Assembly: GCA_016188775.1 (NCBI GenBank)
Contig: JACPHC010000002.1
Span: 1 to 60,124 of the forward strand
Length of the DNA stretch: 60,124 nucleotides
DNA from: Parcubacteria group bacterium
GTDB taxonomy: Bacteria; Patescibacteriota; Minisyncoccia; JACPHC01
Direction: 5' to 3'
The translations under genes were made by a program, and so were the position numbers. Below are positions 1 through 60,124 of the stretch, in pieces; within the stretch, counting starts at the first letter, position 1; every line of letters starts with the position of its first letter. The notes beneath the pieces are model-generated. The model was not told the DNA's origin and made no database searches. It saw nothing but the letters and a program-made list of their open reading frames with translations.

Positions 1-2
1 AA

Positions 3-284
3 GACCAAACGCTCTTTCTTAAGCCAGAGGAATGGTTTATTCCAATCAAAAATGACTACCCTGCGCTTGGAGCAAAATATCAAAGGTTAGAACTCTCGAA
101 AACACCGATGAATAAAGCAAAAACAGAAGCTCTCGCCTCTGATCGTGCACACTGGCTCGCCCTGCTTAATGACTTTCGAACCTTTGATTGGGCGGAAGAA
201 TACAAATATCCCACCGTCATCTTAGCACAAATGAACCAACTGCTCGCCGAGTGCCGAGACGATCAACCCGCCGTTGCCCCGTAA
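3..284 (+). CDS. 3' end of a large serine recombinase paralog (5' part lies outside the window)
   Basis: Open frame from window edge to TAA at 282-284. The tail ...TPMNKAKTEALASDRAHWLALLNDFRTFDWAEEYKYPTVILAQMNQLL aligns by eye with the C-terminus of the complete recombinase at 12385-14079 (...KPANKEKSAAFRDTHPIWLPQWDDFRTLGWTEQIPYPEFTMKQTQELL). Confidence 0.55.
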   Translation, partial: DQTLFLKPEEWFIPIKNDYPALGAKYQRLELSKTPMNKAKTEALASDRAHWLALLNDFRTFDWAEEYKYPTVILAQMNQLLAECRDDQPAVAP

Positions 285-368
285 ATGCCCCCGTGGCGAG
301 CGATTGCCCCCGGATCAGAGCTTTGTACCCCTTTGTGTCGAACTAACCCGAATTTGACGAGCTGTAGC

Positions 369-395
369 AAAAAACTCCCAGCGTGGGAGTTTTTT
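369..395 (+). terminator. Hairpin plus T-run downstream of the recombinase fragment
   Basis: AAAAAACTCCCA-gcg-TGGGAGTTTTTT; the stem is flanked by an A-run and a T-run, so it could act in both directions. Confidence 0.5.
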
Positions 396-667
396 GCGGG
401 AACAGCGAGCGGAAGAAAATAATCTCTCTTGCGCCCCTCGACCCTCGGCCGAGCTCTCGGTACACCCGTAAGCCAGAATTGTTTTTAACCGCACCCTTCG
501 CCCTTTCGAGCGAATCCACCGCACAAAGGCGGATGGCGGACTTATTGCGCAACCCTGTTATGAGCAAAAACCCATAAATACCGATTCTCACTATTCCAAT
601 AACACTATATCAATTTTCTCAAACAAAGAAAATCACACAAGAATCGCGCAGAAAATCACGCAAAGAA

Positions 668-961
668 TTACTCCTTTTTATTTTCCTCAGCGTGAGCCGT
701 GATCTCAATATTGCAACTCTTATGTTCCCGACACCACACCTCACATTTCTCGGCCCATTCCTTATCGGTATAGTGAAAACCGCACTCCGGGCACTGATAT
801 AGTTTTTGATTTTTTTCAGAATCAAAAATCTTCGCCACTTCCTCATTAGTGATTTTTGAACCCGAAAGCCGCACGGACGCCCCCGTGCTTTCAATCAGTG
901 TTTTTCTTTTCTGTTCTTCCCAAAACTCGGAAGAATTATTTTTCCCTTTCTTTTGAGGCAT
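668..961 (-). CDS. Small zinc-ribbon protein
   Basis: Two Cys pairs, CPECG...CEVWC. The ATG at 961 lies one nt after the stop of the upstream ORF. The longer 113-aa ORF call would overlap that gene. Confidence 0.5.
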   Translation of the reverse strand: MPQKKGKNNSSEFWEEQKRKTLIESTGASVRLSGSKITNEEVAKIFDSEKNQKLYQCPECGFHYTDKEWAEKCEVWCREHKSCNIEITAHAEENKKE

Positions 962-962
962 G

Positions 963-1334
963 TTATTTGTAGTAGCGCTTGATTCTGTCTTTATCGCAAT
1001 CCGTATCATCTCGTTCTTTAAAATAAATCTCTACAAACTCGACCTTAGTGTTGTCTGGGAAATACGCATAAATAATTCTAATGCCACTGCGCGATCCACG
1101 GCCCTTAAGCGTCTTGCAAGAGAAATGTTTGACTTTATAAACCTCGGTTTCTATACCGAGGTTGCTGATTCTTACTATTCCGGGAGGACGCCAAAACAAA
1201 AACTTGCCCGTGCCGTTTTCTCGATAAGTCAAAACCCTCTCTTTAAAGAGGTCGAAATCTTCCTGAAGAGTTCTGTATTTTTTGAGCAATTGCTTGAACT
1301 CTTTATTAAACTCATCGAGATAACTAAATTCCAT
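963..1334 (-). CDS. RelE/HigB-like toxin-fold protein
   Basis: 123 aa. The ...GIRIIYAYFPDNTKVEFVEIYFK... pattern is typical of RelE/ParE-superfamily addiction toxins. It sits directly downstream of an antitoxin-like gene. Confidence 0.55.
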   Translation of the reverse strand: MEFSYLDEFNKEFKQLLKKYRTLQEDFDLFKERVLTYRENGTGKFLFWRPPGIVRISNLGIETEVYKVKHFSCKTLKGRGSRSGIRIIYAYFPDNTKVEFVEIYFKERDDTDCDKDRIKRYYK

Positions 1335-1347
1335 GTGATTGTCATTT

Positions 1348-2150
1348 TCAGAGTTCGTCTGAATAGGTTCTTACAGAATAAGCGGGAGTTCTATAAAATA
1401 CCAAATCGTAATTGATTACATCGCCGTCAGGCGTAACCTTCCACGGCGTATCATCGTGCGAGTAATCACTAATCTGCGTAGCGTTAAGATCAGACAATTG
1501 ATCGATAACCTTATCCAACACCTCTTTCTCGCTGGCCTGAAGTTTCGTTAAATCCGCCTTAGTAAGTGGCAAATACCTTTTTTGTCTCTTGCCGAAATAA
1601 TCTATGGTGTCTTTTTTGAGTTCTCCTTTTTCTACCATTTCTTCAGCAATTTTAGTAAATTCCTTTCCTGCGGCGCGGGGCCAAAGGGAATTTTTCTGTA
1701 AGTTGCTCCGGTAAGTTGCTCCTCGTATACCTCAAAGAAGTTAAAGTCGGCGAAGTAAAGAAGTTTATAAAGAACAGTTTCTCCAACATTAGGTTTTGCG
1801 CCACATTTCTCAAGAATATACAACACGATATTCTTGAATTTATCTTTATTGAATTGAGGAATAGAAATCCTAACATCTGATCCTTTCGCAGATTTCTTAA
1901 GCTCGCTTTGTTCCTCTTTATATTTTTTAAGTTCGACCCCCTGATCCAACAGCGTATCAGTAGCAATATCAAAAACTTTAGCAATGTTTGCTAACTCGAT
2001 ACTACTGACATCTCGCACGCCGGCTTCGATTTGCGATATAGCCGGGCGCGGTACCTTTATTTTTTGGGCTAACTCTTCTTGAGAGTAACCGAAATCCTCG
2101 CGAAGCTCTTTAATGCGCTCGCCTAATTTTTTTCGCGTAATAGTAGCCAT
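1348..2150 (-). pseudogene. XRE-HTH + Panacea (DUF4065/SocA-like) antitoxin-type gene split by a frameshift
   Basis: N-terminal HTH: LGERIKELREDFGYSQEELAQKIKVPRPAISQIEAG. The Panacea-like core LYKLLYFADF...YRKIPFGP breaks at about 1660-1685 in a G/C run. The domain continues in another frame (AGKEFTKIAEEMVEKGEL...SDYSHDDTPW) as ORF 1348-1638. Confidence 0.55.
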
Positions 2151-2261
2151 ATAATTTGACCTTTTTAGATATCCTGCTTGTCCGCCGACCTTAGTCGGAC
2201 AAGTTATCCACACTTGCAGTATAGCATAATGTCAGAAAAATATACAAGTGTGTAAGAAAAG

Positions 2262-2290
2262 TTGACATATCCATAATAGTGCCCTAAAAT
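2262..2290 (+). promoter_or_regulatory. Sigma70-like promoter for the 2331 gene
   Basis: TTGACA (2262-2267), 17-nt spacer, TAAAAT (2285-2290). Confidence 0.4.
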
Positions 2291-2330
2291 GAAGCTGAAA
2301 TTAAAGGTCGATTTTTAAGCAATAAACAAG

Positions 2331-2588
2331 ATGAAAATGACTATGACTAAACTGCGAAAATTTACTTTGGAGTTCAACGAAAGAAAGGACAGATGGGCTC
2401 TTGAGAATGACAAAACCAATAGAACCATCAAAACCTTCACTACCAAGGAAAAGGCAACTGCTGGGGGTGTATTAAAAAGGGCACTAGGAGAGGATGGCGG
2501 ATCGGTAAAGATTCAAAAGCTCAATGGAAGATTCCAGGAAGAGCGCACATTCCCCCGTAGCAAAGACCCTAAAGAATCAAAAGGATAG
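2331..2588 (+). CDS. DUF2188-like small protein
   Basis: 85 aa. W-ALEND...TKEKA...GGSVKIQKLNGRFQEERTF resembles the DUF2188 pattern. Confidence 0.5.
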   Translation: MKMTMTKLRKFTLEFNERKDRWALENDKTNRTIKTFTTKEKATAGGVLKRALGEDGGSVKIQKLNGRFQEERTFPRSKDPKESKG

Positions 2589-2624
2589 GAGATTAAAAAG
2601 CGGAGAGCGCGTCCTTTCCATTTT

Positions 2625-5126
2625 TTAATCTTCTAAATCCGCCTCAAGCGATGACTTAAACTTTGAATAAGTTTTGTCTTTCAACGACTCAAAAAAGAGA
2701 TCGTAATCGCTTGGCGAAATAAATTTGAAGTAATAATGGTTCTTCTTCTGCAGTTCGTTTAGCTTCTCAAAATGCTCGCGAGCGTATTTTAGCTTGGCCT
2801 TGTTTTCATCGGTTACATCATCGTCCATCTTTAGTTCAAGCACGATAATATCTTTGCCGATCTTGAGAAATACATCTGGATTGAATTTGGCGATCTTCCA
2901 GTGCTCGCCTTTACGCCAAGCGTACTCAATTGAATAAAAACCAACATCGCGCGACTTAAGCCATGAATCAATTAATTTCGCGTTATTCTCGGCAACAAGC
3001 TTTTTAATAAATTTCCGTTCCGGATCCGAACTTGAAAATACGCAATTGACCGGCGTTCTAAAGAAATGAACATTAGCAACCTTCACAAGCGACGAGCTGG
3101 TAAGCTGACCATCATCAAACATTTCTTCTAATTCTTTTAACATCTTTTTATCTTCGTCCGCACTTAGCTTAAAAGAATAGTCATCGTAAAAGAGCGTCCC
3201 GTTGCGCTTGAATGCGCCAATGCCAAGAGCAGTTTTCTTAATATCCTCGGTTTTCAACTCAACGAGGTCTTCGGCCTTGATGCGATACCGTAATGATTTT
3301 GCGCTCCGTCGTTTGATAACATCAAAAGATCTCAATGCCTTCTGTTTATTTTCCTCGCTGATCTGGTCTTTATTTTCTCCGATTTTCTTTAGCGACGCTT
3401 CAAGAATTTTCTTAATTTCAGCAAGCGAATATTTTTTGGCATAACTCGTGCCCTCATCCATATCAAACACGCGGAGTTTGTTATAAATTTCCTGCGCTAC
3501 TTCTGCAATAGAAAACATCTTGTAGTGAATCGTTGCTTTGCGTCTACCCCGTTCACCGCTAATCACCCTCTCAAAAGTAGTTTCTTTTTCTAACGATGTT
3601 TTCTGGGAAGAAAATGCTATATATCCCTTCTTGAGTAGTTCATATTCCTTCTCCTGCTTATAAGTAGTTTCCTCGGGTGTTTTCTCATAAGCGATATTGT
3701 AAAGCGAGAAATTATAGTCCTCTTTTTTCGGCACGATATAGCTTCCAACTTTCCGCTCAATTTCCAAAACCTCTTGCACTAAGTGCTTGATGCCGGCAGA
3801 CCACTTGTCGTGATTAAAAACGGTGACTACTGGCTGTTCACCTTTGTAGGGCCTCGGAATACGCAGGCCCCGGCCCAATACCTGAGCGATAAGAAGTTTA
3901 GAATTAAAGGCCCGCTCCTCGTGAGGTACAATCTGAAATACATTCTCAACATCCCAACCTTCCGAAAGCATGCTAACGGAGGTGATAAACTCAACGGGGT
4001 TTCTTTTCTCATCCACATGAGGAAGTTTCTGTTTTACATTATCCTCGTGTTTAGGAGAAGAAGTGACAATAAGAATTTTTTCTTCAGCCGCTTTTTTGCT
4101 GATCTTTCGAGCTTCGGACAAGAAACTAATCCACTTATCGGTAAATTTTTCACAACCATCAATTTTTTGCGTGATGATGATTGTAAGCGGTTTAACTTTT
4201 TTGTATTTCTTTCTTGCCTCCTCGTGGTTATTTAAAATCCATTGAAATTTTTCGCGCTCATTTTTAGGAACACCCTCAACCGCGTAATCAATTGTCTTAA
4301 TAAAACGCTCGTCAATGGCTTCACGAATCGTGTATTGATAAACCACATCGTTGAAATAGTCATTCCCGACATAAGCGGTCCCGGTAACACCGACCACATA
4401 ATGAAAGCTGTATTTCGGATCGAGCAAAAATTCTTTCCATTTCTTCAGCGCTTTATCGGTAGGGCTATAAATGTGGTGCGCCTCATCGTTCAATACAAGA
4501 GTTCGCGTACCTTTACCTTTCAAGCTATCTTCGATAGCCGATTTCGTAGTGGCATAAGTAGCGTGGATATTTTCAATAGCGATGTCGCCTTTCTGAATTG
4601 TTTGTGTTGCATGGATAATCCGAGGGTTTTTTATTTCCGCCTCTTTTGGCAAAAGCTTCCTCAAGTCCGCATCTCCAGAAAGACGCTTAAATTTATCGGC
4701 TAGTCCGCGCTCAATGGTATTTGAAGGGCAAAGAACCAATGCCTGATCTATCGCGCCCTCCGCAAGCATTATCCGAGCAATACCATACATCACGAAGCTC
4801 TTGCCGGTAGCCGTTGCTAAATCCAGCGAGCAAGAAAGATGATCCGGCAGTTGAAGCTGTTTCTCAAAATCGCTGAAAGTTGAATATTTATCCTGCAAGA
4901 ACTGACTTTGCTTGTAATTTTCCTCGGCCAGCTCGCGGAGATTCTTGTGTTGCTGGCCAAGAAGATAGCGCAGGGTTTCTCGGATCGCATCTTTTTGGTA
5001 TTCCCGATCACCGCAGAGTGCATCTAAAAACGCCTCATACTTTGAGATATCAAAAACCTTCGGGTTTACGCTTTTGGAAACCTTGAGGATTAAATCTTTA
5101 GTTTGGAAGTATTGTTTATCGAGCAT
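2625..5126 (-). CDS. res: Type III restriction enzyme Res subunit (SF2 helicase-nuclease)
   Basis: 833 aa. Walker A-like ATATGKSFVM, DEAH-like LNDEAHH and helicase motif VTGTA. It lies 1 nt downstream of the mod gene. Confidence 0.8.
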   Translation of the reverse strand: MLDKQYFQTKDLILKVSKSVNPKVFDISKYEAFLDALCGDREYQKDAIRETLRYLLGQQHKNLRELAEENYKQSQFLQDKYSTFSDFEKQLQLPDHLSCSLDLATATGKSFVMYGIARIMLAEGAIDQALVLCPSNTIERGLADKFKRLSGDADLRKLLPKEAEIKNPRIIHATQTIQKGDIAIENIHATYATTKSAIEDSLKGKGTRTLVLNDEAHHIYSPTDKALKKWKEFLLDPKYSFHYVVGVTGTAYVGNDYFNDVVYQYTIREAIDERFIKTIDYAVEGVPKNEREKFQWILNNHEEARKKYKKVKPLTIIITQKIDGCEKFTDKWISFLSEARKISKKAAEEKILIVTSSPKHEDNVKQKLPHVDEKRNPVEFITSVSMLSEGWDVENVFQIVPHEERAFNSKLLIAQVLGRGLRIPRPYKGEQPVVTVFNHDKWSAGIKHLVQEVLEIERKVGSYIVPKKEDYNFSLYNIAYEKTPEETTYKQEKEYELLKKGYIAFSSQKTSLEKETTFERVISGERGRRKATIHYKMFSIAEVAQEIYNKLRVFDMDEGTSYAKKYSLAEIKKILEASLKKIGENKDQISEENKQKALRSFDVIKRRSAKSLRYRIKAEDLVELKTEDIKKTALGIGAFKRNGTLFYDDYSFKLSADEDKKMLKELEEMFDDGQLTSSSLVKVANVHFFRTPVNCVFSSSDPERKFIKKLVAENNAKLIDSWLKSRDVGFYSIEYAWRKGEHWKIAKFNPDVFLKIGKDIIVLELKMDDDVTDENKAKLKYAREHFEKLNELQKKNHYYFKFISPSDYDLFFESLKDKTYSKFKSSLEADLED

Positions 5127-5127
5127 A

Positions 5128-7041
5128 TTATTTGAAATCCTTCAGCGTTTTAACCTCGCGCTTTTCGTTACCGAAAATATCCATATAAATAATCATCATT
5201 TGTTTCTCCACTTTCTTGGGATCAAAGCGGATCTCAAAGCCGTCTTTTTCAAGAGATTCCGCGAACCAATATTGGTCAATATCAAACACCTCGCCATTGA
5301 AGTTATAATCCACCATCACCATTGAAAGCGTCTCAAGATTCTTAAACTCAATCGGTTTGCGGGAAAGCACATTGCTCTTGAATTTCTTGATTTTGATTAC
5401 CGCTTCCTTGTCGCCGTCAAAAAGCGTCTTTTTATCGGCTTTTCGAATTTTGTATTCACACTCAACATCCGGCGTTTGAATAAAATCAAATCCGACGGCA
5501 TCCACCACATCATTCACATCCGCTTCCGACACCGGCTGTTTAATCGCTTCAAAACCGTGCTCATGAATTTCTTCAATAATGGAATATGGAATCCGCAAAA
5601 GATAGTATTTCGTGTTGTCTTTTTCAATATAATCCTCAAGGAAAACCACGGTTGATGCCGGCGCAATGATAAAGAATTTTTGGCCGACTTTTTTGCCGAG
5701 CGTTTTATGCAGATCATCAATAAATCCGCGATCCAGAATTATCTCTCCGCCATCGTGCCACTGAAATACCAGCACATGATCCTCGCCAAGATAGCCGTTA
5801 AGCTTAACGCCTGATACCTTATGCTCTTCGTCTCGGCATTGGAAAAGCTTTAACGCAAAATCCCGATACTCATTCCACGGCAATTCTTTAATGAGCTTAT
5901 AGTCGTAAAGACCGGCGTTATACACGGTAAATGGTTTTGGAGTAATTGCTTTGCCTTTATTTCCAATTTCGGCTTTAAGGTTAAGCATCCGCTTTTGCGT
6001 TGTGTAAATTGAGAGCTTGCCACAATCTACTCCAATCCAACGCCTATTTAATTTTTCTGCTACCGAAAGGGTTGTCCCGGCACCTGCAAACACATCCAAT
6101 ACAATATCGTCTTCGTTAGAAGAAATTTTAACTATCCGCTCAAGTAATGATTCTGGTTTCTGGGTGGGATAATTTATTCTTTCCGCAGACGAGGTATTTA
6201 ACTGCAAACCGTCATCATCCCACAATGAAGTAATCGGTGATCCAGGATTTTCATCGAGATATTTTTTGGTAGTTTTCTTTTCGTCTTTGTAGCCCCTGCC
6301 TCGTATTAAAGCGTATTTTCTTCCATCTTTGTCTGTATATTTATATTCTCCTTCAATATATTCTTCCGACATTGGTCTATATTGCTGGTTAAAAACAATA
6401 TTATCTGTTTTGGAATACCAAAAAATAGAATCTGTTTGTGTTGTTAATTTCTTGCTGGCTTGATTTTTAACACCCGAGTATTTCTTCCATACAATTTCAT
6501 TCCTGAAATTTTGCTCACCGAAAACCTCGTCCATCAAAACTCGAACATACGGCCCCTTTCTCCAATCCAAATGTACATAAATACTGCCGTCGTCAGCCAA
6601 AATTTCTCTGAGTAGAATAAGTCGTTTTCTTAGAAATTCCAAAAACTGCGCGCCGATTAATTTATCCTGATACGCTTTTTGCTCTTTTGAACCACGAAAT
6701 TCCTGCTTAGTCGCAAATGGCGGATCAATATAAATCAGTTTTACTTTCCCCTTAACTTCCGGGTCGTTATAAAGCGTTTTCAAAACTTGGAGATTGTCTC
6801 CGAAAATAAGTTTATTCACCCAGCCGTTTTCATGCCCGTCTTTTCCAAGTGTCTTTACCGGTTGAAGCGGAACCGCCATCGTCTCGGCGATAATATCTTC
6901 CTCGCGTTCTTTCCCGCCATAGACAAGCTCGTACTCCTTCTTAGATTCAAATAGAAGATTTTTATACTCCTCCGGCAGGGCCTGTCCTTTTCGGAGTAGC
7001 TCATTTATCTGCTCAAGTTGTAGCTTGGATAGTTTTTTCAT
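5128..7041 (-). CDS. mod: Type III DNA methyltransferase Mod subunit (beta-class N6A/N4C)
   Basis: 637 aa. Catalytic LIYIDPPF precedes the SAM motif VLDVFAGAGTT, which is the beta-class order. Confidence 0.8.
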   Translation of the reverse strand: MKKLSKLQLEQINELLRKGQALPEEYKNLLFESKKEYELVYGGKEREEDIIAETMAVPLQPVKTLGKDGHENGWVNKLIFGDNLQVLKTLYNDPEVKGKVKLIYIDPPFATKQEFRGSKEQKAYQDKLIGAQFLEFLRKRLILLREILADDGSIYVHLDWRKGPYVRVLMDEVFGEQNFRNEIVWKKYSGVKNQASKKLTTQTDSIFWYSKTDNIVFNQQYRPMSEEYIEGEYKYTDKDGRKYALIRGRGYKDEKKTTKKYLDENPGSPITSLWDDDGLQLNTSSAERINYPTQKPESLLERIVKISSNEDDIVLDVFAGAGTTLSVAEKLNRRWIGVDCGKLSIYTTQKRMLNLKAEIGNKGKAITPKPFTVYNAGLYDYKLIKELPWNEYRDFALKLFQCRDEEHKVSGVKLNGYLGEDHVLVFQWHDGGEIILDRGFIDDLHKTLGKKVGQKFFIIAPASTVVFLEDYIEKDNTKYYLLRIPYSIIEEIHEHGFEAIKQPVSEADVNDVVDAVGFDFIQTPDVECEYKIRKADKKTLFDGDKEAVIKIKKFKSNVLSRKPIEFKNLETLSMVMVDYNFNGEVFDIDQYWFAESLEKDGFEIRFDPKKVEKQMMIIYMDIFGNEKREVKTLKDFK

Positions 7042-7442
7042 AGATACGGTTCTTGCTTAAAAGTCATTCTTGCTGACTGCGGGTGATCCATCTCTGGTTT
7101 TACTAACACCGAACCAGCCTTGCAGTTAGGACAGTGATAATAAGCTGGATTACCTCCCGGGTGTAATCTAACTAAATTTTTATCCACATCCCAGCAACGC
7201 GAACAGAAAGGTCCGTCATTCTTACCGTCGGACTCAAGCCAATATGAATTTCGTTCATGCTTAAGATTGTCTTTGATTTTCAGCTTCTCTTTTAACTCGC
7301 GATTTTCATCACGCAATTTATTGCTTTCTTCCACGACCTCTAAGGCCTGCCCCTGCAAATCCAAAATCTTCTGGTAAAGCTCGATATTACCAGCTTGCTG
7401 AATTGTTTTGGCTACGGATTTTATGTCGTCAATAATGCTCAT
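7038..7442 (-). CDS. Coiled-coil plus zinc-ribbon protein, translationally coupled to mod
   Basis: 134 aa. CSRCW...HCPNCK follows a coiled-coil segment. ATGA overlaps occur at both gene ends. Confidence 0.5.
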   Translation of the reverse strand: MSIIDDIKSVAKTIQQAGNIELYQKILDLQGQALEVVEESNKLRDENRELKEKLKIKDNLKHERNSYWLESDGKNDGPFCSRCWDVDKNLVRLHPGGNPAYYHCPNCKAGSVLVKPEMDHPQSARMTFKQEPYL

Positions 7443-7633
7443 TTCTTTTTGCGCTTAAGATTGCTCGTCTTTTCCAAGAACTCGTCGAGATCGGATTGTT
7501 TAATACGCCACATCCCGATCTTGGATGCCTTAAGCTTGCCCTGCTCAATGTAGCGGACAATGGAGCGATAACTCACTCTCAAAATCTTAGCCGCTTCTTC
7601 TGCGGTTAAAAGTTTTTCAATTGGCTCGTTCAT
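7439..7633 (-). CDS. Excisionase/MerR-type HTH DNA-binding protein
   Basis: LLTAEEAAKILRVSYRSIVRYIEQGKLKASKIGMWRIKQSDLDEFL matches the HTH_17-like pattern. Confidence 0.65.
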   Translation of the reverse strand: MNEPIEKLLTAEEAAKILRVSYRSIVRYIEQGKLKASKIGMWRIKQSDLDEFLEKTSNLKRKKK

Positions 7634-7717
7634 AATTTAGTATGCTTATTTCCCATTGTACCGTCATAAAAATCTCTTGTCAAAAGTGGCGAAAATTGGC
7701 ACAATGGATTTAACACT

Positions 7718-8419
7718 ATGACAATGATTATGAATGATGATTTAGTAAAAATCAGGCGAGACGCTGGGAGAAAAATCGATTTTATCAACGACCTTATAAA
7801 GAGCATCGAGGTGGCCACCGAAGCGGACACGAGTTTTTATTCCAAGCGGCGTAAGCTTATTGTTAATTTCTTTCCTCTTAGTTCGTTGGAAGAGCAAAGA
7901 GGGTGGCTGAGAGAACTTAAGAAAAAGAAGATTATTAGTGGCTTTAAGGAGACAAAAGATTGTTTCTATGTAAGCCGGCCGTTTAAACTCCCGTTGTATG
8001 GAGAGCGTAAAAAATTATTAGAATTGCTTAATCCGCCGAAGAAAGCGGATGAGAATGCCTTCGAGCAGATTCCCGCGCGCCGGCACAAAAAGGACTTGCT
8101 GTATGTTAAAGATTTAAAGCCAGAGATTGAAATAAAAGATCTTGCCGGCTACTCCGATGGAACGATCCGATATAAAGGCGAAATGATTGAGATGCGAGGC
8201 CAGATAAAAGAGCTATGCCGTCTTTTCATGGATCATCCCAATAGATTACTTACGCGCGATGATATAAAAGACAACATCGTTCATGCGGATCGCAGAAAAT
8301 CTACGCCAAAAATTACCATAGCAAAGTATGTAAGCGAGCTCCATAAGCTCCTCAAAATTCATTTCAAAAAAGATGTAATTTTCAATCAAAAGCAGGAAGG
8401 ATGGTATTTTAAGCCGTAA
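7718..8419 (+). CDS. Hypothetical protein with C-terminal winged-helix (OmpR/PhoB-like) DNA-binding domain
   Basis: The C-terminus LLTRDDIKDNIVH...STPKITIAKYVSELHKLL...QKQEGWYFKP resembles Trans_reg_C. Confidence 0.4.
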   Translation: MTMIMNDDLVKIRRDAGRKIDFINDLIKSIEVATEADTSFYSKRRKLIVNFFPLSSLEEQRGWLRELKKKKIISGFKETKDCFYVSRPFKLPLYGERKKLLELLNPPKKADENAFEQIPARRHKKDLLYVKDLKPEIEIKDLAGYSDGTIRYKGEMIEMRGQIKELCRLFMDHPNRLLTRDDIKDNIVHADRRKSTPKITIAKYVSELHKLLKIHFKKDVIFNQKQEGWYFKP

Positions 8420-8521
8420 AAATCAATTCATAACTGAAAATTGAATGAACGCACTCCTCTAACATGGGAGTGTGTTTTGTTTTGGGTGAGGCCCCGAAAC
8501 GAAACATCGGTTTATTGAATA

Positions 8522-8782
8522 ATGACGATGAAAACAACTGAACAAACCGAAGTTTATAAATCCGCCGATTTAGCATTGGTGGCGGTGCTTTTGTTATTTA
8601 TTCCCGATTCGCTTGAGGTCTGCGATCGGACAAATCCGCATAAAGTCCTATTCGCGTTCAAGAAAAGCGACGAGCTGGATGAGCTTGTCGCCAAGTATTG
8701 GAAGCGCGAACTCAAGGTCGAGCCACAAGCATTTTTCAACGAGCTTAAACTCGCCAAGGTTAGGATTTATGCCCATGAATAG
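8522..8782 (+). CDS. DUF5659-like small protein
   Basis: 86 aa. YKSADLALVAVLL...NPHKVLFAFKKSDELDELV pattern. Confidence 0.4.
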   Translation: MTMKTTEQTEVYKSADLALVAVLLLFIPDSLEVCDRTNPHKVLFAFKKSDELDELVAKYWKRELKVEPQAFFNELKLAKVRIYAHE

Positions 8783-8784
8783 CT

Positions 8785-8952
8785 GTGAACTTAAAACCCG
8801 AAACGCTGGAGAAGCTCCGCGTCATTCTCAAAGAGGATTTTGGCGAAGAGGTCAATGATCAGGACTTGCACGATATTGCGTTTTGCCTCGTGGGCTTTTA
8901 CGACACGCTTATGCAGTGCTATTGCGAAGATTTAATCGCCGACCAGCAATAA
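8785..8952 (+). CDS. Possible 55-aa GTG-start ORF
   Basis: VNLKPETLEKLRVILKEDFGEEVNDQDLHDIAFCLVGFYDTLMQCYCEDLIADQQ fills the gap between two genes. The competing 81-aa ORF at 8613-8858 overlaps the preceding gene. Confidence 0.3.
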   Translation: MNLKPETLEKLRVILKEDFGEEVNDQDLHDIAFCLVGFYDTLMQCYCEDLIADQQ

Positions 8953-8956
8953 AAAC

Positions 8957-9715
8957 ATGGAGAAGCAATTCAAAGTTAGAGATCTCCGCAAAAAGGAGCA
9001 ATTCATTATAGATGACTCGTATTTGAACGGATATGCCAAAATCTTCGGGCCCGGCGGAACGGCGGTCTATCTCTCGCTCTGCCGGCGAGCCAATAAAGAG
9101 CAGTTTTGTTTCCCGTCAGAAAAAACGATCGCCGAAGATCACAACATCACCGATAGAACCGCCCGCACGCACATCAAGCGACTCATTGACGCCCGCATCT
9201 TAAGAGTCGAGCGCGAGCGAAGCAAATCCGGCAAGTGGCTTCACAATGTCTATTACTTGCTCGATAAATCCGAATGGAAAACACCAGAGGAAATATTTTC
9301 CTCTGGCTACCAAAGGAAATTAAAAACAAAGCCAACGGAAAATAACGGCACGAACCAGAGGAAACAGATTCCGCTTAAGGAGACATATGTTAAGGATGCA
9401 CATGATAAGGGTTCTGCATCGCCTTCGGCGAATGCGGATGTTCCTATGGATTTAAAGGAATTCGTTGAATGGTGCAATCAGAGTCCGCAACGCCATATCC
9501 AGATCATCGGTATTTGGGCTGATACCGAAGAACCGAATTTTACCACCAAAAAACAATGGGAAGCATTTATCAAAAGAAATTTAAGAGCCGCTAAAGACCT
9601 CATGCCATTTGAGGACGAGCGGCTGAAACAGGGCTATAAGCGAATGCGGGAAGCGGTCAAAGAAGGATGGCTCAAAAAATACAGCCTTGAGACACTTCTT
9701 AAATTTATTGTCTAA
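8957..9715 (+). CDS. Winged-helix protein, replication-initiator/DnaD-like N-terminus
   Basis: ...AVYLSLCRRANKEQFCFPSEKTIAEDHNITDRTARTHIKRLIDARIL.... Confidence 0.45.
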   Translation: MEKQFKVRDLRKKEQFIIDDSYLNGYAKIFGPGGTAVYLSLCRRANKEQFCFPSEKTIAEDHNITDRTARTHIKRLIDARILRVERERSKSGKWLHNVYYLLDKSEWKTPEEIFSSGYQRKLKTKPTENNGTNQRKQIPLKETYVKDAHDKGSASPSANADVPMDLKEFVEWCNQSPQRHIQIIGIWADTEEPNFTTKKQWEAFIKRNLRAAKDLMPFEDERLKQGYKRMREAVKEGWLKKYSLETLLKFIV

Positions 9716-9718
9716 ACC

Positions 9719-10213
9719 ATGAAATTAAACGAAGAACAAAAACCAATAAAGGTCGGGTACGACTTGGACATCGAAGAAGATCGAAAGGCTATTCGCGAAT
9801 TTGAGGCCCAGCTCGAACAACTGAAAAAAGAACCGCTGGAAAAACCAATTAGCTTTTACGGGGAGCCGGTGCCAGTTATAAAATCATCTAAGTTCGGCTC
9901 GCGAGAATTTCCCGAAAGCCGTGACCCGCGTCGAGTTCGTAACGATGTTACAGGACTCATTGATGCCGGCATCGTTCAATATTTACTCAAGCTCAAAGCG
10001 ATATCCCGTCGCTGGGTTAAACCCGAGCATCCGGGCTGGAGCTGGGCGGTAGGCCCTGACTTAAAACTTTATGAGGAATTCCGGCAGAAAGAATCGGCAC
10101 TTGGTGATCTGAAATACCGGCGCCAGATTGCCAAGGAAAAAGAACAGGAGTCGCTTGATGCACTGATTGAAAGTAAAGAGGAGCTCTCAAAATCAATGGG
10201 GATGCCGAGATAA
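9719..10213 (+). CDS. Hypothetical protein
   Basis: 164-aa ORF tightly packed with its neighbours. No motif recognised. Confidence 0.45.
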   Translation: MKLNEEQKPIKVGYDLDIEEDRKAIREFEAQLEQLKKEPLEKPISFYGEPVPVIKSSKFGSREFPESRDPRRVRNDVTGLIDAGIVQYLLKLKAISRRWVKPEHPGWSWAVGPDLKLYEEFRQKESALGDLKYRRQIAKEKEQESLDALIESKEELSKSMGMPR

Positions 10214-10236
10214 AATTTCTACTTAGCACAACTTTT

Positions 10237-10716
10237 ATGGCTCAAATTAAGCACTTAACCGAATACCATAGACGAGCAATAGAGATGAAATATAAAGGCG
10301 TTTCGTATCAGGATATTGCCGAAAGATTAAACGAATACGCCTCGAAAAGTAGAATCTCTCGTAAATTTACGATGCAAACAATCAAGGATTGGTTTAAGGA
10401 AAGCGGCGCTCTTGCCGAAGCATATCGTCTTTATGAGCAGGAAATGGATGGAATTCATCGAGAAACACTGGAAGTTATCAAAAAAGCCGGTGCGAGGGTC
10501 CGCGAGGAAAACTTTCGGCTGGCCAACGAAATGCTCGTAGCTCTTATGGGTAGCCAAAACGACAATGTGAAGCTTGGCGCCATAAAAGAGTTGCTTGATC
10601 GCGTCGAGGGTCAACCGAAGCAATTTCTGGATATTAAGAAAACCGAGGTCGGATTGGATTTGCTCAAACATGAACACCGTCTTGAAAAAGTCAGAGGGAA
10701 ACAAGCTGGCCGATGA
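10237..10716 (+). CDS. Terminase small-subunit-like HTH protein
   Basis: N-terminal HTH (GVSYQDIAERL). It sits immediately upstream of, and overlaps, the large terminase gene. Confidence 0.4.
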   Translation: MAQIKHLTEYHRRAIEMKYKGVSYQDIAERLNEYASKSRISRKFTMQTIKDWFKESGALAEAYRLYEQEMDGIHRETLEVIKKAGARVREENFRLANEMLVALMGSQNDNVKLGAIKELLDRVEGQPKQFLDIKKTEVGLDLLKHEHRLEKVRGKQAGR

Positions 10717-12292
10717 GCTGGTGGAAATTGATCGCGAATATGATCGAGAACCGCGAGATTTTATTGAAGAGCATCTTTACATCAAAACCAAAGACCAACT
10801 TGTTATTCCTCTTTCACTCAATCATGCCCAAAAGCTCATCTACAAAAAGATTCAGGAATCGAGGTCGAGTAAAAAGCCCATCAGGATCATTATCCTTAAA
10901 GCCCGGCAAGAAGGAGTTTCCACTTTATGCGAAGCATTAATCTTCGAACGAACCGGCCGATGGCCGAATACCAACTCGCTCATCGTTGCCCACGAACCAG
11001 AATCAACCGAAGCCATCTTTGCCATGTCCAAGCTTTTCTACGACATGCTCGAACCGGCATATAAACCTATGAGAAGATACGACAATAAAAAACAAATGAT
11101 TTTTGAGAATCCCGATGATAAAACCCGGGCAATTGATCCCGGCATGCGTTCACGAATGGTTATCGCCACTGCCGGTAAAGTAAAAGTCGGTCGCGGTCTT
11201 ACGCTCCATTGCTTTCACGGGTCCGAAGTGGCTTTCTGGAAGCAAGGAAAAGAATTGATGATCTCGGTGTTTCAAGCCATTCCCGACAATCCGAATACGA
11301 TGGTCTTTCTCGAATCCACGGCCAATGGCTTAAGCGGCGATGGCGAATATTTCTACAACATCGTTCAAGACGCTATTGCCGGTAGAAATGATTTCATGCT
11401 GGTTTTTCTGCCGTGGCATTTGATGCCAGAATACAGTTCGTCATTTTTATCCGAAGAAGAAAAAGATAAATTTGCCGAGACACTGGATATTTATGAGCGA
11501 GACAATCGGGCGCGGTTTAATCTCACGCTGGAGCAACTCAACTGGCGCAGATGGGCGATCAAAAACAAATGCGGAGGAGACATTGAAAAATTTAAGCAGG
11601 AATATCCGATTACGATTGAAGAGGCGTTTATTGCTTCTTCAAATACGGTCATTCCCAAAGAGCTTATTGAATCGCAACGAAAATACATCCGACAACCGGT
11701 GCAGGAATTGGATGGAGTTATTTTCTACGAGCATATGAAGTCGGATCATTACTACAGCTTGGGAGCCGATCCGGCCGAGGGCATTGGCCAAGACGACTCC
11801 GCACTTACGGTCATAGACAGAATGACCGGCCGGGAAGTCGCTCATTTTGCAAGCAACCAAATACCACCAGATCTTTTTGCGCGAAAGATTATGAAAACCG
11901 CCGAATATTTCAACAACGCGCTCGTAGTGCTTGAAATCAATAATCACGGACTTGCGGTGCTTAACGAGTTAAGTCGGCTGGGCTACATGATGATCTTTCG
12001 CCAGCGCTACTACGACAAAATTTCAAAAGAATGGACGCGAAGGCTCGGCTGGAAAACAACCAAAACAAGTAAGCCGTTCATGGTTGATGAATTTATTCGG
12101 GCACTGCGAGAGGAAGAGGTCGGATTATCCACCGCGGCGACCGTCGGTCAGATGTTTGCCTTTGTACATACCAGCGAACCGAATCGGCACAGCATGGGAG
12201 CGGAAACCGGCCAAAGAGACGACCGACTCATATCGGCCATGCTGGCGTGGCAGGGTCTGCAAGATTTGCCAGCCAAATTCATCCGTTGGTAG
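10670..12292 (+). CDS. terL: Phage terminase large subunit
   Basis: Walker A-like ILKARQEGVST and Walker B-like LHCFHGSEVAFW. RNaseH-like nuclease half: GADPAEGIGQDDSALTV...VLEINNHG. Start chosen at MNTVLKK; the ORF track starts at 10595. Confidence 0.75.
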   Translation: MNTVLKKSEGNKLADELVEIDREYDREPRDFIEEHLYIKTKDQLVIPLSLNHAQKLIYKKIQESRSSKKPIRIIILKARQEGVSTLCEALIFERTGRWPNTNSLIVAHEPESTEAIFAMSKLFYDMLEPAYKPMRRYDNKKQMIFENPDDKTRAIDPGMRSRMVIATAGKVKVGRGLTLHCFHGSEVAFWKQGKELMISVFQAIPDNPNTMVFLESTANGLSGDGEYFYNIVQDAIAGRNDFMLVFLPWHLMPEYSSSFLSEEEKDKFAETLDIYERDNRARFNLTLEQLNWRRWAIKNKCGGDIEKFKQEYPITIEEAFIASSNTVIPKELIESQRKYIRQPVQELDGVIFYEHMKSDHYYSLGADPAEGIGQDDSALTVIDRMTGREVAHFASNQIPPDLFARKIMKTAEYFNNALVVLEINNHGLAVLNELSRLGYMMIFRQRYYDKISKEWTRRLGWKTTKTSKPFMVDEFIRALREEEVGLSTAATVGQMFAFVHTSEPNRHSMGAETGQRDDRLISAMLAWQGLQDLPAKFIRW

Positions 12293-12384
12293 CTGTGGGC
12301 AAATCAGCTTGATGAATATCGAGGGTTAGCATAGGGGTTGTCTTGAGACCAAAGGTCGATTTCGAACCAAAAAATTAACCAAAA

Positions 12385-14079
12385 ATGACAATGATAAACA
12401 ATAACGAAATGCCAAAGACCGTGGGATACGCCCGCGTGTCCTCAAAAGACCAAGAGGATACCGGCTACTCCCTGCCAGCCCAAGAAAAATTCCTTCGCGA
12501 CTATGCCGAACGCAACAACTTCGAGCTCACGAAAGTTTTTGCCATCCAAGAATCAGCCGCCGGTAAAATCCAACGAAAAATCTTCGGCGAGATGATGGCG
12601 CATGTGGTAAAAAACAAAATCAACATCATCGTCGTAGAGACCACCGACCGGCTTACCAGAAACTTTGCCGATGTGCCTGTTATTGATAATTGGATACTGG
12701 CCGATGACAATCACAAAATTCATCTGGTAAAAGAAGGATGCACTCTGCACAAAGAATCAAAATCGCATGAGTGGTTTATGTGGCGAGTAAAAGTGGCAAC
12801 GGCCGAATACTATATTCGGCTACTCTCCGAAAATGTGAAAAAGGGACAAAAAGAAAAACTGGCGCAGGGATGGTTGCCAACAAAGCCACCCCTCGGTTAT
12901 AAAACCGACGGCGAAAAGGGACATAAAGTTCATGTGATTGATGAAGAAAAATCACCGCTCATTAAAAAGATGTTCGAGCTCTACGCTTCGGGGCAGTATT
13001 CAACCAAGACGCTCTGCAATGCGATGTATGAAAAAGGCCTGCGCTCGCGTACCGGTCACAAAGTAAGCCATGCCCGAATTCATCAGCTCCTCGGCGATCC
13101 GTTTTATTACGGAATGAATCGCTGGAAAAATCAGATCACCCCGGGTCACCACGAACCGCTTATCAGTAAAGAACTTTTTCAAAAAGTGCAGGATAGATTG
13201 CACAGTTACGGAGCGCCGAGAATGCGAAAGCACAATTCGTTGTTTAAAAGCGTATTCCGCTGTAGTGAATGCGGAGGAACGATTACTTGGGAAATACAAA
13301 AAGGCCATTGGTATGGCCACTGCAATCATTACAAAAACTGCCCGAATTATGATTGGGTAAAGCAAGAGGATATCGATACTCAAGTGGCCAAATCGGTGGT
13401 TGAAGTAAGCCATGAAGATAAACGCATTGAACGGATGCTCTCGTGGGTCCAAGAGGCCCTCAAAGAAAGCCACGCCGGCGAGATCGCCTTCCGTGAAAAA
13501 TCCTCAGCCGAACTTGAGCGAAGATATCAAACGGCCACCCAGAGAATAGATAAACTTTACGATGACAAAATAGACGGCCGGATCAGCCCTGATTTTTATG
13601 ACAAAAAACTCCAGCAATACAAAAAAGAGCAAGAAGAAACGCTGGACAGCTTAAACCGCCATCGCAATGCGAATCTCAAATATTTTGAGATGGGTGTGGC
13701 CGTGCTTCAGATAGCAAAAGAGGCCCGCGACACTTATCTAAAACCCCGGCGAACGGTTGAGCAAAAAAGAACACTGCTGTCATTTCTATTTTCGAACCCG
13801 AAGATAAACGGCAAGAATGTCGAGGTTTCGTACCAAAAAGCCTTCAAACTCATACATGATCGAGTACAACAGGAGCTTTCCGAGCAAAACACCGAAAAAA
13901 GCACTTTCGAACCTGCGAAAAAGCCCGCCAATAAAGAGAAAAGTGCCGCTTTTCGCGACACTCATCCCATCTGGCTCCCCCAATGGGACGATTTCCGAAC
14001 TTTAGGGTGGACTGAACAAATCCCCTATCCTGAGTTTACTATGAAGCAAACTCAAGAACTACTTGGACTGACTCTTTAA
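12385..14079 (+). CDS. Large serine recombinase (integrase)
   Basis: 564 aa. Resolvase catalytic VGYARVSSKDQ, a recombinase domain, the zinc-ribbon CSECGG...CNHYKNC and a coiled-coil tail. Confidence 0.9.
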   Translation: MTMINNNEMPKTVGYARVSSKDQEDTGYSLPAQEKFLRDYAERNNFELTKVFAIQESAAGKIQRKIFGEMMAHVVKNKINIIVVETTDRLTRNFADVPVIDNWILADDNHKIHLVKEGCTLHKESKSHEWFMWRVKVATAEYYIRLLSENVKKGQKEKLAQGWLPTKPPLGYKTDGEKGHKVHVIDEEKSPLIKKMFELYASGQYSTKTLCNAMYEKGLRSRTGHKVSHARIHQLLGDPFYYGMNRWKNQITPGHHEPLISKELFQKVQDRLHSYGAPRMRKHNSLFKSVFRCSECGGTITWEIQKGHWYGHCNHYKNCPNYDWVKQEDIDTQVAKSVVEVSHEDKRIERMLSWVQEALKESHAGEIAFREKSSAELERRYQTATQRIDKLYDDKIDGRISPDFYDKKLQQYKKEQEETLDSLNRHRNANLKYFEMGVAVLQIAKEARDTYLKPRRTVEQKRTLLSFLFSNPKINGKNVEVSYQKAFKLIHDRVQQELSEQNTEKSTFEPAKKPANKEKSAAFRDTHPIWLPQWDDFRTLGWTEQIPYPEFTMKQTQELLGLTL

Positions 14080-14213
14080 TCTACTATCATAAAGACGTTC
14101 ATCGCGGTCGTGAAGTTCGATAAGGCGATCTTTGCGAGTTCTATAACGATAATTTACAACTATCCCTATACAAGACGAGGCAAATATAAGCATGAATAAG
14201 GACAAAGGGATCT

Positions 14214-15350
14214 CTATGCGCCAAATTCTTTACCCACTTCCTCAAGCGTATGACTGATATCGTCAATTAAACCAAAACGCATCTCCAAAATTTTTTGCTC
14301 TCTCGGCGTCAAATCGTTTAAAATCGCCTGAATTTGATTTTTAAGCAAACGTCGGGCGGCCAATTGATCCGGCCTTAAATTTTTCTCATCGGGAATAAAA
14401 TCCGACAAAGTGCTTTCCTCGTCTTCTTCGCCAATCGGCGTTTCCAGCGATAAAGTTTCCTGATTGATTTTCATCAAATAATGAATTTCCTCCGCCGGCA
14501 CGCTCATTTCGGCCGCGATTTCTTCCGGCAAAGGCTCTCTTCCCAAATCTTGCATCAGCCTTCTTTTGACTTGAGTGAATTTGGAGAGCTTTTCCACCAT
14601 ATGAACCGGAATGCGAATAGTGCGGGCCTGATCCGCCAGCGCCCGCGTGATCGCCTGCCTGATCCACCAAGTGGCGTAAGTGGAAAATTTATAACCCTTG
14701 CGGTAGTCGAATTTTTCAACAGCCCGAAAAAGACCGAGATTTCCTTCCTGAATTAAATCAAGCAAAGTCAAATTCGGGCTGCGGCCGATATATTTTTTGG
14801 CGATTGACACCACCAAACGCAAATTGGCCTGCGTCAATTTCTGCCGCGCTTCCTCATCCCCTTTTTCAATGCGCCGCGCGAATTCTTTTTCCTCGTCGGC
14901 GCTGATTAAAGAAAATTTGCCGATTTCCCGCAAATACATTTGCACCGAATCCGGCAAAGGCTCGGCGTAAGCCGGCGCTTTTTTCTTCGGTTTTTCAGCG
15001 GGAATGTTAATTAATTCTTTAGGTTCGCTGATTTCGATATTGGCCTGCTCGAGACGGCTATACAGATTTTCCAAAGCCTCAATGTCATATTCGGCCCGCG
15101 GCATAAAATGCAGGATTTCCGAGTAAGTGACAAAACCGCGCTGGCGGCCCCGATCCAAAATCGCTTTAATTTCTTCTTCGGTGATTTTTTTCGGTTTAAC
15201 GCGTTTTACGGCAGGCCTTCGTTGAACCTTTTTCTTTCTTCCGAAAAAAACTTTTTGAGCTTTAGTCGGCTTCCTATTTTTTTTTATTATTTTTTTTATT
15301 TTGGGAGCCGTTTTTTTCTTTTTTGATTTAGTTTTGATTTTCTTGACCAT
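14214..15350 (-). CDS. rpoD: RNA polymerase sigma-70 factor RpoD, C-terminally truncated (no region 4.2 HTH)
   Basis: Regions 1.2-4.1 are present: [41 protein letters not shown]. The ORF stops at ...[11 protein letters not shown], where VTRERIRQIE.KAL.KLR is expected. Confidence 0.85.
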
Positions 15351-17143
15351 TAAATTAATTCAATTAATTGACTGGAAAATTCATTGAACTGGCGGCTAAA
15401 AATCGCCAAATTCTCTTCATTTTTTTCTTTTTCCGCCTGAATTATTTTTTTGCTCAAATCATTTAAGGTTTGACGAAGGCAATAACCTTTTAATTCTTTT
15501 AGGCATTCGTTTATCTCAATTTCCGGATCGAAATCCGAATTTTCTTCATCGTCCAAAACTAAAAGATGACTGAACTGAGAATAAAGATCCGAATGGTTTG
15601 GCTGATTATTTAATAATTCATCGAGATCTTTTATGTAACTGGCCTGATGAGCGCGCAAAAAATCCGATGAGCGCGCGATTAAGGATTTTTTTTCCGGATA
15701 TTTTAAAAAAAGAGCGACCAATCTTTCAAAAAGAAGATCCTGACGGCTTTTCTTTTCCGTTTTATTCGCGCGGCTGATAAAAGTTTCCCCGATCTCCTCG
15801 GTTTTTTTTGTCTTTTTCAATTCCTCCCGAATATCTTCTTCCCGGACATTGATTTTTTTCGCCAGTTCTCCAATCCAATGAGCCTGAATAATTTTATTGG
15901 GAATAATCTTAATTTCCGGCAAAAGATTTTGAGCAATCTTGGCTTTGTCTTCCGGCGAGCCCGCGTCAAATCTGGCAAAAATATTTTCAAAATAGAACTG
16001 GGTTATTTCCCTGGCTTCTTCAACGGATTTTTTCCAAGCCTCGAAAGATTTTTTAATTAAATCGGCCGGGTCAATTTTTTCGCCGGCGTTTGGCAAACCG
16101 AGAGTAATGATTTTGACGTTAAAACCTCTGGATCGGGCTAAATTCAGGGAACGTTTGGTGGCGCGTTCCCCCGCCTCGTCCATATCAAAAGCGGTTAAAA
16201 GATTATCAGTGTAACGTTTAAGAATCAAGAGGTGATGATCGGTTAAGGCCGTGCCCGAGACAGCCGCGACGTTTTTAAAGCCGGCCTGCCAAACCGCGAT
16301 TAAATCCATATAACCCTCGACTAAAATCGTTGAATTAGCTTTGCGAATTTCCACTTTGGATTTATTAAGGCCGTAAAGAACCTGACTTTTATCGTAAATT
16401 AAAGTCTGCGGACTATTGATATATTTCGCGACAGGTTCGCTTTCCTCCTTCGCTAAAGCTTCGGAGGATTCCGCAAAAATTCGACCGCCAAAAGCAATAA
16501 TTTTTTCGTTAATGTCAAAAATCGGAAACATTATTCGGCCCCGAAAACGATCGTAATGTTTATTTAGCGGCTGGCGGCTGGCGGCTGGCGGCTGGTTTGA
16601 TTTAATAATTAGACCCGTTTTTTCAACATCTTCCAATTTATATCCGATAGCGGATAAATTTTTAATCAAAGAATCCCAATTATTCAAAGCGTATCCCAAG
16701 CGCCATTCTTTAATAGTTTGCGATTTTAGGCCGCGGGAAATTAGGTATTCTTTGGCTTTTTGGCCAGCCGGAGTTTTTTCCAAATTTTCTTGAAAAAATT
16801 TAACCGCGGTTTCATTTATTCCATAAAGCCGATTTTTTTCCGAACTTATTTCTTTATTTTCTTTTTTTAAAATTACGCCGGTTTTTTGCGCCAAAGTTTT
16901 CAGAGCTTCGGGAAAATCAACGCCTTCGATTTCCATTAAAAATCGAAAAACGTCCCCGCCTTTTTGACAGCCGAAACAATGCCATATTTGCCGGGCCGGC
17001 GAGACGTAAAACGAAGGAGTTTTTTCATTGTGAAAAGGGCAAACGGCTTTAAAATTAGTCCCGGCTTTATTCAATCGAATATAGCCCTGAATCAAATCAA
17101 CAATATTGAGCCGAGATTTTATTTCTTCAATTTGGGAAAGCAT
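15350..17143 (-). CDS. dnaG: DNA primase
   Basis: Zinc finger [14 protein letters not shown]...[17 protein letters not shown] motif EGYMD and dnaG-rpoD operon order. Confidence 0.9.
16567..16594. repeat. Heptanucleotide tandem repeat (GCGGCTG x4) inside dnaG
   Basis: Read directly from the sequence. It encodes QPPAASRQP in a loop between primase domains. Confidence 0.8.
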
Positions 17144-17153
17144 AAATTAAAAT

Positions 17154-17405
17154 TTATGTATAAATTTCATCCCGTTTGGCAATCTTCAAAATATATATAA
17201 TATCGCCTTTTATATCAAAAATTACTCTATAATCTCCAATTCTGAAACGAAAATTGCCTTCAAGTCGATTAATGAGGTGTTTAGCGAATTTTATCGGATT
17301 TTCCTGTCTTGCATAAAAACGCATCTTTATAACGATGCGTTTTTGAATTGCGCGAGATAATTTTTCCAACTGTTGCGCCGCTTTAGGAGTATAAAAAACT
17401 TTCAT
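17154..17405 (-). CDS. RelE/ParE family toxin
   Basis: 83 aa. ...FRFRIGDYRVIFDIKGDIIYILKIAKRDEIY is the canonical RelE/ParE C-terminal pattern. Confidence 0.8.
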   Translation of the reverse strand: MKVFYTPKAAQQLEKLSRAIQKRIVIKMRFYARQENPIKFAKHLINRLEGNFRFRIGDYRVIFDIKGDIIYILKIAKRDEIYT

Positions 17406-17602
17406 TAAAAGCCGAGTTTTTTAAACAATTTTTCTTGGGGAATTGTCTTTTTTTGACGAATTTCTTTTCGAGCTTCTTGTATGTCCATTAAGTGTTCCAA
17501 ATAAATCCAAAAATTCCGAAAACGCTCATTAATTTGTTTTAAACGAAGATATTCGTCTTTTGAAATAGAAATTTTTTCTCTTATTTTAACGGCGGTATTC
17601 AT
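17405..17602 (-). CDS. Cognate antitoxin (unclassified)
   Basis: 65 aa. Its stop overlaps the toxin start by 1 nt. Confidence 0.5.
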   Translation of the reverse strand: MNTAVKIREKISISKDEYLRLKQINERFRNFWIYLEHLMDIQEARKEIRQKKTIPQEKLFKKLGF

Positions 17603-17626
17603 ATATTCAATATATCAATTAAATAA

Positions 17627-17702
17627 TCAGGAGTCAAAAAATTAATAAAATCACCTTTAAAGGTGATTTTATTATACAAAAAATTAAGAGAAAAACAAAT
17701 TA
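17627..17702. repeat. 76-bp direct repeat, copy 1 (contains hairpin AAAATCACCTTTAAAGGTGATTTT)
   Basis: Identical to 18208-18283; the offset is 581 bp. Confidence 0.9.
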
Positions 17703-17724
17703 TAAGCGACAATCTTTATAAATA

Positions 17725-17994
17725 TTAATACGTTTTAGAGACGCGACGTTTAATTTGATAAATGTAAATTATGTTTTTCTCAAATAATATTTCAAAAATA
17801 ATTCTATAACTTCCAACACGCCGACGCCAAGAATTTTCTTCACCGCCTAATTTAACAATATCGCCAAGATACGGGTTTAATTCCATTTGGTCAATCGCTT
17901 TTTCAATCAATTTTGAATCATTTTTCGGCAAACGTCTGAAATTCTTTTTTGCCGAATCAGTTATTATTATATGCCAATTCTTGTTTAAGTTCAT
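17725..17994 (-). CDS. RelE/ParE family toxin
   Basis: WHIIITDSAKKNFRRLPKND...NSWRRRVGSYRIIFEI...IIYIYQIKRR. Start taken at MNLNKNW. Confidence 0.75.
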   Translation of the reverse strand: MNLNKNWHIIITDSAKKNFRRLPKNDSKLIEKAIDQMELNPYLGDIVKLGGEENSWRRRVGSYRIIFEILFEKNIIYIYQIKRRVSKTY

Positions 17995-18181
17995 GCCAAG
18001 AAATATGTTTGCCTTTTTTAATTTCTTTCCTGCCTCGTTCAATAACTTGCAATTCAGATTTCGTTGATTTAACGATTTTAATTATTTTCTCTAAATCTAA
18101 AAGCTCCTCATATTTTCTGCGAGGAATAAGAATTAAATCTTTTTCTTTTATTAAATTTTTCGGAATAGTAATAGTAGTCAT
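17957..18181 (-). CDS. Cognate antitoxin (unclassified)
   Basis: MTTITIPKNLIKEKDLILIPRRKYEELL.... It is upstream of the toxin and overlaps it. Confidence 0.5.
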   Translation of the reverse strand: MTTITIPKNLIKEKDLILIPRRKYEELLDLEKIIKIVKSTKSELQVIERGRKEIKKGKHISWHELKQELAYNNN

Positions 18182-18207
18182 TATCTTTATTCTACCACAG
18201 TAAATCA

Positions 18208-18283
18208 TCAGGAGTCAAAAAATTAATAAAATCACCTTTAAAGGTGATTTTATTATACAAAAAATTAAGAGAAAAACAAATTA
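18208..18283. repeat. 76-bp direct repeat, copy 2
   Basis: Identical to 17627-17702. Confidence 0.9.
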
Positions 18284-18363
18284 AAGTTTAATTTTCATAG
18301 ATTTTAAATTATCGGACGCGGGACTAATTTTTTTGTATCGCGTTTTATTTGGATTAATTACAA

Positions 18364-20508
18364 TTATATATTGCCATTGCAAGTAATAGATGAAATGTAT
18401 GTAGCAGCGGTTATAGATGACCAAACGAAAGGACTTCTTAGTAAATCAGCTAATGTGGTTGAAGCGATAGTGCCGCCGGAATACCCGCTAAATGAACTGC
18501 CACCCAAGGAAAGGCAAATCATATTGCGTTCAGAACTATCAAGAACATCATTGTAAACTAATAGATCTGTGATCATCACACCATCCGAATTTCTTACATA
18601 ATTTACTCTCGGATTGACGCACGTAAAAGTAGATGATATAGGTGAAAATGTTAATGGGCCAGAACAACGAATAAAGCCATTAGAAGAAGAAAACGCGTTC
18701 GCTGAATAAGAATTTAAAGCAAAAACAGAATACAAGTTTGATATACTATTCGGATCAACATAATAACCGGGATTTTCTCTATCATACATAGCACTAACCC
18801 TTATGAACCCTGCTACATCTAATCTATATCCTCCCGGCGTCGTCCCGATGCCGACGTCGCCTGCTTCTGTAATCCTCATACGTTCCGTGAGTAAAGCCGC
18901 GTTATTGCTTGTATAAAAACGAAGTTGCCCCTCATCTACGTCTAGACCACCAATAGCTGATTCTATCTCCGCGTTAACTCTTCCTGTTCCATTTCTATTA
19001 TAAAATTGTATTTTACCGATAGGCGCTAAGCCGCTTGTCTGAATTGAACTTAAACGAAGAATAGGATTTCCCGTTCCAACGCTAATATCTAACTTAGTCC
19101 CCGTCCCCGGCGTTGTCGTCCCGATGCCGACGTTGCCGGAAGTATTCCAAATACCCGAACCCGGAAAGTTCGCGCCGCCGTTAAAAGTCTGTGTCCCACT
19201 CCAAGTAAGCGCGGTAGCCGTATCTATAGATACGGTTCCTGTGGTGGTTATTGGATTAGGACTTAGGTTTATGCCCGCGCCTGAAGATATTGAGGTTACA
19301 GTACCGCTACCGCCACCGCTACCGCTAATAAGCACCCAATGAGGATTTGCGCCAACACTGCTATCAGCATCACAGGCAAATAATTCCGCGTTTACAGATC
19401 CGTTGTACCATAAATCCAATCTTCCTAATGTTGCCAATGTGCAATCTGCCGCGGGAGGAGTAGCCAAAAGACGGTTTGATAATGGAATTTGTAAATACCC
19501 GAAAACCTGCAAAGCGCTTTGAGGCGTTGTCGTCCCGATGCCGACGTTGCCGCTTGCATTTACTCTGAGTCTTTCTTGTGCATTGGTTATAATCCCAAGC
19601 ACTCCATCGCTAATCCAGTTCAATCCTGTATCTGTATCACCAATAGCTAATTTAATAGTTGGCGCCGTGGTCCCGATGCCGACGTTGCCGGAAGAATCTA
19701 TAGTTAAGTCCGCCGCGGTCCCCCTGAATATCATAAACTTCGTCGTATCATCGTTGGCGGAAAACGTCCAACTAGAACCAACGCCTGCAGGATCTAAAGT
19801 AATCTCTGCCTGACCAAGATCTGCCCCCGCAGTATTGGTAACAATAAGACCAGCTGAAGATCCGGGGACGCCCGACACGTTTCCACTAATATGAAGCAGT
19901 GTGCTAGGCGCCGTGGTCCCGATGCCGACGTTGCCCGCATTATTGATATACATCCTTGTGTTGATCGCGGGGTTGCTATTCGTCTGGAAAGCGAGCGAGT
20001 CCAAAACCCCACCCCTGATTATCCCCATTCCAGCGCCATCTGGGCCTGCGGTTCCATCGCTACCGATATAGACATCGCTCACTGCTGGCGTATCTGATCG
20101 CACTCGAAAGAAAACTGCGCCTCCCGCCGTGTCGTGAAGTTGTAGCTTTTCAGCCGGCGTTGTCGTCCCGATGCCGACGTTGCCGGAAGAATTAATGGTT
20201 AATCTATCAAAGCCAGATTGATTAATCACTAAAGCGGAGTCTGTTCCAATTCGAAAATTAACCGGGTTAACAGCCCCGGAGCGAGAAAGAGTTAAAATTG
20301 TATCAACTGAAGTTGGTCCCAGAGTTAAAGAACCGGCTTTAGTTTGAGAAACTGAAGAAATGTTCAAAGGAGCGGCCACATTGCCCCCGGGAGGAGAAGC
20401 GGTTGGTTCGGTAAAGCCAAAGACATAGTTTAAACCAAAAGAAAAAAGAAGAGCGAGAAAAGCGGTTCCACCAACTACAACAATTAGATTTTGAAATTTT
20501 TTTAGCAT
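18364..20508 (-). CDS. Secreted/surface protein with repeated (S)GNVGIGTT(T/A)P motifs (tail-fibre/Chlorovirus-glycoprotein-repeat-like)
   Basis: 714 aa. N-terminal TM/signal segment followed by FGFTEPTASPPGGN. At least 7 GNVGIGTT motifs. Gly/Thr/Ser/Asn-rich. Confidence 0.7.
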   Translation of the reverse strand: MLKKFQNLIVVVGGTAFLALLFSFGLNYVFGFTEPTASPPGGNVAAPLNISSVSQTKAGSLTLGPTSVDTILTLSRSGAVNPVNFRIGTDSALVINQSGFDRLTINSSGNVGIGTTTPAEKLQLHDTAGGAVFFRVRSDTPAVSDVYIGSDGTAGPDGAGMGIIRGGVLDSLAFQTNSNPAINTRMYINNAGNVGIGTTAPSTLLHISGNVSGVPGSSAGLIVTNTAGADLGQAEITLDPAGVGSSWTFSANDDTTKFMIFRGTAADLTIDSSGNVGIGTTAPTIKLAIGDTDTGLNWISDGVLGIITNAQERLRVNASGNVGIGTTTPQSALQVFGYLQIPLSNRLLATPPAADCTLATLGRLDLWYNGSVNAELFACDADSSVGANPHWVLISGSGGGSGTVTSISSGAGINLSPNPITTTGTVSIDTATALTWSGTQTFNGGANFPGSGIWNTSGNVGIGTTTPGTGTKLDISVGTGNPILRLSSIQTSGLAPIGKIQFYNRNGTGRVNAEIESAIGGLDVDEGQLRFYTSNNAALLTERMRITEAGDVGIGTTPGGYRLDVAGFIRVSAMYDRENPGYYVDPNSISNLYSVFALNSYSANAFSSSNGFIRCSGPLTFSPISSTFTCVNPRVNYVRNSDGVMITDLLVYNDVLDSSERNMICLSLGGSSFSGYSGGTIASTTLADLLRSPFVWSSITAATYISSITCNGNI

Positions 20509-20511
20509 AGT

Positions 20512-20709
20512 TTATTTTATTGCTAATAATTCTCTAATATCTTTTATCTCGTTTTCTAATTTCTCGATTCTCCTTCAATGGTCTTCTAATAATAATTTTT
20601 CAATTTTTTCAAGCCTATTTTCGACTCGATCAAAACGGTTATCCATATGATCAAAGCTTCGTTTAATCATTCCGGCTAGATTTTCGATTGTCATCTTAAT
20701 TTTTACCAT
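20512..20709 (-). other. Small coiled-coil ORF with an in-frame TGA (44 codons + TGA + 20 codons)
   Basis: MVKIKMTIENLAGMIKRSFDHMDNRFDRVENRLEKIEKLLLEDH-[TGA 20575-20577]-RRIEKLENEIKDIRELLAIK*. The final TAA is 3 nt before the ATG of the 714-aa gene. Confidence 0.4.
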
Positions 20710-20778
20710 TTAAAATAGAATAATTTTAAATCATTATACCACTTGGGAAAAATTTTTAGCAAGTCAAGTTATCCACAA

Positions 20779-20967
20779 TCATTTTATCTTTTCCAAAAAA
20801 CCGTTAATTTTCTCCGTATCCAAAACTGGAATTTCTTCCTCGCGAAAAGCGATTTGATTGGCTTTTAAAATAAAATTAAAAATTAAAAATAAAGTCGCGA
20901 TTAAAATAACGGATAAAATAATTGATAAAACAATAATGTTTCTTTTCCAAATATTTTTTTTAAGCAT
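20779..20967 (-). CDS. Small single-pass membrane protein
   Basis: 62 aa with one hydrophobic helix, located in the pilus-like operon. Confidence 0.4.
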   Translation of the reverse strand: MLKKNIWKRNIIVLSIILSVILIATLFLIFNFILKANQIAFREEEIPVLDTEKINGFLEKIK

Positions 20968-20979
20968 AAAATTATTTGA

Positions 20980-21507
20980 TCATAAACTTATATAAACCGC
21001 GATTTCAAGCTCCAACCGCTCCCGGCCGTCTTCAAGAAAATTGTAAGCCACTTTTTGAATATTGATCAGCTTGGGAAGCTTTTCTAGTTTTACCAAAAAA
21101 TTTTTCATATCTTCGGGACGTCCGTGGAGAATCAGTCTTAAAATTAAAAATTGAGTTTCCCTTGTCTCGCCGTTAGACGGACCGTCATAAACTTTCTCGT
21201 CAAGCTGGGAATTTACTTCCAGTTTTTCGTTCTCGGCTATTTTTTCAAAAAAAGCGATAAAGCCGGATATTTGATCTTTTGGAGTAATTAAATTTAAAAT
21301 CAGCTCGTTATTGATCCGAGAATAATCTTTTTCCAATTTTTCAATTTTTTTTCCCCGGTCTTCAACGATAAAGATTTTCGCCAAAACTTCCCGATTAAGA
21401 CCGGAAAAACTTAATAAACCGAAAAATCCGACGCCAAAAACAAAAACAGCCAAAACAACGAGCGAAGCGATTGGAATAATTCTTTTAAAAGGCATATTTA
21501 TTATCAT
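20980..21507 (-). CDS. PilO-like pilus assembly membrane protein
   Basis: 175 aa. N-terminal TM, then coiled-coil, then an alpha/beta C-terminal domain. It lies downstream of the PilM/N-like gene. Confidence 0.4.
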   Translation of the reverse strand: MIINMPFKRIIPIASLVVLAVFVFGVGFFGLLSFSGLNREVLAKIFIVEDRGKKIEKLEKDYSRINNELILNLITPKDQISGFIAFFEKIAENEKLEVNSQLDEKVYDGPSNGETRETQFLILRLILHGRPEDMKNFLVKLEKLPKLINIQKVAYNFLEDGRERLELEIAVYISL

Positions 21508-21509
21508 TG

Positions 21510-21603
21510 AAAAATGTATTTTAAAAATTTTTAGGCACCCTCGGCGGATTATATAATTTAATTAAAGCGCCTCGACCTCAAAAATTTTTAAGGATACATT
21601 TTT
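21510..21603. repeat. 94-bp MITE-like palindromic element, copy A
   Basis: The core AGGCACCCTCGGCGGATTATATAATTTAATTAAAGCGCCTCGACC is shared with 23289-23382 (inverted) and 48582-48675. It has its own terminal inverted repeats. Confidence 0.85.
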
Positions 21604-23081
21604 TAAAAAATGAAGAATTTATCTTTTTTAATTTTTAAAATAATATCGAAATCAAAATCGGCTTTTTTATCAAAAAGCGATAAAGGAAAATCAACTTTTT
21701 CAATAAAAACAGATTTTTCTAGTTTATCAATAAATTGAGAAAAATCGGCTCTGGTTTTAGCGAAACCCGCCGCTTCCCCATCCCCTCTTTCAAAATCCAA
21801 TTTTAAAAAAGAAAGATTAACGCCCGACGGAACATAAGCTAAAAACTCGTCCTTAAAAGAAGCCAAAGGAATTCTTTTAGAAAGGAGAGACTCGGCTAAA
21901 GAAACAACCTGATTTAAATTTTGAACGTTTTGAATCAAGCTCTGTCTTTTTTCCAAAATCGTCTCGCTTTCCGCGCCTCTTAAAGCGTTTTTATGCTGAT
22001 TATAAAGAGAAAAAAGATAATAATTGGCAAAACTAAACGATAGAATCGAAATCAGAAAAAAAACGCGTAAAATAGTATTCAAAATAATTTTCCTTTTCCT
22101 CTTATCTTTATTGATAAGAAAATCGAGTTGATTCGGCGGCAAAAGATCGATAATTTCTCCGTAATTTTCAATCTCCGGAAGTCCTTTTTGAGATAGACCC
22201 AAAAGGTCGGCGAAAGGAGATTCTTTTTTATCAAGAAAAGTAAAAATCTCAAAATTCTTCTTAAATTTTTCCTCAAACCATTTTTTAATTTCCGTCCGGT
22301 CCTCTCCGTAAATATATATTTTTTTAATTTCTTTTTCCCCTTTGTTTTTTAAAAACTCGTTGAATTTCGGAATAATTTCACCGAAAATATAAGTTTCCAA
22401 TTCTTGGCCAACCGCATCATTCAAACTCGCTTCTGTTTTAACGTCTTGGTTGAAATATTTTGAAGAACTGAATAAAACTTCTCCACTTTTAGCTATCAAT
22501 GAAATCGCCAGTTCTTTTTCATAAAATAAAATAAAATGGGAATCGCTGATATTTTTAGTCAGTCTGGCTAAAGAAAAAGCGACTGGCTCAAAACCGACAA
22601 GCGGAAGTTTGGTTTTTGAAATCAGGCCGGAAAGAAGATCAATGACGCTTCGCCAGACCGCGACGACTTGAACTCGGCTAGCCTCCGGTTTTTCTTCCAA
22701 AATTTCAAAATCAGCGTAAACGTCTTCTTTTTTGACCGGAAATATTTTTTCCAAGTCCTCGGCAATAACGTTAGAAATTTCTTTTTTGAGTCCGGATAAG
22801 GCAATCTGCTTGCTGAAAACAAATTCATCGGGAAGCCCGATCATAATGGGAAGTTTTTCTTTTTTGGACAGCGACAAAATTTTATCAGCCCAAACCGTTT
22901 CCTCTTTTTTTATCAATTCTTCATCAAGCAATTCCAAAGAAATTTTTACGGGAGCGGAGGCAAATTTCGCGTTTCCGGCCTCGCTCATTTTTATCTTCGC
23001 GAATTTAAAAAAATGAGCGCCGAAGTTTAAAACAAAAAAATATTTATTGGTCATAAAACTTTTTGCGAAATAATTTTTCAA
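21603..23081 (-). CDS. PilM-like (actin-fold) protein fused to a PilN-like TM/coiled-coil region
   Basis: 492 aa. The N-terminal approx 300 aa are cytoplasmic, followed by a TM helix (ILRVFFLISILSFSFANYYLF) and a C-terminal periplasmic part. It lies next to pilin-like genes. Confidence 0.5.
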   Translation of the reverse strand: MKNYFAKSFMTNKYFFVLNFGAHFFKFAKIKMSEAGNAKFASAPVKISLELLDEELIKKEETVWADKILSLSKKEKLPIMIGLPDEFVFSKQIALSGLKKEISNVIAEDLEKIFPVKKEDVYADFEILEEKPEASRVQVVAVWRSVIDLLSGLISKTKLPLVGFEPVAFSLARLTKNISDSHFILFYEKELAISLIAKSGEVLFSSSKYFNQDVKTEASLNDAVGQELETYIFGEIIPKFNEFLKNKGEKEIKKIYIYGEDRTEIKKWFEEKFKKNFEIFTFLDKKESPFADLLGLSQKGLPEIENYGEIIDLLPPNQLDFLINKDKRKRKIILNTILRVFFLISILSFSFANYYLFSLYNQHKNALRGAESETILEKRQSLIQNVQNLNQVVSLAESLLSKRIPLASFKDEFLAYVPSGVNLSFLKLDFERGDGEAAGFAKTRADFSQFIDKLEKSVFIEKVDFPLSLFDKKADFDFDIILKIKKDKFFIF

Positions 23082-23149
23082 AAATAATCGCTTCGGAAAC
23101 GGATTTTTAAAATCTCCTTAGTCATGAGATCGTACGAAAATTCAATCAT

Positions 23150-23240
23150 TTGTCATTGCGAGAAGCGAAGCGACGAAGCAATCTCTAAAATCAGCCAAAA
23201 AATGAGATTGCTTCGGCGATTCCATCGCCTCGCAATGACG
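23150..23240. repeat. Palindromic repeat of the GTCATTGCGAG...GAAGCAATC family, copy 1
   Basis: Arms are GTCATTGCGAGAAGCGAAGCGACGAAGCAATCTC and GAGATTGCTTCGGCG...CCTCGCAATGAC. It is related to 25038-25112 and the half copy at 55349-55376. Confidence 0.8.
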
Positions 23241-23288
23241 ATTGTTTCGCAATATTTCAAAAATCCGTTTCCTTCGCTTATTTTGATT

Positions 23289-23382
23289 AAAGAAGTTATT
23301 CTAAAAATTTTTAAGGTCAAGGCGCTTTAATTAAATTATATAATCCGCCGAGGGTGCCTAAAAAATTTTAGAATAACTTCTT
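23289..23382. repeat. 94-bp MITE-like element, copy B (inverted orientation)
   Basis: Its reverse complement is near-identical to copy C at 48582-48675. Confidence 0.85.
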
Positions 23383-23415
23383 GCCATTATTCCGAAAAAT
23401 TATTTCGCAAAAAAT

Positions 23416-23793
23416 CTACTCGACTTCCTGATAGGAATTAATAATTAATTGTCCGTTAGCGTAACTGGCGTTAACGCTGACGTTTCTAAAAAATCCTCCG
23501 ATTTTTCCAACGCTTTTGATGACCCGATTCGGAAACGTTCCGGTAATCGTAATATCGCAATTGCCGTCTTCGACCGCCAAATTAGCGTCTCCGGCGTAAT
23601 TTTGGGGATCGCGCAAAACTCGTAAAATCGCGTTTTCCTCGCAAGCTTCGGACAAGGCGAATGTTCTTAAACCGCTGGACCGACGAGACTCAATCTGATT
23701 TTGAACAATACTGACAGTCACCGCTCCAACCAAAATAGTGGAAACAACAGTGACAATAATTAAAACTAAAACAAAAATCGTGCCTTGTTGCAT
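23416..23793 (-). CDS. Minor pilin/PilX-like protein
   Basis: 125 aa with N-terminal hydrophobic helix MQQGTIFVLVLIIVTVVSTIL. It sits directly downstream of the prepilin gene. Confidence 0.45.
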   Translation of the reverse strand: MQQGTIFVLVLIIVTVVSTILVGAVTVSIVQNQIESRRSSGLRTFALSEACEENAILRVLRDPQNYAGDANLAVEDGNCDITITGTFPNRVIKSVGKIGGFFRNVSVNASYANGQLIINSYQEVE

Positions 23794-23802
23794 ATGTATA
23801 AT

Positions 23803-24294
23803 TTAACGAAGACCAGCCGTGGTTTTTAAACTTAAACTGACTTTCTCCGGAAAAGCCGCGGCGATTGATTCCGTGTCTAAACTGATTTGAATCGTCGGCT
23901 GGCCACCGCTGTTGCCAAGCCTTTTGAAGTTGATACTGGATATTTTAACATCTGAAGACGACAAAGGCATAGTTTCGGAGGAAGAAACAACTTCTAATTG
24001 ATTACCGGTGATTTGATAAATGTATGAAAAGCCGTTGATGACTAAAACTAAATTGGAGGCGGCGGAATTCAAACTCGCCGGAGTGGTAATGCTGGCGGCT
24101 CGCCTGATATCAGTCGAAAGCCGCTGCGTAATAAATCGCGATTCTTCGTCAACCGCCTGCTTAGCTCCGCTTTTTAGATTAAATTCCGAGCCAAAAATTA
24201 AAATCTCAATAACAATAACGATAATTGAAGTCAAAAGACCGAGATAAACTATAAGCTCGACTAAAGTAAAACCATTTTGAAATCTTTTAGCCAT
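23803..24294 (-). CDS. Type IV pilin-like protein with prepilin N-terminal cleavage/methylation motif
   Basis: MAKRFQNGFTLVELIVYLGLL... carries the G/FTLVE motif. Confidence 0.75.
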   Translation of the reverse strand: MAKRFQNGFTLVELIVYLGLLTSIIVIVIEILIFGSEFNLKSGAKQAVDEESRFITQRLSTDIRRAASITTPASLNSAASNLVLVINGFSYIYQITGNQLEVVSSSETMPLSSSDVKISSINFKRLGNSGGQPTIQISLDTESIAAAFPEKVSLSLKTTAGLR

Positions 24295-24455
24295 ATAAAG
24301 AAAATTCTGATTTACAATTTAGATAAAATGAAAATAAAGATTTCAGCGAAATGAAATAAAATTAAGTTAATCAAAACGTTCACATTATTGCGCGATCGCG
24401 AGTTAGTGAAAACATTTTAAAAAATAAAAAAGATAAAAAATTAATAAATTAGAGT

Positions 24456-24836
24456 TTAATTTCCTTCAACTTTTCCAAAAACATTATTTTTAATTATCGT
24501 AATCACTTCAGCCAATGGCACGTTGGGCTTGACGATGTAGTCAACCGCGCCTAAATCTTTAGCCTTGGCGATATCCGTCGCCTGCGAGAGATTGGAAAAA
24601 ATAATGACGGGAATATTTTTTGTTTCCGGATCTTTTTTAATTTCAACCAAAACGTCAAATCCGTTTTTTTTGGGCAGCATCAAATTCAAAAGAACTAAAT
24701 TCGGCTTCATTTCTTTGACTCTTTGAAAAGCGAGATTGCCTTCGGTGTTAAAAGCGACTTCAATCCCCTCTTTGGCCAGAAGAACCGAATAAAGTTTCAA
24801 TAACGGCTGTTCGTCGTCAATAATTAAAATTTTCAT
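24456..24836 (-). CDS. Stand-alone CheY-like receiver protein with Asn at the phospho-acceptor position
   Basis: MKILIIDDEQ...NLVLLNLMLPKKNGF...IFSNLS...YIVKP. The codon at the acceptor site is AAT. Start taken at MKILII because the upstream part of the ORF lies inside a repeat element. Confidence 0.8.
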   Translation of the reverse strand: MKILIIDDEQPLLKLYSVLLAKEGIEVAFNTEGNLAFQRVKEMKPNLVLLNLMLPKKNGFDVLVEIKKDPETKNIPVIIFSNLSQATDIAKAKDLGAVDYIVKPNVPLAEVITIIKNNVFGKVEGN

Positions 24837-24847
24837 AATAACAATTA

Positions 24848-25008
24848 AAGCTCGAAAATACTGATTTTCAAAACACATTCGCTCGCTTCCAGCGGCTCGT
24901 TCATTCTATGTCCTCGGCGAAAAAATTTTTTGCTTGAATATTTTAGCAAAAAATACCAAGCTTTTTCGCCTGCGGTTGGTTTTGAAAATCAGTATTTTCG
25001 AGCTTTGT
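24848..25008. repeat. Approx 160-bp element with 28-bp perfect terminal inverted repeats
   Basis: AAAGCTCGAAAATACTGATTTTCAAAAC (24848-24875) is the exact reverse complement of 24981-25008. Confidence 0.85.
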
Positions 25009-25037
25009 ATAAATTCATATTATAAAAAAATGTTATA

Positions 25038-25112
25038 TTGTCATTGCGAGCGGAGCGAAGCAATCTCAATGGAATCAAGGGATTGCTTCGTCGCTTCGTT
25101 CCTCGCAATAAC
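25038..25112. repeat. Palindromic repeat of the GTCATTGCGAG...GAAGCAATC family, copy 2
   Basis: GTCATTGCGAGCGGAGCGAAGCAATCTC...GGGATTGCTTCGTCGCTTCGTTCCTCGCAATAAC. Confidence 0.8.
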
Positions 25113-25140
25113 GCCCCATTTATTTCGTTTGTATTAAATA

Positions 25141-26982
25141 TTACGTTTTACGAACAATCGGCAAACTGATATAAAACGCCGTTCCCTTGCCAACCGCGGA
25201 TTCAAACCAAATTTTCCCTCCCATCCGCTCAATAATCGTTTTAGTGGTGGCCAGTCCCAATCCAATGCCGGTCGGATACAAAAGACGGGCTTGCTTGGAC
25301 CGGTAAAATTTCTGAAAAACCCGGGAATGCTCGGACTCTGGAATTCCAACGCCGGAATCCTTGACTAAAACCGCGACAGATTCCGGTTTGACTTCGTATT
25401 TCACTTCAATATGGCCGCCGCCGGAAGTGTATTTAATCGCGTTATCCAAAATATTTTTAAAGGCGTGCGATAAAAGCTGAGGGTTAATAAAAACCTGCGG
25501 CAAAGGCTGATCCGTTTTTTTATAATCCAGCGAGATATTTTTGGCCTTGGCTAAAAAATTAAGCCGGGCGATATTGCCAGCCACGATAAAATCCAAATCC
25601 GTCGCCTTAGTTTCAAATTTTTCGTCAAGACGGAGAGAAGAAAGCAAAAGAAGATTATTGATCAAATCAATCGCGGCTTCGTTGGAGGAATTAATCTGGC
25701 TCATAAATTGCAGTTGTTCGTCCGTTAATTTTCCCAAAGCGCCGGAGAGAAACGATTCGGCGTAACTTTTAATGGTGGAAAGCGGGGTTCTCATCTCATG
25801 AGATGCGATGCCGATAAATTCATTCTTGGCCCGATCCATTTCCAGCTCTTTAGTGATGTCGCGAAGAACCAAAACAAAACCGAGAATGTTCTCGGACTCG
25901 TCCAAAATGGGAGCGATAAAATCCGCCACCGGAATTTCCGTCCCGTTTTTGCCTCGAAGCAAAAGCCCGCTGATTGAACAAGGCTCTTTTTTCTCCAGAA
26001 ATTCCTGAAAAAGATTGACTTCCTGCTTGGTCTCTTCGGAAATAAATTTCACGTATTGATTAGCCGACTTGCCGATAACTTCAATAGCTTTCCAGCCGCT
26101 TAATTTTTCCGCCATTTTATTAAAAACCGTTATCCGCAGATCCAAAGAAAGCGCGATTACTCCTTCTTCCATGCTTTTTAATATCGCCTCGTCTTGCTTG
26201 AGATTTTTTCTTAAAGTCCTGGTCGCCTCTTTCAGCGATTCGCGCATATTGTCAAAAGCCCGAGTCAAATTGCCGATTTCGTCGCGAGTATCCGAGCCGA
26301 TTTTATATTCCAAATTTCCTTCCTTGATAATATCGGCGGCTTCTTCCAAAAAATTAAGCGGCGAAACAACAAACCATTTGATAATGATAAAACTGACCCC
26401 CATAATCAAAAAACCGGAAAAAATAACGCCTAAAATTAAATTGGTAATGATTTCTTCGGCCGGAGCGGTTAAAATATCAGCCACGCTGATAACTTCCACT
26501 CCAGCCGCGTAATCCGACTCGGCCTCAAGCCGAAGCGGAATAAAAATATCGGCGAACCTTGAAAAAGGCACCAGGGTCGGATCTTTTAAATTCGGTTTTT
26601 TAAATTGGGCGATTCTTTCTCCTTGAAAAACCGAAACTAACTCCGATTTTTCCGGAAAAGAACGGCCGATTAAATTTTTATCGTCGGAAAAAATAATTTC
26701 ATTTTTCCGGTTCCAGATATTTATCCGCGCTACCGAGGCGTCTTTGAGACGATCGGCGAAATTCTCCAATTTTTTCTCCAAAATCGCCTGATCAATAGGT
26801 TCTTCAAAATCTTTCTTGGTTAAAAAAACGGCTGATTCTTTTAAAACATTGAAATTAAGCCTGACTTGTCTTTCCCTTAAAATGCTCGAGTCAATGCTTC
26901 TTTTCATAAAAACGCCGACTACGGTCAAAGAAAAAACAACGATCAAAATAATCGGCAAAATTATTTTATAAACTAATTTCAT
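25141..26982 (-). CDS. Sensor histidine kinase (TM-sensor-HAMP-PAS-HisKA-HATPase)
   Basis: 613 aa. H-box IASHEMRTPL, N-box ILDNAIKYT, G-boxes DSGVGI and GIGLGLA. Confidence 0.9.
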   Translation of the reverse strand: MKLVYKIILPIILIVVFSLTVVGVFMKRSIDSSILRERQVRLNFNVLKESAVFLTKKDFEEPIDQAILEKKLENFADRLKDASVARINIWNRKNEIIFSDDKNLIGRSFPEKSELVSVFQGERIAQFKKPNLKDPTLVPFSRFADIFIPLRLEAESDYAAGVEVISVADILTAPAEEIITNLILGVIFSGFLIMGVSFIIIKWFVVSPLNFLEEAADIIKEGNLEYKIGSDTRDEIGNLTRAFDNMRESLKEATRTLRKNLKQDEAILKSMEEGVIALSLDLRITVFNKMAEKLSGWKAIEVIGKSANQYVKFISEETKQEVNLFQEFLEKKEPCSISGLLLRGKNGTEIPVADFIAPILDESENILGFVLVLRDITKELEMDRAKNEFIGIASHEMRTPLSTIKSYAESFLSGALGKLTDEQLQFMSQINSSNEAAIDLINNLLLLSSLRLDEKFETKATDLDFIVAGNIARLNFLAKAKNISLDYKKTDQPLPQVFINPQLLSHAFKNILDNAIKYTSGGGHIEVKYEVKPESVAVLVKDSGVGIPESEHSRVFQKFYRSKQARLLYPTGIGLGLATTKTIIERMGGKIWFESAVGKGTAFYISLPIVRKT

Positions 26983-27099
26983 CCCGTACGAAGCAGATTA
27001 CGATCGGCAATCCGCTGAATAAGTGTTGATTTATAAAAACGACTTTTCATATTTATAGTGTTTATATCGCCTACAAAGCAAACGCAGCTTCGTACGGGA
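26982..27099. repeat. Hairpin element filling the whole intergenic gap
   Basis: The 13-nt arms TCCCGTACGAAGC (26982-26994) and GCTTCGTACGGGA (27087-27099) abut the HK start codon and the upstream stop codon. Confidence 0.7.
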
Positions 27100-27714
27100 T
27101 CATTTATATATAAAGCGTAAAATAACGGCTAAAACCAGAAATAAAATTAAAGAACCGAAAATAATCGGCCGGACAACTGTTTGTAATTCGCTTTGAACCG
27201 TTAAATCGACAATAGTGCTGGCTTGATAGGCCTCAACAACGCCAACCACTTTTCCGGCCTCGTCTTTAATAGGCACGTAAGTCTCGCTGAAATTGGGAAA
27301 ATCGCGCTCGGTGATCTGTTCCGGTTTCAAACTTTTTAATTCAAAGGCCACTTCGCCGCTCAAAGCTTCTTTGACTTCATCATTTTCAGGCGCCCTGGAG
27401 CCGATGATTTCGGTTAAATTAGACCAAATCACGCGATAGTCCGCGTTCCAAATTTTAACGCGGAAAAATTCCGGCGTTCTTAAAGACTCGAATAGATTTT
27501 CAAAAACCGAGGCGTTTTTTTTGAAATCAGGATCGGTAAAATGTTCGGGTTGAACCAAGTCCTTAGTTTTTTCCAAAACTTTGGCAACGGTTTTTTCTTT
27601 TCTGGCCTCGTAAACATCTCTTTGAATATTTTTATATTTTGAAAAAACCCAATAAGCGTCAATTGCCACGAAAACGACAAAAAGAACAATTATGATTTTA
27701 TAGTAAAATTTCAT
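27100..27714 (-). CDS. Membrane-anchored extracytoplasmic sensor-domain protein (paralog of the HK N-terminus)
   Basis: 204 aa with TM helices at both ends. VKIWNADYRVIWSN resembles ARINIWNRKNEIIFSD in the kinase. Confidence 0.5.
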   Translation of the reverse strand: MKFYYKIIIVLFVVFVAIDAYWVFSKYKNIQRDVYEARKEKTVAKVLEKTKDLVQPEHFTDPDFKKNASVFENLFESLRTPEFFRVKIWNADYRVIWSNLTEIIGSRAPENDEVKEALSGEVAFELKSLKPEQITERDFPNFSETYVPIKDEAGKVVGVVEAYQASTIVDLTVQSELQTVVRPIIFGSLILFLVLAVILRFIYK

Positions 27715-27739
27715 TTTATTATATGTAAGAAATAGTCGC

Positions 27740-27922
27740 GTTATTTACATTAAATCTCATAGAGAAATGGATACTTATTCGCGAAAGAGCTGTCGGCTCG
27801 CTTCCTGTGGCGAGCCGCAGCTTGACTCTCGGCGCGGCGACTCGCTTCGCGAGACCAAGCTCGCCGCGCCTCCGAGACATTCCGCTCTATAGGCATCCAT
27901 TCCTCTTTAAATGTAAATAACA
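27740..27922. repeat. Approx 180-nt GC-rich multi-stem palindromic element or structured RNA candidate
   Basis: Outer stem GTTATTTACATTAAA.../...TTTAAATGTAAATAAC, extended by AGAGAAATGGAT/ATCCATTCCTCT. Inner hairpins are GGCTCGC-ttcctgt-GGCGAGCC and GGCGCGGCGA...TCGCCGCGCC. Confidence 0.6.
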
Positions 27923-28053
27923 CAATAAATCTTACAATAATTGTATCAATATATAGTATACAACAAATAATCGCGATCAGGGGTGTGGATAACTAAATTC
28001 CCCCGCCTGGATATAAGCGGGGGAATAAATTTATTATGGATACGTTCTGCCGC

Positions 28054-29355
28054 TTATTTGACTGTGATGCTTCCGAAAAATGGAGAAACGGGATTCAAAT
28101 GATCGTGGAATTGAAAAGTTCCGATCTCGCTGGCGGTGATTGAAAAATCTTCTCCGGGTTTCAAAACTTGACCGTTTCCCAAAGACGGCCAATCCGTGTG
28201 AAAAGGATGAGGCGCGGAAGCGGGTTGATGGTCAACCGTGTCGTTATTTTTCCATTCTATTTTTCCGCCCTTGGCAACTTCAACGTTTGAAGGACTGAAT
28301 CCCGACGCGGCAATTGAAATCGTCGCTTCCTTTTTTTCTTCTTTCTTAACTTCTTCCTCTTTCTTTAAAACAACCTTAACGGATTTTTCCGCTGTCCAAT
28401 AATGCTTGCCGTCAATAATGACGTGAGCTCGCATATAAAGAGTGGATTCCGTGTTCGGAGCGACAATATCCGCTTTAAATTTTTTGGGAATTTTAAACGA
28501 TCCGCTCGCGAAATCCGAAGTCAAACCGGGATAACCCGCGTCGGCCGGAGTTTTGTCCAATCCAAAATCGCCCTGTTTTGATTCCGTTCCGTAATGAACG
28601 GCCGTATGATTAATAACCGTTCCTTTCGGACCGCTGACTCTCCAAGAAACTTTGAATTTTTTACCGGTTCTCGCGTTTTCTTCAACTTCAAAATTGGTAA
28701 TTCCCGGCTCTCCGCGTTTAATTTTTTCGGCTTTCGCCGCCGTCACAACAACTTTTGAAGCGATATATTTATCACCGATTTGCGAAATTTTCAAATTAAC
28801 TTTATCTCCGACTTTCAAAGCGTCAAACCCTATTTTTTCATCAGCTTTGGTAATTTTGGCGTTTTCTAAAACTTTTACGTCAATTTCTTTGCCTTCAACG
28901 TCTTCAAGTTTTTTGGCTTTTTCAGCTAAAACTTTAATCGTTCGAGAGGCGGCATCAATCAATTTAATTTCTCCTTTTATTTCAAATTCTTCAACTTTTA
29001 AATCAATTTTATCCGCGACAAATTTTTCATCGACTTTCCTCCCCTTAATTTTTGATTTTGAACCTACGACTATTTCACCAAGGCCAATATCAACATCGCG
29101 CATCCTTATTCTGGTTTCATCGGTAACGCTAATCGCTTGATCTTTGCCTTGGGAATCTTTAAGGGCCATTCGAGCTTTTTCAAGAGTGATTGTCAGAGTT
29201 TTAGCGGCCGTGTCCACGGCTATAACCGGACCTTCGGCATTAAACCTTTCGCTTTTTTTATCTTGCGCGAAAACAGCTAAAGAAAATAAAAGTCCTGAAG
29301 CGACCAATCCTGAGACGATGTGTTTCGCGGTTTTTTTTAATAATAATTTATTCAT
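28054..29355 (-). CDS. Secreted repeat protein with C-terminal cupredoxin-like domain
   Basis: 433 aa with a signal peptide and repeated beta-rich modules. The C-terminus ...VEVAKGGKIEWKNNDTVDH...GTFQFHDHLNP... is plastocyanin-like but lacks the Cys ligand. Confidence 0.5.
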   Translation of the reverse strand: MNKLLLKKTAKHIVSGLVASGLLFSLAVFAQDKKSERFNAEGPVIAVDTAAKTLTITLEKARMALKDSQGKDQAISVTDETRIRMRDVDIGLGEIVVGSKSKIKGRKVDEKFVADKIDLKVEEFEIKGEIKLIDAASRTIKVLAEKAKKLEDVEGKEIDVKVLENAKITKADEKIGFDALKVGDKVNLKISQIGDKYIASKVVVTAAKAEKIKRGEPGITNFEVEENARTGKKFKVSWRVSGPKGTVINHTAVHYGTESKQGDFGLDKTPADAGYPGLTSDFASGSFKIPKKFKADIVAPNTESTLYMRAHVIIDGKHYWTAEKSVKVVLKKEEEVKKEEKKEATISIAASGFSPSNVEVAKGGKIEWKNNDTVDHQPASAPHPFHTDWPSLGNGQVLKPGEDFSITASEIGTFQFHDHLNPVSPFFGSITVK

Positions 29356-29444
29356 ATTTTTTATTATTAATAATATTAATTTTTTATTTTATTTGAAATT
29401 TTTCCGACCTTTACCCGCTAAAAACTTAGACGGGTGAATTAAAT

Positions 29445-30047
29445 TTAATTTTCCAACGGAATAAATTTTTTTATTTTTTCGTTCACGAAATTCCAATCAA
29501 TATTTTTCATAAAAGTTTCGATGTAATTTTTGCGTCCAGTCGCGTAATCGATAAAATAAGCATGCTCGTAAACATCGAGGATCAAAAGCGCGACTGTGTT
29601 CCAAACTCCGCCTTGAGAATGCCAATCACAAATATAATTATGAAGTTTTTTTTCTTCCAAATCGTAAGTTAAAACCACCCAGCCCCGAGCCGACATTCCG
29701 CAGGCTTTAAAGTCTTCTTCCCAATTTTCATAGGTCCCGAAATCGCGTTCAATTATTTCCAAAATTTTTCCTTGCGGCTTTTCTCCTTTCCCGCCCAAAT
29801 TATCAAAATAACCTTCGTGAAGTTTAACGCCGTTTAAAGAAAAAGTTTCTTCTAATTTTAACTCCCGAAATTGACTATAAGAAGCGCTGGCCTCGGCTCG
29901 GGAAGCCTCTTTTAATTTTTCTTCTATTTCATTCAGTTTTTTAACATAACCGGCGTAAAGAACGTCGTGATGTTCTTTTAATTGTTTTTCCGAAAGTCCG
30001 GGAAGGTTCTGATATTTGAGAGGTTTGACCTCCTTTTTTGATATCAT
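29445..30047 (-). CDS. Fe/Mn superoxide dismutase
   Basis: HHDVLYAGYV and DVYEHAYFIDY metal-ligand motifs. An alternative TTG start lies at 30053. Confidence 0.9.
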   Translation of the reverse strand: MISKKEVKPLKYQNLPGLSEKQLKEHHDVLYAGYVKKLNEIEEKLKEASRAEASASYSQFRELKLEETFSLNGVKLHEGYFDNLGGKGEKPQGKILEIIERDFGTYENWEEDFKACGMSARGWVVLTYDLEEKKLHNYICDWHSQGGVWNTVALLILDVYEHAYFIDYATGRKNYIETFMKNIDWNFVNEKIKKFIPLEN

Positions 30048-30059
30048 AATCAAATTATA

Positions 30060-31298
30060 TTACTCGCTATCCAGGGCGTCAACGGTATATTTGTTAGACG
30101 CGTTCCAAAGAATCCAACCGAAAGATTTAGCGTCATAAACGGCTTTCTTCTCAAGCCGCACCATTTTATCGTCGTAAACCGCGCCTAAATCGAAATCCTG
30201 CAGCCAGGGCCGAAGCAAAGCCGCGGAAACGTGATTACTGGAAGCAAATTCCGTTAATTTGCTTTGGCCTTTCATTAAACTTTCAAAAATAATTTCATAA
30301 GGATGGGCCGCCGGATTTTTAAAATTTTGAAAACCGGCCGGGTAATGCGAGGGGTAAACCATCGGCGAGATATAATCAAAATAACCGGCCGCGTCAATCA
30401 ATCGTTGGCCGATATTCATATCATCGTCCCGCCAAGTAGTCAGGCCAAAAAAATCGGCCGAAATTATAATTTTCAAAGGCTTTAATTCGAAACTGGCGCG
30501 TTGGAAAAAATTCTTCATCACTTCATGTTTCGGCGTTTTGCCGTCCCAAAAAGGATAAATAGCGTCAGCCATGGCGCCATCGGAAGGAAAACGAATATAA
30601 TCGAAATTAACTTCGTCAAAACCCAATCTCGCGGCTTCAATGGCCAAAGCGATATTATAATCCTGAACTTCCAAAGAAGCCGGATCCAGCCAGGCAATTT
30701 TTTTAAAATCACGCCAGATTTTGCCAGTTTTTTTACTTTTTAAAGCCAAATCGGGTCTTTTGACGGCCAAAGAATTATCCTGAAAAACAGCGACGCGCGC
30801 GATCGCGTAAATATTTTCATCATGCAGTCTTTCCAAAAGACCCCCAATGTCTGAAATCCTGATATCAAAAGTCCCCGGACGATTTAATTCCGGATTTTCG
30901 GTTTTAAAAACGATTTGTCCGCCCCAATCTTTAATGTCAATGATAATCGCGTTGAGCTCGGTTTTTTTAATCAGAGCGGTAAGTTCACTCATTCTTTTCT
31001 TGTCCCCAGCGGTAAACGAAGTAATATAAATACCTTTAGCTTCAAATGGTTGAGAAAAAACTGGCCGTACTTTTTTCGGCTCAACATTTTGAGCCTCTTT
31101 TTGAGGCTCAAAACCGGCTAATTTAATTAAAATTTTTCGGGCCGGAAAAAAAACAGAAATCAAAAAAAGAATAAGCAAAAAAGAAAAAATCGCTCCCGTT
31201 GCCAAAATTTTCCTATTTGTTTTTCTTGGAAGATTTTTTAATTTTTTTAGGCCTTTTTTTATTTGAATTATGAGCCGCGCATGTATCGCGTATAACAT
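30060..31298 (-). CDS. Putative TIM-barrel glycoside hydrolase (DUF4015-like), membrane anchored
   Basis: 412 aa with an N-terminal TM. ...AIIIDIKDWGG...DFDYIRFP... pattern. Confidence 0.5.
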   Translation of the reverse strand: MLYAIHARLIIQIKKGLKKLKNLPRKTNRKILATGAIFSFLLILFLISVFFPARKILIKLAGFEPQKEAQNVEPKKVRPVFSQPFEAKGIYITSFTAGDKKRMSELTALIKKTELNAIIIDIKDWGGQIVFKTENPELNRPGTFDIRISDIGGLLERLHDENIYAIARVAVFQDNSLAVKRPDLALKSKKTGKIWRDFKKIAWLDPASLEVQDYNIALAIEAARLGFDEVNFDYIRFPSDGAMADAIYPFWDGKTPKHEVMKNFFQRASFELKPLKIIISADFFGLTTWRDDDMNIGQRLIDAAGYFDYISPMVYPSHYPAGFQNFKNPAAHPYEIIFESLMKGQSKLTEFASSNHVSAALLRPWLQDFDLGAVYDDKMVRLEKKAVYDAKSFGWILWNASNKYTVDALDSE

Positions 31299-31304
31299 TT
31301 TAAA

Positions 31305-31469
31305 TTATCTGGCGCCCGGACCAAAAAACCAATATAAAATGCCAACGACCACCGCCGTGGCGATCGCGCCGGCGATAAAACCGGCCAAAGCGCTGGCATA
31401 AGATCGGCCAATTCTGACCGCTGGTTCATTCATCGGCGGAGCCGCAATAAATTCATCTTTAATTGACAT
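31305..31469 (-). CDS. Possible 54-aa membrane peptide
   Basis: MSIKDEFIAAPPMNEPAVRIGRSYASALAGFIAGAIATAVVVGILYWFFGPGAR. Below the ORF-track size cutoff. Confidence 0.3.
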   Translation of the reverse strand: MSIKDEFIAAPPMNEPAVRIGRSYASALAGFIAGAIATAVVVGILYWFFGPGAR

Positions 31470-31683
31470 ATAAAAAAATAAAAGTAAATTTAAAATTTTC
31501 GACCTTGAAAATACGAGATTAAAACTCTTACTGCATTATTTTAATTCTTATAATTTTCGATGTCAATTTTTGCACTCGTCCATCGCATTAGTTCTCGACT
31601 CGCGCGAGCCTAAAAATTAAAAAACAAAAAAACTCGCTCTCCGGCAGCTCGCCGAAAAACGAGTTTTTTAAAACGAGAATATT

Positions 31684-32373
31684 CTATCTTTTTTCTGAAA
31701 TATCCCGGCGGAGTTTTTCAATAAACGAAGCGGCTTGTTCTTTTCCGCCCAGTCCAAAAGCTATTCCGCCGGCAATAGCCAAAAACGCCACAAAGCCGGT
31801 AAAGAAAGTGCTAAGAATATCTCTGGCCACGCCCAGCTGAAGCAAAGTAGCGAAAATAGCAAAAATCCAGATTGCCCACTTTACAACACCGGAAAGAAAA
31901 GGACCGCTGGCCAATCCCGCGGCGTCAACCGCGGCCTTGACGGTTTTGGCGACAAAATCAGCCACCAGGGCGGCCACGAGCAGAATAATAGCCGCGACAA
32001 AAACATGCGGAAGATAAGCAATCACTTCCTGCAAAAAATCGGCTACGGCTGAAAGATTCAAAATGTTAGCGGCGGTCAAAAGAAAAACAACAATAAAAAA
32101 CCATTTAACAATGCCGCCGACAAATCTTCCGCTGTCAAGCTTCATGCCCGCTCTCTCAATTGGCTTTTCAAAACCCAATTTTGCCAAATACTGATCTACT
32201 TTTAAAGATCGAAAAATCTGAATAATAACCCGATCAAAAATCATTGCCACAATCCAGCCGATAATAAAAACGACAATAGCGAGAATGAGTCTTGGCAAAA
32301 ACTCGACCACCACGCTATTCAAAAGTTGGGTAAAAGCGGTAGTAAATGTGATACTTATATCTTGAAGAAGCAT
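31684..32373 (-). CDS. Multi-pass membrane protein with conserved-TM-helix repeats (MscS-N-terminal-like)
   Basis: 229 aa with repeated ...FLP.L..A..V...G..VA... helices. Confidence 0.45.
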   Translation of the reverse strand: MLLQDISITFTTAFTQLLNSVVVEFLPRLILAIVVFIIGWIVAMIFDRVIIQIFRSLKVDQYLAKLGFEKPIERAGMKLDSGRFVGGIVKWFFIVVFLLTAANILNLSAVADFLQEVIAYLPHVFVAAIILLVAALVADFVAKTVKAAVDAAGLASGPFLSGVVKWAIWIFAIFATLLQLGVARDILSTFFTGFVAFLAIAGGIAFGLGGKEQAASFIEKLRRDISEKR

Positions 32374-32598
32374 TATAGTATTGAATTTAAATCATTTCTC
32401 GACCTTTAACTTCGCGTTATTTATTGACAACGCGATCGCTTTATTTCATTATTTAGCGTAAAAATATTATAGCATAAGTTTTCAAAATATCCCTGTGGAT
32501 AACTTAAAGGCCTTTCGCGAAAGACCTTTATTGTATTATAAAAAAATGTTATAAAAAATTAGATCTTTTAAAAAAATCAGATTAACAAGGAGGTTTTT

Positions 32599-33789
32599 TT
32601 GAATGAATTTAAAAAAATAGTCTTTGATAAAGAAAAAATTTTGAAAGTGATGGAATCTTTGCAAAACGCCGAAACCAAAGCGTTTCTGGCTTCCCCGCCA
32701 AGAAACCCGGAAAACGATCCGCGATGGAACGATTACGCGGCAATGTGGATGCGCGATCAGCTTTTTATGGCTGACGCTTATTACTATTTTGGAATGTATG
32801 AAAAATTAGTTGAAAGCGTTTATCCGATTTTTAATATTCTTCACAATCAACGCCATAAACTTGAAAGAATTTCTCATCCCCGCGATAAAAACGGAAAATT
32901 CATAACTTCAGAATTAATTCACGCTAAATACGACGCCGCCACTCTTAAAGAATTAACTTGCCGCAATTCCGTTACCGGACATGAAAATCCCATTGAATGG
33001 GGACATCACCAACTGGACGCCATTGGCCTCTTTCTGCATTTAGTCGCTGATTTGAATTTTAAAAATATTGACGCCAGACGCGACGAAAACGATAAAAAAA
33101 TTCTTCAACTTCTTATTTTTTATTTAATCAATGTTGAATACTGGCAACAGCCGGATTTCGGAATGTGGGAAGAATGTTTAATAAAACACGCTTCTTCCAT
33201 CGGCGCGGTTGTAGCCGGATTATCGTATATCAAAAGAAGAGATTTAGCCACAGTGCCCGAAGAGCTTATTACTTTTGGCCAAAATCAGCTTTTTCGAATT
33301 CTTCCCTATGAATCGCAAGATGTTTGCGAACGGGAGCATCATAAATGGGAAAACAGTCACGATTGCGATGTGGCCCAACTTTTCCTTATTTGGCCATTTA
33401 ATATCGTGGGACTGGAAATGGCGGACCTTCTTCTTGATAGAATAATCAACGGCCACAAAGCTAAAAACGGAAAATTTCACCGTCTCGTCCAGTCTTTCGG
33501 AATTCATCGCTATTGGGGAGATGATTATTACCGCGATAAAAACGGAGTTTCCGCCCAGTGGCAATGGGACTTTTTAATTTCAATAATTTATTCTCAAAGA
33601 CATCAATACGAAACGGCTTTTGAATGGTTCAAACGAGGCGCGTCGCGAATTACCGATGATGGCCATATCGCCGAAGCTTATGTTGACGGAAAACCCAATG
33701 ATCACACCCCGCTTGGCTGGATGCACGCTCTGGCCTTAATCGCTTTTCGCAAACTCCCGATTCAAACGCAAAAAACGCTTTTGCCGTAA
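32599..33789 (+). CDS. Glycoside hydrolase family 15-like (glucoamylase-related)
   Basis: WMRDQLFMADAYY, MWEE and (alpha/alpha)6-type motifs. TTG start preceded by AAGGAGG. Confidence 0.7.
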   Translation: MNEFKKIVFDKEKILKVMESLQNAETKAFLASPPRNPENDPRWNDYAAMWMRDQLFMADAYYYFGMYEKLVESVYPIFNILHNQRHKLERISHPRDKNGKFITSELIHAKYDAATLKELTCRNSVTGHENPIEWGHHQLDAIGLFLHLVADLNFKNIDARRDENDKKILQLLIFYLINVEYWQQPDFGMWEECLIKHASSIGAVVAGLSYIKRRDLATVPEELITFGQNQLFRILPYESQDVCEREHHKWENSHDCDVAQLFLIWPFNIVGLEMADLLLDRIINGHKAKNGKFHRLVQSFGIHRYWGDDYYRDKNGVSAQWQWDFLISIIYSQRHQYETAFEWFKRGASRITDDGHIAEAYVDGKPNDHTPLGWMHALALIAFRKLPIQTQKTLLP

Positions 33790-33801
33790 ATTCAAAAAAA
33801 A

Positions 33802-33830
33802 CAGCCCTGACGCGTAACGTCAGGGCTTTA
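33802..33830 (+). terminator. Rho-independent terminator
   Basis: CAGCCCTGACG-cgtaa-CGTCAGGGCT followed by a T-rich tract. Confidence 0.6.
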
Positions 33831-33958
33831 CCTTTTCCTATCACCTCACATACGATTGCAAAAGAAAAATAACCATTGCTAAATTCAAAATCAACAAAAA
33901 TAACGTTGAAGGATCTTTAATTTTCATCTTTTTCTCCTTTTTTTCTGATTGTTAAAAT

Positions 33959-34348
33959 TCAAAATTTTTCATCTTCTTTTTTACAACATCTATATAATCT
34001 TTTAATTTCCACTCTCGAACTGCTCACGAATTTATAAAAAGCGTCCGAGACTGAATCCTGAAAAAATTCAATTCCTAAATAAGCCGTTTCATTAAAATTC
34101 TCCTTTCTTGTTTCTTCCGGCGGCCAATTCCAATGCCAAGTTTCATATCCGTTCATCTCATGCATAATTTTCGCCATATGCCCGGGATAATATTGGCCGA
34201 CAATATCGTAAACTTCCTCTCTTGTCATGCCGATTTTTAAATCATTGTAAATTTCAAAAAGAGGATCACTCGCCCAAGAAATCGGAATAAAAATAAATAT
34301 CAAAATCACGGCCAATAAAAATGACAATAAAATCTTCATTTTCATCAC
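33959..34348 (-). CDS. Membrane-anchored hypothetical protein
   Basis: 129 aa with an N-terminal TM helix. Confidence 0.45.
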   Translation of the reverse strand: MMKMKILLSFLLAVILIFIFIPISWASDPLFEIYNDLKIGMTREEVYDIVGQYYPGHMAKIMHEMNGYETWHWNWPPEETRKENFNETAYLGIEFFQDSVSDAFYKFVSSSRVEIKRLYRCCKKEDEKF

Positions 34349-34360
34349 CTCTTTAAATTT

Positions 34361-34564
34361 TCAAAAAACTTCACGCCCGCCGAAGAACTGATGGCCTTCA
34401 TGCGCTTTGCGAAGAGTTTTCTCATTCGCGCCAAGAGCGGTAACAATATCATCCAGTGTTGCTCCGTCGTTGCTTGCGATAAACAATAAAATCTCGATCC
34501 GATGGTGATTGGCCATCCCTTTCAGATGCCGCTCCATTTGTTTCGCTGTTTTTACCTTCGCCAT
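34361..34564 (-). CDS. Short ArsR-like winged-helix protein, possibly truncated
   Basis: MAKVKTAKQMERHLKGMANHHRIEILLFIASNDGATLDDIV... The recognition helix and wing are not recognisable after approx aa 45. Confidence 0.35.
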   Translation of the reverse strand: MAKVKTAKQMERHLKGMANHHRIEILLFIASNDGATLDDIVTALGANEKTLRKAHEGHQFFGGREVF

Positions 34565-34594
34565 AATTACATTATACACCACATCCCTACATTC

Positions 34595-34985
34595 TCAAGT
34601 TTGTAAGGATGTTGTTTGAGGCGGTTCGACGCAACTCACCGTAAACGATAAGCGACGGCGCGGCCGTGCGGGAAGATATCCCAAGCGCCTTGCGGATTTC
34701 GGAGTTGGAGAATTGACCGCACGAGCGCAACAGCGCGAGCGCGCGTTATTTGCGTTCCTCCTTCTGCGAAGCCGTCTCAATCGCCGACTTACAAATGCCG
34801 ACAAGTTCATCTTTCGTAGTTCGTGCCGTATTTTCCCGCTTTTTTACGCGCGAAAACAACCGTGTCCGGCGAGATACTTTCGCATGTTCGAACCGCAAAA
34901 AATCCAGTGAACCCCGAAGGAAAACAAGCTTCCTACGGGGCAGGTAAAACAGAAATCGAGCAATCTCTAGCCCGATCTCAATCAA
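34595..34985 (-). pseudogene. Degraded gene ending in a winged-helix domain (in-frame TAA)
   Basis: The same frame reads ...ICKSAIETASQKEERK-[TAA]-RALALLRSCGQFSNSEIRKALGISSRTAAPSLIVYGEL.... Confidence 0.3.
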
Positions 34986-35124
34986 TGCTCCGCATCGTGA
35001 ACAATGTTAGAACTATTTTTGAGAGACAAAATGAGTATATTTACATACCAGATTTGAGAAGTTTTGCTAACTCATAAATCTACCCCACTGCATTACTCAC
35101 TATTGTTTTGAAAATACCACACTA

Positions 35125-35153
35125 TTGACTTTTTGTTGACGATTTGCTACAAT
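35125..35153 (+). promoter_or_regulatory. Strong sigma70-like promoter upstream of the DGR target
   Basis: TTGACT (35125-35130), 17-nt spacer, TACAAT (35148-35153). An approx 165-nt structured leader and AAAGGAGG precede the ATG at 35326. Confidence 0.45.
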
Positions 35154-35325
35154 TGTGGTGTTCATTGAAAATCAGTGAGGCGAGCATTTTGGACGCCAAA
35201 CGCTTGGTTTCTAAAGTGCTCGTCTCATTCCGAGATGAGACCGCAAGCCGTCGGATACGGCTACCTCTCTCTAAAGTCTCCAAGAGGGACAAAGAGAGAA
35301 AATCCAACAAAAGGAGGAAAGTGCT

Positions 35326-35562
35326 ATGAAAAGCACAACCCAAAGCGGTCTCTGGAAAGTAGAGTTCGGTGAGCTTGGAGCGACCCTCAAGGTGCTCCAA
35401 GACCACGGCGTCACCCCTGACCATCTGGCAAGGCTTCGTGCCGAACCAGATTACGCCAAGCGGGTGGCAGAGTTCATGCTCCGAGGTGGCCTCGATGCCT
35501 CAATCCACCAGAAGCTCGCCCGTGCGGTCATGGGCAAGAACTTCTTTGGTGTTGAGGACTAG
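35326..35562 (+). CDS. N-terminal segment of the DGR target, separated from the rest by an in-frame TAG
   Basis: Same frame as 35578-36153. ...KNFFGVED-[TAG 35560-35562]-SALYG-VNFSQ.... Confidence 0.45.
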   Translation: MKSTTQSGLWKVEFGELGATLKVLQDHGVTPDHLARLRAEPDYAKRVAEFMLRGGLDASIHQKLARAVMGKNFFGVED

Positions 35563-35577
35563 TCGGCTCTCTACGGC

Positions 35578-36153
35578 GTGAACTTCAGTCAGAAGCAACT
35601 CCGTCAGGTCGCCGAGTTCCCGTGGGGCGAGGACATCATCAACTCCACCTGTCCGCTCTGCGGTAAGGTGGTGAAGGATTGCCACTTCGCCTTCGTGGGG
35701 CTCGACCGCATCAACGGCAAGTCGCTCACCATCCTGAAGTTGCAGGAACTTCACCCTGTCACGGGGCAGCCGAAGTTTTGCTCCTACGCTCCAAGTGCGT
35801 GGTATTCCAAGCAGAAGTTTGCGAGGGAGACCACGATGGACTTCAGGTGGTATCTCTTGCATCAGAACATCATCCCGAAGTCCGAGGACAAGACCTACGA
35901 CGACCAGAAGACGATGCTCACGGCTAACTACGAAGTGCCGTCCGCCATCACCGAGGTCACGAAAGACCTACTCGTCTTCCGTAAGACAGGGAACTTCGTG
36001 AACCAGTCACGATATGCCCGTTGCGAGTGTGTCGCTTCGGGCGGCGGCCGTGTCGATGTCGGCGACTTCGGCGAGAACGGGCTCCGTGTCAGCAGCTACT
36101 GGGGCGGCGGCCGCTACGGCAGCATCGGTCTGGCCGCCTCTCGGAAGTTCTGA
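35578..36153 (+). CDS. DGR target (variable) protein; C-terminal VR in a C-type-lectin-like tail
   Basis: The C-terminus RVDVGDFGENGLRVSSYWGGGRYGSIGLAASRKF is the diversified copy of the TR-encoded RVNVGNFDENGLNVNNYWDDNRNYNIGLAASR. Confidence 0.7.
   Translation: MNFSQKQLRQVAEFPWGEDIINSTCPLCGKVVKDCHFAFVGLDRINGKSLTILKLQELHPVTGQPKFCSYAPSAWYSKQKFARETTMDFRWYLLHQNIIPKSEDKTYDDQKTMLTANYEVPSAITEVTKDLLVFRKTGNFVNQSRYARCECVASGGGRVDVGDFGENGLRVSSYWGGGRYGSIGLAASRKF
36028..36144 (+). repeat. DGR variable repeat (VR)
   Basis: 117 nt colinear with the TR at offset 478. There are 20 mismatches, 19 of them at TR adenines. Confidence 0.8.
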
Positions 36154-36191
36154 ACTTTGAAGTCTTGAGGGCTTGACCCTCTTGAAACCTT

Positions 36192-36228
36192 GAGCCTCCG
36201 TCCGATTTTTTCGGCGGAGGCTCTTTTC
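36192..36228 (+). terminator. Terminator after the target gene
   Basis: GAGCCTCCG...CGGAGGCTC plus TTTTC. It is preceded by the small hairpin GAGGG-cttga-CCCTC (36167-36181). Confidence 0.55.
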
Positions 36229-36505
36229 TTTTCTCTGACGCCAAGCTATTCTGTAAATGTCTTGCTAATGCAGGCGCGGCTACGGTTTCACCTCGCAAGG
36301 CGTCTCATCTTTGAGATTTCACCAGAGTATCGTCGCCTACGGGTTACGATAGCGTGTGAACCAGATGGAGATAGAACTTCTTGCTCATCTTTAGCGGAGA
36401 TAGCGATAACATCGCTTGCTCCCGAATAAAATACAGGAAAGAGAGGATATAAGCCTTACGACAGTAAACCTCAATTTCCAGTGCCACGGACGAGGGTGAG
36501 CAAAC

Positions 36506-36622
36506 TATGTCACTTCGGACGGCAACCGTGTCAATGTCGGCAACTTCGACGAGAACGGGCTCAATGTCAACAACTACTGGGACGACAACCGCAACTACAA
36601 CATCGGTCTGGCCGCCTCTCGG
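36506..36622 (+). repeat. DGR template repeat (TR)
   Basis: Non-coding copy rich in AAC/AAT/GAC triplets. Confidence 0.8.
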
Positions 36623-36672
36623 CAGTCATTCTCCATCAACTTGAAATACCCTCACTCATGGGGGTATTTCAT

Positions 36673-37023
36673 TTAACGCTCTTTGGTTGACCTAATCCAA
36701 CCACCAAGCTGTCTTCCTATTTCATCAACCGTCTCCTGCCACTTAATGTATTTATTGACATCAGTAACTTTTACTTCTTTGCAAAGCCGTAAGAACACTC
36801 GCAGAAAGTTTAGTTTGACGCTAGTTTTTTCTAACACGGGTAGTTTTTCGGTTTTTGAAAGCTGACTTGCCCAAAGCAGATTTTCCAACACATCTAAAGT
36901 AATGTTTTCGCATCTCTGCCAAAGCGTATGGCGGTCTTGTTTCTTAACATTATTTCGGTAAGCATAAAACTCCTTATATAGCTCGTAAGTTATTTTGAAA
37001 ATTGGTATATCAAAATCATCCAT
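36673..37023 (-). CDS. avd: Avd-like four-helix-bundle protein (DGR accessory variability determinant family)
   Basis: 116 aa, basic and helical (...YELYKEFYAYRNNVKKQDRHTLWQR...LLWASQ...). It is adjacent to the TR and RT but on the opposite strand, with its start 3 bp from the RT start. Confidence 0.6.
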   Translation of the reverse strand: MDDFDIPIFKITYELYKEFYAYRNNVKKQDRHTLWQRCENITLDVLENLLWASQLSKTEKLPVLEKTSVKLNFLRVFLRLCKEVKVTDVNKYIKWQETVDEIGRQLGGWIRSTKER

Positions 37024-37026
37024 ATT

Positions 37027-37445
37027 ATGAAAATCTATAAAAATGTTTTTGAAAAAATCATCTCACTGGAAAATCTGTTTTGGGCGTGGGATAAGTTTAG
37101 TAGCGATAAAAAGAAAAAACGGGATGTTGTTGAGTTTGAATGGGAGCTTGAACAAAACATTTTTCAGCTTCATTGGGATTTGAAAAATAAAAAGTATAGG
37201 CACGGAACATATACTTCGTTTTATATTCAAGACCCCAAACAGAGGCATATTCACAAAGCCATCGTCAAAGACCGAGTGCTCCACCACGCAGTTTTCAGCG
37301 TCCTTAATCCAATTTTTGAGCCGACATTTATCGCATATTCGCTGTCGTGTCGTGTGGGCAAAGGAACGCATAAAGGAGTAGATATTTTGGACAGCATAAC
37401 GAAGGCAGTCAGCCACAACATTCGTAAGCCCTGCTTCGTAGTGAA
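37027..37445 (+). pseudogene. DGR-type reverse transcriptase, N-terminal approx 140 aa only
   Basis: LENLFWAWDKFSSDKKKKRDVVEFEWELEQNIFQLHWDL...FYIQDPKQRHIHKAIVKDRVLHHAV...SCRVGKGTHKGV covers RT motifs 1-2. Similarity ends near ...RKPCFV. There is no YxDD region, and the remainder of the ORF overlaps the next gene antisense. Confidence 0.7.
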
Positions 37446-37509
37446 CGCTCTGCGTTCTACTACTGGGATCCTTCGGGGTGAGGCCGTAGAGTTTATAGAC
37501 AAATGTTTA

Positions 37510-40047
37510 TTAAACCTTAAACGATGGATTATTCACAAATACTTGCTCCGGCTTGTCTCGATACTCTTTTTGCGACAAAACCGTATCATAGAGACCAATG
37601 TCTTCTCCTTCATGCCGGTTCACACCTGTATAAACTAAGCTCGAGTCCTCATATCTCTTAAATTTGTAGACAGCATCATTCATTAATGCGCTATTGAAAA
37701 CTCCCAAACTCACAAGCATTTCAAAATCTTTTTGAGTTAGACCGGTAACTTTCTTGAATAATCCTGGCTCAAGTTTCGTGATCACATCTTTCAATGTCCT
37801 TTCGCGATAATCCGTGAGATACATAAATACTGGAATACGCGTCGCTAATTTAATCAATTTTTCTTGCACTTGTTTGCGAAGGCTCTTATATTTTTTCTCT
37901 TCTTCGGTAAGTTCTTTTTTCTCCTTTTTGGTCAATTCCTTGTCGTTGGTTTCTTTTTTAACTCTTTCAACGGCTTCTGATTTGTTTATTATCGTTTCAA
38001 TGTCCTGATTCAAATTTCTAAAACCCTCAATACTCATCAGCGCATCCATCGCGCCCTTGTTGTCCATCAGTCTCTTGAGCGTGTTGTTATCAACATTCAC
38101 GAGCAGTGCGCTTTCCCAGCGCCGAGCTAGCAATGTTGCGGTTGTTCCGCTCATCGCCATATCCAAAATTCCTGCCGCGTCTATTTGCTTCATGGCGCTG
38201 CCGTCATAGGCAAGCACCGGAAGAAAACTGATAAATTCCGCCACTTTTGTTTCTGGATTGAATTCATTTACATTGAGACGGCAACTATATTCGGCAATTT
38301 GTCGCAATGCCCTGTTTGGCGCAAAATCAAAAACATAACATTCGTTTTTAATAACTTCTTCCTTGTTTGGCGATTTGCCATCAGGATTTTTGATAGTCCA
38401 TGGCGATTGAACCCTAAAGGCCGCTTGAAAATAGGTTTCTGGCGTTGAGCAACTGCGAAGCATAAATATCCCAGTCCACGGCTTCACCGTAACACCAGTT
38501 AAAAGTTTCCCGCAGGTTAAAGTAATAGTTTTTGATTCTAATGGATCATCCATTTCTCGTAGGACTGGGGGTAAGGCTCTAAGGCCGATACCGGCTTCGT
38601 GGCCAGCGGCTACGACAATCTCGTAATCTTTATAAAATGTGTTCTGCTTTTGTTTGAGCAAATTTCGCATCGCAAAGCACGATGCGACCGACGGCAAAAA
38701 CCAAAGCGTATGGTTTAATAAATTCAAAAGTTCGGCGTGAGAGTACGGCATCGGCGGCTTTTTTGCTCCAAGTTTCAAATTATCAATTGCCGTTTCTGAA
38801 AATGCACCGCGAACCAGATCAAGCCACTTTTGCACTTCATCCTCGTATTTAAACTTTGCCTTTTTATCTTTGCCATCGGCCGAGAAAAATTCATTCAGAT
38901 CAAACTCATTAAATTCCCCTTGATTCGCAATATCAATTATTGAATCGGGTAGTTGATAAGTCATCATCACCATCCGCGGTAGCGAAGCATACGGATTGGG
39001 AGCGCTTTTTTCGTTCCAAGATTGTTTCGCTCTCTGTTCATCAGAATATGTCCAGTTATAAATTTGCTCCTCAATAAATTCACCGGATGCAATTGCGCGA
39101 AACGGAGTCCCGGAAAGGTACAAATACGCCTGCGTTTTGATCGGCAATATTTTTTCATCAAACTCTTCTAACCCTTCTCCTTCCGCAAATTTTTGTTCTT
39201 TCTTTTCCTCTGCCTCAAAAAGTTCTTTAACATTTTCTCGCCACGCGCCGTAGTGGTACTCGTCAAAAACAACACAATCCCATTTTGTATCGTGAACCCA
39301 TTTATTTTTTGTCTTTACCCCGCCAGTGCTTTTATTTTTTCCTAAATAATCCTGAAAAGAGCCAAAACAAACAAAGGGCTTCTTCGTATCTATATCTTTG
39401 TGCCAAAGCGTGTTTTCTGATGCGGAAATAAATTGCCAACCCTTAAAATCAACATGTTCTTTCAAATCATCGTCCCAAGCACTTTCAACCGCCGGCTTAA
39501 AAGTCATTACCAATATTTTTGTCCAACCCATTTTTTGGGCGAGTTGGTAAGTGGCAAATGTCTTGCCAAAACGCATTTTGGCATTCCAAAGAAAATGCGG
39601 AGTTTTGTTTGGATTTTCTTTTTTATAACTCAAAAAGTAAGCCGATGTCTTTTCTACCGCCGCTTTTTGCTCCGGACGCATTGTGAAATTTAGTCCTCGA
39701 GTTTCAACACTAAATTTCCGTTCCCTCAAATCATTTATTGCTGATCTAACGTCCTTCACTGAACATTTAAACCACTCGCCTCCATCTCTTTTTACGCTGC
39801 GGCGCTTTAAATGGGTGTGTACCTCATGGTCAGTAAAGGTAGTGCCGTCACTCCTGATGGCATCTTCAACGAGAACAATTCTGTGCGGTACTCGGCTTGT
39901 GCCTAATTGTTCCGCAATTCTTTGTTGTGCATCGCGAACCGTATAACCGATTTTGAGCAGGCTCTTATGCGAATCAACGCCTATCAACTCGTAGGCGTAT
40001 ATTGTCGGTTTAACATCCGGTTTTTGTGGAAAAAAATCTCTGGCCAT
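37510..40047 (-). CDS. T5orf172/GIY-YIG-like nuclease domain fused to an SF2 (Res-like) helicase; putative restriction subunit
   Basis: 845 aa. N-terminus IYAYEL...LLKIGYT...GGEWFKCSV. Walker A RFGKTFATY and DExH-like VVFDEYHYGA. Confidence 0.65.
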   Translation of the reverse strand: MARDFFPQKPDVKPTIYAYELIGVDSHKSLLKIGYTVRDAQQRIAEQLGTSRVPHRIVLVEDAIRSDGTTFTDHEVHTHLKRRSVKRDGGEWFKCSVKDVRSAINDLRERKFSVETRGLNFTMRPEQKAAVEKTSAYFLSYKKENPNKTPHFLWNAKMRFGKTFATYQLAQKMGWTKILVMTFKPAVESAWDDDLKEHVDFKGWQFISASENTLWHKDIDTKKPFVCFGSFQDYLGKNKSTGGVKTKNKWVHDTKWDCVVFDEYHYGAWRENVKELFEAEEKKEQKFAEGEGLEEFDEKILPIKTQAYLYLSGTPFRAIASGEFIEEQIYNWTYSDEQRAKQSWNEKSAPNPYASLPRMVMMTYQLPDSIIDIANQGEFNEFDLNEFFSADGKDKKAKFKYEDEVQKWLDLVRGAFSETAIDNLKLGAKKPPMPYSHAELLNLLNHTLWFLPSVASCFAMRNLLKQKQNTFYKDYEIVVAAGHEAGIGLRALPPVLREMDDPLESKTITLTCGKLLTGVTVKPWTGIFMLRSCSTPETYFQAAFRVQSPWTIKNPDGKSPNKEEVIKNECYVFDFAPNRALRQIAEYSCRLNVNEFNPETKVAEFISFLPVLAYDGSAMKQIDAAGILDMAMSGTTATLLARRWESALLVNVDNNTLKRLMDNKGAMDALMSIEGFRNLNQDIETIINKSEAVERVKKETNDKELTKKEKKELTEEEKKYKSLRKQVQEKLIKLATRIPVFMYLTDYRERTLKDVITKLEPGLFKKVTGLTQKDFEMLVSLGVFNSALMNDAVYKFKRYEDSSLVYTGVNRHEGEDIGLYDTVLSQKEYRDKPEQVFVNNPSFKV

Positions 40048-40048
40048 A

Positions 40049-41563
40049 TTAATTCATGGGGCGAATCATGGATTCGATAAACTCAATTTCTTCTTTGGTA
40101 AGTTTGTATTTTTTGTATAACTTTTCATCAGTCCATGCTTCAGAAAAGTCTTGCACTGGGACAAAGCTATATACTCCTCTTGCTGCATTTTGTGTATTTT
40201 TCTTTAGGAGAACCATAAATCTAAAAAATTTAGTGTTCATATAAGCAATAACGTTTTGGGTAATCTCTTTTGTTGCAAATGGACCAATAACCAAATAAGT
40301 TTCTGAGCAGCAGGAATTTTTCTCTCCCAAGAATGGTTTGGCTATTATCTTATAAGGAAGTGCTCCTCTCTCGCCATATGCCTTAGCTGTATAAACTTTA
40401 TAATCCTTAACCCACTTATAATTGTGAGTAATCACATTTTTATCAATAAAACCATTTTCGGGATACGAATAAATTTTTATATAACCGTTTTTTGATTTCT
40501 TTGATGGCTTAATGGTTGTACCAATACCGAAAGGTTTTCTTGAACTAACAAAGTTAATAAAATCTTTTTCTTTATTTTCTCGAATTTTTCTTAAAATAGA
40601 TATTGCCTTATTGAATCTTATAAAAGTATCTGAATCATTCTCAAGAAGAGGCCTCTTAATAGAAGTTGTCTCTCCCTTTTGTATCGATGTTACATTACAA
40701 GAACCATGGTAATCTCTTTCCCACAAAAAATAACAAATACCACCGGAAATATCGACCCCAGGAAAACATTCGGTAGAATCAAAATAATCTACCAGCTCTT
40801 TAATACGGGCGTCATTTAACATGCTAGACCTAAATTCATCTAATCCCTTACCGCCAGAAAACCAACGTGAAGGAATAATCATAGTTAAAAATCTAGGATT
40901 CAGTTTTTTGGCCTGTTCAATAAACTTTTGATAAATAGGGATAGCACTAGCGCCATGACCCTGATCACTTATTTGATAAGGTGGATTGCCTATAATTACA
41001 TCGAATTTCATATTTTTAATTTTATCATTTAATTTATTATGTATAAATTGATACGCGTGAGTCTCGAGCCCTTCCTCACGCTCATACTCTGACTGGCTGG
41101 CACCGCAAAAAGAGCACCGGCCGTTTTGCCAAGTATGATTGGTTTTATCAAAAAATATGTTGCCCTGTTCGTTGTCAAAAACATCCGTAACGGAATATTT
41201 TAGCTTCTCGGTCCTGTTGGGATTTTTAGAGCAATACAAACTGCGTCTTGAAAGAAGCGCGGTTAATTCGGTAATTCCAATCCCAAAAATCTGCTTGTCA
41301 AAGATGTGATCAATCCTTTTTTGCTTATCAGGGATTTGATCTTCCAACCCCTCGAGTAACCTCTTTGCAATTTCTCGCAAAAACACACCTGACTTGGAAA
41401 CCGGATCAAGAAAAGTCGCGTTTTTATCTCGCCAAATTTCCTTTGGCAGTAAATCTAATATCTCATTTGCTAATTTTGGCGGAGTAAAAACCTCGTCGCT
41501 GCTCAAGTTGGCGAGGCAAGAAAGAACATCTGGGTTGTAATTATTTTGCGTCTTCATAATCAA
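40049..41563 (-). CDS. Eco57I-family gamma-class N6-adenine DNA methyltransferase
   Basis: DEVFTPPKLANEILDLL, FLDPVSKSGVFL (motif I-like) and VIIGNPPYQ (motif IV). Confidence 0.8.
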   Translation of the reverse strand: MIMKTQNNYNPDVLSCLANLSSDEVFTPPKLANEILDLLPKEIWRDKNATFLDPVSKSGVFLREIAKRLLEGLEDQIPDKQKRIDHIFDKQIFGIGITELTALLSRRSLYCSKNPNRTEKLKYSVTDVFDNEQGNIFFDKTNHTWQNGRCSFCGASQSEYEREEGLETHAYQFIHNKLNDKIKNMKFDVIIGNPPYQISDQGHGASAIPIYQKFIEQAKKLNPRFLTMIIPSRWFSGGKGLDEFRSSMLNDARIKELVDYFDSTECFPGVDISGGICYFLWERDYHGSCNVTSIQKGETTSIKRPLLENDSDTFIRFNKAISILRKIRENKEKDFINFVSSRKPFGIGTTIKPSKKSKNGYIKIYSYPENGFIDKNVITHNYKWVKDYKVYTAKAYGERGALPYKIIAKPFLGEKNSCCSETYLVIGPFATKEITQNVIAYMNTKFFRFMVLLKKNTQNAARGVYSFVPVQDFSEAWTDEKLYKKYKLTKEEIEFIESMIRPMN

Positions 41564-42209
41564 GTTGTAAGTAATGCTTTACAGGAAACTCTTTAATGGG
41601 CATCGGTGAAAAAACAGCCTCGCCTGTGTCCGAAACTTCGCGCAATGAAAAAAGTGTCGGTTTATTTGGATCGAAATCAGCTAATTCGCGAAACTCAAAA
41701 TCTCGTCTTTTAATTTTACTGCCGTTTACCAACGCCCACTCAGAAAAGACAATATGCGCTTTGCTATTTCCCGTTTTTAAAGTGAGCGCGTCTCCTTGTA
41801 AAATATTCCGCCCCAACACAAACCTGATGCTTTTTCTAAAATTATCGTTGCCTTTTTCCTTATAGAGATTTATGTAACAATCATCAGCCAGCTTATAAAG
41901 CCGTTTGATACACGCCTCTACATTATCTTGCAGAAGTTCTACCCCATAAATACTACTTACCGCTAAAAGCGCCATTCTTTCAAATTCCGTTTGGCTTGAT
42001 TTGTATTTTCTCTTCACCGCTTCAAGTTTTTTTTCAAGGATCGGCGCAAGGAAATTTCCATCGCCGCAAGCCGGCTCCAAAAAGCGGGATTCAATTCTTT
42101 CTGTCTCGTTTTTGACCAAATCAAGCATGGCGTTCACTTCACGCTCTTGCGTAAATACCTCGCCATGATTCCTAACCCTTTCTTTGGATTTTACATGCTT
42201 ATTTGCCAT
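41541..42209 (-). CDS. Methyltransferase-like protein with a SAM motif but no NPPY
   Basis: HGEVFTQEREVNAMLDLV and FLEPACGDGNFL are present. No (D/N)PP(Y/F) motif was seen. It overlaps the next gene by 23 nt. Confidence 0.45.
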   Translation of the reverse strand: MANKHVKSKERVRNHGEVFTQEREVNAMLDLVKNETERIESRFLEPACGDGNFLAPILEKKLEAVKRKYKSSQTEFERMALLAVSSIYGVELLQDNVEACIKRLYKLADDCYINLYKEKGNDNFRKSIRFVLGRNILQGDALTLKTGNSKAHIVFSEWALVNGSKIKRRDFEFRELADFDPNKPTLFSLREVSDTGEAVFSPMPIKEFPVKHYLQLDYEDAK

Positions 42210-42338
42210 AAAGATTATTCTTGATCTGTTCCCGATCTTTTTCATCGCCGATGAGCCGCACCCCAGTAGTATCCGCCTCTGGCGGAACTACGGGGCAGGC
42301 ATAAAACTCGTGTTCTTTTTTGATTTTATTTTTGGTGG

Positions 42339-43034
42339 TCATTTTTCGCTTTCCAAACGCGCTTTTAATAAAAAGATTGTTTCTTCGCGAAGTTTTGCCC
42401 AGGCCCAGTCCTTTTGGTTTTCGGTCAAAAATTCTCCCAAACCGACCAGAATGTTTCGATTCTCCATTTTTTCCAGCTGTTCCGCGGTTGCCTGCAAAAT
42501 TTCTTTAAAGGATTTGCCCGAACGCTGTTCAATAATTTCTTTATTTATCGGCCAATTGTTTTTAAGGAAAAACCAAACATCATAAATATCGCGGCTCGTT
42601 TTACCAACCCGTTCGTGCATAGCCATAAGCTTATGGGCAAACATATCTTCCCGAACCATTACAAGCATGGAAATACCCAGCAGTGTCTTTAAATCGTATT
42701 TTGAACCAAACTGACGGCGATTAACCTCAACTTTAATATTTTGCAATTTGGTATCGTAGGAAATAATGTTAATCAGATTGAATCGTTTAATCAGTGAATC
42801 AACTATCTTTCCATAACCAGCAACGATCTTCTGTATTTTTTCAAATACGGCCTGTTCTTTGCTTTCGTCGAGCAAATCGAAATCCAAATCAACCGAATCG
42901 CGGGTCAGATCGTAAAACAGGAGGGCAGCCGTTCCGCCCTTAAACCCTAAATGCGGCGCGATAGATGTATCATAATATATATCCTTCAGAATCTGGAGTA
43001 GAACATTTTTGTGTTTTGAATAATCCAATGTCAT
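42339..43034 (-). CDS. AbiEii/AbiGii-family nucleotidyltransferase toxin
   Basis: LLQILKDIYYD...LGFKGGTAALLFYDLTRDSVDLDFD. Start at MTLDYSK; the upstream part of the 331-aa ORF runs through a GC-rich repeat and the AbiEi gene. Confidence 0.8.
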   Translation of the reverse strand: MTLDYSKHKNVLLQILKDIYYDTSIAPHLGFKGGTAALLFYDLTRDSVDLDFDLLDESKEQAVFEKIQKIVAGYGKIVDSLIKRFNLINIISYDTKLQNIKVEVNRRQFGSKYDLKTLLGISMLVMVREDMFAHKLMAMHERVGKTSRDIYDVWFFLKNNWPINKEIIEQRSGKSFKEILQATAEQLEKMENRNILVGLGEFLTENQKDWAWAKLREETIFLLKARLESEK

Positions 43035-43038
43035 AAAT

Positions 43039-43731
43039 TTACGCGGAACTTTTTCCGCCAGACCTGCCCGCTTCGCGTCGCGAAGCAAGGCGGGCGGGGG
43101 CGGATCCGCTCGCCTCGCTGGAACGAGAGCGAAGCGGGCCTTCGGCGGAATAATACTCGAAATACTCCCGGACTTTTTTCTCCATACGCTTATTATTGTA
43201 AACGGGCAAAATCCAAAAAACTTTGTCCCAGTCCAAGACATCCAAATGATCGAAGTGATAGTCCTTACTGATATAAATTCTGTCCAAAAATGCACGCTCC
43301 TTGCTGGCGATGGAATACCCCTCGGCATGTTCAATACCGGCTGTATTGCTTAATACATAATCTTTTATTCGAACAAAAGAGATTTTTTGGCCATCAACAT
43401 TAATTTCTCGGGTCACATACGAGGCAACAAAAATACTGTCGTAATACTGGAAACTTATTCCGGCGCGAGTTAACACGGTCTCAAGGCTGATGTATGAGGG
43501 AATATAGATTTTTGTAGCCAATTCGAATTTCTCATAGTTTTTATCCTTGGCATACAAACCACGGCGGACTCTTATCAACTTTCCGGCCCTAACATACTTG
43601 TTTAATCGAATACTAACCGTGTCTTTTCTTTCCTCGCCCCACAACAAAGCAACATCTTTTGTTGAAAAGATGGTTCTGGGGGATCTCAATAAAATATCCA
43701 AGTATTCGCCTTTTTTGGGTTTATTATCCAT
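43039..43731 (-). CDS. AbiEi-family antitoxin/transcriptional regulator
   Basis: ...FSTKDVALLWGEERKDTVSIRLNKYVRAGKLIRVRRGLYA.... The C-terminal approx 35 aa are encoded by a GC-rich palindromic insert. Confidence 0.75.
   Translation of the reverse strand: MDNKPKKGEYLDILLRSPRTIFSTKDVALLWGEERKDTVSIRLNKYVRAGKLIRVRRGLYAKDKNYEKFELATKIYIPSYISLETVLTRAGISFQYYDSIFVASYVTREINVDGQKISFVRIKDYVLSNTAGIEHAEGYSIASKERAFLDRIYISKDYHFDHLDVLDWDKVFWILPVYNNKRMEKKVREYFEYYSAEGPLRSRSSEASGSAPARLASRREAGRSGGKSSA
43053..43150. repeat. GC-rich multi-hairpin insert at the AbiEi/AbiEii junction
   Basis: Outer arms TTCCGCC/GGCGGAA. Inner arms GCTTCGCGTCGCGAAGC and CTCGCTGGAACGAG. Confidence 0.6.
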
Positions 43732-43779
43732 ATTTGTACTGCAGAATACCTTAAAGGTAAGCTACAGTTCAAATATTAG

Positions 43780-44022
43780 CATAAAGGGCTAAATAGCGCA
43801 AGCCAAAAGGTTTTGCAGGAGCAAATTAAAGATTTTGAACAAAAAGGCTTGCCGTGGCTCGAACCGGCTCGTGAGTTCGTTTTATCCTTAAATCAAGCCG
43901 CGAAACTGCTTGAATCCGAAAACAAGACGGGAATGACAACATTTCTTAAAAATATCGGCTCGCTTGCCCGCCTTTGGAGGGAACTGCGTTTTGCAGAATC
44001 GCCAACTGATTTTTTCGCCTAA
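43780..44022 (+). pseudogene. Remnant of a serine-recombinase C-terminal region
   Basis: An approx 80-codon stop-to-stop frame with ...KDFEQKGLPWLEPAREFVLSLNQAAKLLESENKT..TFLKNIGS.... It resembles the tail region of the 12385-14079 family, with no catalytic domain upstream. Confidence 0.35.
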
Positions 44023-44089
44023 AATTCAATACAAACTGGCCGCCGAGCGAAGCGAAGCGGTTTCCAATTCCTTGCGCTTTTCTAAATTG

Positions 44090-44161
44090 TGGAGACGAGG
44101 GGATTTGAACCCCTGACCTTCCGGATGCAAACCGGATGCTCTGCCGCTGAGCTACGTCCCC
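44090..44161 (-). tRNA. tRNA-Ala (anticodon TGC)
   Basis: GGGGACGTAGCTCAGCGGCAGAGCATCCGGTTTGCATCCGGAAGGTCAGGGGTTCAAATCCCCTCGTCTCCA. It has the G3:U70 pair and no encoded CCA. Confidence 0.9.
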
Positions 44162-44170
44162 GTAAAAAAG

Positions 44171-44219
44171 ATTGGAGGGCGAACAAATCGGGGCGCTCTG
44201 CCGCTAAGCTATGGGCCCG
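44171..44219 (-). pseudogene. tRNA-like remnant (acceptor and D-arm only)
   Basis: GGGCCCATAGCTTAGCGGCAGAGCG...CGCCCTCCA shares the D-arm and 3' end with the neighbouring tRNA-Ala but lacks anticodon and T arms. Confidence 0.35.
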
Positions 44220-44228
44220 CGAAATAAA

Positions 44229-44305
44229 TGGTGGGCGTGCATGGATTCGAACCATGGACCTCGTCATTATCAGTGACGCGCTCTAACCAACTGAGCTACA
44301 CGCCC
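44229..44305 (-). tRNA. tRNA-Ile (anticodon GAT), CCA encoded
   Basis: GGGCGTGTAGCTCAGTTGGTTAGAGCGCGTCACTGATAATGACGAGGTCCATGGTTCGAATCCATGCACGCCCACCA. Confidence 0.9.
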
Positions 44306-44411
44306 ATTTCAATCGGGCGAATACATAATAATAATCAAAAAAATTAAAATTGACAAGAATTAGAAACAAAAAAGCTCTCGATTAATCCAAGAGCTTTTAA
44401 AAAATTTTGTT

Positions 44412-44702
44412 TTAATCCTCCCACTCAATTTCCAGATCATCTTCGAAAAAATCGTCCAGTTTTCTAATTGTTTCAGAAACATCTAAATCCACGGCTAAAA
44501 CCGCGCAATCCAAGTAAACCGGATGAATCGCCCATCCCAAATGGCTTGTAACGAGTTTCGCGATTCCCCAATCTTTAAAAAAAACGCGGCAATATTTTTG
44601 ACGATTCTTTATAGAGTGATGTTCAGTAATGGTGATATCATACTTTTCTTCAATCGCTTTTTTAACCGTTAACAAACTATTGGGACAAACTTTTAATTTC
44701 AT
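44412..44702 (-). CDS. Hypothetical 96-aa protein encoded in the 16S-tRNA-Ile spacer
   Basis: MKLKVCPNSLL... with an acidic tail DDFFEDDLEIEWED. GGAGGT lies 7 nt upstream of the ATG. Confidence 0.4.
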   Translation of the reverse strand: MKLKVCPNSLLTVKKAIEEKYDITITEHHSIKNRQKYCRVFFKDWGIAKLVTSHLGWAIHPVYLDCAVLAVDLDVSETIRKLDDFFEDDLEIEWED

Positions 44703-45460
44703 TCGATACCTCCATTTTATTTTTATTAAAGACCACAAACAACGCTTTTGGGTTACCCCGACCGACCTTCAAACCCAGCATATAACAAAAGTTATGCGCT
44801 GAGCCGATAAACTCTTTTGAAAAGAGATAATCCATCGACAGCTTCCGCTACCGATGCCTTGTTACGACTTCTTCCCTGTCGCCGACCCTGCCGTGAACCC
44901 TGATAAACAGAGGCTTCGGGCATTGCCGACTCCCTTGAAGTGACGGGCGGTGAGTACAAGACTCGAGAACGTATTCACCGCGGCATAGCTGATCCGCGAT
45001 TACTAGCGATTCCGGCTTCATGAGGTCGAGTTGCAGACCTCAATCCGAACTGGGGGCAGTTTTGATGGGATTGGCTCCGCCTTACGGCTTGGCAACCCAT
45101 TGTACTGCCCATTGTAACACGTGTGTAGCCCAGGGCATCAGAGGGCCATGCTGATTTGACGTTGTCCTAACTTCCTCCCAGCCTAAAATCCACAATATTC
45201 TTTTAGTTTCTATATTCTGAATTTTAGGCTGGGCGGTCCTGCCTGACACTTGTAACAGGCAGTAAGGGTTGCGTTCGTTACCTCACTTAAGAGAACGCCT
45301 CACGGCACGAACTGACGACAACCATGCAGCACCTGTCCTACTGTCCTTGCGGAGGCCCCGCCTTTCGGCAGGCTTTCAATAGGATTTCAAGCCCTGGTAA
45401 GGTTCTTCGTTTACTGTCGAATTGAACCACATGTTCCACCGCTTGTGCGAGTCCCCGTCT

Positions 45461-45492
<32 letters not shown>

Positions 45493-45588
45493 TCCCAGGC
45501 GGAGTGCTTAACGCGTAAGCTTCGCCACCTAGAGGGTCGATACTCTAGACAGCCAGCACTCATCGTTTAGGGCGTGGACTACAAGGGT

Positions 45589-46633
45589 CAAAATTATTGT
45601 GAAACAATAATTTAACCAATGACAATTGATCAATAGCAATTGTCAAGGGCGTGAATATTTTCACGCGCTCCGATTACTCGGAGGATCGGACTATATCATT
45701 TTCTAAAATTCTTCCAGCGAGATTTTTTCTCAACAAGATACTTTTCAATAACTGCTTGAGAAAAACCGGTTGCTTGACGAACTTCAGAAATCCAGCGTTG
45801 CTGTAAATCAACGTTTTTATACATAAGCAATACTTTCGACAACATTGAAGCTATTTTGATATGCGGCATAATAATCCGCAATAATTTCTGCAATTCTTCA
45901 CTTGAACGAATCCATAACCGATAATACTCATTCTCTCCGCCTTTCCATTTTCTATGAATTTTTCCTATGGCTGCTTTTACGTTCCATGCTTTATTTAAAT
46001 AACGAACTAAAAGTTTTTGCTCTTCATAAGAAAATGAATCGGTGCACAAAACGCCTCGCCGACTGTTCGTTATTAACGAACCATCATCTAACCACCAGAC
46101 CGCCAAAGAAAGAGGTGTAAGCATATTCAACCATTTCCGCCGAATACGCAGCTTCCCCCGCTTGCGCGTTAATGTATACAGTTCGGTTAATGATTCAAGA
46201 GCTAAACTTTGATAACGAAGTTTATCGCCGCCTAATTCATTTTTCGTCTGAAGCCACCAACATTTTTCTCCGGAAATTTCTTTTAATTGTCCTAATTTCC
46301 AGAAAAAATATTCTCTTTGCTTAACCGAATGACGAAATGAAAAACGAGCGTTTTTGTAGCCGGGATGGATTTTTAACGATCCATCGCCAAGCAAAGAACC
46401 TAAAATAACTTCTCCGCATCGCTTTGACAAAAATGACTTGGTCATTTTCTATCTTTATTGATTTACATAGTCTCTACGGGGTTGTTTCAGTTCATAAATA
46501 TGCGCTGAAAAACTTCCCTCGGGATTAACCGTTCGACTTAAACGGCCTTCCCCGATACAGCTGGATGCGCACTCCGATGTTGCCATCGGAGGGGACACCC
46601 TTTGTTCCGTTTTATGGAGCCGGAACCGGATTT
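45589..46633 (-). mobile_element. Group I-type intron in 16S rRNA (inserted in GGATTAGAT|ACCCTTGTAGTCC)
   Basis: The exons rejoin to the universal 785-806 region. The 5' exon ends in U and the intron ends in G. The intron carries a homing endonuclease ORF. Confidence 0.7.
45696..46445 (-). CDS. LAGLIDADG homing endonuclease (double-motif)
   Basis: ILGSLLGDGSL and AVWWLDDGSL motifs. 249 aa, lying entirely inside the intron. Confidence 0.85.
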   Translation of the reverse strand: MTKSFLSKRCGEVILGSLLGDGSLKIHPGYKNARFSFRHSVKQREYFFWKLGQLKEISGEKCWWLQTKNELGGDKLRYQSLALESLTELYTLTRKRGKLRIRRKWLNMLTPLSLAVWWLDDGSLITNSRRGVLCTDSFSYEEQKLLVRYLNKAWNVKAAIGKIHRKWKGGENEYYRLWIRSSEELQKLLRIIMPHIKIASMLSKVLLMYKNVDLQQRWISEVRQATGFSQAVIEKYLVEKKSRWKNFRK

Positions 46634-47413
46634 ATCTAATCCTTTTTGCTCCCCACGCTTTCGTCTCTCAGCGTCAGGAAAAGGCCAGCTGAATGCCTTC
46701 GCCTTTGGTGTTCCGGTCGATATCAACGGATTTCACCCCTACACCGACCGTTCCATCAGCCTCTCCTTTCCTCTAGTTTTGCCGTTTCGGACGCATTTCT
46801 TTGGTTAAGCCAAAGCCTTTAACATCCGACTAACAAAACCGCCTACAGACTCTTTACGCCCAATAAATCCGGATAACGCTCGGGGCCTTCGTATTACCGC
46901 TGCTGCTGGCACGAAGTTTGCAGCCCCTTATTCCTCTTCTACAGTCAAACCAAATTTAAAATCTGGCTTTCCTCAAAGAGAAAAGAAGTTTACAGGCCGA
47001 AGCCCTTCATCCTCCACGCGGCGTCGCTCGATCAGGCTTGCGCCCATTGTCGAATATTCTCGACTGCAGCCTCCCGTAGGAGTATGGCCCGTGTCGCAGT
47101 GCCATTGTTGGGGAACAGGCTCTCACCCCCCCTACCCGTCATAGCCTTGGTAGGCCGTTACCCTACCAACTAGCTGATAGGCCTTAGGCCCCTCCTGAAG
47201 CGATTTCCTTGCGGATTTCTTTAATGATTTGAAAATCAAATCATGCTATCGGGAATTAGTTCCGCTTTCGCGGAATTATACCCGTCTTCAGGGTGGGTAC
47301 CAAAGTATTACTAACCCGTCTGCCGCTAAACTATTTTATCCGCAGCCATTGATATAATCTCAAACCGTTTCAAAAATAATTCCGCTCGACTTGCATGCCG
47401 TATCCACGCCGCT

Positions 47414-47444
<31 letters not shown>

Positions 47445-47828
47445 AATAAAATGAGCATTGATGGCTCGTTCACCCGCTTCAATTTTTCACCCGCCGTAAA
47501 TTTTAAAAATTTTTGGCGGGTAAATAAATTTTAGCGGGCGATAAAAAAACAAAATAAATTTCACCCGCCACCCGCCGTAAATTTTTTAAAATTTACGGCG
47601 GGTGGGCGGATGAATCGGGATAACCCAAAAAAGTTGTTTGTATTTATTCAAGAAAATTAGTTGGTTAAAAATTTTCTTGAGCGATGAAATAAAATTTTTA
47701 ATGTTCTTTCAAAAAAACAAACCCACGAAAAATTATCTTGCATTTTAATCTTTCGCGGATTTATTTATTGACGTAATTTTAATCTTACTTGGTTGAAAGA
47801 TATTTGGGGCTCATACTCACGCATAAAC

Positions 47829-47856
47829 ATTCTACTTGCCAATTAATTCTTGTCAA
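47829..47856 (-). promoter_or_regulatory. Candidate rRNA promoter
   Basis: On the minus strand: TTGACA (47856-47851), 16-nt spacer, TAGAAT (47834-47829). It sits just after the trmD stop. Confidence 0.35.
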
Positions 47857-47860
47857 GCTC

Positions 47861-48559
47861 CTAAGCCTTGATATGCCCTTTCCTCCACTGCTCTATTTTC
47901 TGATGATCGCCGGAAAGAAGAACTTTTGGCGTTTTATATTTTTTATTTTTCCATAAAAATATTTCCGGACGAGTATAAACAGGCACGCCCGCGCCGTATC
48001 GCTTCTCCTCCAACGACTCTTCCTTGCCCAAAACTCCTGGAATATGGCGGGAAACCGCGTCCACTAAAACCATACCCGCCAGCTCTCCGCCGGTTAAAAC
48101 GTAGGGGCCAATTGATAATTCCTGAATCTTAAATCCAAAATCCCGAACAACGGATTTAATTCTTTCATCCACGCCTTCATAATGACCCGCGATCATAATA
48201 ATTCTATCGCGCTTTTTCGCGAAATCTCTCGCTATTTTTTGATCAAACTGCTTACCCAACGTTGAAAATAAAACGACTTGAGTTTTACGTTTTTGAATTT
48301 TACCCGCTTGATAACGAGGCAAAGTTTTAGATTTCAAAATTAAACTTATAACTCTGGTTAACGGTTCAATTTTGATCACCATTCCCGGTCCGCCGCCATA
48401 AGGCCGGTCATCCACTTTTTTATGAGGATCTTTAGTAAAATTCCTCAAATCGTGAATTTTTATTTGAATCAGCCCTTTCTTTTGCGCGCGTTTCAAAATA
48501 GACTCATTTAAATACGAGTTAAAGCTTTCAGGAAAAATTGTAATAATGTCGAAACGCAT
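47861..48559 (-). CDS. trmD: tRNA (guanine37-N1)-methyltransferase
   Basis: MRFDIITIFPESF...DDRPYGGGPGMV...LTGGELAGMVLVDA. Confidence 0.9.
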   Translation of the reverse strand: MRFDIITIFPESFNSYLNESILKRAQKKGLIQIKIHDLRNFTKDPHKKVDDRPYGGGPGMVIKIEPLTRVISLILKSKTLPRYQAGKIQKRKTQVVLFSTLGKQFDQKIARDFAKKRDRIIMIAGHYEGVDERIKSVVRDFGFKIQELSIGPYVLTGGELAGMVLVDAVSRHIPGVLGKEESLEEKRYGAGVPVYTRPEIFLWKNKKYKTPKVLLSGDHQKIEQWRKGHIKA

Positions 48560-48581
48560 AAAACTTTTTCGAAATAATAAC

Positions 48582-48675
48582 AAGAAGTTATTCTAAAATT
48601 TTTTAGGTACCCTCGGCGGATTATATAATTTAATTAAAGCGCCTCGACCTTAAAAATTTTTAGAATAACTTCTTT
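48582..48675. repeat. 94-bp MITE-like element, copy C
   Basis: The terminal inverted repeats AAGAAGTTATTCTAAAATTTTT / AAAAATTTTTAGAATAACTTCTT flank the shared core. Confidence 0.85.
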
Positions 48676-48766
48676 AATCATTATAAGCGAAAGTTTAATA
48701 AATCTAGTTGAAAAACAAAAACCGCGTTAATTATAGCGCGGTTTTTGTTTTGTTTAAACCCTAAAA

Positions 48767-49072
48767 TTAGAGTTTTAAATCTCCAACGGCTTCGTCTAAA
48801 TTTTTGATTCGTTTGCCGCCTTCCGGCTCTTCAATTTTGAGATTGACCCGGGCGTTGTTTTTTAAACCAACGATACGAACAAGCGATCGGATAGATTTAG
48901 CGGTTGAGCCGTCTCTTCCGATAATTTTGCCCATATCTTCCTGAGCCACTTTAAGAGTCAAAAGGACGCCCATTTCGTCAACCGTGCGATCGACTTTGAC
49001 CGCGTCCGGATTGTCGACAAGCGCTTTAACGACATATTCGACGAACTCCTGATCTTGCTGCATTTTAGCCAT
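48767..49072 (-). CDS. KH-domain RNA-binding protein (YlqC/UPF0109-like)
   Basis: VKALVDNPDAV...GKIIGRDGSTAKSIRSLV. Confidence 0.8.
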   Translation of the reverse strand: MAKMQQDQEFVEYVVKALVDNPDAVKVDRTVDEMGVLLTLKVAQEDMGKIIGRDGSTAKSIRSLVRIVGLKNNARVNLKIEEPEGGKRIKNLDEAVGDLKL

Positions 49073-49194
49073 GTCTTTAAAAAAACTGAATTAACTTTTA
49101 GTATTTATCGACCTTTCCGCCATATCGAGTACGTTCTGCCGTACTGAAGGCTGATAATTTATAATAGTCATTTTTAATCTTTTGTCAAATTTTT

Positions 49195-49881
49195 TTAAAA
49201 CAAATTTTCTATTTTATCGGCGCTGATGATTTTAATCGTTGAATTTCTATCAAAACTGGCCAGTCCGATGACCTCGCCTTTTAAATTAAAAATAGGCGCG
49301 CCTTGAGCCCACCCGGAAGATTCTTTAAAAGAGACTTCGAGATCTTGATTTTTTATTATCCCTTCGCTGACAAAAAGCGAAGACAAATCTCTGGCCATTA
49401 AAAAAATGATGGAACCGAGTTTTATTTCGTTATCAGCGAAAGAAACGATGGGCAAATTTGATTTTTGAATTTTCAAAAGAGCGACTTTATTTTTCTGATC
49501 TCTTTTAAATAAAGAGGCCTCTTCGGCTTCTTCTCCGATACGGACATAAATTTTATTTGCAACCAAAAAAGGCGAATCAATCGTAGCGACCAGTCCGTCG
49601 GAAGTGACGTAAAAACCCGAGGCTTTGAAATTTCCGCTGGAGATTGAGACGATTTTCCCGCTTTCTTTTTCAATAATTTCCGCGATTCTCTCGTCCGGAC
49701 GGACAGTCACCTGTTCCTCGCGATTGACAATGATCGTTCGAGCCGATTTTAATTTCTCAAAAAATTTCGTCTGACTCAAAAAAGAAGAGGCGGCGAAACG
49801 AGAAAAAATTATCTCATCGCCAAAAAACCCGCCCAGAGCGCCAAAGAATAAAATTAAAATGATGAAAAAAAATTTCTTCAC
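49195..49881 (-). CDS. Membrane-anchored HtrA-like protein lacking the catalytic Ser motif
   Basis: GFYVTSDGLVAT, VALLKI and GAPIFNLKGEVIGLA (where GNSGGP is expected). A GTG start at 49881 avoids the 59-nt overlap with clpB implied by the ATG at 49944. Confidence 0.5.
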   Translation of the reverse strand: MKKFFFIILILFFGALGGFFGDEIIFSRFAASSFLSQTKFFEKLKSARTIIVNREEQVTVRPDERIAEIIEKESGKIVSISSGNFKASGFYVTSDGLVATIDSPFLVANKIYVRIGEEAEEASLFKRDQKNKVALLKIQKSNLPIVSFADNEIKLGSIIFLMARDLSSLFVSEGIIKNQDLEVSFKESSGWAQGAPIFNLKGEVIGLASFDRNSTIKIISADKIENLF

Positions 49882-49885
49882 GGCG

Positions 49886-52525
49886 CTAAATTTCTTTAAA
49901 AAAAATTTTATCCTCTTGAATGTCAATGTTGATTTTTTTGCCATCGGAGTCTTTTCTCCGGACGATTATTTCGGCCAGCGGATTCAAAATCATATTCTGA
50001 ATTACTCGCTTTAATGGTCGGGCGCCAAAGTACGGATCAAATCCGGCTTGAGCCAAATATTTTTTTACTTCTTTCGAAATTTTAAGAGTCAAGCCTTTTT
50101 TGAGCAGTCTGTTTTTAACCCGTTCCAGTTGCAAATCGACGATTTCTTCAATATTAGATTTAGTCAACGAGTTGAAAATAATAATCTCATCCAGCCGATT
50201 TAAAAACTCCGGCCGGAAATTTTCTTGAAGCGCTTTCCGAATTTTTTCCTGAAAATTTTCCTTCCGATTTTCTTTCTTTTTGGAGTTTTCTCCGAAACCG
50301 ACTTGAGCCATCTCCTGAATAAATTCCGAGCCGATATTGGAAGTCAAAACCAAAATAGAATTTTTAAAATTAACAACTCGGCCTTTGGCGTCGGTCAGCC
50401 GGCCGGAATCCAAAATTTGAAGCAAAATATTAAACACTTCCGGATGGGCTTTTTCAATTTCGTCAAAAAGAATAACGGAATAAGGCCGGTGCTTGACAAT
50501 CTCGGTCAGTTGTCCCCCTTCTTCGTGCCCGACATAGCCGGGAGGGGAGCCGACAATTTTCGCCACCGCGTGCATTTCCATATACTCGGACATATCCAAA
50601 CGAATCAAGGCTTTTTCGTCATTAAATATAAATTCGGCCAGAGCCCGCGCCAGTTCGGTTTTTCCCACGCCAGTCGGACCTAAAAACATAAACGATCCGA
50701 TCGGCCGCTCTTCATCGGAAATACCGGCGCGGGATCGCCTTAAAGCCGCGGAGACTTTTTCCACCGCTTCGATTTGCCCGACTACTCGAGCCTTTAAAGT
50801 TTCCTCTATCCGCGAAAGTTTTTCCGCCTCTTCTTCCATTATTCGAGTCAGCGGTATGCCGGTGATTTTTGAAATTACTTTGGTAATGTCTTCCGCCGAT
50901 ACTTCTTCTTTCAGAAGAGGATGATCTTTTTGGATTTTTTTCAATCTTTTTATTTCTTCTTCCAGTTTTTGCTCTCGCTCCGGAATTATTGAATAGCGAA
51001 TTTCAGCGACTTTCTCAAGATCGCCTTTAGTTTCGTTTTCCTCGGCTTTGCGCTTAAAATCGTCAATGGCTTTTTTCAACATTCGGATTTGGACCAAAAT
51101 TCCTTTTTCACTGTTCCACTGAATCTCCAAAGCCTTGCTTTTGTCTTTCAATTCCGCCAATCTTTTTTTCACGTCCAAAATCGCTTTTTTATGGCTTGGG
51201 TTTTTGTCCGACTCGCCAATATTTTTTTTCAAAGCCTTATTTTCAATTTCAAGGCGCGTGATTTCCCTCTTAAACTGATCTAATTCCGCTGGCAAGCTGT
51301 CTATTTCCAAACGCATGCCGGCCGCGGCCTCGTCAATCAAATCCACGGCCTTGTCCGGCAAAAAACGGTTGCTTAAATAACGGCTTGATAAATTCGCGGC
51401 CGCGGCAATCGCTTCTTCGGTAATAGCCACGCCGTGATGAACTTCGTATCTTTCTTTAAGGCCCCGCAAAATGGAAATAGTGTCTTCAATGGACGGCTCT
51501 TCAACAAGAATCGGCTGAAATCGCCGCTCAAAAGCCGGATCTTTTTCAATATGCCTCTGATATTCTTTAATGGTGGTGGCGCCTATGGCGTGAAGTTCGC
51601 CTCTGGCCAGCGGCGGTTTTAACATATTGGAAGCGTCAATCGCTCCTTCGGCCGCGCCCGCGCCGATAATCGTATGAAGCTCGTCAATGAAAAGAATTAT
51701 TTTACCCGAAGCCCGATCAATTTCTTTCAGCACCGCTTTAAGGCGGTCCTCAAATTCTCCCCGGTATTTCGTGCCCGCGATCAAGGCTCCCAAATCCAAG
51801 GCGATAATTTCTTTTTCTTTGAGAGTTTCCGGCACATCGCCCGAAATAATTCTTTGGGCCAATCCCTCGACAATGGCGGTTTTGCCCACGCCGGCCTCGC
51901 CTATCAGGACCGGATTATTTTTAGTTCGGCGCGAAAGAACCTGCATCAAACGCCGAATTTCCGAATCTCGGCCAATAACCGGATCGAGCTTTTGTTCCCG
52001 GGCCATTCTCGTTAAATTACGGGCGTATTTTTCCAAAACCTGATATTTTGTCTCCGGCTCCGGATCCGTCACTCGTTGCGCTCCTCTTAATTGAGCTAAA
52101 ATTTGTAAAATCGCCTCGCGATTGACGTTAAAATTGAAAAGTATGTCTTTAGCTTTTGAAGGCGTGCTCAGAAGGCCGAGCAAAAAATGTTCGGTGGAAA
52201 TAAATTCGTCCTTAAGCGCCGACGCTTCCCGTTCCGCCGCTTCAATCACTCGGGCTAAGTCTTGAGTCAAAAACGTCTGGGTCAGCAAAGACGGGCCGGA
52301 TATAAAAGGTCCAAAATGATCCAGAGCTTGATCTATCTGGGTTAAAATCGCGCGCTGGTCAATCTCCAGACGATCAAAAATCGCCTGAATGGTGCCGCCG
52401 TTTTGCTCAATCAGAGAAAAAAGAAGATGCAAAGGATCGATCTGCTGCTGCCGTCTTTCCAAGGCCAATTCCTGCGATCTTCTCAAAGCCTCCTGCGCTT
52501 TAATTGTAAAATTATGGATGTTCAT
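49886..52525 (-). CDS. clpB: ATP-dependent chaperone ClpB
   Basis: 879 aa with two AAA+ modules ([16 protein letters not shown]) and a middle coiled-coil domain. Confidence 0.95.
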
Positions 52526-53815
52526 TTATTTTCTTTCCTTTAAAATAGTTTTCAAAATTATTTCCTTTCCTTTTCTTAAAATTTTAAGAGCGACTTCGTC
52601 TCCCACTTGCTTTTGGCTAATTAACTTGGCTAATGAGTTATCTTTGTCAATCTTTATCTTGTCCATCTCCAATATTATATCATTTTCCAGAATTCCCGCC
52701 TGATCCGCCGGCGAGCCGGGCACGACGGCCAAATCTTCCTGATTTTCCCCTCTTTGGATTAAGGCGCCGTAATCAACCGCTAAATTATTTTTCTTGGCAA
52801 TATCGGCATTTAAAATAATGTAACGCACGCCCAAAAAAGGATAAGAAATTTTGCCTTTGGTTTTGACGTCTTCTAAATCCTTTTTGGCTTTATTGATCGG
52901 AATGGCAAAACCGATGTTTTCCGCGCCTCTGGCCATGGCGGTATTAATGCCGATAACCTCGCCTTTTAAATTCAAAAGCGGGCCGCCGGAATTGCCCGGG
53001 TTAATAGCCGCGTCGGTCTGAATCAGCTCTTCCAGCTGTTCAATTCCCGCGGCCGAAGAGGCGGTCAAAGATCTTCTTAAGCCGGAAACAATGCCGGACG
53101 ACACCGTATTGCTGAATTCTCCCAGAGCGTTGCCAATGGCAATAACGCTCTGACCGATTTTAATCTTGCCGGAATCGCCTAGATTTAACGGCTTAAATCC
53201 GTTTTTTCCCACTTTCAAAACCGCTAAATCCTGAATCGGATCCCGGGCTAAAACTTTAGCTTCTAAATTTTCTCCGCTGTTGGTAATAATCCGATAACTC
53301 GCCTCCTCATCTTCAACCACGTGCTTGTTGGTCAAAACCAGTCCGTCCGAACTGATGAAGAAACCGGTGCCGGATGAAACATCCTGTTTTTTTAGGCCTT
53401 TTTGCCTATATTGAGGAGTCTGAAATTCCTGAAAAAATTGCTGAAAAAAGGGATCATTGCCAAAAGGGCTGGAAAAAAATTGCTCGAGCACGGGCAAATC
53501 TTTGGAACCAATAACACTGACAACGGAATTCGTTGAATCTTCAACAACTTTAATAATTGCTTCTTCTTGAGAAAAAATAATTGCCGGCGCCTCAATTTCT
53601 TTTTTTGTCGCGCTCTCTTTTTCTTGTTTTTGAAACGGCCGCAAAAACGGCTCTAAAAAAGATTTAAAAGACGCCTCCTGATTAAAAGTTTTTAAAACGG
53701 CCGCCACTTGCGAACGGGAAGCTAAAAAGCCGAAAGATAAACCCAAAAAAGCCGACACTAAAATATTGGCTATAAAAAATATCAGAAATTTTTTATCTTG
53801 GCGATTTAATTTCAT
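52526..53815 (-). CDS. htrA: HtrA/DegP-family serine protease with PDZ domain
   Basis: TNKHV, DLAVLKV and GNSGGPLLNLKGEVIGINTA motifs, with an N-terminal TM. Confidence 0.9.
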   Translation of the reverse strand: MKLNRQDKKFLIFFIANILVSAFLGLSFGFLASRSQVAAVLKTFNQEASFKSFLEPFLRPFQKQEKESATKKEIEAPAIIFSQEEAIIKVVEDSTNSVVSVIGSKDLPVLEQFFSSPFGNDPFFQQFFQEFQTPQYRQKGLKKQDVSSGTGFFISSDGLVLTNKHVVEDEEASYRIITNSGENLEAKVLARDPIQDLAVLKVGKNGFKPLNLGDSGKIKIGQSVIAIGNALGEFSNTVSSGIVSGLRRSLTASSAAGIEQLEELIQTDAAINPGNSGGPLLNLKGEVIGINTAMARGAENIGFAIPINKAKKDLEDVKTKGKISYPFLGVRYIILNADIAKKNNLAVDYGALIQRGENQEDLAVVPGSPADQAGILENDIILEMDKIKIDKDNSLAKLISQKQVGDEVALKILRKGKEIILKTILKERK

Positions 53816-54026
53816 TGTTATTAGCTAGGCAAGATGAATTTTGACGGAATCCTCATGCGAAGAGACAAAGCGGCAAAATTCACCTTACCTAAACTATTTT
53901 ATGATACTTTATTATAAAAAATTTTATAAAAAAATCAAGAATTTATTTAAAATTTTTAATTCTTAAACTTTATAAATTAAATAAAACTTTAATCTTACGC
54001 TCGAGCTTGCGTATTCTCTTCACTAT

Positions 54027-54074
54027 AATTTTACTACAATGAACTCACGATCGTGAGTTCATTGTAGTAAAATT
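54027..54074. terminator. Perfect 48-bp palindrome downstream of the cysteine desulfurase gene
   Basis: AATTTTACTACAATGAACTCACGA|TCGTGAGTTCATTGTAGTAAAATT. Confidence 0.5.
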
Positions 54075-54091
54075 AAAAAATTCTAACGGAA

Positions 54092-55264
54092 TTATTTTTT
54101 AAGATTTTGTATCGTTGTCCGAAGAATCTTTAAAAATTTTACCAATTCTTCTTTGGTGGTGGTCCGGCCAAGGCTGATTCTGGGGCTTGAGCCGGCTTCT
54201 TTTTCCGAAAGCCCGATAGCCAATAAGGCCGAAGAGGTTTTAGCGGCCCGGGAAGCGCAAGCCGAGCCGTAAGAGACAGCCGCGCCAGCCCTATCCAAAG
54301 CAATCAATAAATCTTCTCCGGAAATTCCGGAAAATCGCGCGCTTAAAATATGAGGAACGATATTTGATTTATCAACGTTAAGTTTAGCGCCCGGGATTTT
54401 CTCAATTTCTTTAATTAAAAAATCACGAAGACCCGTAACTTTTTTCTTGTATTCCGGCTTCAAAATTTTTATTGCCTCGCCTAGCGCGGCAATCCCGATT
54501 AAATTTTCCGTTCCTGATCGAAATCCATATTCCTGACCTCCGCCGACAATCATTGGATATAAAATAACGTTGTCCCGAATGTAAAGTCCGCCTATGCCCT
54601 TAGGGCCGAAAATTTTATGGCCGGAAAAAGTCAAAAGGTCAACGCCGAGATCATCAACTTTTTCATCCAGCCACTGAAACATCTGGACCGCGTCGGTATG
54701 AAAATACGGATACTGAATTTTATTTTTTTTCCGATATTCTTTTATTATTTTCCCGATCCGGGCTATTGGCTGAATCGCGCCCATCACATTGCTGGCAAAA
54801 ATAACGCTGACTAAGATCGTGTTTTGTTTCAAGGCTAACCTGACGTCTTCCGGGCTAACAAGGCCGTTTTTATTCGGCTCCAAATAAGAAACTTCCAATT
54901 CTTCGTTTCTTTCCAATCCCTCAATTAAATTTAAAATCGACTCGTGCTCGATGACGGTGGTGATGATATGAGGTTTCGCCTTTCCCGAATTAGCCCTTTG
55001 CCAATATTTTACTAATCCCTGAATCACCAGATTATTCGCTTCAGTGGCGCCGGAAGTAAAAATGATTTCTCTTGATGCCGCACCCAAAAAATTCGCGACC
55101 TCCGATCGCGCCCTGTCAATAACCGCTCTGGCAACCATGCCAAAAGAATGAATCGAAGAAGGATTGCCAAAAATTTTTTCAACCTGGCGCGTTTTTTTAA
55201 TCACTTTCGGATCAAGAGGCGTGGAAGCGGCGTAATCCAAATAAATTTTTTCATTGTTTCGCAT
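54092..55264 (-). CDS. Cysteine desulfurase (NifS/IscS class)
   Basis: PLP-Lys motif FSGHKIFGPKGIGGLY. A SGTEN loop and C-terminal Cys (GSACAS). Confidence 0.9.
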   Translation of the reverse strand: MRNNEKIYLDYAASTPLDPKVIKKTRQVEKIFGNPSSIHSFGMVARAVIDRARSEVANFLGAASREIIFTSGATEANNLVIQGLVKYWQRANSGKAKPHIITTVIEHESILNLIEGLERNEELEVSYLEPNKNGLVSPEDVRLALKQNTILVSVIFASNVMGAIQPIARIGKIIKEYRKKNKIQYPYFHTDAVQMFQWLDEKVDDLGVDLLTFSGHKIFGPKGIGGLYIRDNVILYPMIVGGGQEYGFRSGTENLIGIAALGEAIKILKPEYKKKVTGLRDFLIKEIEKIPGAKLNVDKSNIVPHILSARFSGISGEDLLIALDRAGAAVSYGSACASRAAKTSSALLAIGLSEKEAGSSPRISLGRTTTKEELVKFLKILRTTIQNLKK

Positions 55265-55385
55265 AATAATATCAAAGAAAATGTATCTTTTTATTTTATT
55301 ATATCAAATCTTTAAAATCAAAACGGCCCTCATCGGGCTTGCTTTAAGATTGCTTCGCTTCGCTCGCGATGACAAAATAACTAGA

Positions 55386-55832
55386 CTATAATTCTTTAAT
55401 TTTTTTTAAAACTTCATCCGCGTGACCGTCGGCATTGACTTCTTCAAAAATATGGCGGACCTTGCCGGATTTATCAATGACAAAAGTGGTTCTTTTAGCC
55501 GCGCCGGAATCCCTCAAAATGCCGAAATCGGCGCAAATTTTTTTATCCCCGTCGGATAAAAGCGGAATATCCAACTTATGTTGCCTGGCAAATCGGCGAT
55601 GGCTGGTCAAACTGTCAACGGACACGCCCACGACAACGGCGTTTAAAGCGGAAAAACTTCTCTTTTTTTTGGTAAAATCAATCCCTTCGCGAATGCATCC
55701 CGGCGTGTTGTCTTTGGGATAAAAATACAAAACTACTTTTTTTTTGCCCAAAAAATCAGCCAAACTGATTTTAGTTCCGGTTTGGGATTCGCCGGCAATA
55801 TCGGGTATTTTTTGTCCGACTTTAATATTCAT
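55386..55832 (-). CDS. bcp: Thioredoxin-dependent peroxiredoxin Bcp
   Basis: VVLYFYPKDNTPGC. Start at MNIKVGQ. Confidence 0.85.
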   Translation of the reverse strand: MNIKVGQKIPDIAGESQTGTKISLADFLGKKKVVLYFYPKDNTPGCIREGIDFTKKKRSFSALNAVVVGVSVDSLTSHRRFARQHKLDIPLLSDGDKKICADFGILRDSGAAKRTTFVIDKSGKVRHIFEEVNADGHADEVLKKIKEL

Positions 55833-55874
55833 AAAGTAATTTAATAATACAAAAAATAACAAAAATTGTCAAAT

Positions 55875-55931
55875 AAAAACGGGTGGATATAATATTCCAC
55901 CCGATACCGCGCCACCCTGCGGGTGGCGCGG
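55875..55931 (-). terminator. Tandem hairpins after the HtrA-like gene
   Basis: CGCGCCACCC-tgc-GGGTGGCGCG and GGGTGGATATAATATTCCACCC, followed by a T-run on the minus strand. Confidence 0.55.
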
Positions 55932-55936
55932 ATGCG

Positions 55937-56953
55937 TTATTTTTCTTCTTCCGAATTATCTTCTAATTCCTCTTCTTTTTCTAACAACGTTGCTTCAATC
56001 GTCAAAGATTGTCCTTCGCGAACAATATCAATGTTAATTTCAGAATTCGGCTTATAACTGCCAATCACTTTGGCTAATTGCCGAACAGTTTTTATATCAA
56101 CATCATTAACTCTCAAAATAATATCTCCGATTTTAATTCCAGCTTTTTGGGCCGCCTGATTTTCTATGAGATCGCTGACTAAAACTCCTATATTTCCATC
56201 CCATTGAAAATTAAAAGCTTTAGCTAGCCTATCATCAAGCGGCTGAACAGTAACTCCCAAAAATCCGCGCGCGACTCGGCCGTTCATAATAAGCTCGATG
56301 AAAATTTCTTGGATCATATCGGCCGGAATGGCAAAACCGATATTTTGAGCGCCTAAAAATACAGCAGAATTAATACCTATTACTTCCCCCTTAATATTAA
56401 AAAGCGGGCCGCCGGAATTGCCCGGGTTAAAGGCCGCGTCAGTTTGAATAAAATCTTCCAATCTGTTTAAAAATACCGTATCCCGATGCAGACCGGATAC
56501 AATTCCCAAAGTCACAGACCACTGAAAATCCAAAGGCATGCCTATGGCTATGGCTAAATCCCCAACTTTCACTGATTCGGAATTTGCCAAAACAGCGTAG
56601 GGCAGGTTATCAGCTTCAATTTTCAAAAGCGCGATATCCGTGCCTGCATCTTTACCGACTATAAAAGCTATAAAATGTTTTTGGTCATAAGCGATTACTT
56701 CCCTGTGTAAAGCTTTGCCGACAACATGAGCGTTGGTGAGAATATAACCATCCGGAGTAATAATTATTCCGGAGCCGAAACCGTCTATTTTTTCAAACGG
56801 CGCCGGTTGCACTTTCACGACACTCTGCTTGGCGTTATCAACCAAACCCGTTAATTCACTTTGAAAATCTTCAAGAACTCCAGCTTTCGCGACGTTGGTA
56901 AAAGCCAAAACAAACAAAAATAAAAACAAATTTATTTGCCATTTTCTTTTCAT
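55937..56953 (-). CDS. HtrA-family serine protease with PDZ domain (second active copy)
   Basis: TNAHV, DIALLKI and GNSGGPLFNIKGEVIGINSA motifs, with a signal peptide. Confidence 0.85.
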   Translation of the reverse strand: MKRKWQINLFLFLFVLAFTNVAKAGVLEDFQSELTGLVDNAKQSVVKVQPAPFEKIDGFGSGIIITPDGYILTNAHVVGKALHREVIAYDQKHFIAFIVGKDAGTDIALLKIEADNLPYAVLANSESVKVGDLAIAIGMPLDFQWSVTLGIVSGLHRDTVFLNRLEDFIQTDAAFNPGNSGGPLFNIKGEVIGINSAVFLGAQNIGFAIPADMIQEIFIELIMNGRVARGFLGVTVQPLDDRLAKAFNFQWDGNIGVLVSDLIENQAAQKAGIKIGDIILRVNDVDIKTVRQLAKVIGSYKPNSEINIDIVREGQSLTIEATLLEKEEELEDNSEEEK

Positions 56954-57046
56954 GGCCGCTCCTTTACCAAAATTGTTAAGTTGCTAAATCTAAATATCAG
57001 CCTAAAACAAATATTTTAAATATGCAAATTTTTACGTATCAAAAAA

Positions 57047-57982
57047 TCATTCCAAGTATCTCACCTCTTCTTCGATATCAAAGTCAAATCTATCCTTGAC
57101 TTTTTTTTTCAAAATGTCAGCCAATTTTTTAACGTCCCGAGCCTTGCCTTGACCGGCATTATAAATTAAATTAGCGTGATGATCGGCGACGCGAATGTCG
57201 CCTATTTTCATTCCTTTAGCGCCCGCCTCTTCCAAAAGATATCCAGCCGCTACTTTATTAAAAACAATTTTTACCGGGTCAATTTTTTTAATAAAATTTT
57301 CGCAAACTTCCGGCCTTAAATCGAAAAGAGCGATATTTTTAAAAAAACTTCCCGGACACAAAAATTCCGGCCAATATTTTTCCTCTCTGATTCTAACAAT
57401 ATTTTTTGAAACTTTTTTCAGCTCCGCCGAGCTGTCTTTTTGGAATTTGAAAGCCGCGCCCAAAATAATCCAATTTTTCTTTTTGAAAATTGAATCGCGG
57501 TAGCCAAATTGACATTCATTTTTTGAAAGCCAAAAAACCCTGTTTTGCCGAGGATCAAAAATTTCCGCCTTGACTAAATGGTTGGAAATTTCCTGGCCGT
57601 AAGCGCCGGCATTGCCGTAAATCGCTCCACCGATGGTTCCGGGAATTCCGGCCATTTTTTCCAATCCGGCCAGTTCTAAATTATTTAGTTTTTTGATAGA
57701 TTCAAAAAGATTATTGCCGGCGCCGACATAAACCCGCTCTCTATCGACTTTAAAATTTTGAGCCGCAACGCGAATAAGAAGGCCATCAAAGCCATTATCA
57801 GAGGCGATAATATTGGATCCTCCTCCAATGGCCGTCCATTTAATTTGACGCGATTTTGCCCATTCCAGCGCGTTCCGGAGGTCTTCCAAAGTAGCGATAC
57901 TCGCGAAATAACGGGTCGGACCGCCGATTTTTATCGCGGTCAGGTGTTTTATGGCTACATCTTTTTTAGGTTTAAAATTCAT
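57047..57982 (-). CDS. murB: UDP-N-acetylenolpyruvoylglucosamine reductase
   Basis: FAD-binding IKIGGPTRYF...AIGGGSNI, and a C-terminus with GSFFKN. Confidence 0.9.
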   Translation of the reverse strand: MNFKPKKDVAIKHLTAIKIGGPTRYFASIATLEDLRNALEWAKSRQIKWTAIGGGSNIIASDNGFDGLLIRVAAQNFKVDRERVYVGAGNNLFESIKKLNNLELAGLEKMAGIPGTIGGAIYGNAGAYGQEISNHLVKAEIFDPRQNRVFWLSKNECQFGYRDSIFKKKNWIILGAAFKFQKDSSAELKKVSKNIVRIREEKYWPEFLCPGSFFKNIALFDLRPEVCENFIKKIDPVKIVFNKVAAGYLLEEAGAKGMKIGDIRVADHHANLIYNAGQGKARDVKKLADILKKKVKDRFDFDIEEEVRYLE

Positions 57983-57990
57983 AATATTTT

Positions 57991-58842
57991 TTAACTCTCC
58001 GATAAAAATTTTATAAATTTATCAACCAGAGTTTCTTCCGGCGGCTGAATTTTTGTTTTCCGGAACATTTCCGGCAAAATTTTTTCAGTAGCGGCGCGAC
58101 CAGCCCAAGCCGCTTCTTTAATGGCTCGAAAATCCATCCAGCCGACTTTAAAAACATTCGGCGATATGATAGCATCGGCGATTTCCATTTTTGGTTTTAC
58201 CACTTTATGATTCAAGGCTGAAAGCGCGCCGTAAAAAACCGAAGCCATAGAAAGTTTTTCCAAAGGAAGTTTCGGATTTTCAAAATAAGAAGTCGTCAAT
58301 TCCACTCCAATGATGAAATTGGCGCCCATTTTTTTTACCACGTCAGTGGGTAAAGGATTGGAAAAATCTCCATCGACTAAAATCATTCCTTCATATTCCA
58401 CCGGCTTAAAAATAACGGGGATCGAAATGCTTGATCGGATCGCTTTTATCGCGTCGCCCTTTGAAAAATTCACTTCTTTGCCGCTAGTCAAATCAGTGGC
58501 AATGGCGGTAAATGGAATTTTAAAATCCTCTATCTTTTTTTTAGCAATGACTTTTGAAAGAAAATCTTCGACCCGATCGCCGCTGATAAAACCGGACTCG
58601 CCCCGTTTTATGTCAAAAAGTTTTATCATCTGCCTTGTATTCACGTCATAAGCCAGTTCTTTGACGGCCCGAATATCGCCGCTCGCGGCATAAAGGCCGC
58701 CGATCAGAGCGCCCATGCTCGAACCGGCGATAAAATCAATCGGAATTCCATTTTCCTCCAAAGTTTCAATAACGCCAATGTGGGCAAGACCTCTTGCCGC
58801 ACCGCCGGACAAAGCCAAACCGATTTTGAGAGTTTTCTCCAT
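57991..58842 (-). CDS. Patatin-like phospholipase
   Basis: GLALSGGAARGLAHIGV, GSSMGA (GxSxG) and DGDF. Confidence 0.85.
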   Translation of the reverse strand: MEKTLKIGLALSGGAARGLAHIGVIETLEENGIPIDFIAGSSMGALIGGLYAASGDIRAVKELAYDVNTRQMIKLFDIKRGESGFISGDRVEDFLSKVIAKKKIEDFKIPFTAIATDLTSGKEVNFSKGDAIKAIRSSISIPVIFKPVEYEGMILVDGDFSNPLPTDVVKKMGANFIIGVELTTSYFENPKLPLEKLSMASVFYGALSALNHKVVKPKMEIADAIISPNVFKVGWMDFRAIKEAAWAGRAATEKILPEMFRKTKIQPPEETLVDKFIKFLSES

Positions 58843-58913
58843 AATTAATTTATACCATACTCTTTAAAAACAAAAAACCCTTATTTCTAAGGGTTTTTTG
58901 AAATTATTTAGTT

Positions 58914-59144
58914 TTATTTCTTGGCTTTTTTAAAAAGATGGAAAACCGTTTCGGACATCTGGGCTCCTTTAGAGGCCCAATACTCCACGCGCTCTTTTTT
59001 AAAATTCAAAACATTTTGCGCCGGATTATAAAAACCGAGCTCTTCAATATATTTGCCCTTAACCTTATTTTTTTCTTCAGTCAAAACAACCCGAAAATTC
59101 GGCTGTTTTTTCTTTCCCACTCTTCTTAAGCGAATTTTTAGCAT
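58914..59144 (-). CDS. rpsP: 30S ribosomal protein S16
   Basis: MLKIRLRRVGKKKQPNFRVV...LGFYNP. Confidence 0.9.
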   Translation of the reverse strand: MLKIRLRRVGKKKQPNFRVVLTEEKNKVKGKYIEELGFYNPAQNVLNFKKERVEYWASKGAQMSETVFHLFKKAKK

Positions 59145-59197
59145 GATAAAAATATAGCGAATTTTTTTGAAAGAGTCAAATGAATAATGCGATAGGG

Positions 59198-59372
59198 ATA
59201 AAAGAAAACTCGAAGTTAGCGAGTTTTGCTCATTACTACGTATCCGTATTTCGTACGGGATTGACCATATCTTGGCGCCGACGAGGACCGGCAGTGAGCC
59301 TCAAGAGCTTCGCGCCGTTTTATCCCGACGTAACGCCAAGATTCCCCGCCAGCGCCAAAATATCGTCATCTT
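59198..59372 (-). ncRNA. Candidate approx 175-nt structured RNA or leader upstream of rpsP (class unknown)
   Basis: Minus-strand promoter TTGTAA (59407-59402), 17-nt spacer, TATGAT (59384-59379). GC-rich body with a 9-bp stem AUCUUGGCG/CGCCAAGAU. Terminator AAAACTCG-ctaact-TCGAGTTTTCTTTT at 59227-59196. Confidence 0.25.
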
Positions 59373-59504
59373 TATGAAATCATATGACTATTACGCCTGT
59401 TTTACAAAAAAAAACGGACCGCGAAAATAATCGCTGCATATAAAATGGATATGCGCAAAAACGAAAAAATAGACAAAGCTTGCGCGTCGTGCTAAAATAA
59501 CTAT

Positions 59505-59903
59505 ATGCAAAAATTTTTTAAGAAATTGATAACGATACTAGCTCCAGTTTTAGGAGCCGGAGCAATTGGCGTCTGCCCGCTCTGCTGGATTGGCTCTGCC
59601 TCGCTTCTTACTTATCTTGGATTAGGAGCTTTAATACCAGTATGGCGGTGGATCGCTTTCGGATTTATTGCGCTTGGCGCTGTAGGATTTATTCTTGATT
59701 ATCGAGCGCACGAGAACCCAAAGCCACTTGTACTTCTCGCTCTTGGATCAATTCTTCTATATGTTGGGCGATATATATTTGCAAGCGCTTGGGGCGCATG
59801 GTGGATTTGGGGACCCGGCGCGGCATTGATTATTATCTCAGTTTTCTACAATAAGTCGTTATTTAGAAAACAAACTGGATCAAAACTGATTCATAATCCC
59901 TGA
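59505..59903 (+). CDS. Four-TM membrane protein with CPLC motif
   Basis: 132 aa. ...GAIGVCPLCWIGSASLL... in the first helix. Confidence 0.5.
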   Translation: MQKFFKKLITILAPVLGAGAIGVCPLCWIGSASLLTYLGLGALIPVWRWIAFGFIALGAVGFILDYRAHENPKPLVLLALGSILLYVGRYIFASAWGAWWIWGPGAALIIISVFYNKSLFRKQTGSKLIHNP

Positions 59904-60124
59904 AACCTCATTTGGATATTGCTGATTTACGTTTCCGTTACAACTCTGCGATTTTTGAAGCGTAGCTTTGACGCCATAGTAGCCGGCCGTTTCTGGATTG
60001 AACCAGCAAAGGTTCGCGCCGACAATCTCAATCGCTTTCTCCACGCTCTCAAAATCCACCCGGCAGGAAGCCTAGCCGTCGCGCTAGGCTTTTCTTTCTC
60101 CTACGCCCCATGACACTTCTTATA

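Follow-up and report, generated by a model that had tools for sequence, protein, structure and literature searches.

A probably disabled DGR cassette in a Parcubacteria contig

The stretch of Parcubacteria DNA analysed here (the window; 60,124 nt of contig JACPHC010000002.1) carries a genuine diversity-generating retroelement (DGR) cassette of a type common in ultra-small (CPR) bacteria. We consider it most probable, at roughly 0.78, that the segment 34987-37438 is a chromosomal Patescibacteria (CPR) DGR cassette that was recently disabled (Table 1). The DGR identity, proposed in an initial annotation, is borne out by adenine-specific mismatches between its two repeats (VR and TR), by the presence of Avd and by a reverse transcriptase (RT) N-terminus that is nearest to the Bordetella phage bRT. 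The same annotation had described a DGR with an RT; the N-terminus indeed matches a DGR RT (PDB 8ub7), but the gene breaks off after codon 137 of about 349. Having no catalytic RT domain, the element as it stands in the window is incapable of mutagenic homing, and so of diversifying its target, by itself. Our overall verdict is a recently inactivated or non-autonomous copy of a known Patescibacteria DGR clade, ordinary in kind.

Table 1. Features of the cassette in the window (positions in nt from the start of the window)
Feature	Position	Strand	Remarks
Cassette left end and target 5' leader	34987-35325	+	Homology to L008, L001 and L004 begins at 34987
30-nt sequence	35074-35103	+	Recurs (24/30) at the right terminus of L008 and L001, just past the RT stop
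Predicted sigma-70-like promoter	35125-35153	+	TTGACT-17-TACAAT, TG before -10; scan score 10/12
Target gene	35326-36153	+	275 codons, nonsense-interrupted; homologues 275 aa
TAG at codon 79 (TGG>TAG)	35560-35562	+	In frame; from alignment with homologues
VR	36028-36144	+	Codons 235-273 of the 275-codon target gene; base-by-base comparison
IMH-like block	36123-36144	+	22 nt, GC-rich, identical to TR 3' end; putative homing role
Three hairpins after VR	36145-36223	+	36145-36157, 36167-36181, terminator-like 36192-36223
Structured non-coding leader upstream of TR	36265-36505	+	Conserved columns and consensus fold
TR	36506-36622	+	Non-coding, AAC-rich; 1-2 differences from TRs of L008 and L004
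Post-TR stem-loop	36643-36670	+	9 bp, GAAATACCC / GGGTATTTC, 20 nt past TR; conserved
avd	36673-37023	-	116 aa; head-to-head with RT gene, start codons 3 nt apart
RT stub	37027-37438	+	Codons 1-137 of about 349; fingers motifs only
Junction DNA	37439-37509		Unlike any cassette; followed by 3' end of a convergent 845-aa gene

The VR/TR repeat pair

The strongest mark of a DGR is the distribution of differences between the repeats. A base-by-base comparison over 117 nt (offset 478) gave 20 mismatches, reproducing the coordinates and counts of the initial annotation, in which the TR and VR translations were also correct. Rather than being spread over all four TR bases, 19 of the mismatches lie at TR adenines (17 A>G, one A>C and one A>T); the sole exception is a T>G change at TR T36596. 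With 30 adenines among the 117 TR positions, the hypergeometric probability of at least 19 of 20 falling on A is 2.8e-13, and at the non-adenine positions the VR differs at just 1 of 87. An identical GC-rich 3' end had been described as about 24 nt long; it is present, with a length of 22 nt (CATCGGTCTGGCCGCCTCTCGG, at 36123-36144 and 36601-36622). Immediately 3' of this block the VR and TR diverge, and no further copy with up to three mismatches occurs in the window. The TR is non-coding, as had been stated, its AAC frame being closed by a TGA just upstream.

The same bias is found in 75 TR/VR pairs among related loci, where A>G makes up 60% of 1278 A substitutions. A special process such as deamination was considered for the excess of A>G in the window (17 of 19) and rejected, since the clade itself shows the 60% preference; the share in the window is high for the clade (P = 0.005 per locus), yet such a value is expectable among 80 loci. 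Across 99 target homologues, the VR is hypervariable only at codons with TR adenines: the entropy is 2.75 bits where the TR has A at position 1 or 2, as against 0.70 bits for the rest of the VR and 1.08 bits outside the VR.

The target gene

The two window ORFs preceding the TR align as one gene. The target CDS had been placed at 35578-36153, which is correct for the 3' end and for the VR at that end; the true span begins at 35326 and includes an in-frame TAG. Homologues retrieved with the 191-aa C-terminal ORF are 80-87% identical. Of 99 homologues, 98 have Trp at codon 79, the position of the TAG, and this residue does not vary in our alignment A2. Because 6 of the 27 long ORFs in the window terminate with TAG, it is an ordinary stop there, and the idea that it is read as a sense codon was rejected. 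The target protein has no family match in Pfam, NCBIfam or PHROG. Its AF2 model has a pLDDT of 90 and gave no Foldseek match at E <= 0.001 in PDB and BFVD; the weak matches (E 0.3-6) were mostly to FGE, EgtB and Treponema TvpA folds. A profile search against the PDB also returned no significant match, such that a C-type lectin fold was not demonstrable.

RNA elements around the repeats

A hairpin had been reported downstream of the VR, and this region in fact holds two, plus a terminator-like structure with a strong stem that is followed by a T-rich run. As a DNA fold the region has z = -4.4, with none of 200 shuffles being equally stable. Further downstream, the segment preceding the TR has a column identity of 0.5-0.83 in 72 loci whose RTs are merely 57-80% identical. 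An RNAalifold consensus of 68 loci, spanning 36226-36690, contains 91 pairs; 91% of cells are paired, compared with about 45% when partners are shifted, and double changes are seen in 63 pairs against 32-42 in the shifted controls. This leader probably makes up the 5' portion of the DGR RNA. Searched against Rfam, it gave only chance-level terminator-like matches.

The stem-loop that follows the TR is, by analogy, a candidate Avd-binding stem-loop. Stem-loops of 9 bp just 3' of the TR are found in 207 of 278 Avd-containing DGRs, CPR included (Handa et al. preprint), and the structured RNA around the window TR agrees with the description given there. The TR, the leader and the post-TR stem-loop are the intact RNA parts of the element.

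Avd and the truncated reverse transcriptase

The ORF at 36673-37023 had been called Avd-like, and profile searches uphold this: it matches Pfam bAvd at 9.5e-15 (above the cutoff), the PHROG family "Avd protein of DGR" at 2.1e-18 and NCBIfam DivGenRetAVD at 2.2e-20, the last with 72.9 bits, just below the cutoff of 80. Its head-to-head arrangement with the RT gene recurs in 77 of 80 related loci.

The RT stub has its best PDB match in the Bordetella phage bRT (8ub7, residues 4-121, E = 2.3e-18), compared with 2.1e-3 for a group II intron RT, and matches the PHROG RT at 1e-38. Its sole NCBIfam match is a group II intron RT model, with 38 bits against a cutoff of 300. Nucleotide homology to the related cassettes L008 and L001 breaks off abruptly at 37438/37439, after RT codon 137, and the part of the ORF 37027-37638 past 37438 is unrelated read-through. 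The 212 absent codons (138-349) comprise motifs 3-7, with the DGR-typical IGNLTSQ and the catalytic YxDD, so the whole catalytic core is gone. No remainder of the RT was detected anywhere in the 60 kb, either by tblastn with full-length relatives and C-terminal pieces from L001 or by low-stringency blastn; with full-length relatives, tblastn matched the window at residues 1-139 only. Where the rest of the gene would be expected stands a restriction-modification and AbiE gene block; the gene that comes first after the junction DNA (845 aa) has T5orf172 and ResIII domains. Neither an integrase nor an att-type repeat joining this block to the adjacent tRNA genes was found.

Intact and decayed sister cassettes

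The closest intact relative, L008 in Candidatus Sungiibacteriota CP066690.1, is 92.6% identical to 34987-37438 over 2453 nt. The two share the left boundary, the target family, the TR (1-2 differences), avd and the RT N-terminus. Unlike the window copy, L008 has an uninterrupted 275-aa target, avd on the minus strand followed by a full 349-aa RT, and the right terminus; its VR also shows other A substitutions (4 G, 3 C and 6 T). The full-length L008 RT matches bRT at 1.5e-45 and carries GLPIGNLTSQ. Intact relatives have a fixed order: promoter and leader, a 275-aa target ending in the VR, terminator, an RNA leader of about 280 nt, TR, stem-loop, avd on the opposite strand and an RT of 349 aa. 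At the DNA level, copies of the 3-kb cassette are 90-96% identical in genomes that cannot be aligned in the flanks, an indication of horizontal transfer; L008, L001 and L004, for example, have unrelated flanks. The 30-nt repeat is a trait of this sub-lineage, and its right-hand copy is absent from the window cassette. Flanking direct repeats as a general trait of these cassettes were rejected, as 59 loci did no better than shuffled controls, with three loci that have their own long repeats as exceptions.

Decayed copies occur among the relatives as well. In four Giovannonibacteria loci (L004-L007; 89% identity) the same cassette keeps its target, TR and avd, with A-specific VR/TR mismatches (21 of 22), and has a broken RT, as in the window. 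These loci differ from the window in that the RT is cut after about 10 codons instead of 137, and in that the target gene is intact. At least 24 contigs, from several samples, carry their target protein (P0125) in identical form, suggesting a frozen VR in this cassette. The L001 copy has a single hybrid repeat, formed by recombination between VR and TR, and a frameshift in a T run of its RT. Some sister cassettes have a length-polymorphic (GA)n run within the RT gene that switches the reading frame; this looks like phase variation of the DGR RT.

Comparison with known systems

The Patescibacteria DGRs correspond to "DGR clade 2" (Roux et al. 2021, PMC8144416) and to the "CPR set" (Wu et al. 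2018, PMC5758913), described as cell-encoded, CPR-restricted and with targets lacking a recognisable domain (PMC8144416, PMC5758913). The window copy resembles them in its family-less target and in the order of target, TR, minus-strand avd and RT, an arrangement that 77 of 80 relatives also have; it departs from them in that its RT lacks codons 138-349, in that the right end of the cassette is gone, and in the nonsense codon of its target. Nearly all of the RT homologues retrieved come from MAGs labelled as CPR; a few MAGs are labelled Gammaproteobacteria. The 16S gene in the window has a LAGLIDADG insertion, a trait typical of CPR.

The DGR of Bordetella phage BPP-1 (mtd-VR, avd, TR, brt) and the window element have in common the adenine-specific transfer from TR to VR and the presence of an Avd, and their RTs fall in the same clade. 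In both, the VR has a GC-rich IMH-like end followed by hairpins, and the TR is flanked by structured RNA, with a stem-loop shortly 3' of it. Unlike the BPP-1 system, the window element is chromosomal rather than phage-borne, and its avd lies on the opposite strand between TR and RT. The place ahead of the TR that the 3' end of avd takes in BPP-1 is occupied in the window by a long structured leader. The window target is unrelated to Mtd, with no significant match to the C-type lectin fold, and A>G dominates the substitutions in its clade.

Status of the element

Adenine-directed homing is an established mechanism for the Bordetella phage DGR. If the window element once worked in the same way, an RNA that spans the TR and the structures on both sides would have bound an RT-Avd complex, and cDNA would have been made with misincorporation opposite template adenines. 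The GC-rich 3' block common to both repeats would then have guided this cDNA into the place of the VR, with the outcome that about 20 AAC-type codons of the variable domain could be rewritten. The VR in the window can be read as the footprint of such past events. Two lesions are present: a rearrangement at 37438/37439, through which RT codons 138-349 were lost together with the right end of the cassette and beyond which the restriction-modification/AbiE block now lies, and the TGG>TAG change, which truncates the target protein at codon 79. Because the VR and TR differ at a single non-adenine position, either the RT was lost recently or an RT acting in trans still serves the locus. One point against a disabled cassette is that the rate of such differences is the same as beside intact RTs (about 1%), so there is no sign of long neglect.

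Service in trans would mean that the cassette is non-autonomous but live, being diversified by an RT that a second DGR, at another place in the genome, supplies. In that case the TAG would be either a recent accident or bypassed by a downstream start that gives a shortened variable protein. The intact and conserved RNA elements and avd are consistent with this, as is the low non-adenine divergence of the repeats. Genomes with two DGRs do exist (L009; L062 and L086 on one contig), and in 21 of 47 determinable cases target-family loci have no adjacent TR, avd or RT. Nevertheless, we consider this combination unlikely. The 60-kb window contains no RT beyond the stub, and the VR of the RT-less Giovannonibacteria sister appears static across different samples. 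Moreover, the target also carries a nonsense codon, which makes selection on the locus seem relaxed, and inspection of the sequence before the GTG at 35578 revealed no good ribosome-binding site.

Still less probable is an assembly artefact, in which the contig would be chimeric at 37438/37439 and the true genome would have an unbroken RT and perhaps also TGG as codon 79. The junction and the single-base TAG both rest on one metagenomic contig, and no second assembly of the junction came up when the 203-aa chimeric ORF, the 191-aa ORF and the 845-aa neighbour were looked up by exact match. In addition, the cassette is a near-repeat among members of the community, which can confuse assemblers. 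On the other hand, an artefact would have to account for two independent lesions within one cassette; the junction runs into unique sequence instead of a shared repeat; and the truncations in L004-L007 show that the RT of the same cassette is really lost in independent assemblies and samples.

An ordinary tandem duplication beside a fragment of a group II intron or retron RT, to which the lone NCBIfam match of the stub might point, has a negligible chance of being correct; substitution counts and family matches both refute it: the mismatches lie at A, bRT is the best solved relative by 15 orders of magnitude in E-value, Avd is present, no intron or retron RNA family in Rfam was matched, and full-length relatives with IGNLTSQ adjoin A-biased TR/VR pairs in 75 cases.

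Implications

For annotation, a recently disabled cassette means that the locus should be listed as the remnant of a DGR rather than as a working hypermutation system; programs that find DGRs by the VR/TR signature and an RT match would overcall it. More speculatively, RT-less cassettes such as the window copy could be, instead of plain products of decay, satellite DGR loci in CPR bacteria that switch the RT off, reversibly through the (GA)n run and irreversibly through truncation, although as a joint proposal we think this rather improbable. Such satellite loci might keep the TR, the structured DGR RNA and Avd while being served by the RT of another cassette, and hypermutation in CPR bacteria might be run only in bursts, with DGR reverse transcription routinely off. 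The window adds one data point to the observation that the RT gene of this cassette is disabled time and again, with target, TR and avd left in place. This pattern of RT loss bears on the question of how tightly bacteria with tiny genomes control a mutagenic enzyme.

The adenine-specific repeat pair

The variable repeat (VR) and the template repeat (TR), 117 nt each, differ at 20 positions when compared base by base. Nineteen of these fall on TR adenines (17 A>G, one A>C, one A>T) and the remaining one is at TR T36596. Since the TR holds 30 adenines in its 117 positions, the probability of finding at least 19 of 20 mismatches on A by chance is 2.8e-13. This confirms the repeats, their coordinates and the adenine-specific mismatches proposed in the initial annotation, with substitutions concentrated on A rather than spread evenly over the four TR bases. 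The identical 3' end, described there as ~24 nt, is present but measures 22 nt (CATCGGTCTGGCCGCCTCTCGG); it has no further copy in the window, and the two sequences part immediately 3' of it. The hairpin expected after the VR was also found, in the form of two small hairpins followed by a strong terminator-like one. The predominance of A>G in the window (17 of 19 adenine substitutions) was considered as a separate phenomenon and rejected, because A>G makes up 60% of the 1278 adenine substitutions in 75 TR/VR pairs of the clade (A>T 23%, A>C 17%), so that the window lies in the upper part of the usual range (P = 0.005 per locus).

The target gene

The coding sequence initially annotated at 35578-36153 does carry the VR at its end, but alignment with homologues, nearly all of them 275 aa long, places the start of the gene at 35326. 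The ORFs 35326-35562 and 35578-36153 are thus a single gene, split by a TAG at a position that is invariant in a 40-sequence alignment and is Trp in 98/99 homologues. In the window, this TAG is an ordinary stop codon that truncates the target at codon 79. No Pfam, NCBIfam or PHROG family matched the protein. Its AlphaFold model (pLDDT 90) has no significant structural neighbour, and there is no more than a hint of a C-type lectin fold, as the matches are weak and mostly to FGE, EgtB and TvpA-type folds.

Across 99 natural homologues, entropy is 2.75 bits at those target codons whose first or second base is an adenine in the TR, against 0.70 bits for the other VR codons and 1.08 bits for the remainder of the protein. 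The hypervariability of the target family is therefore confined to the codons that the TR adenines address at position 1 or 2.

Avd and the truncated reverse transcriptase

The neighbouring minus-strand ORF, initially called Avd-like, is indeed the accessory protein Avd (Pfam bAvd, 9.5e-15; NCBIfam DivGenRetAVD, 2.2e-20; PHROG 'Avd protein of DGR', 2.1e-18). It lies head-to-head with the reverse transcriptase (RT) gene, as in 77/80 related loci. Only 3 nt separate the two start codons on opposite strands (CAT ATT ATG), leaving no room for an intergenic promoter. Any transcript running from the TR to the RT would be wholly antisense to the avd mRNA.

The claim of an RT from a diversity-generating retroelement (DGR) holds for the N-terminus, but only a stub is present. 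The ORF from 37027 matches the Bordetella phage DGR RT (PDB 8ub7, residues 4-121) with E 2.3e-18, whereas its best group II intron RT match has E 2.1e-3, which places the stub in the DGR RT clade. In the intact sister cassette L008 (Candidatus Sungiibacteriota, CP066690.1), the 275-aa target and the TR are accompanied by avd on the minus strand and a 349-aa RT. Window positions 34987-37438 align with L008 at 92.6% identity over 2453 nt, and the alignment breaks off abruptly at 37438/37439, within RT codon 138. Past this point, ORF 37027-37638 is read-through into unrelated sequence and overlaps a convergent gene at that gene's 3' end. With longer and full-length relatives as tblastn queries, the whole 60 kb yielded no RT segment other than residues 1-139. 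As the RT lacks its catalytic half and the target is cut, the window cassette cannot diversify autonomously.

A defence-type gene block abuts the breakpoint directly, and the junction has no att-type repeat or integrase to account for the break. Further downstream, the 16S rRNA gene is 2.6 kb long against a 1.5-kb model, with an insertion ORF encoding a LAGLIDADG homing endonuclease (Pfam 1.1e-37); 16S insertions of this kind are typical of CPR bacteria. The 16S gene is followed by tRNA-Ile and tRNA-Ala, and no 23S gene was found in the window.

Coordinates of the features discussed (window positions unless a locus handle is given)
Feature	Position	Strand	Remark
30-nt sequence	35074-35103; L008:8750-8779; L001:766-795 and 3036-3065		
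Target gene	35326-36153	+	
In-frame TAG	35560-35562	+	
VR	36028-36144		
Terminator-like hairpin	36192-36223		
TR	36506-36622		
9-bp stem-loop	36643-36670		3' of TR
avd	36673-37023	-	
avd/RT start codons	37021-37029		
RT stub	37027-37438	+	
845-aa protein	block 37510-43731	-	T5orf172 + ResIII domains; downstream of breakpoint
Eco57I-type methylase	block 37510-43731	-	
MmeI-like methylase fragment	block 37510-43731	-	
AbiEii/AbiEi pair	block 37510-43731	-	toxin-antitoxin
tRNA-Ala, tRNA-Ile, 16S rRNA gene			further downstream of breakpoint
16S rRNA gene	44820-47450	-	
16S insertion ORF	45696-46445	-	
Hybrid repeat/broken RT	L001:980-1639 and 1990-3039		
(GA)n tract in RT gene	L024, L025, L028, L029, L034, L043, L049, L059, L060, L062, L064, L067, L069, L070, L072, L073, L079, L084, L086		related loci

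Related DGRs and their RNA

With the RT N-terminus as query, a scan of GTDB species genomes gave 80 loci, nearly all in genomes labelled as Patescibacteria MAGs and a few in Gammaproteobacteria MAGs. Among these related loci, 75 A-biased TR/VR pairs were found at stereotyped distances. The non-coding DNA from VR to TR is conserved as strongly as the TR itself, and the region has a consensus structure of 91 pairs, in which 91% of cells are paired compared with ~45% in shifted controls; double changes occur at 63 consensus pairs, against 32-42 in controls. Rfam has no family for this structure. It has been reported that the TR needs structured RNA at its flanks, and that 9-bp stem-loops just 3' of the TR and upstream-downstream duplexes are widespread, CPR included (Handa et al.). 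The clade of the window agrees with those RNAs in its structured TR flanks and its 9-bp post-TR stem-loop, and all RNA parts of the cassette are intact in the window.

Outside the window, 19 of the 80 related CPR DGRs carry a perfect (GA)7-35 run in the RT gene, at a fixed site ~550 nt into the gene, flanked by '..IxESY' and 'GIPIGNLTSQ'. In about three-quarters of these loci, the reading frame before the tract differs from that after it, and both alternative frames occur. Inside individual 90%-identity protein clusters (P0111, P0050, P0021, P0073, P0093), tract length varies among members with identical N-termini: some are full-length (358 or 360 aa), and others end soon after the tract in one of the other two frames. 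VR/TR pairs are equally clean whether the neighbouring RT is out of frame or intact. Judged from these sequences, the tract looks like simple-sequence-repeat phase variation of the DGR RT, although the length differences may be PCR or assembly stutter. A literature search found no paper on a DGR RT phase-variable via (GA)n, and the sub-lineage of the window (with L008, L001 and L009) has no such tract.

Probable horizontal transfer and decay of the cassette

Homology begins at one and the same base, window 34987, in the window, L008, L001 and the RT-less Giovannonibacteria locus L004, with unrelated flanks; its right end in L008 and L001 is ~27 nt past the RT stop. The cassettes share 89-96% DNA identity between genomes assigned to different CPR lineages, and no other DNA aligns. 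GC content is 58.7% in the target gene, 37-40% in avd and RT and 41% in the window. Horizontal transfer of the cassette would leave such identity, flanks and GC contrast, and this process has been described for DGRs in general (Wu et al. 2018, PMC5758913). Close to the cassette's left end is a 30-nt sequence that the intact cassette repeats at its right terminus (24/30 identical), and the main homology block of L004 likewise starts at this sequence; as a clade-wide feature, this terminal repeat was not found.

Decay is also seen in relatives. In the Giovannonibacteria copies L004-L007, the RT is deleted past ~10 codons, and at least 24 contigs, drawn from several samples, carry an identical target protein P0125, VR included, which suggests that the VR was frozen once the RT was lost. 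L001, the closest relative, has an RT frameshifted by one additional T in a T6 run, and its VR and TR have recombined to a single hybrid, with a VR-like 5' half and a TR-like 3' half plus the TR downstream flank, fused to a different N-terminal domain. Among 47 determinable metagenomic loci of the 275-aa target family, classified by cassette state, 23 have a full cassette, two a frameshifted RT, and one lacks the RT while keeping TR and avd. In the other 21, the first 1.5 kb or more downstream contains neither TR nor avd nor RT, and in 20 of them the same is true of all the flanking sequence fetched, up to 4 kb (orphan loci include L091-L093, L100, L115, L120, L121, L127 and L130). These orphans represent either targets served remotely by a distant DGR or what is left of cassettes since lost.

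State of the element

VR and TR in the window differ at only 1/87 non-adenine positions, a rate equal to that of pairs beside intact RTs; either the cassette was therefore inactivated recently or it is served in trans. Service by a second DGR would accord with the known multi-DGR genomes and orphan targets, but is unlikely given 60 kb without an RT, the apparently static RT-less sister locus and the broken window target. An assembly chimera at 37438/37439 is less probable still: no second assembly of the junction is on record, but there are two independent lesions, and real truncations of the same cassette occur in independent assemblies. That the element is not a DGR at all is contradicted by every test and hardly credible.

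The element in the window thus has the VR/TR pair, Avd, an RT of the DGR clade, an IMH-like end and the RNA elements, and its RT is incomplete; it is therefore not a functional DGR but a degenerate cassette of a known kind. By descent, it is a member of the Patescibacteria-restricted DGRs, which form clade 2, with targets without recognisable domains (Roux et al. 2021, PMC8144416), and correspond to the CPR set of Wu et al. (2018, PMC5758913).

The sequence footprint, the protein families, the conserved RNA and the hypervariability of the family are all observed in the Patescibacteria clade. In the Bordetella phage DGR, TR-containing RNA binds RT-Avd, cis-primed cDNA synthesis proceeds with misincorporation opposite adenines, and the cDNA takes the place of the VR, guided by the IMH. 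The Patescibacteria DGRs would diversify their targets by identical biochemical steps.
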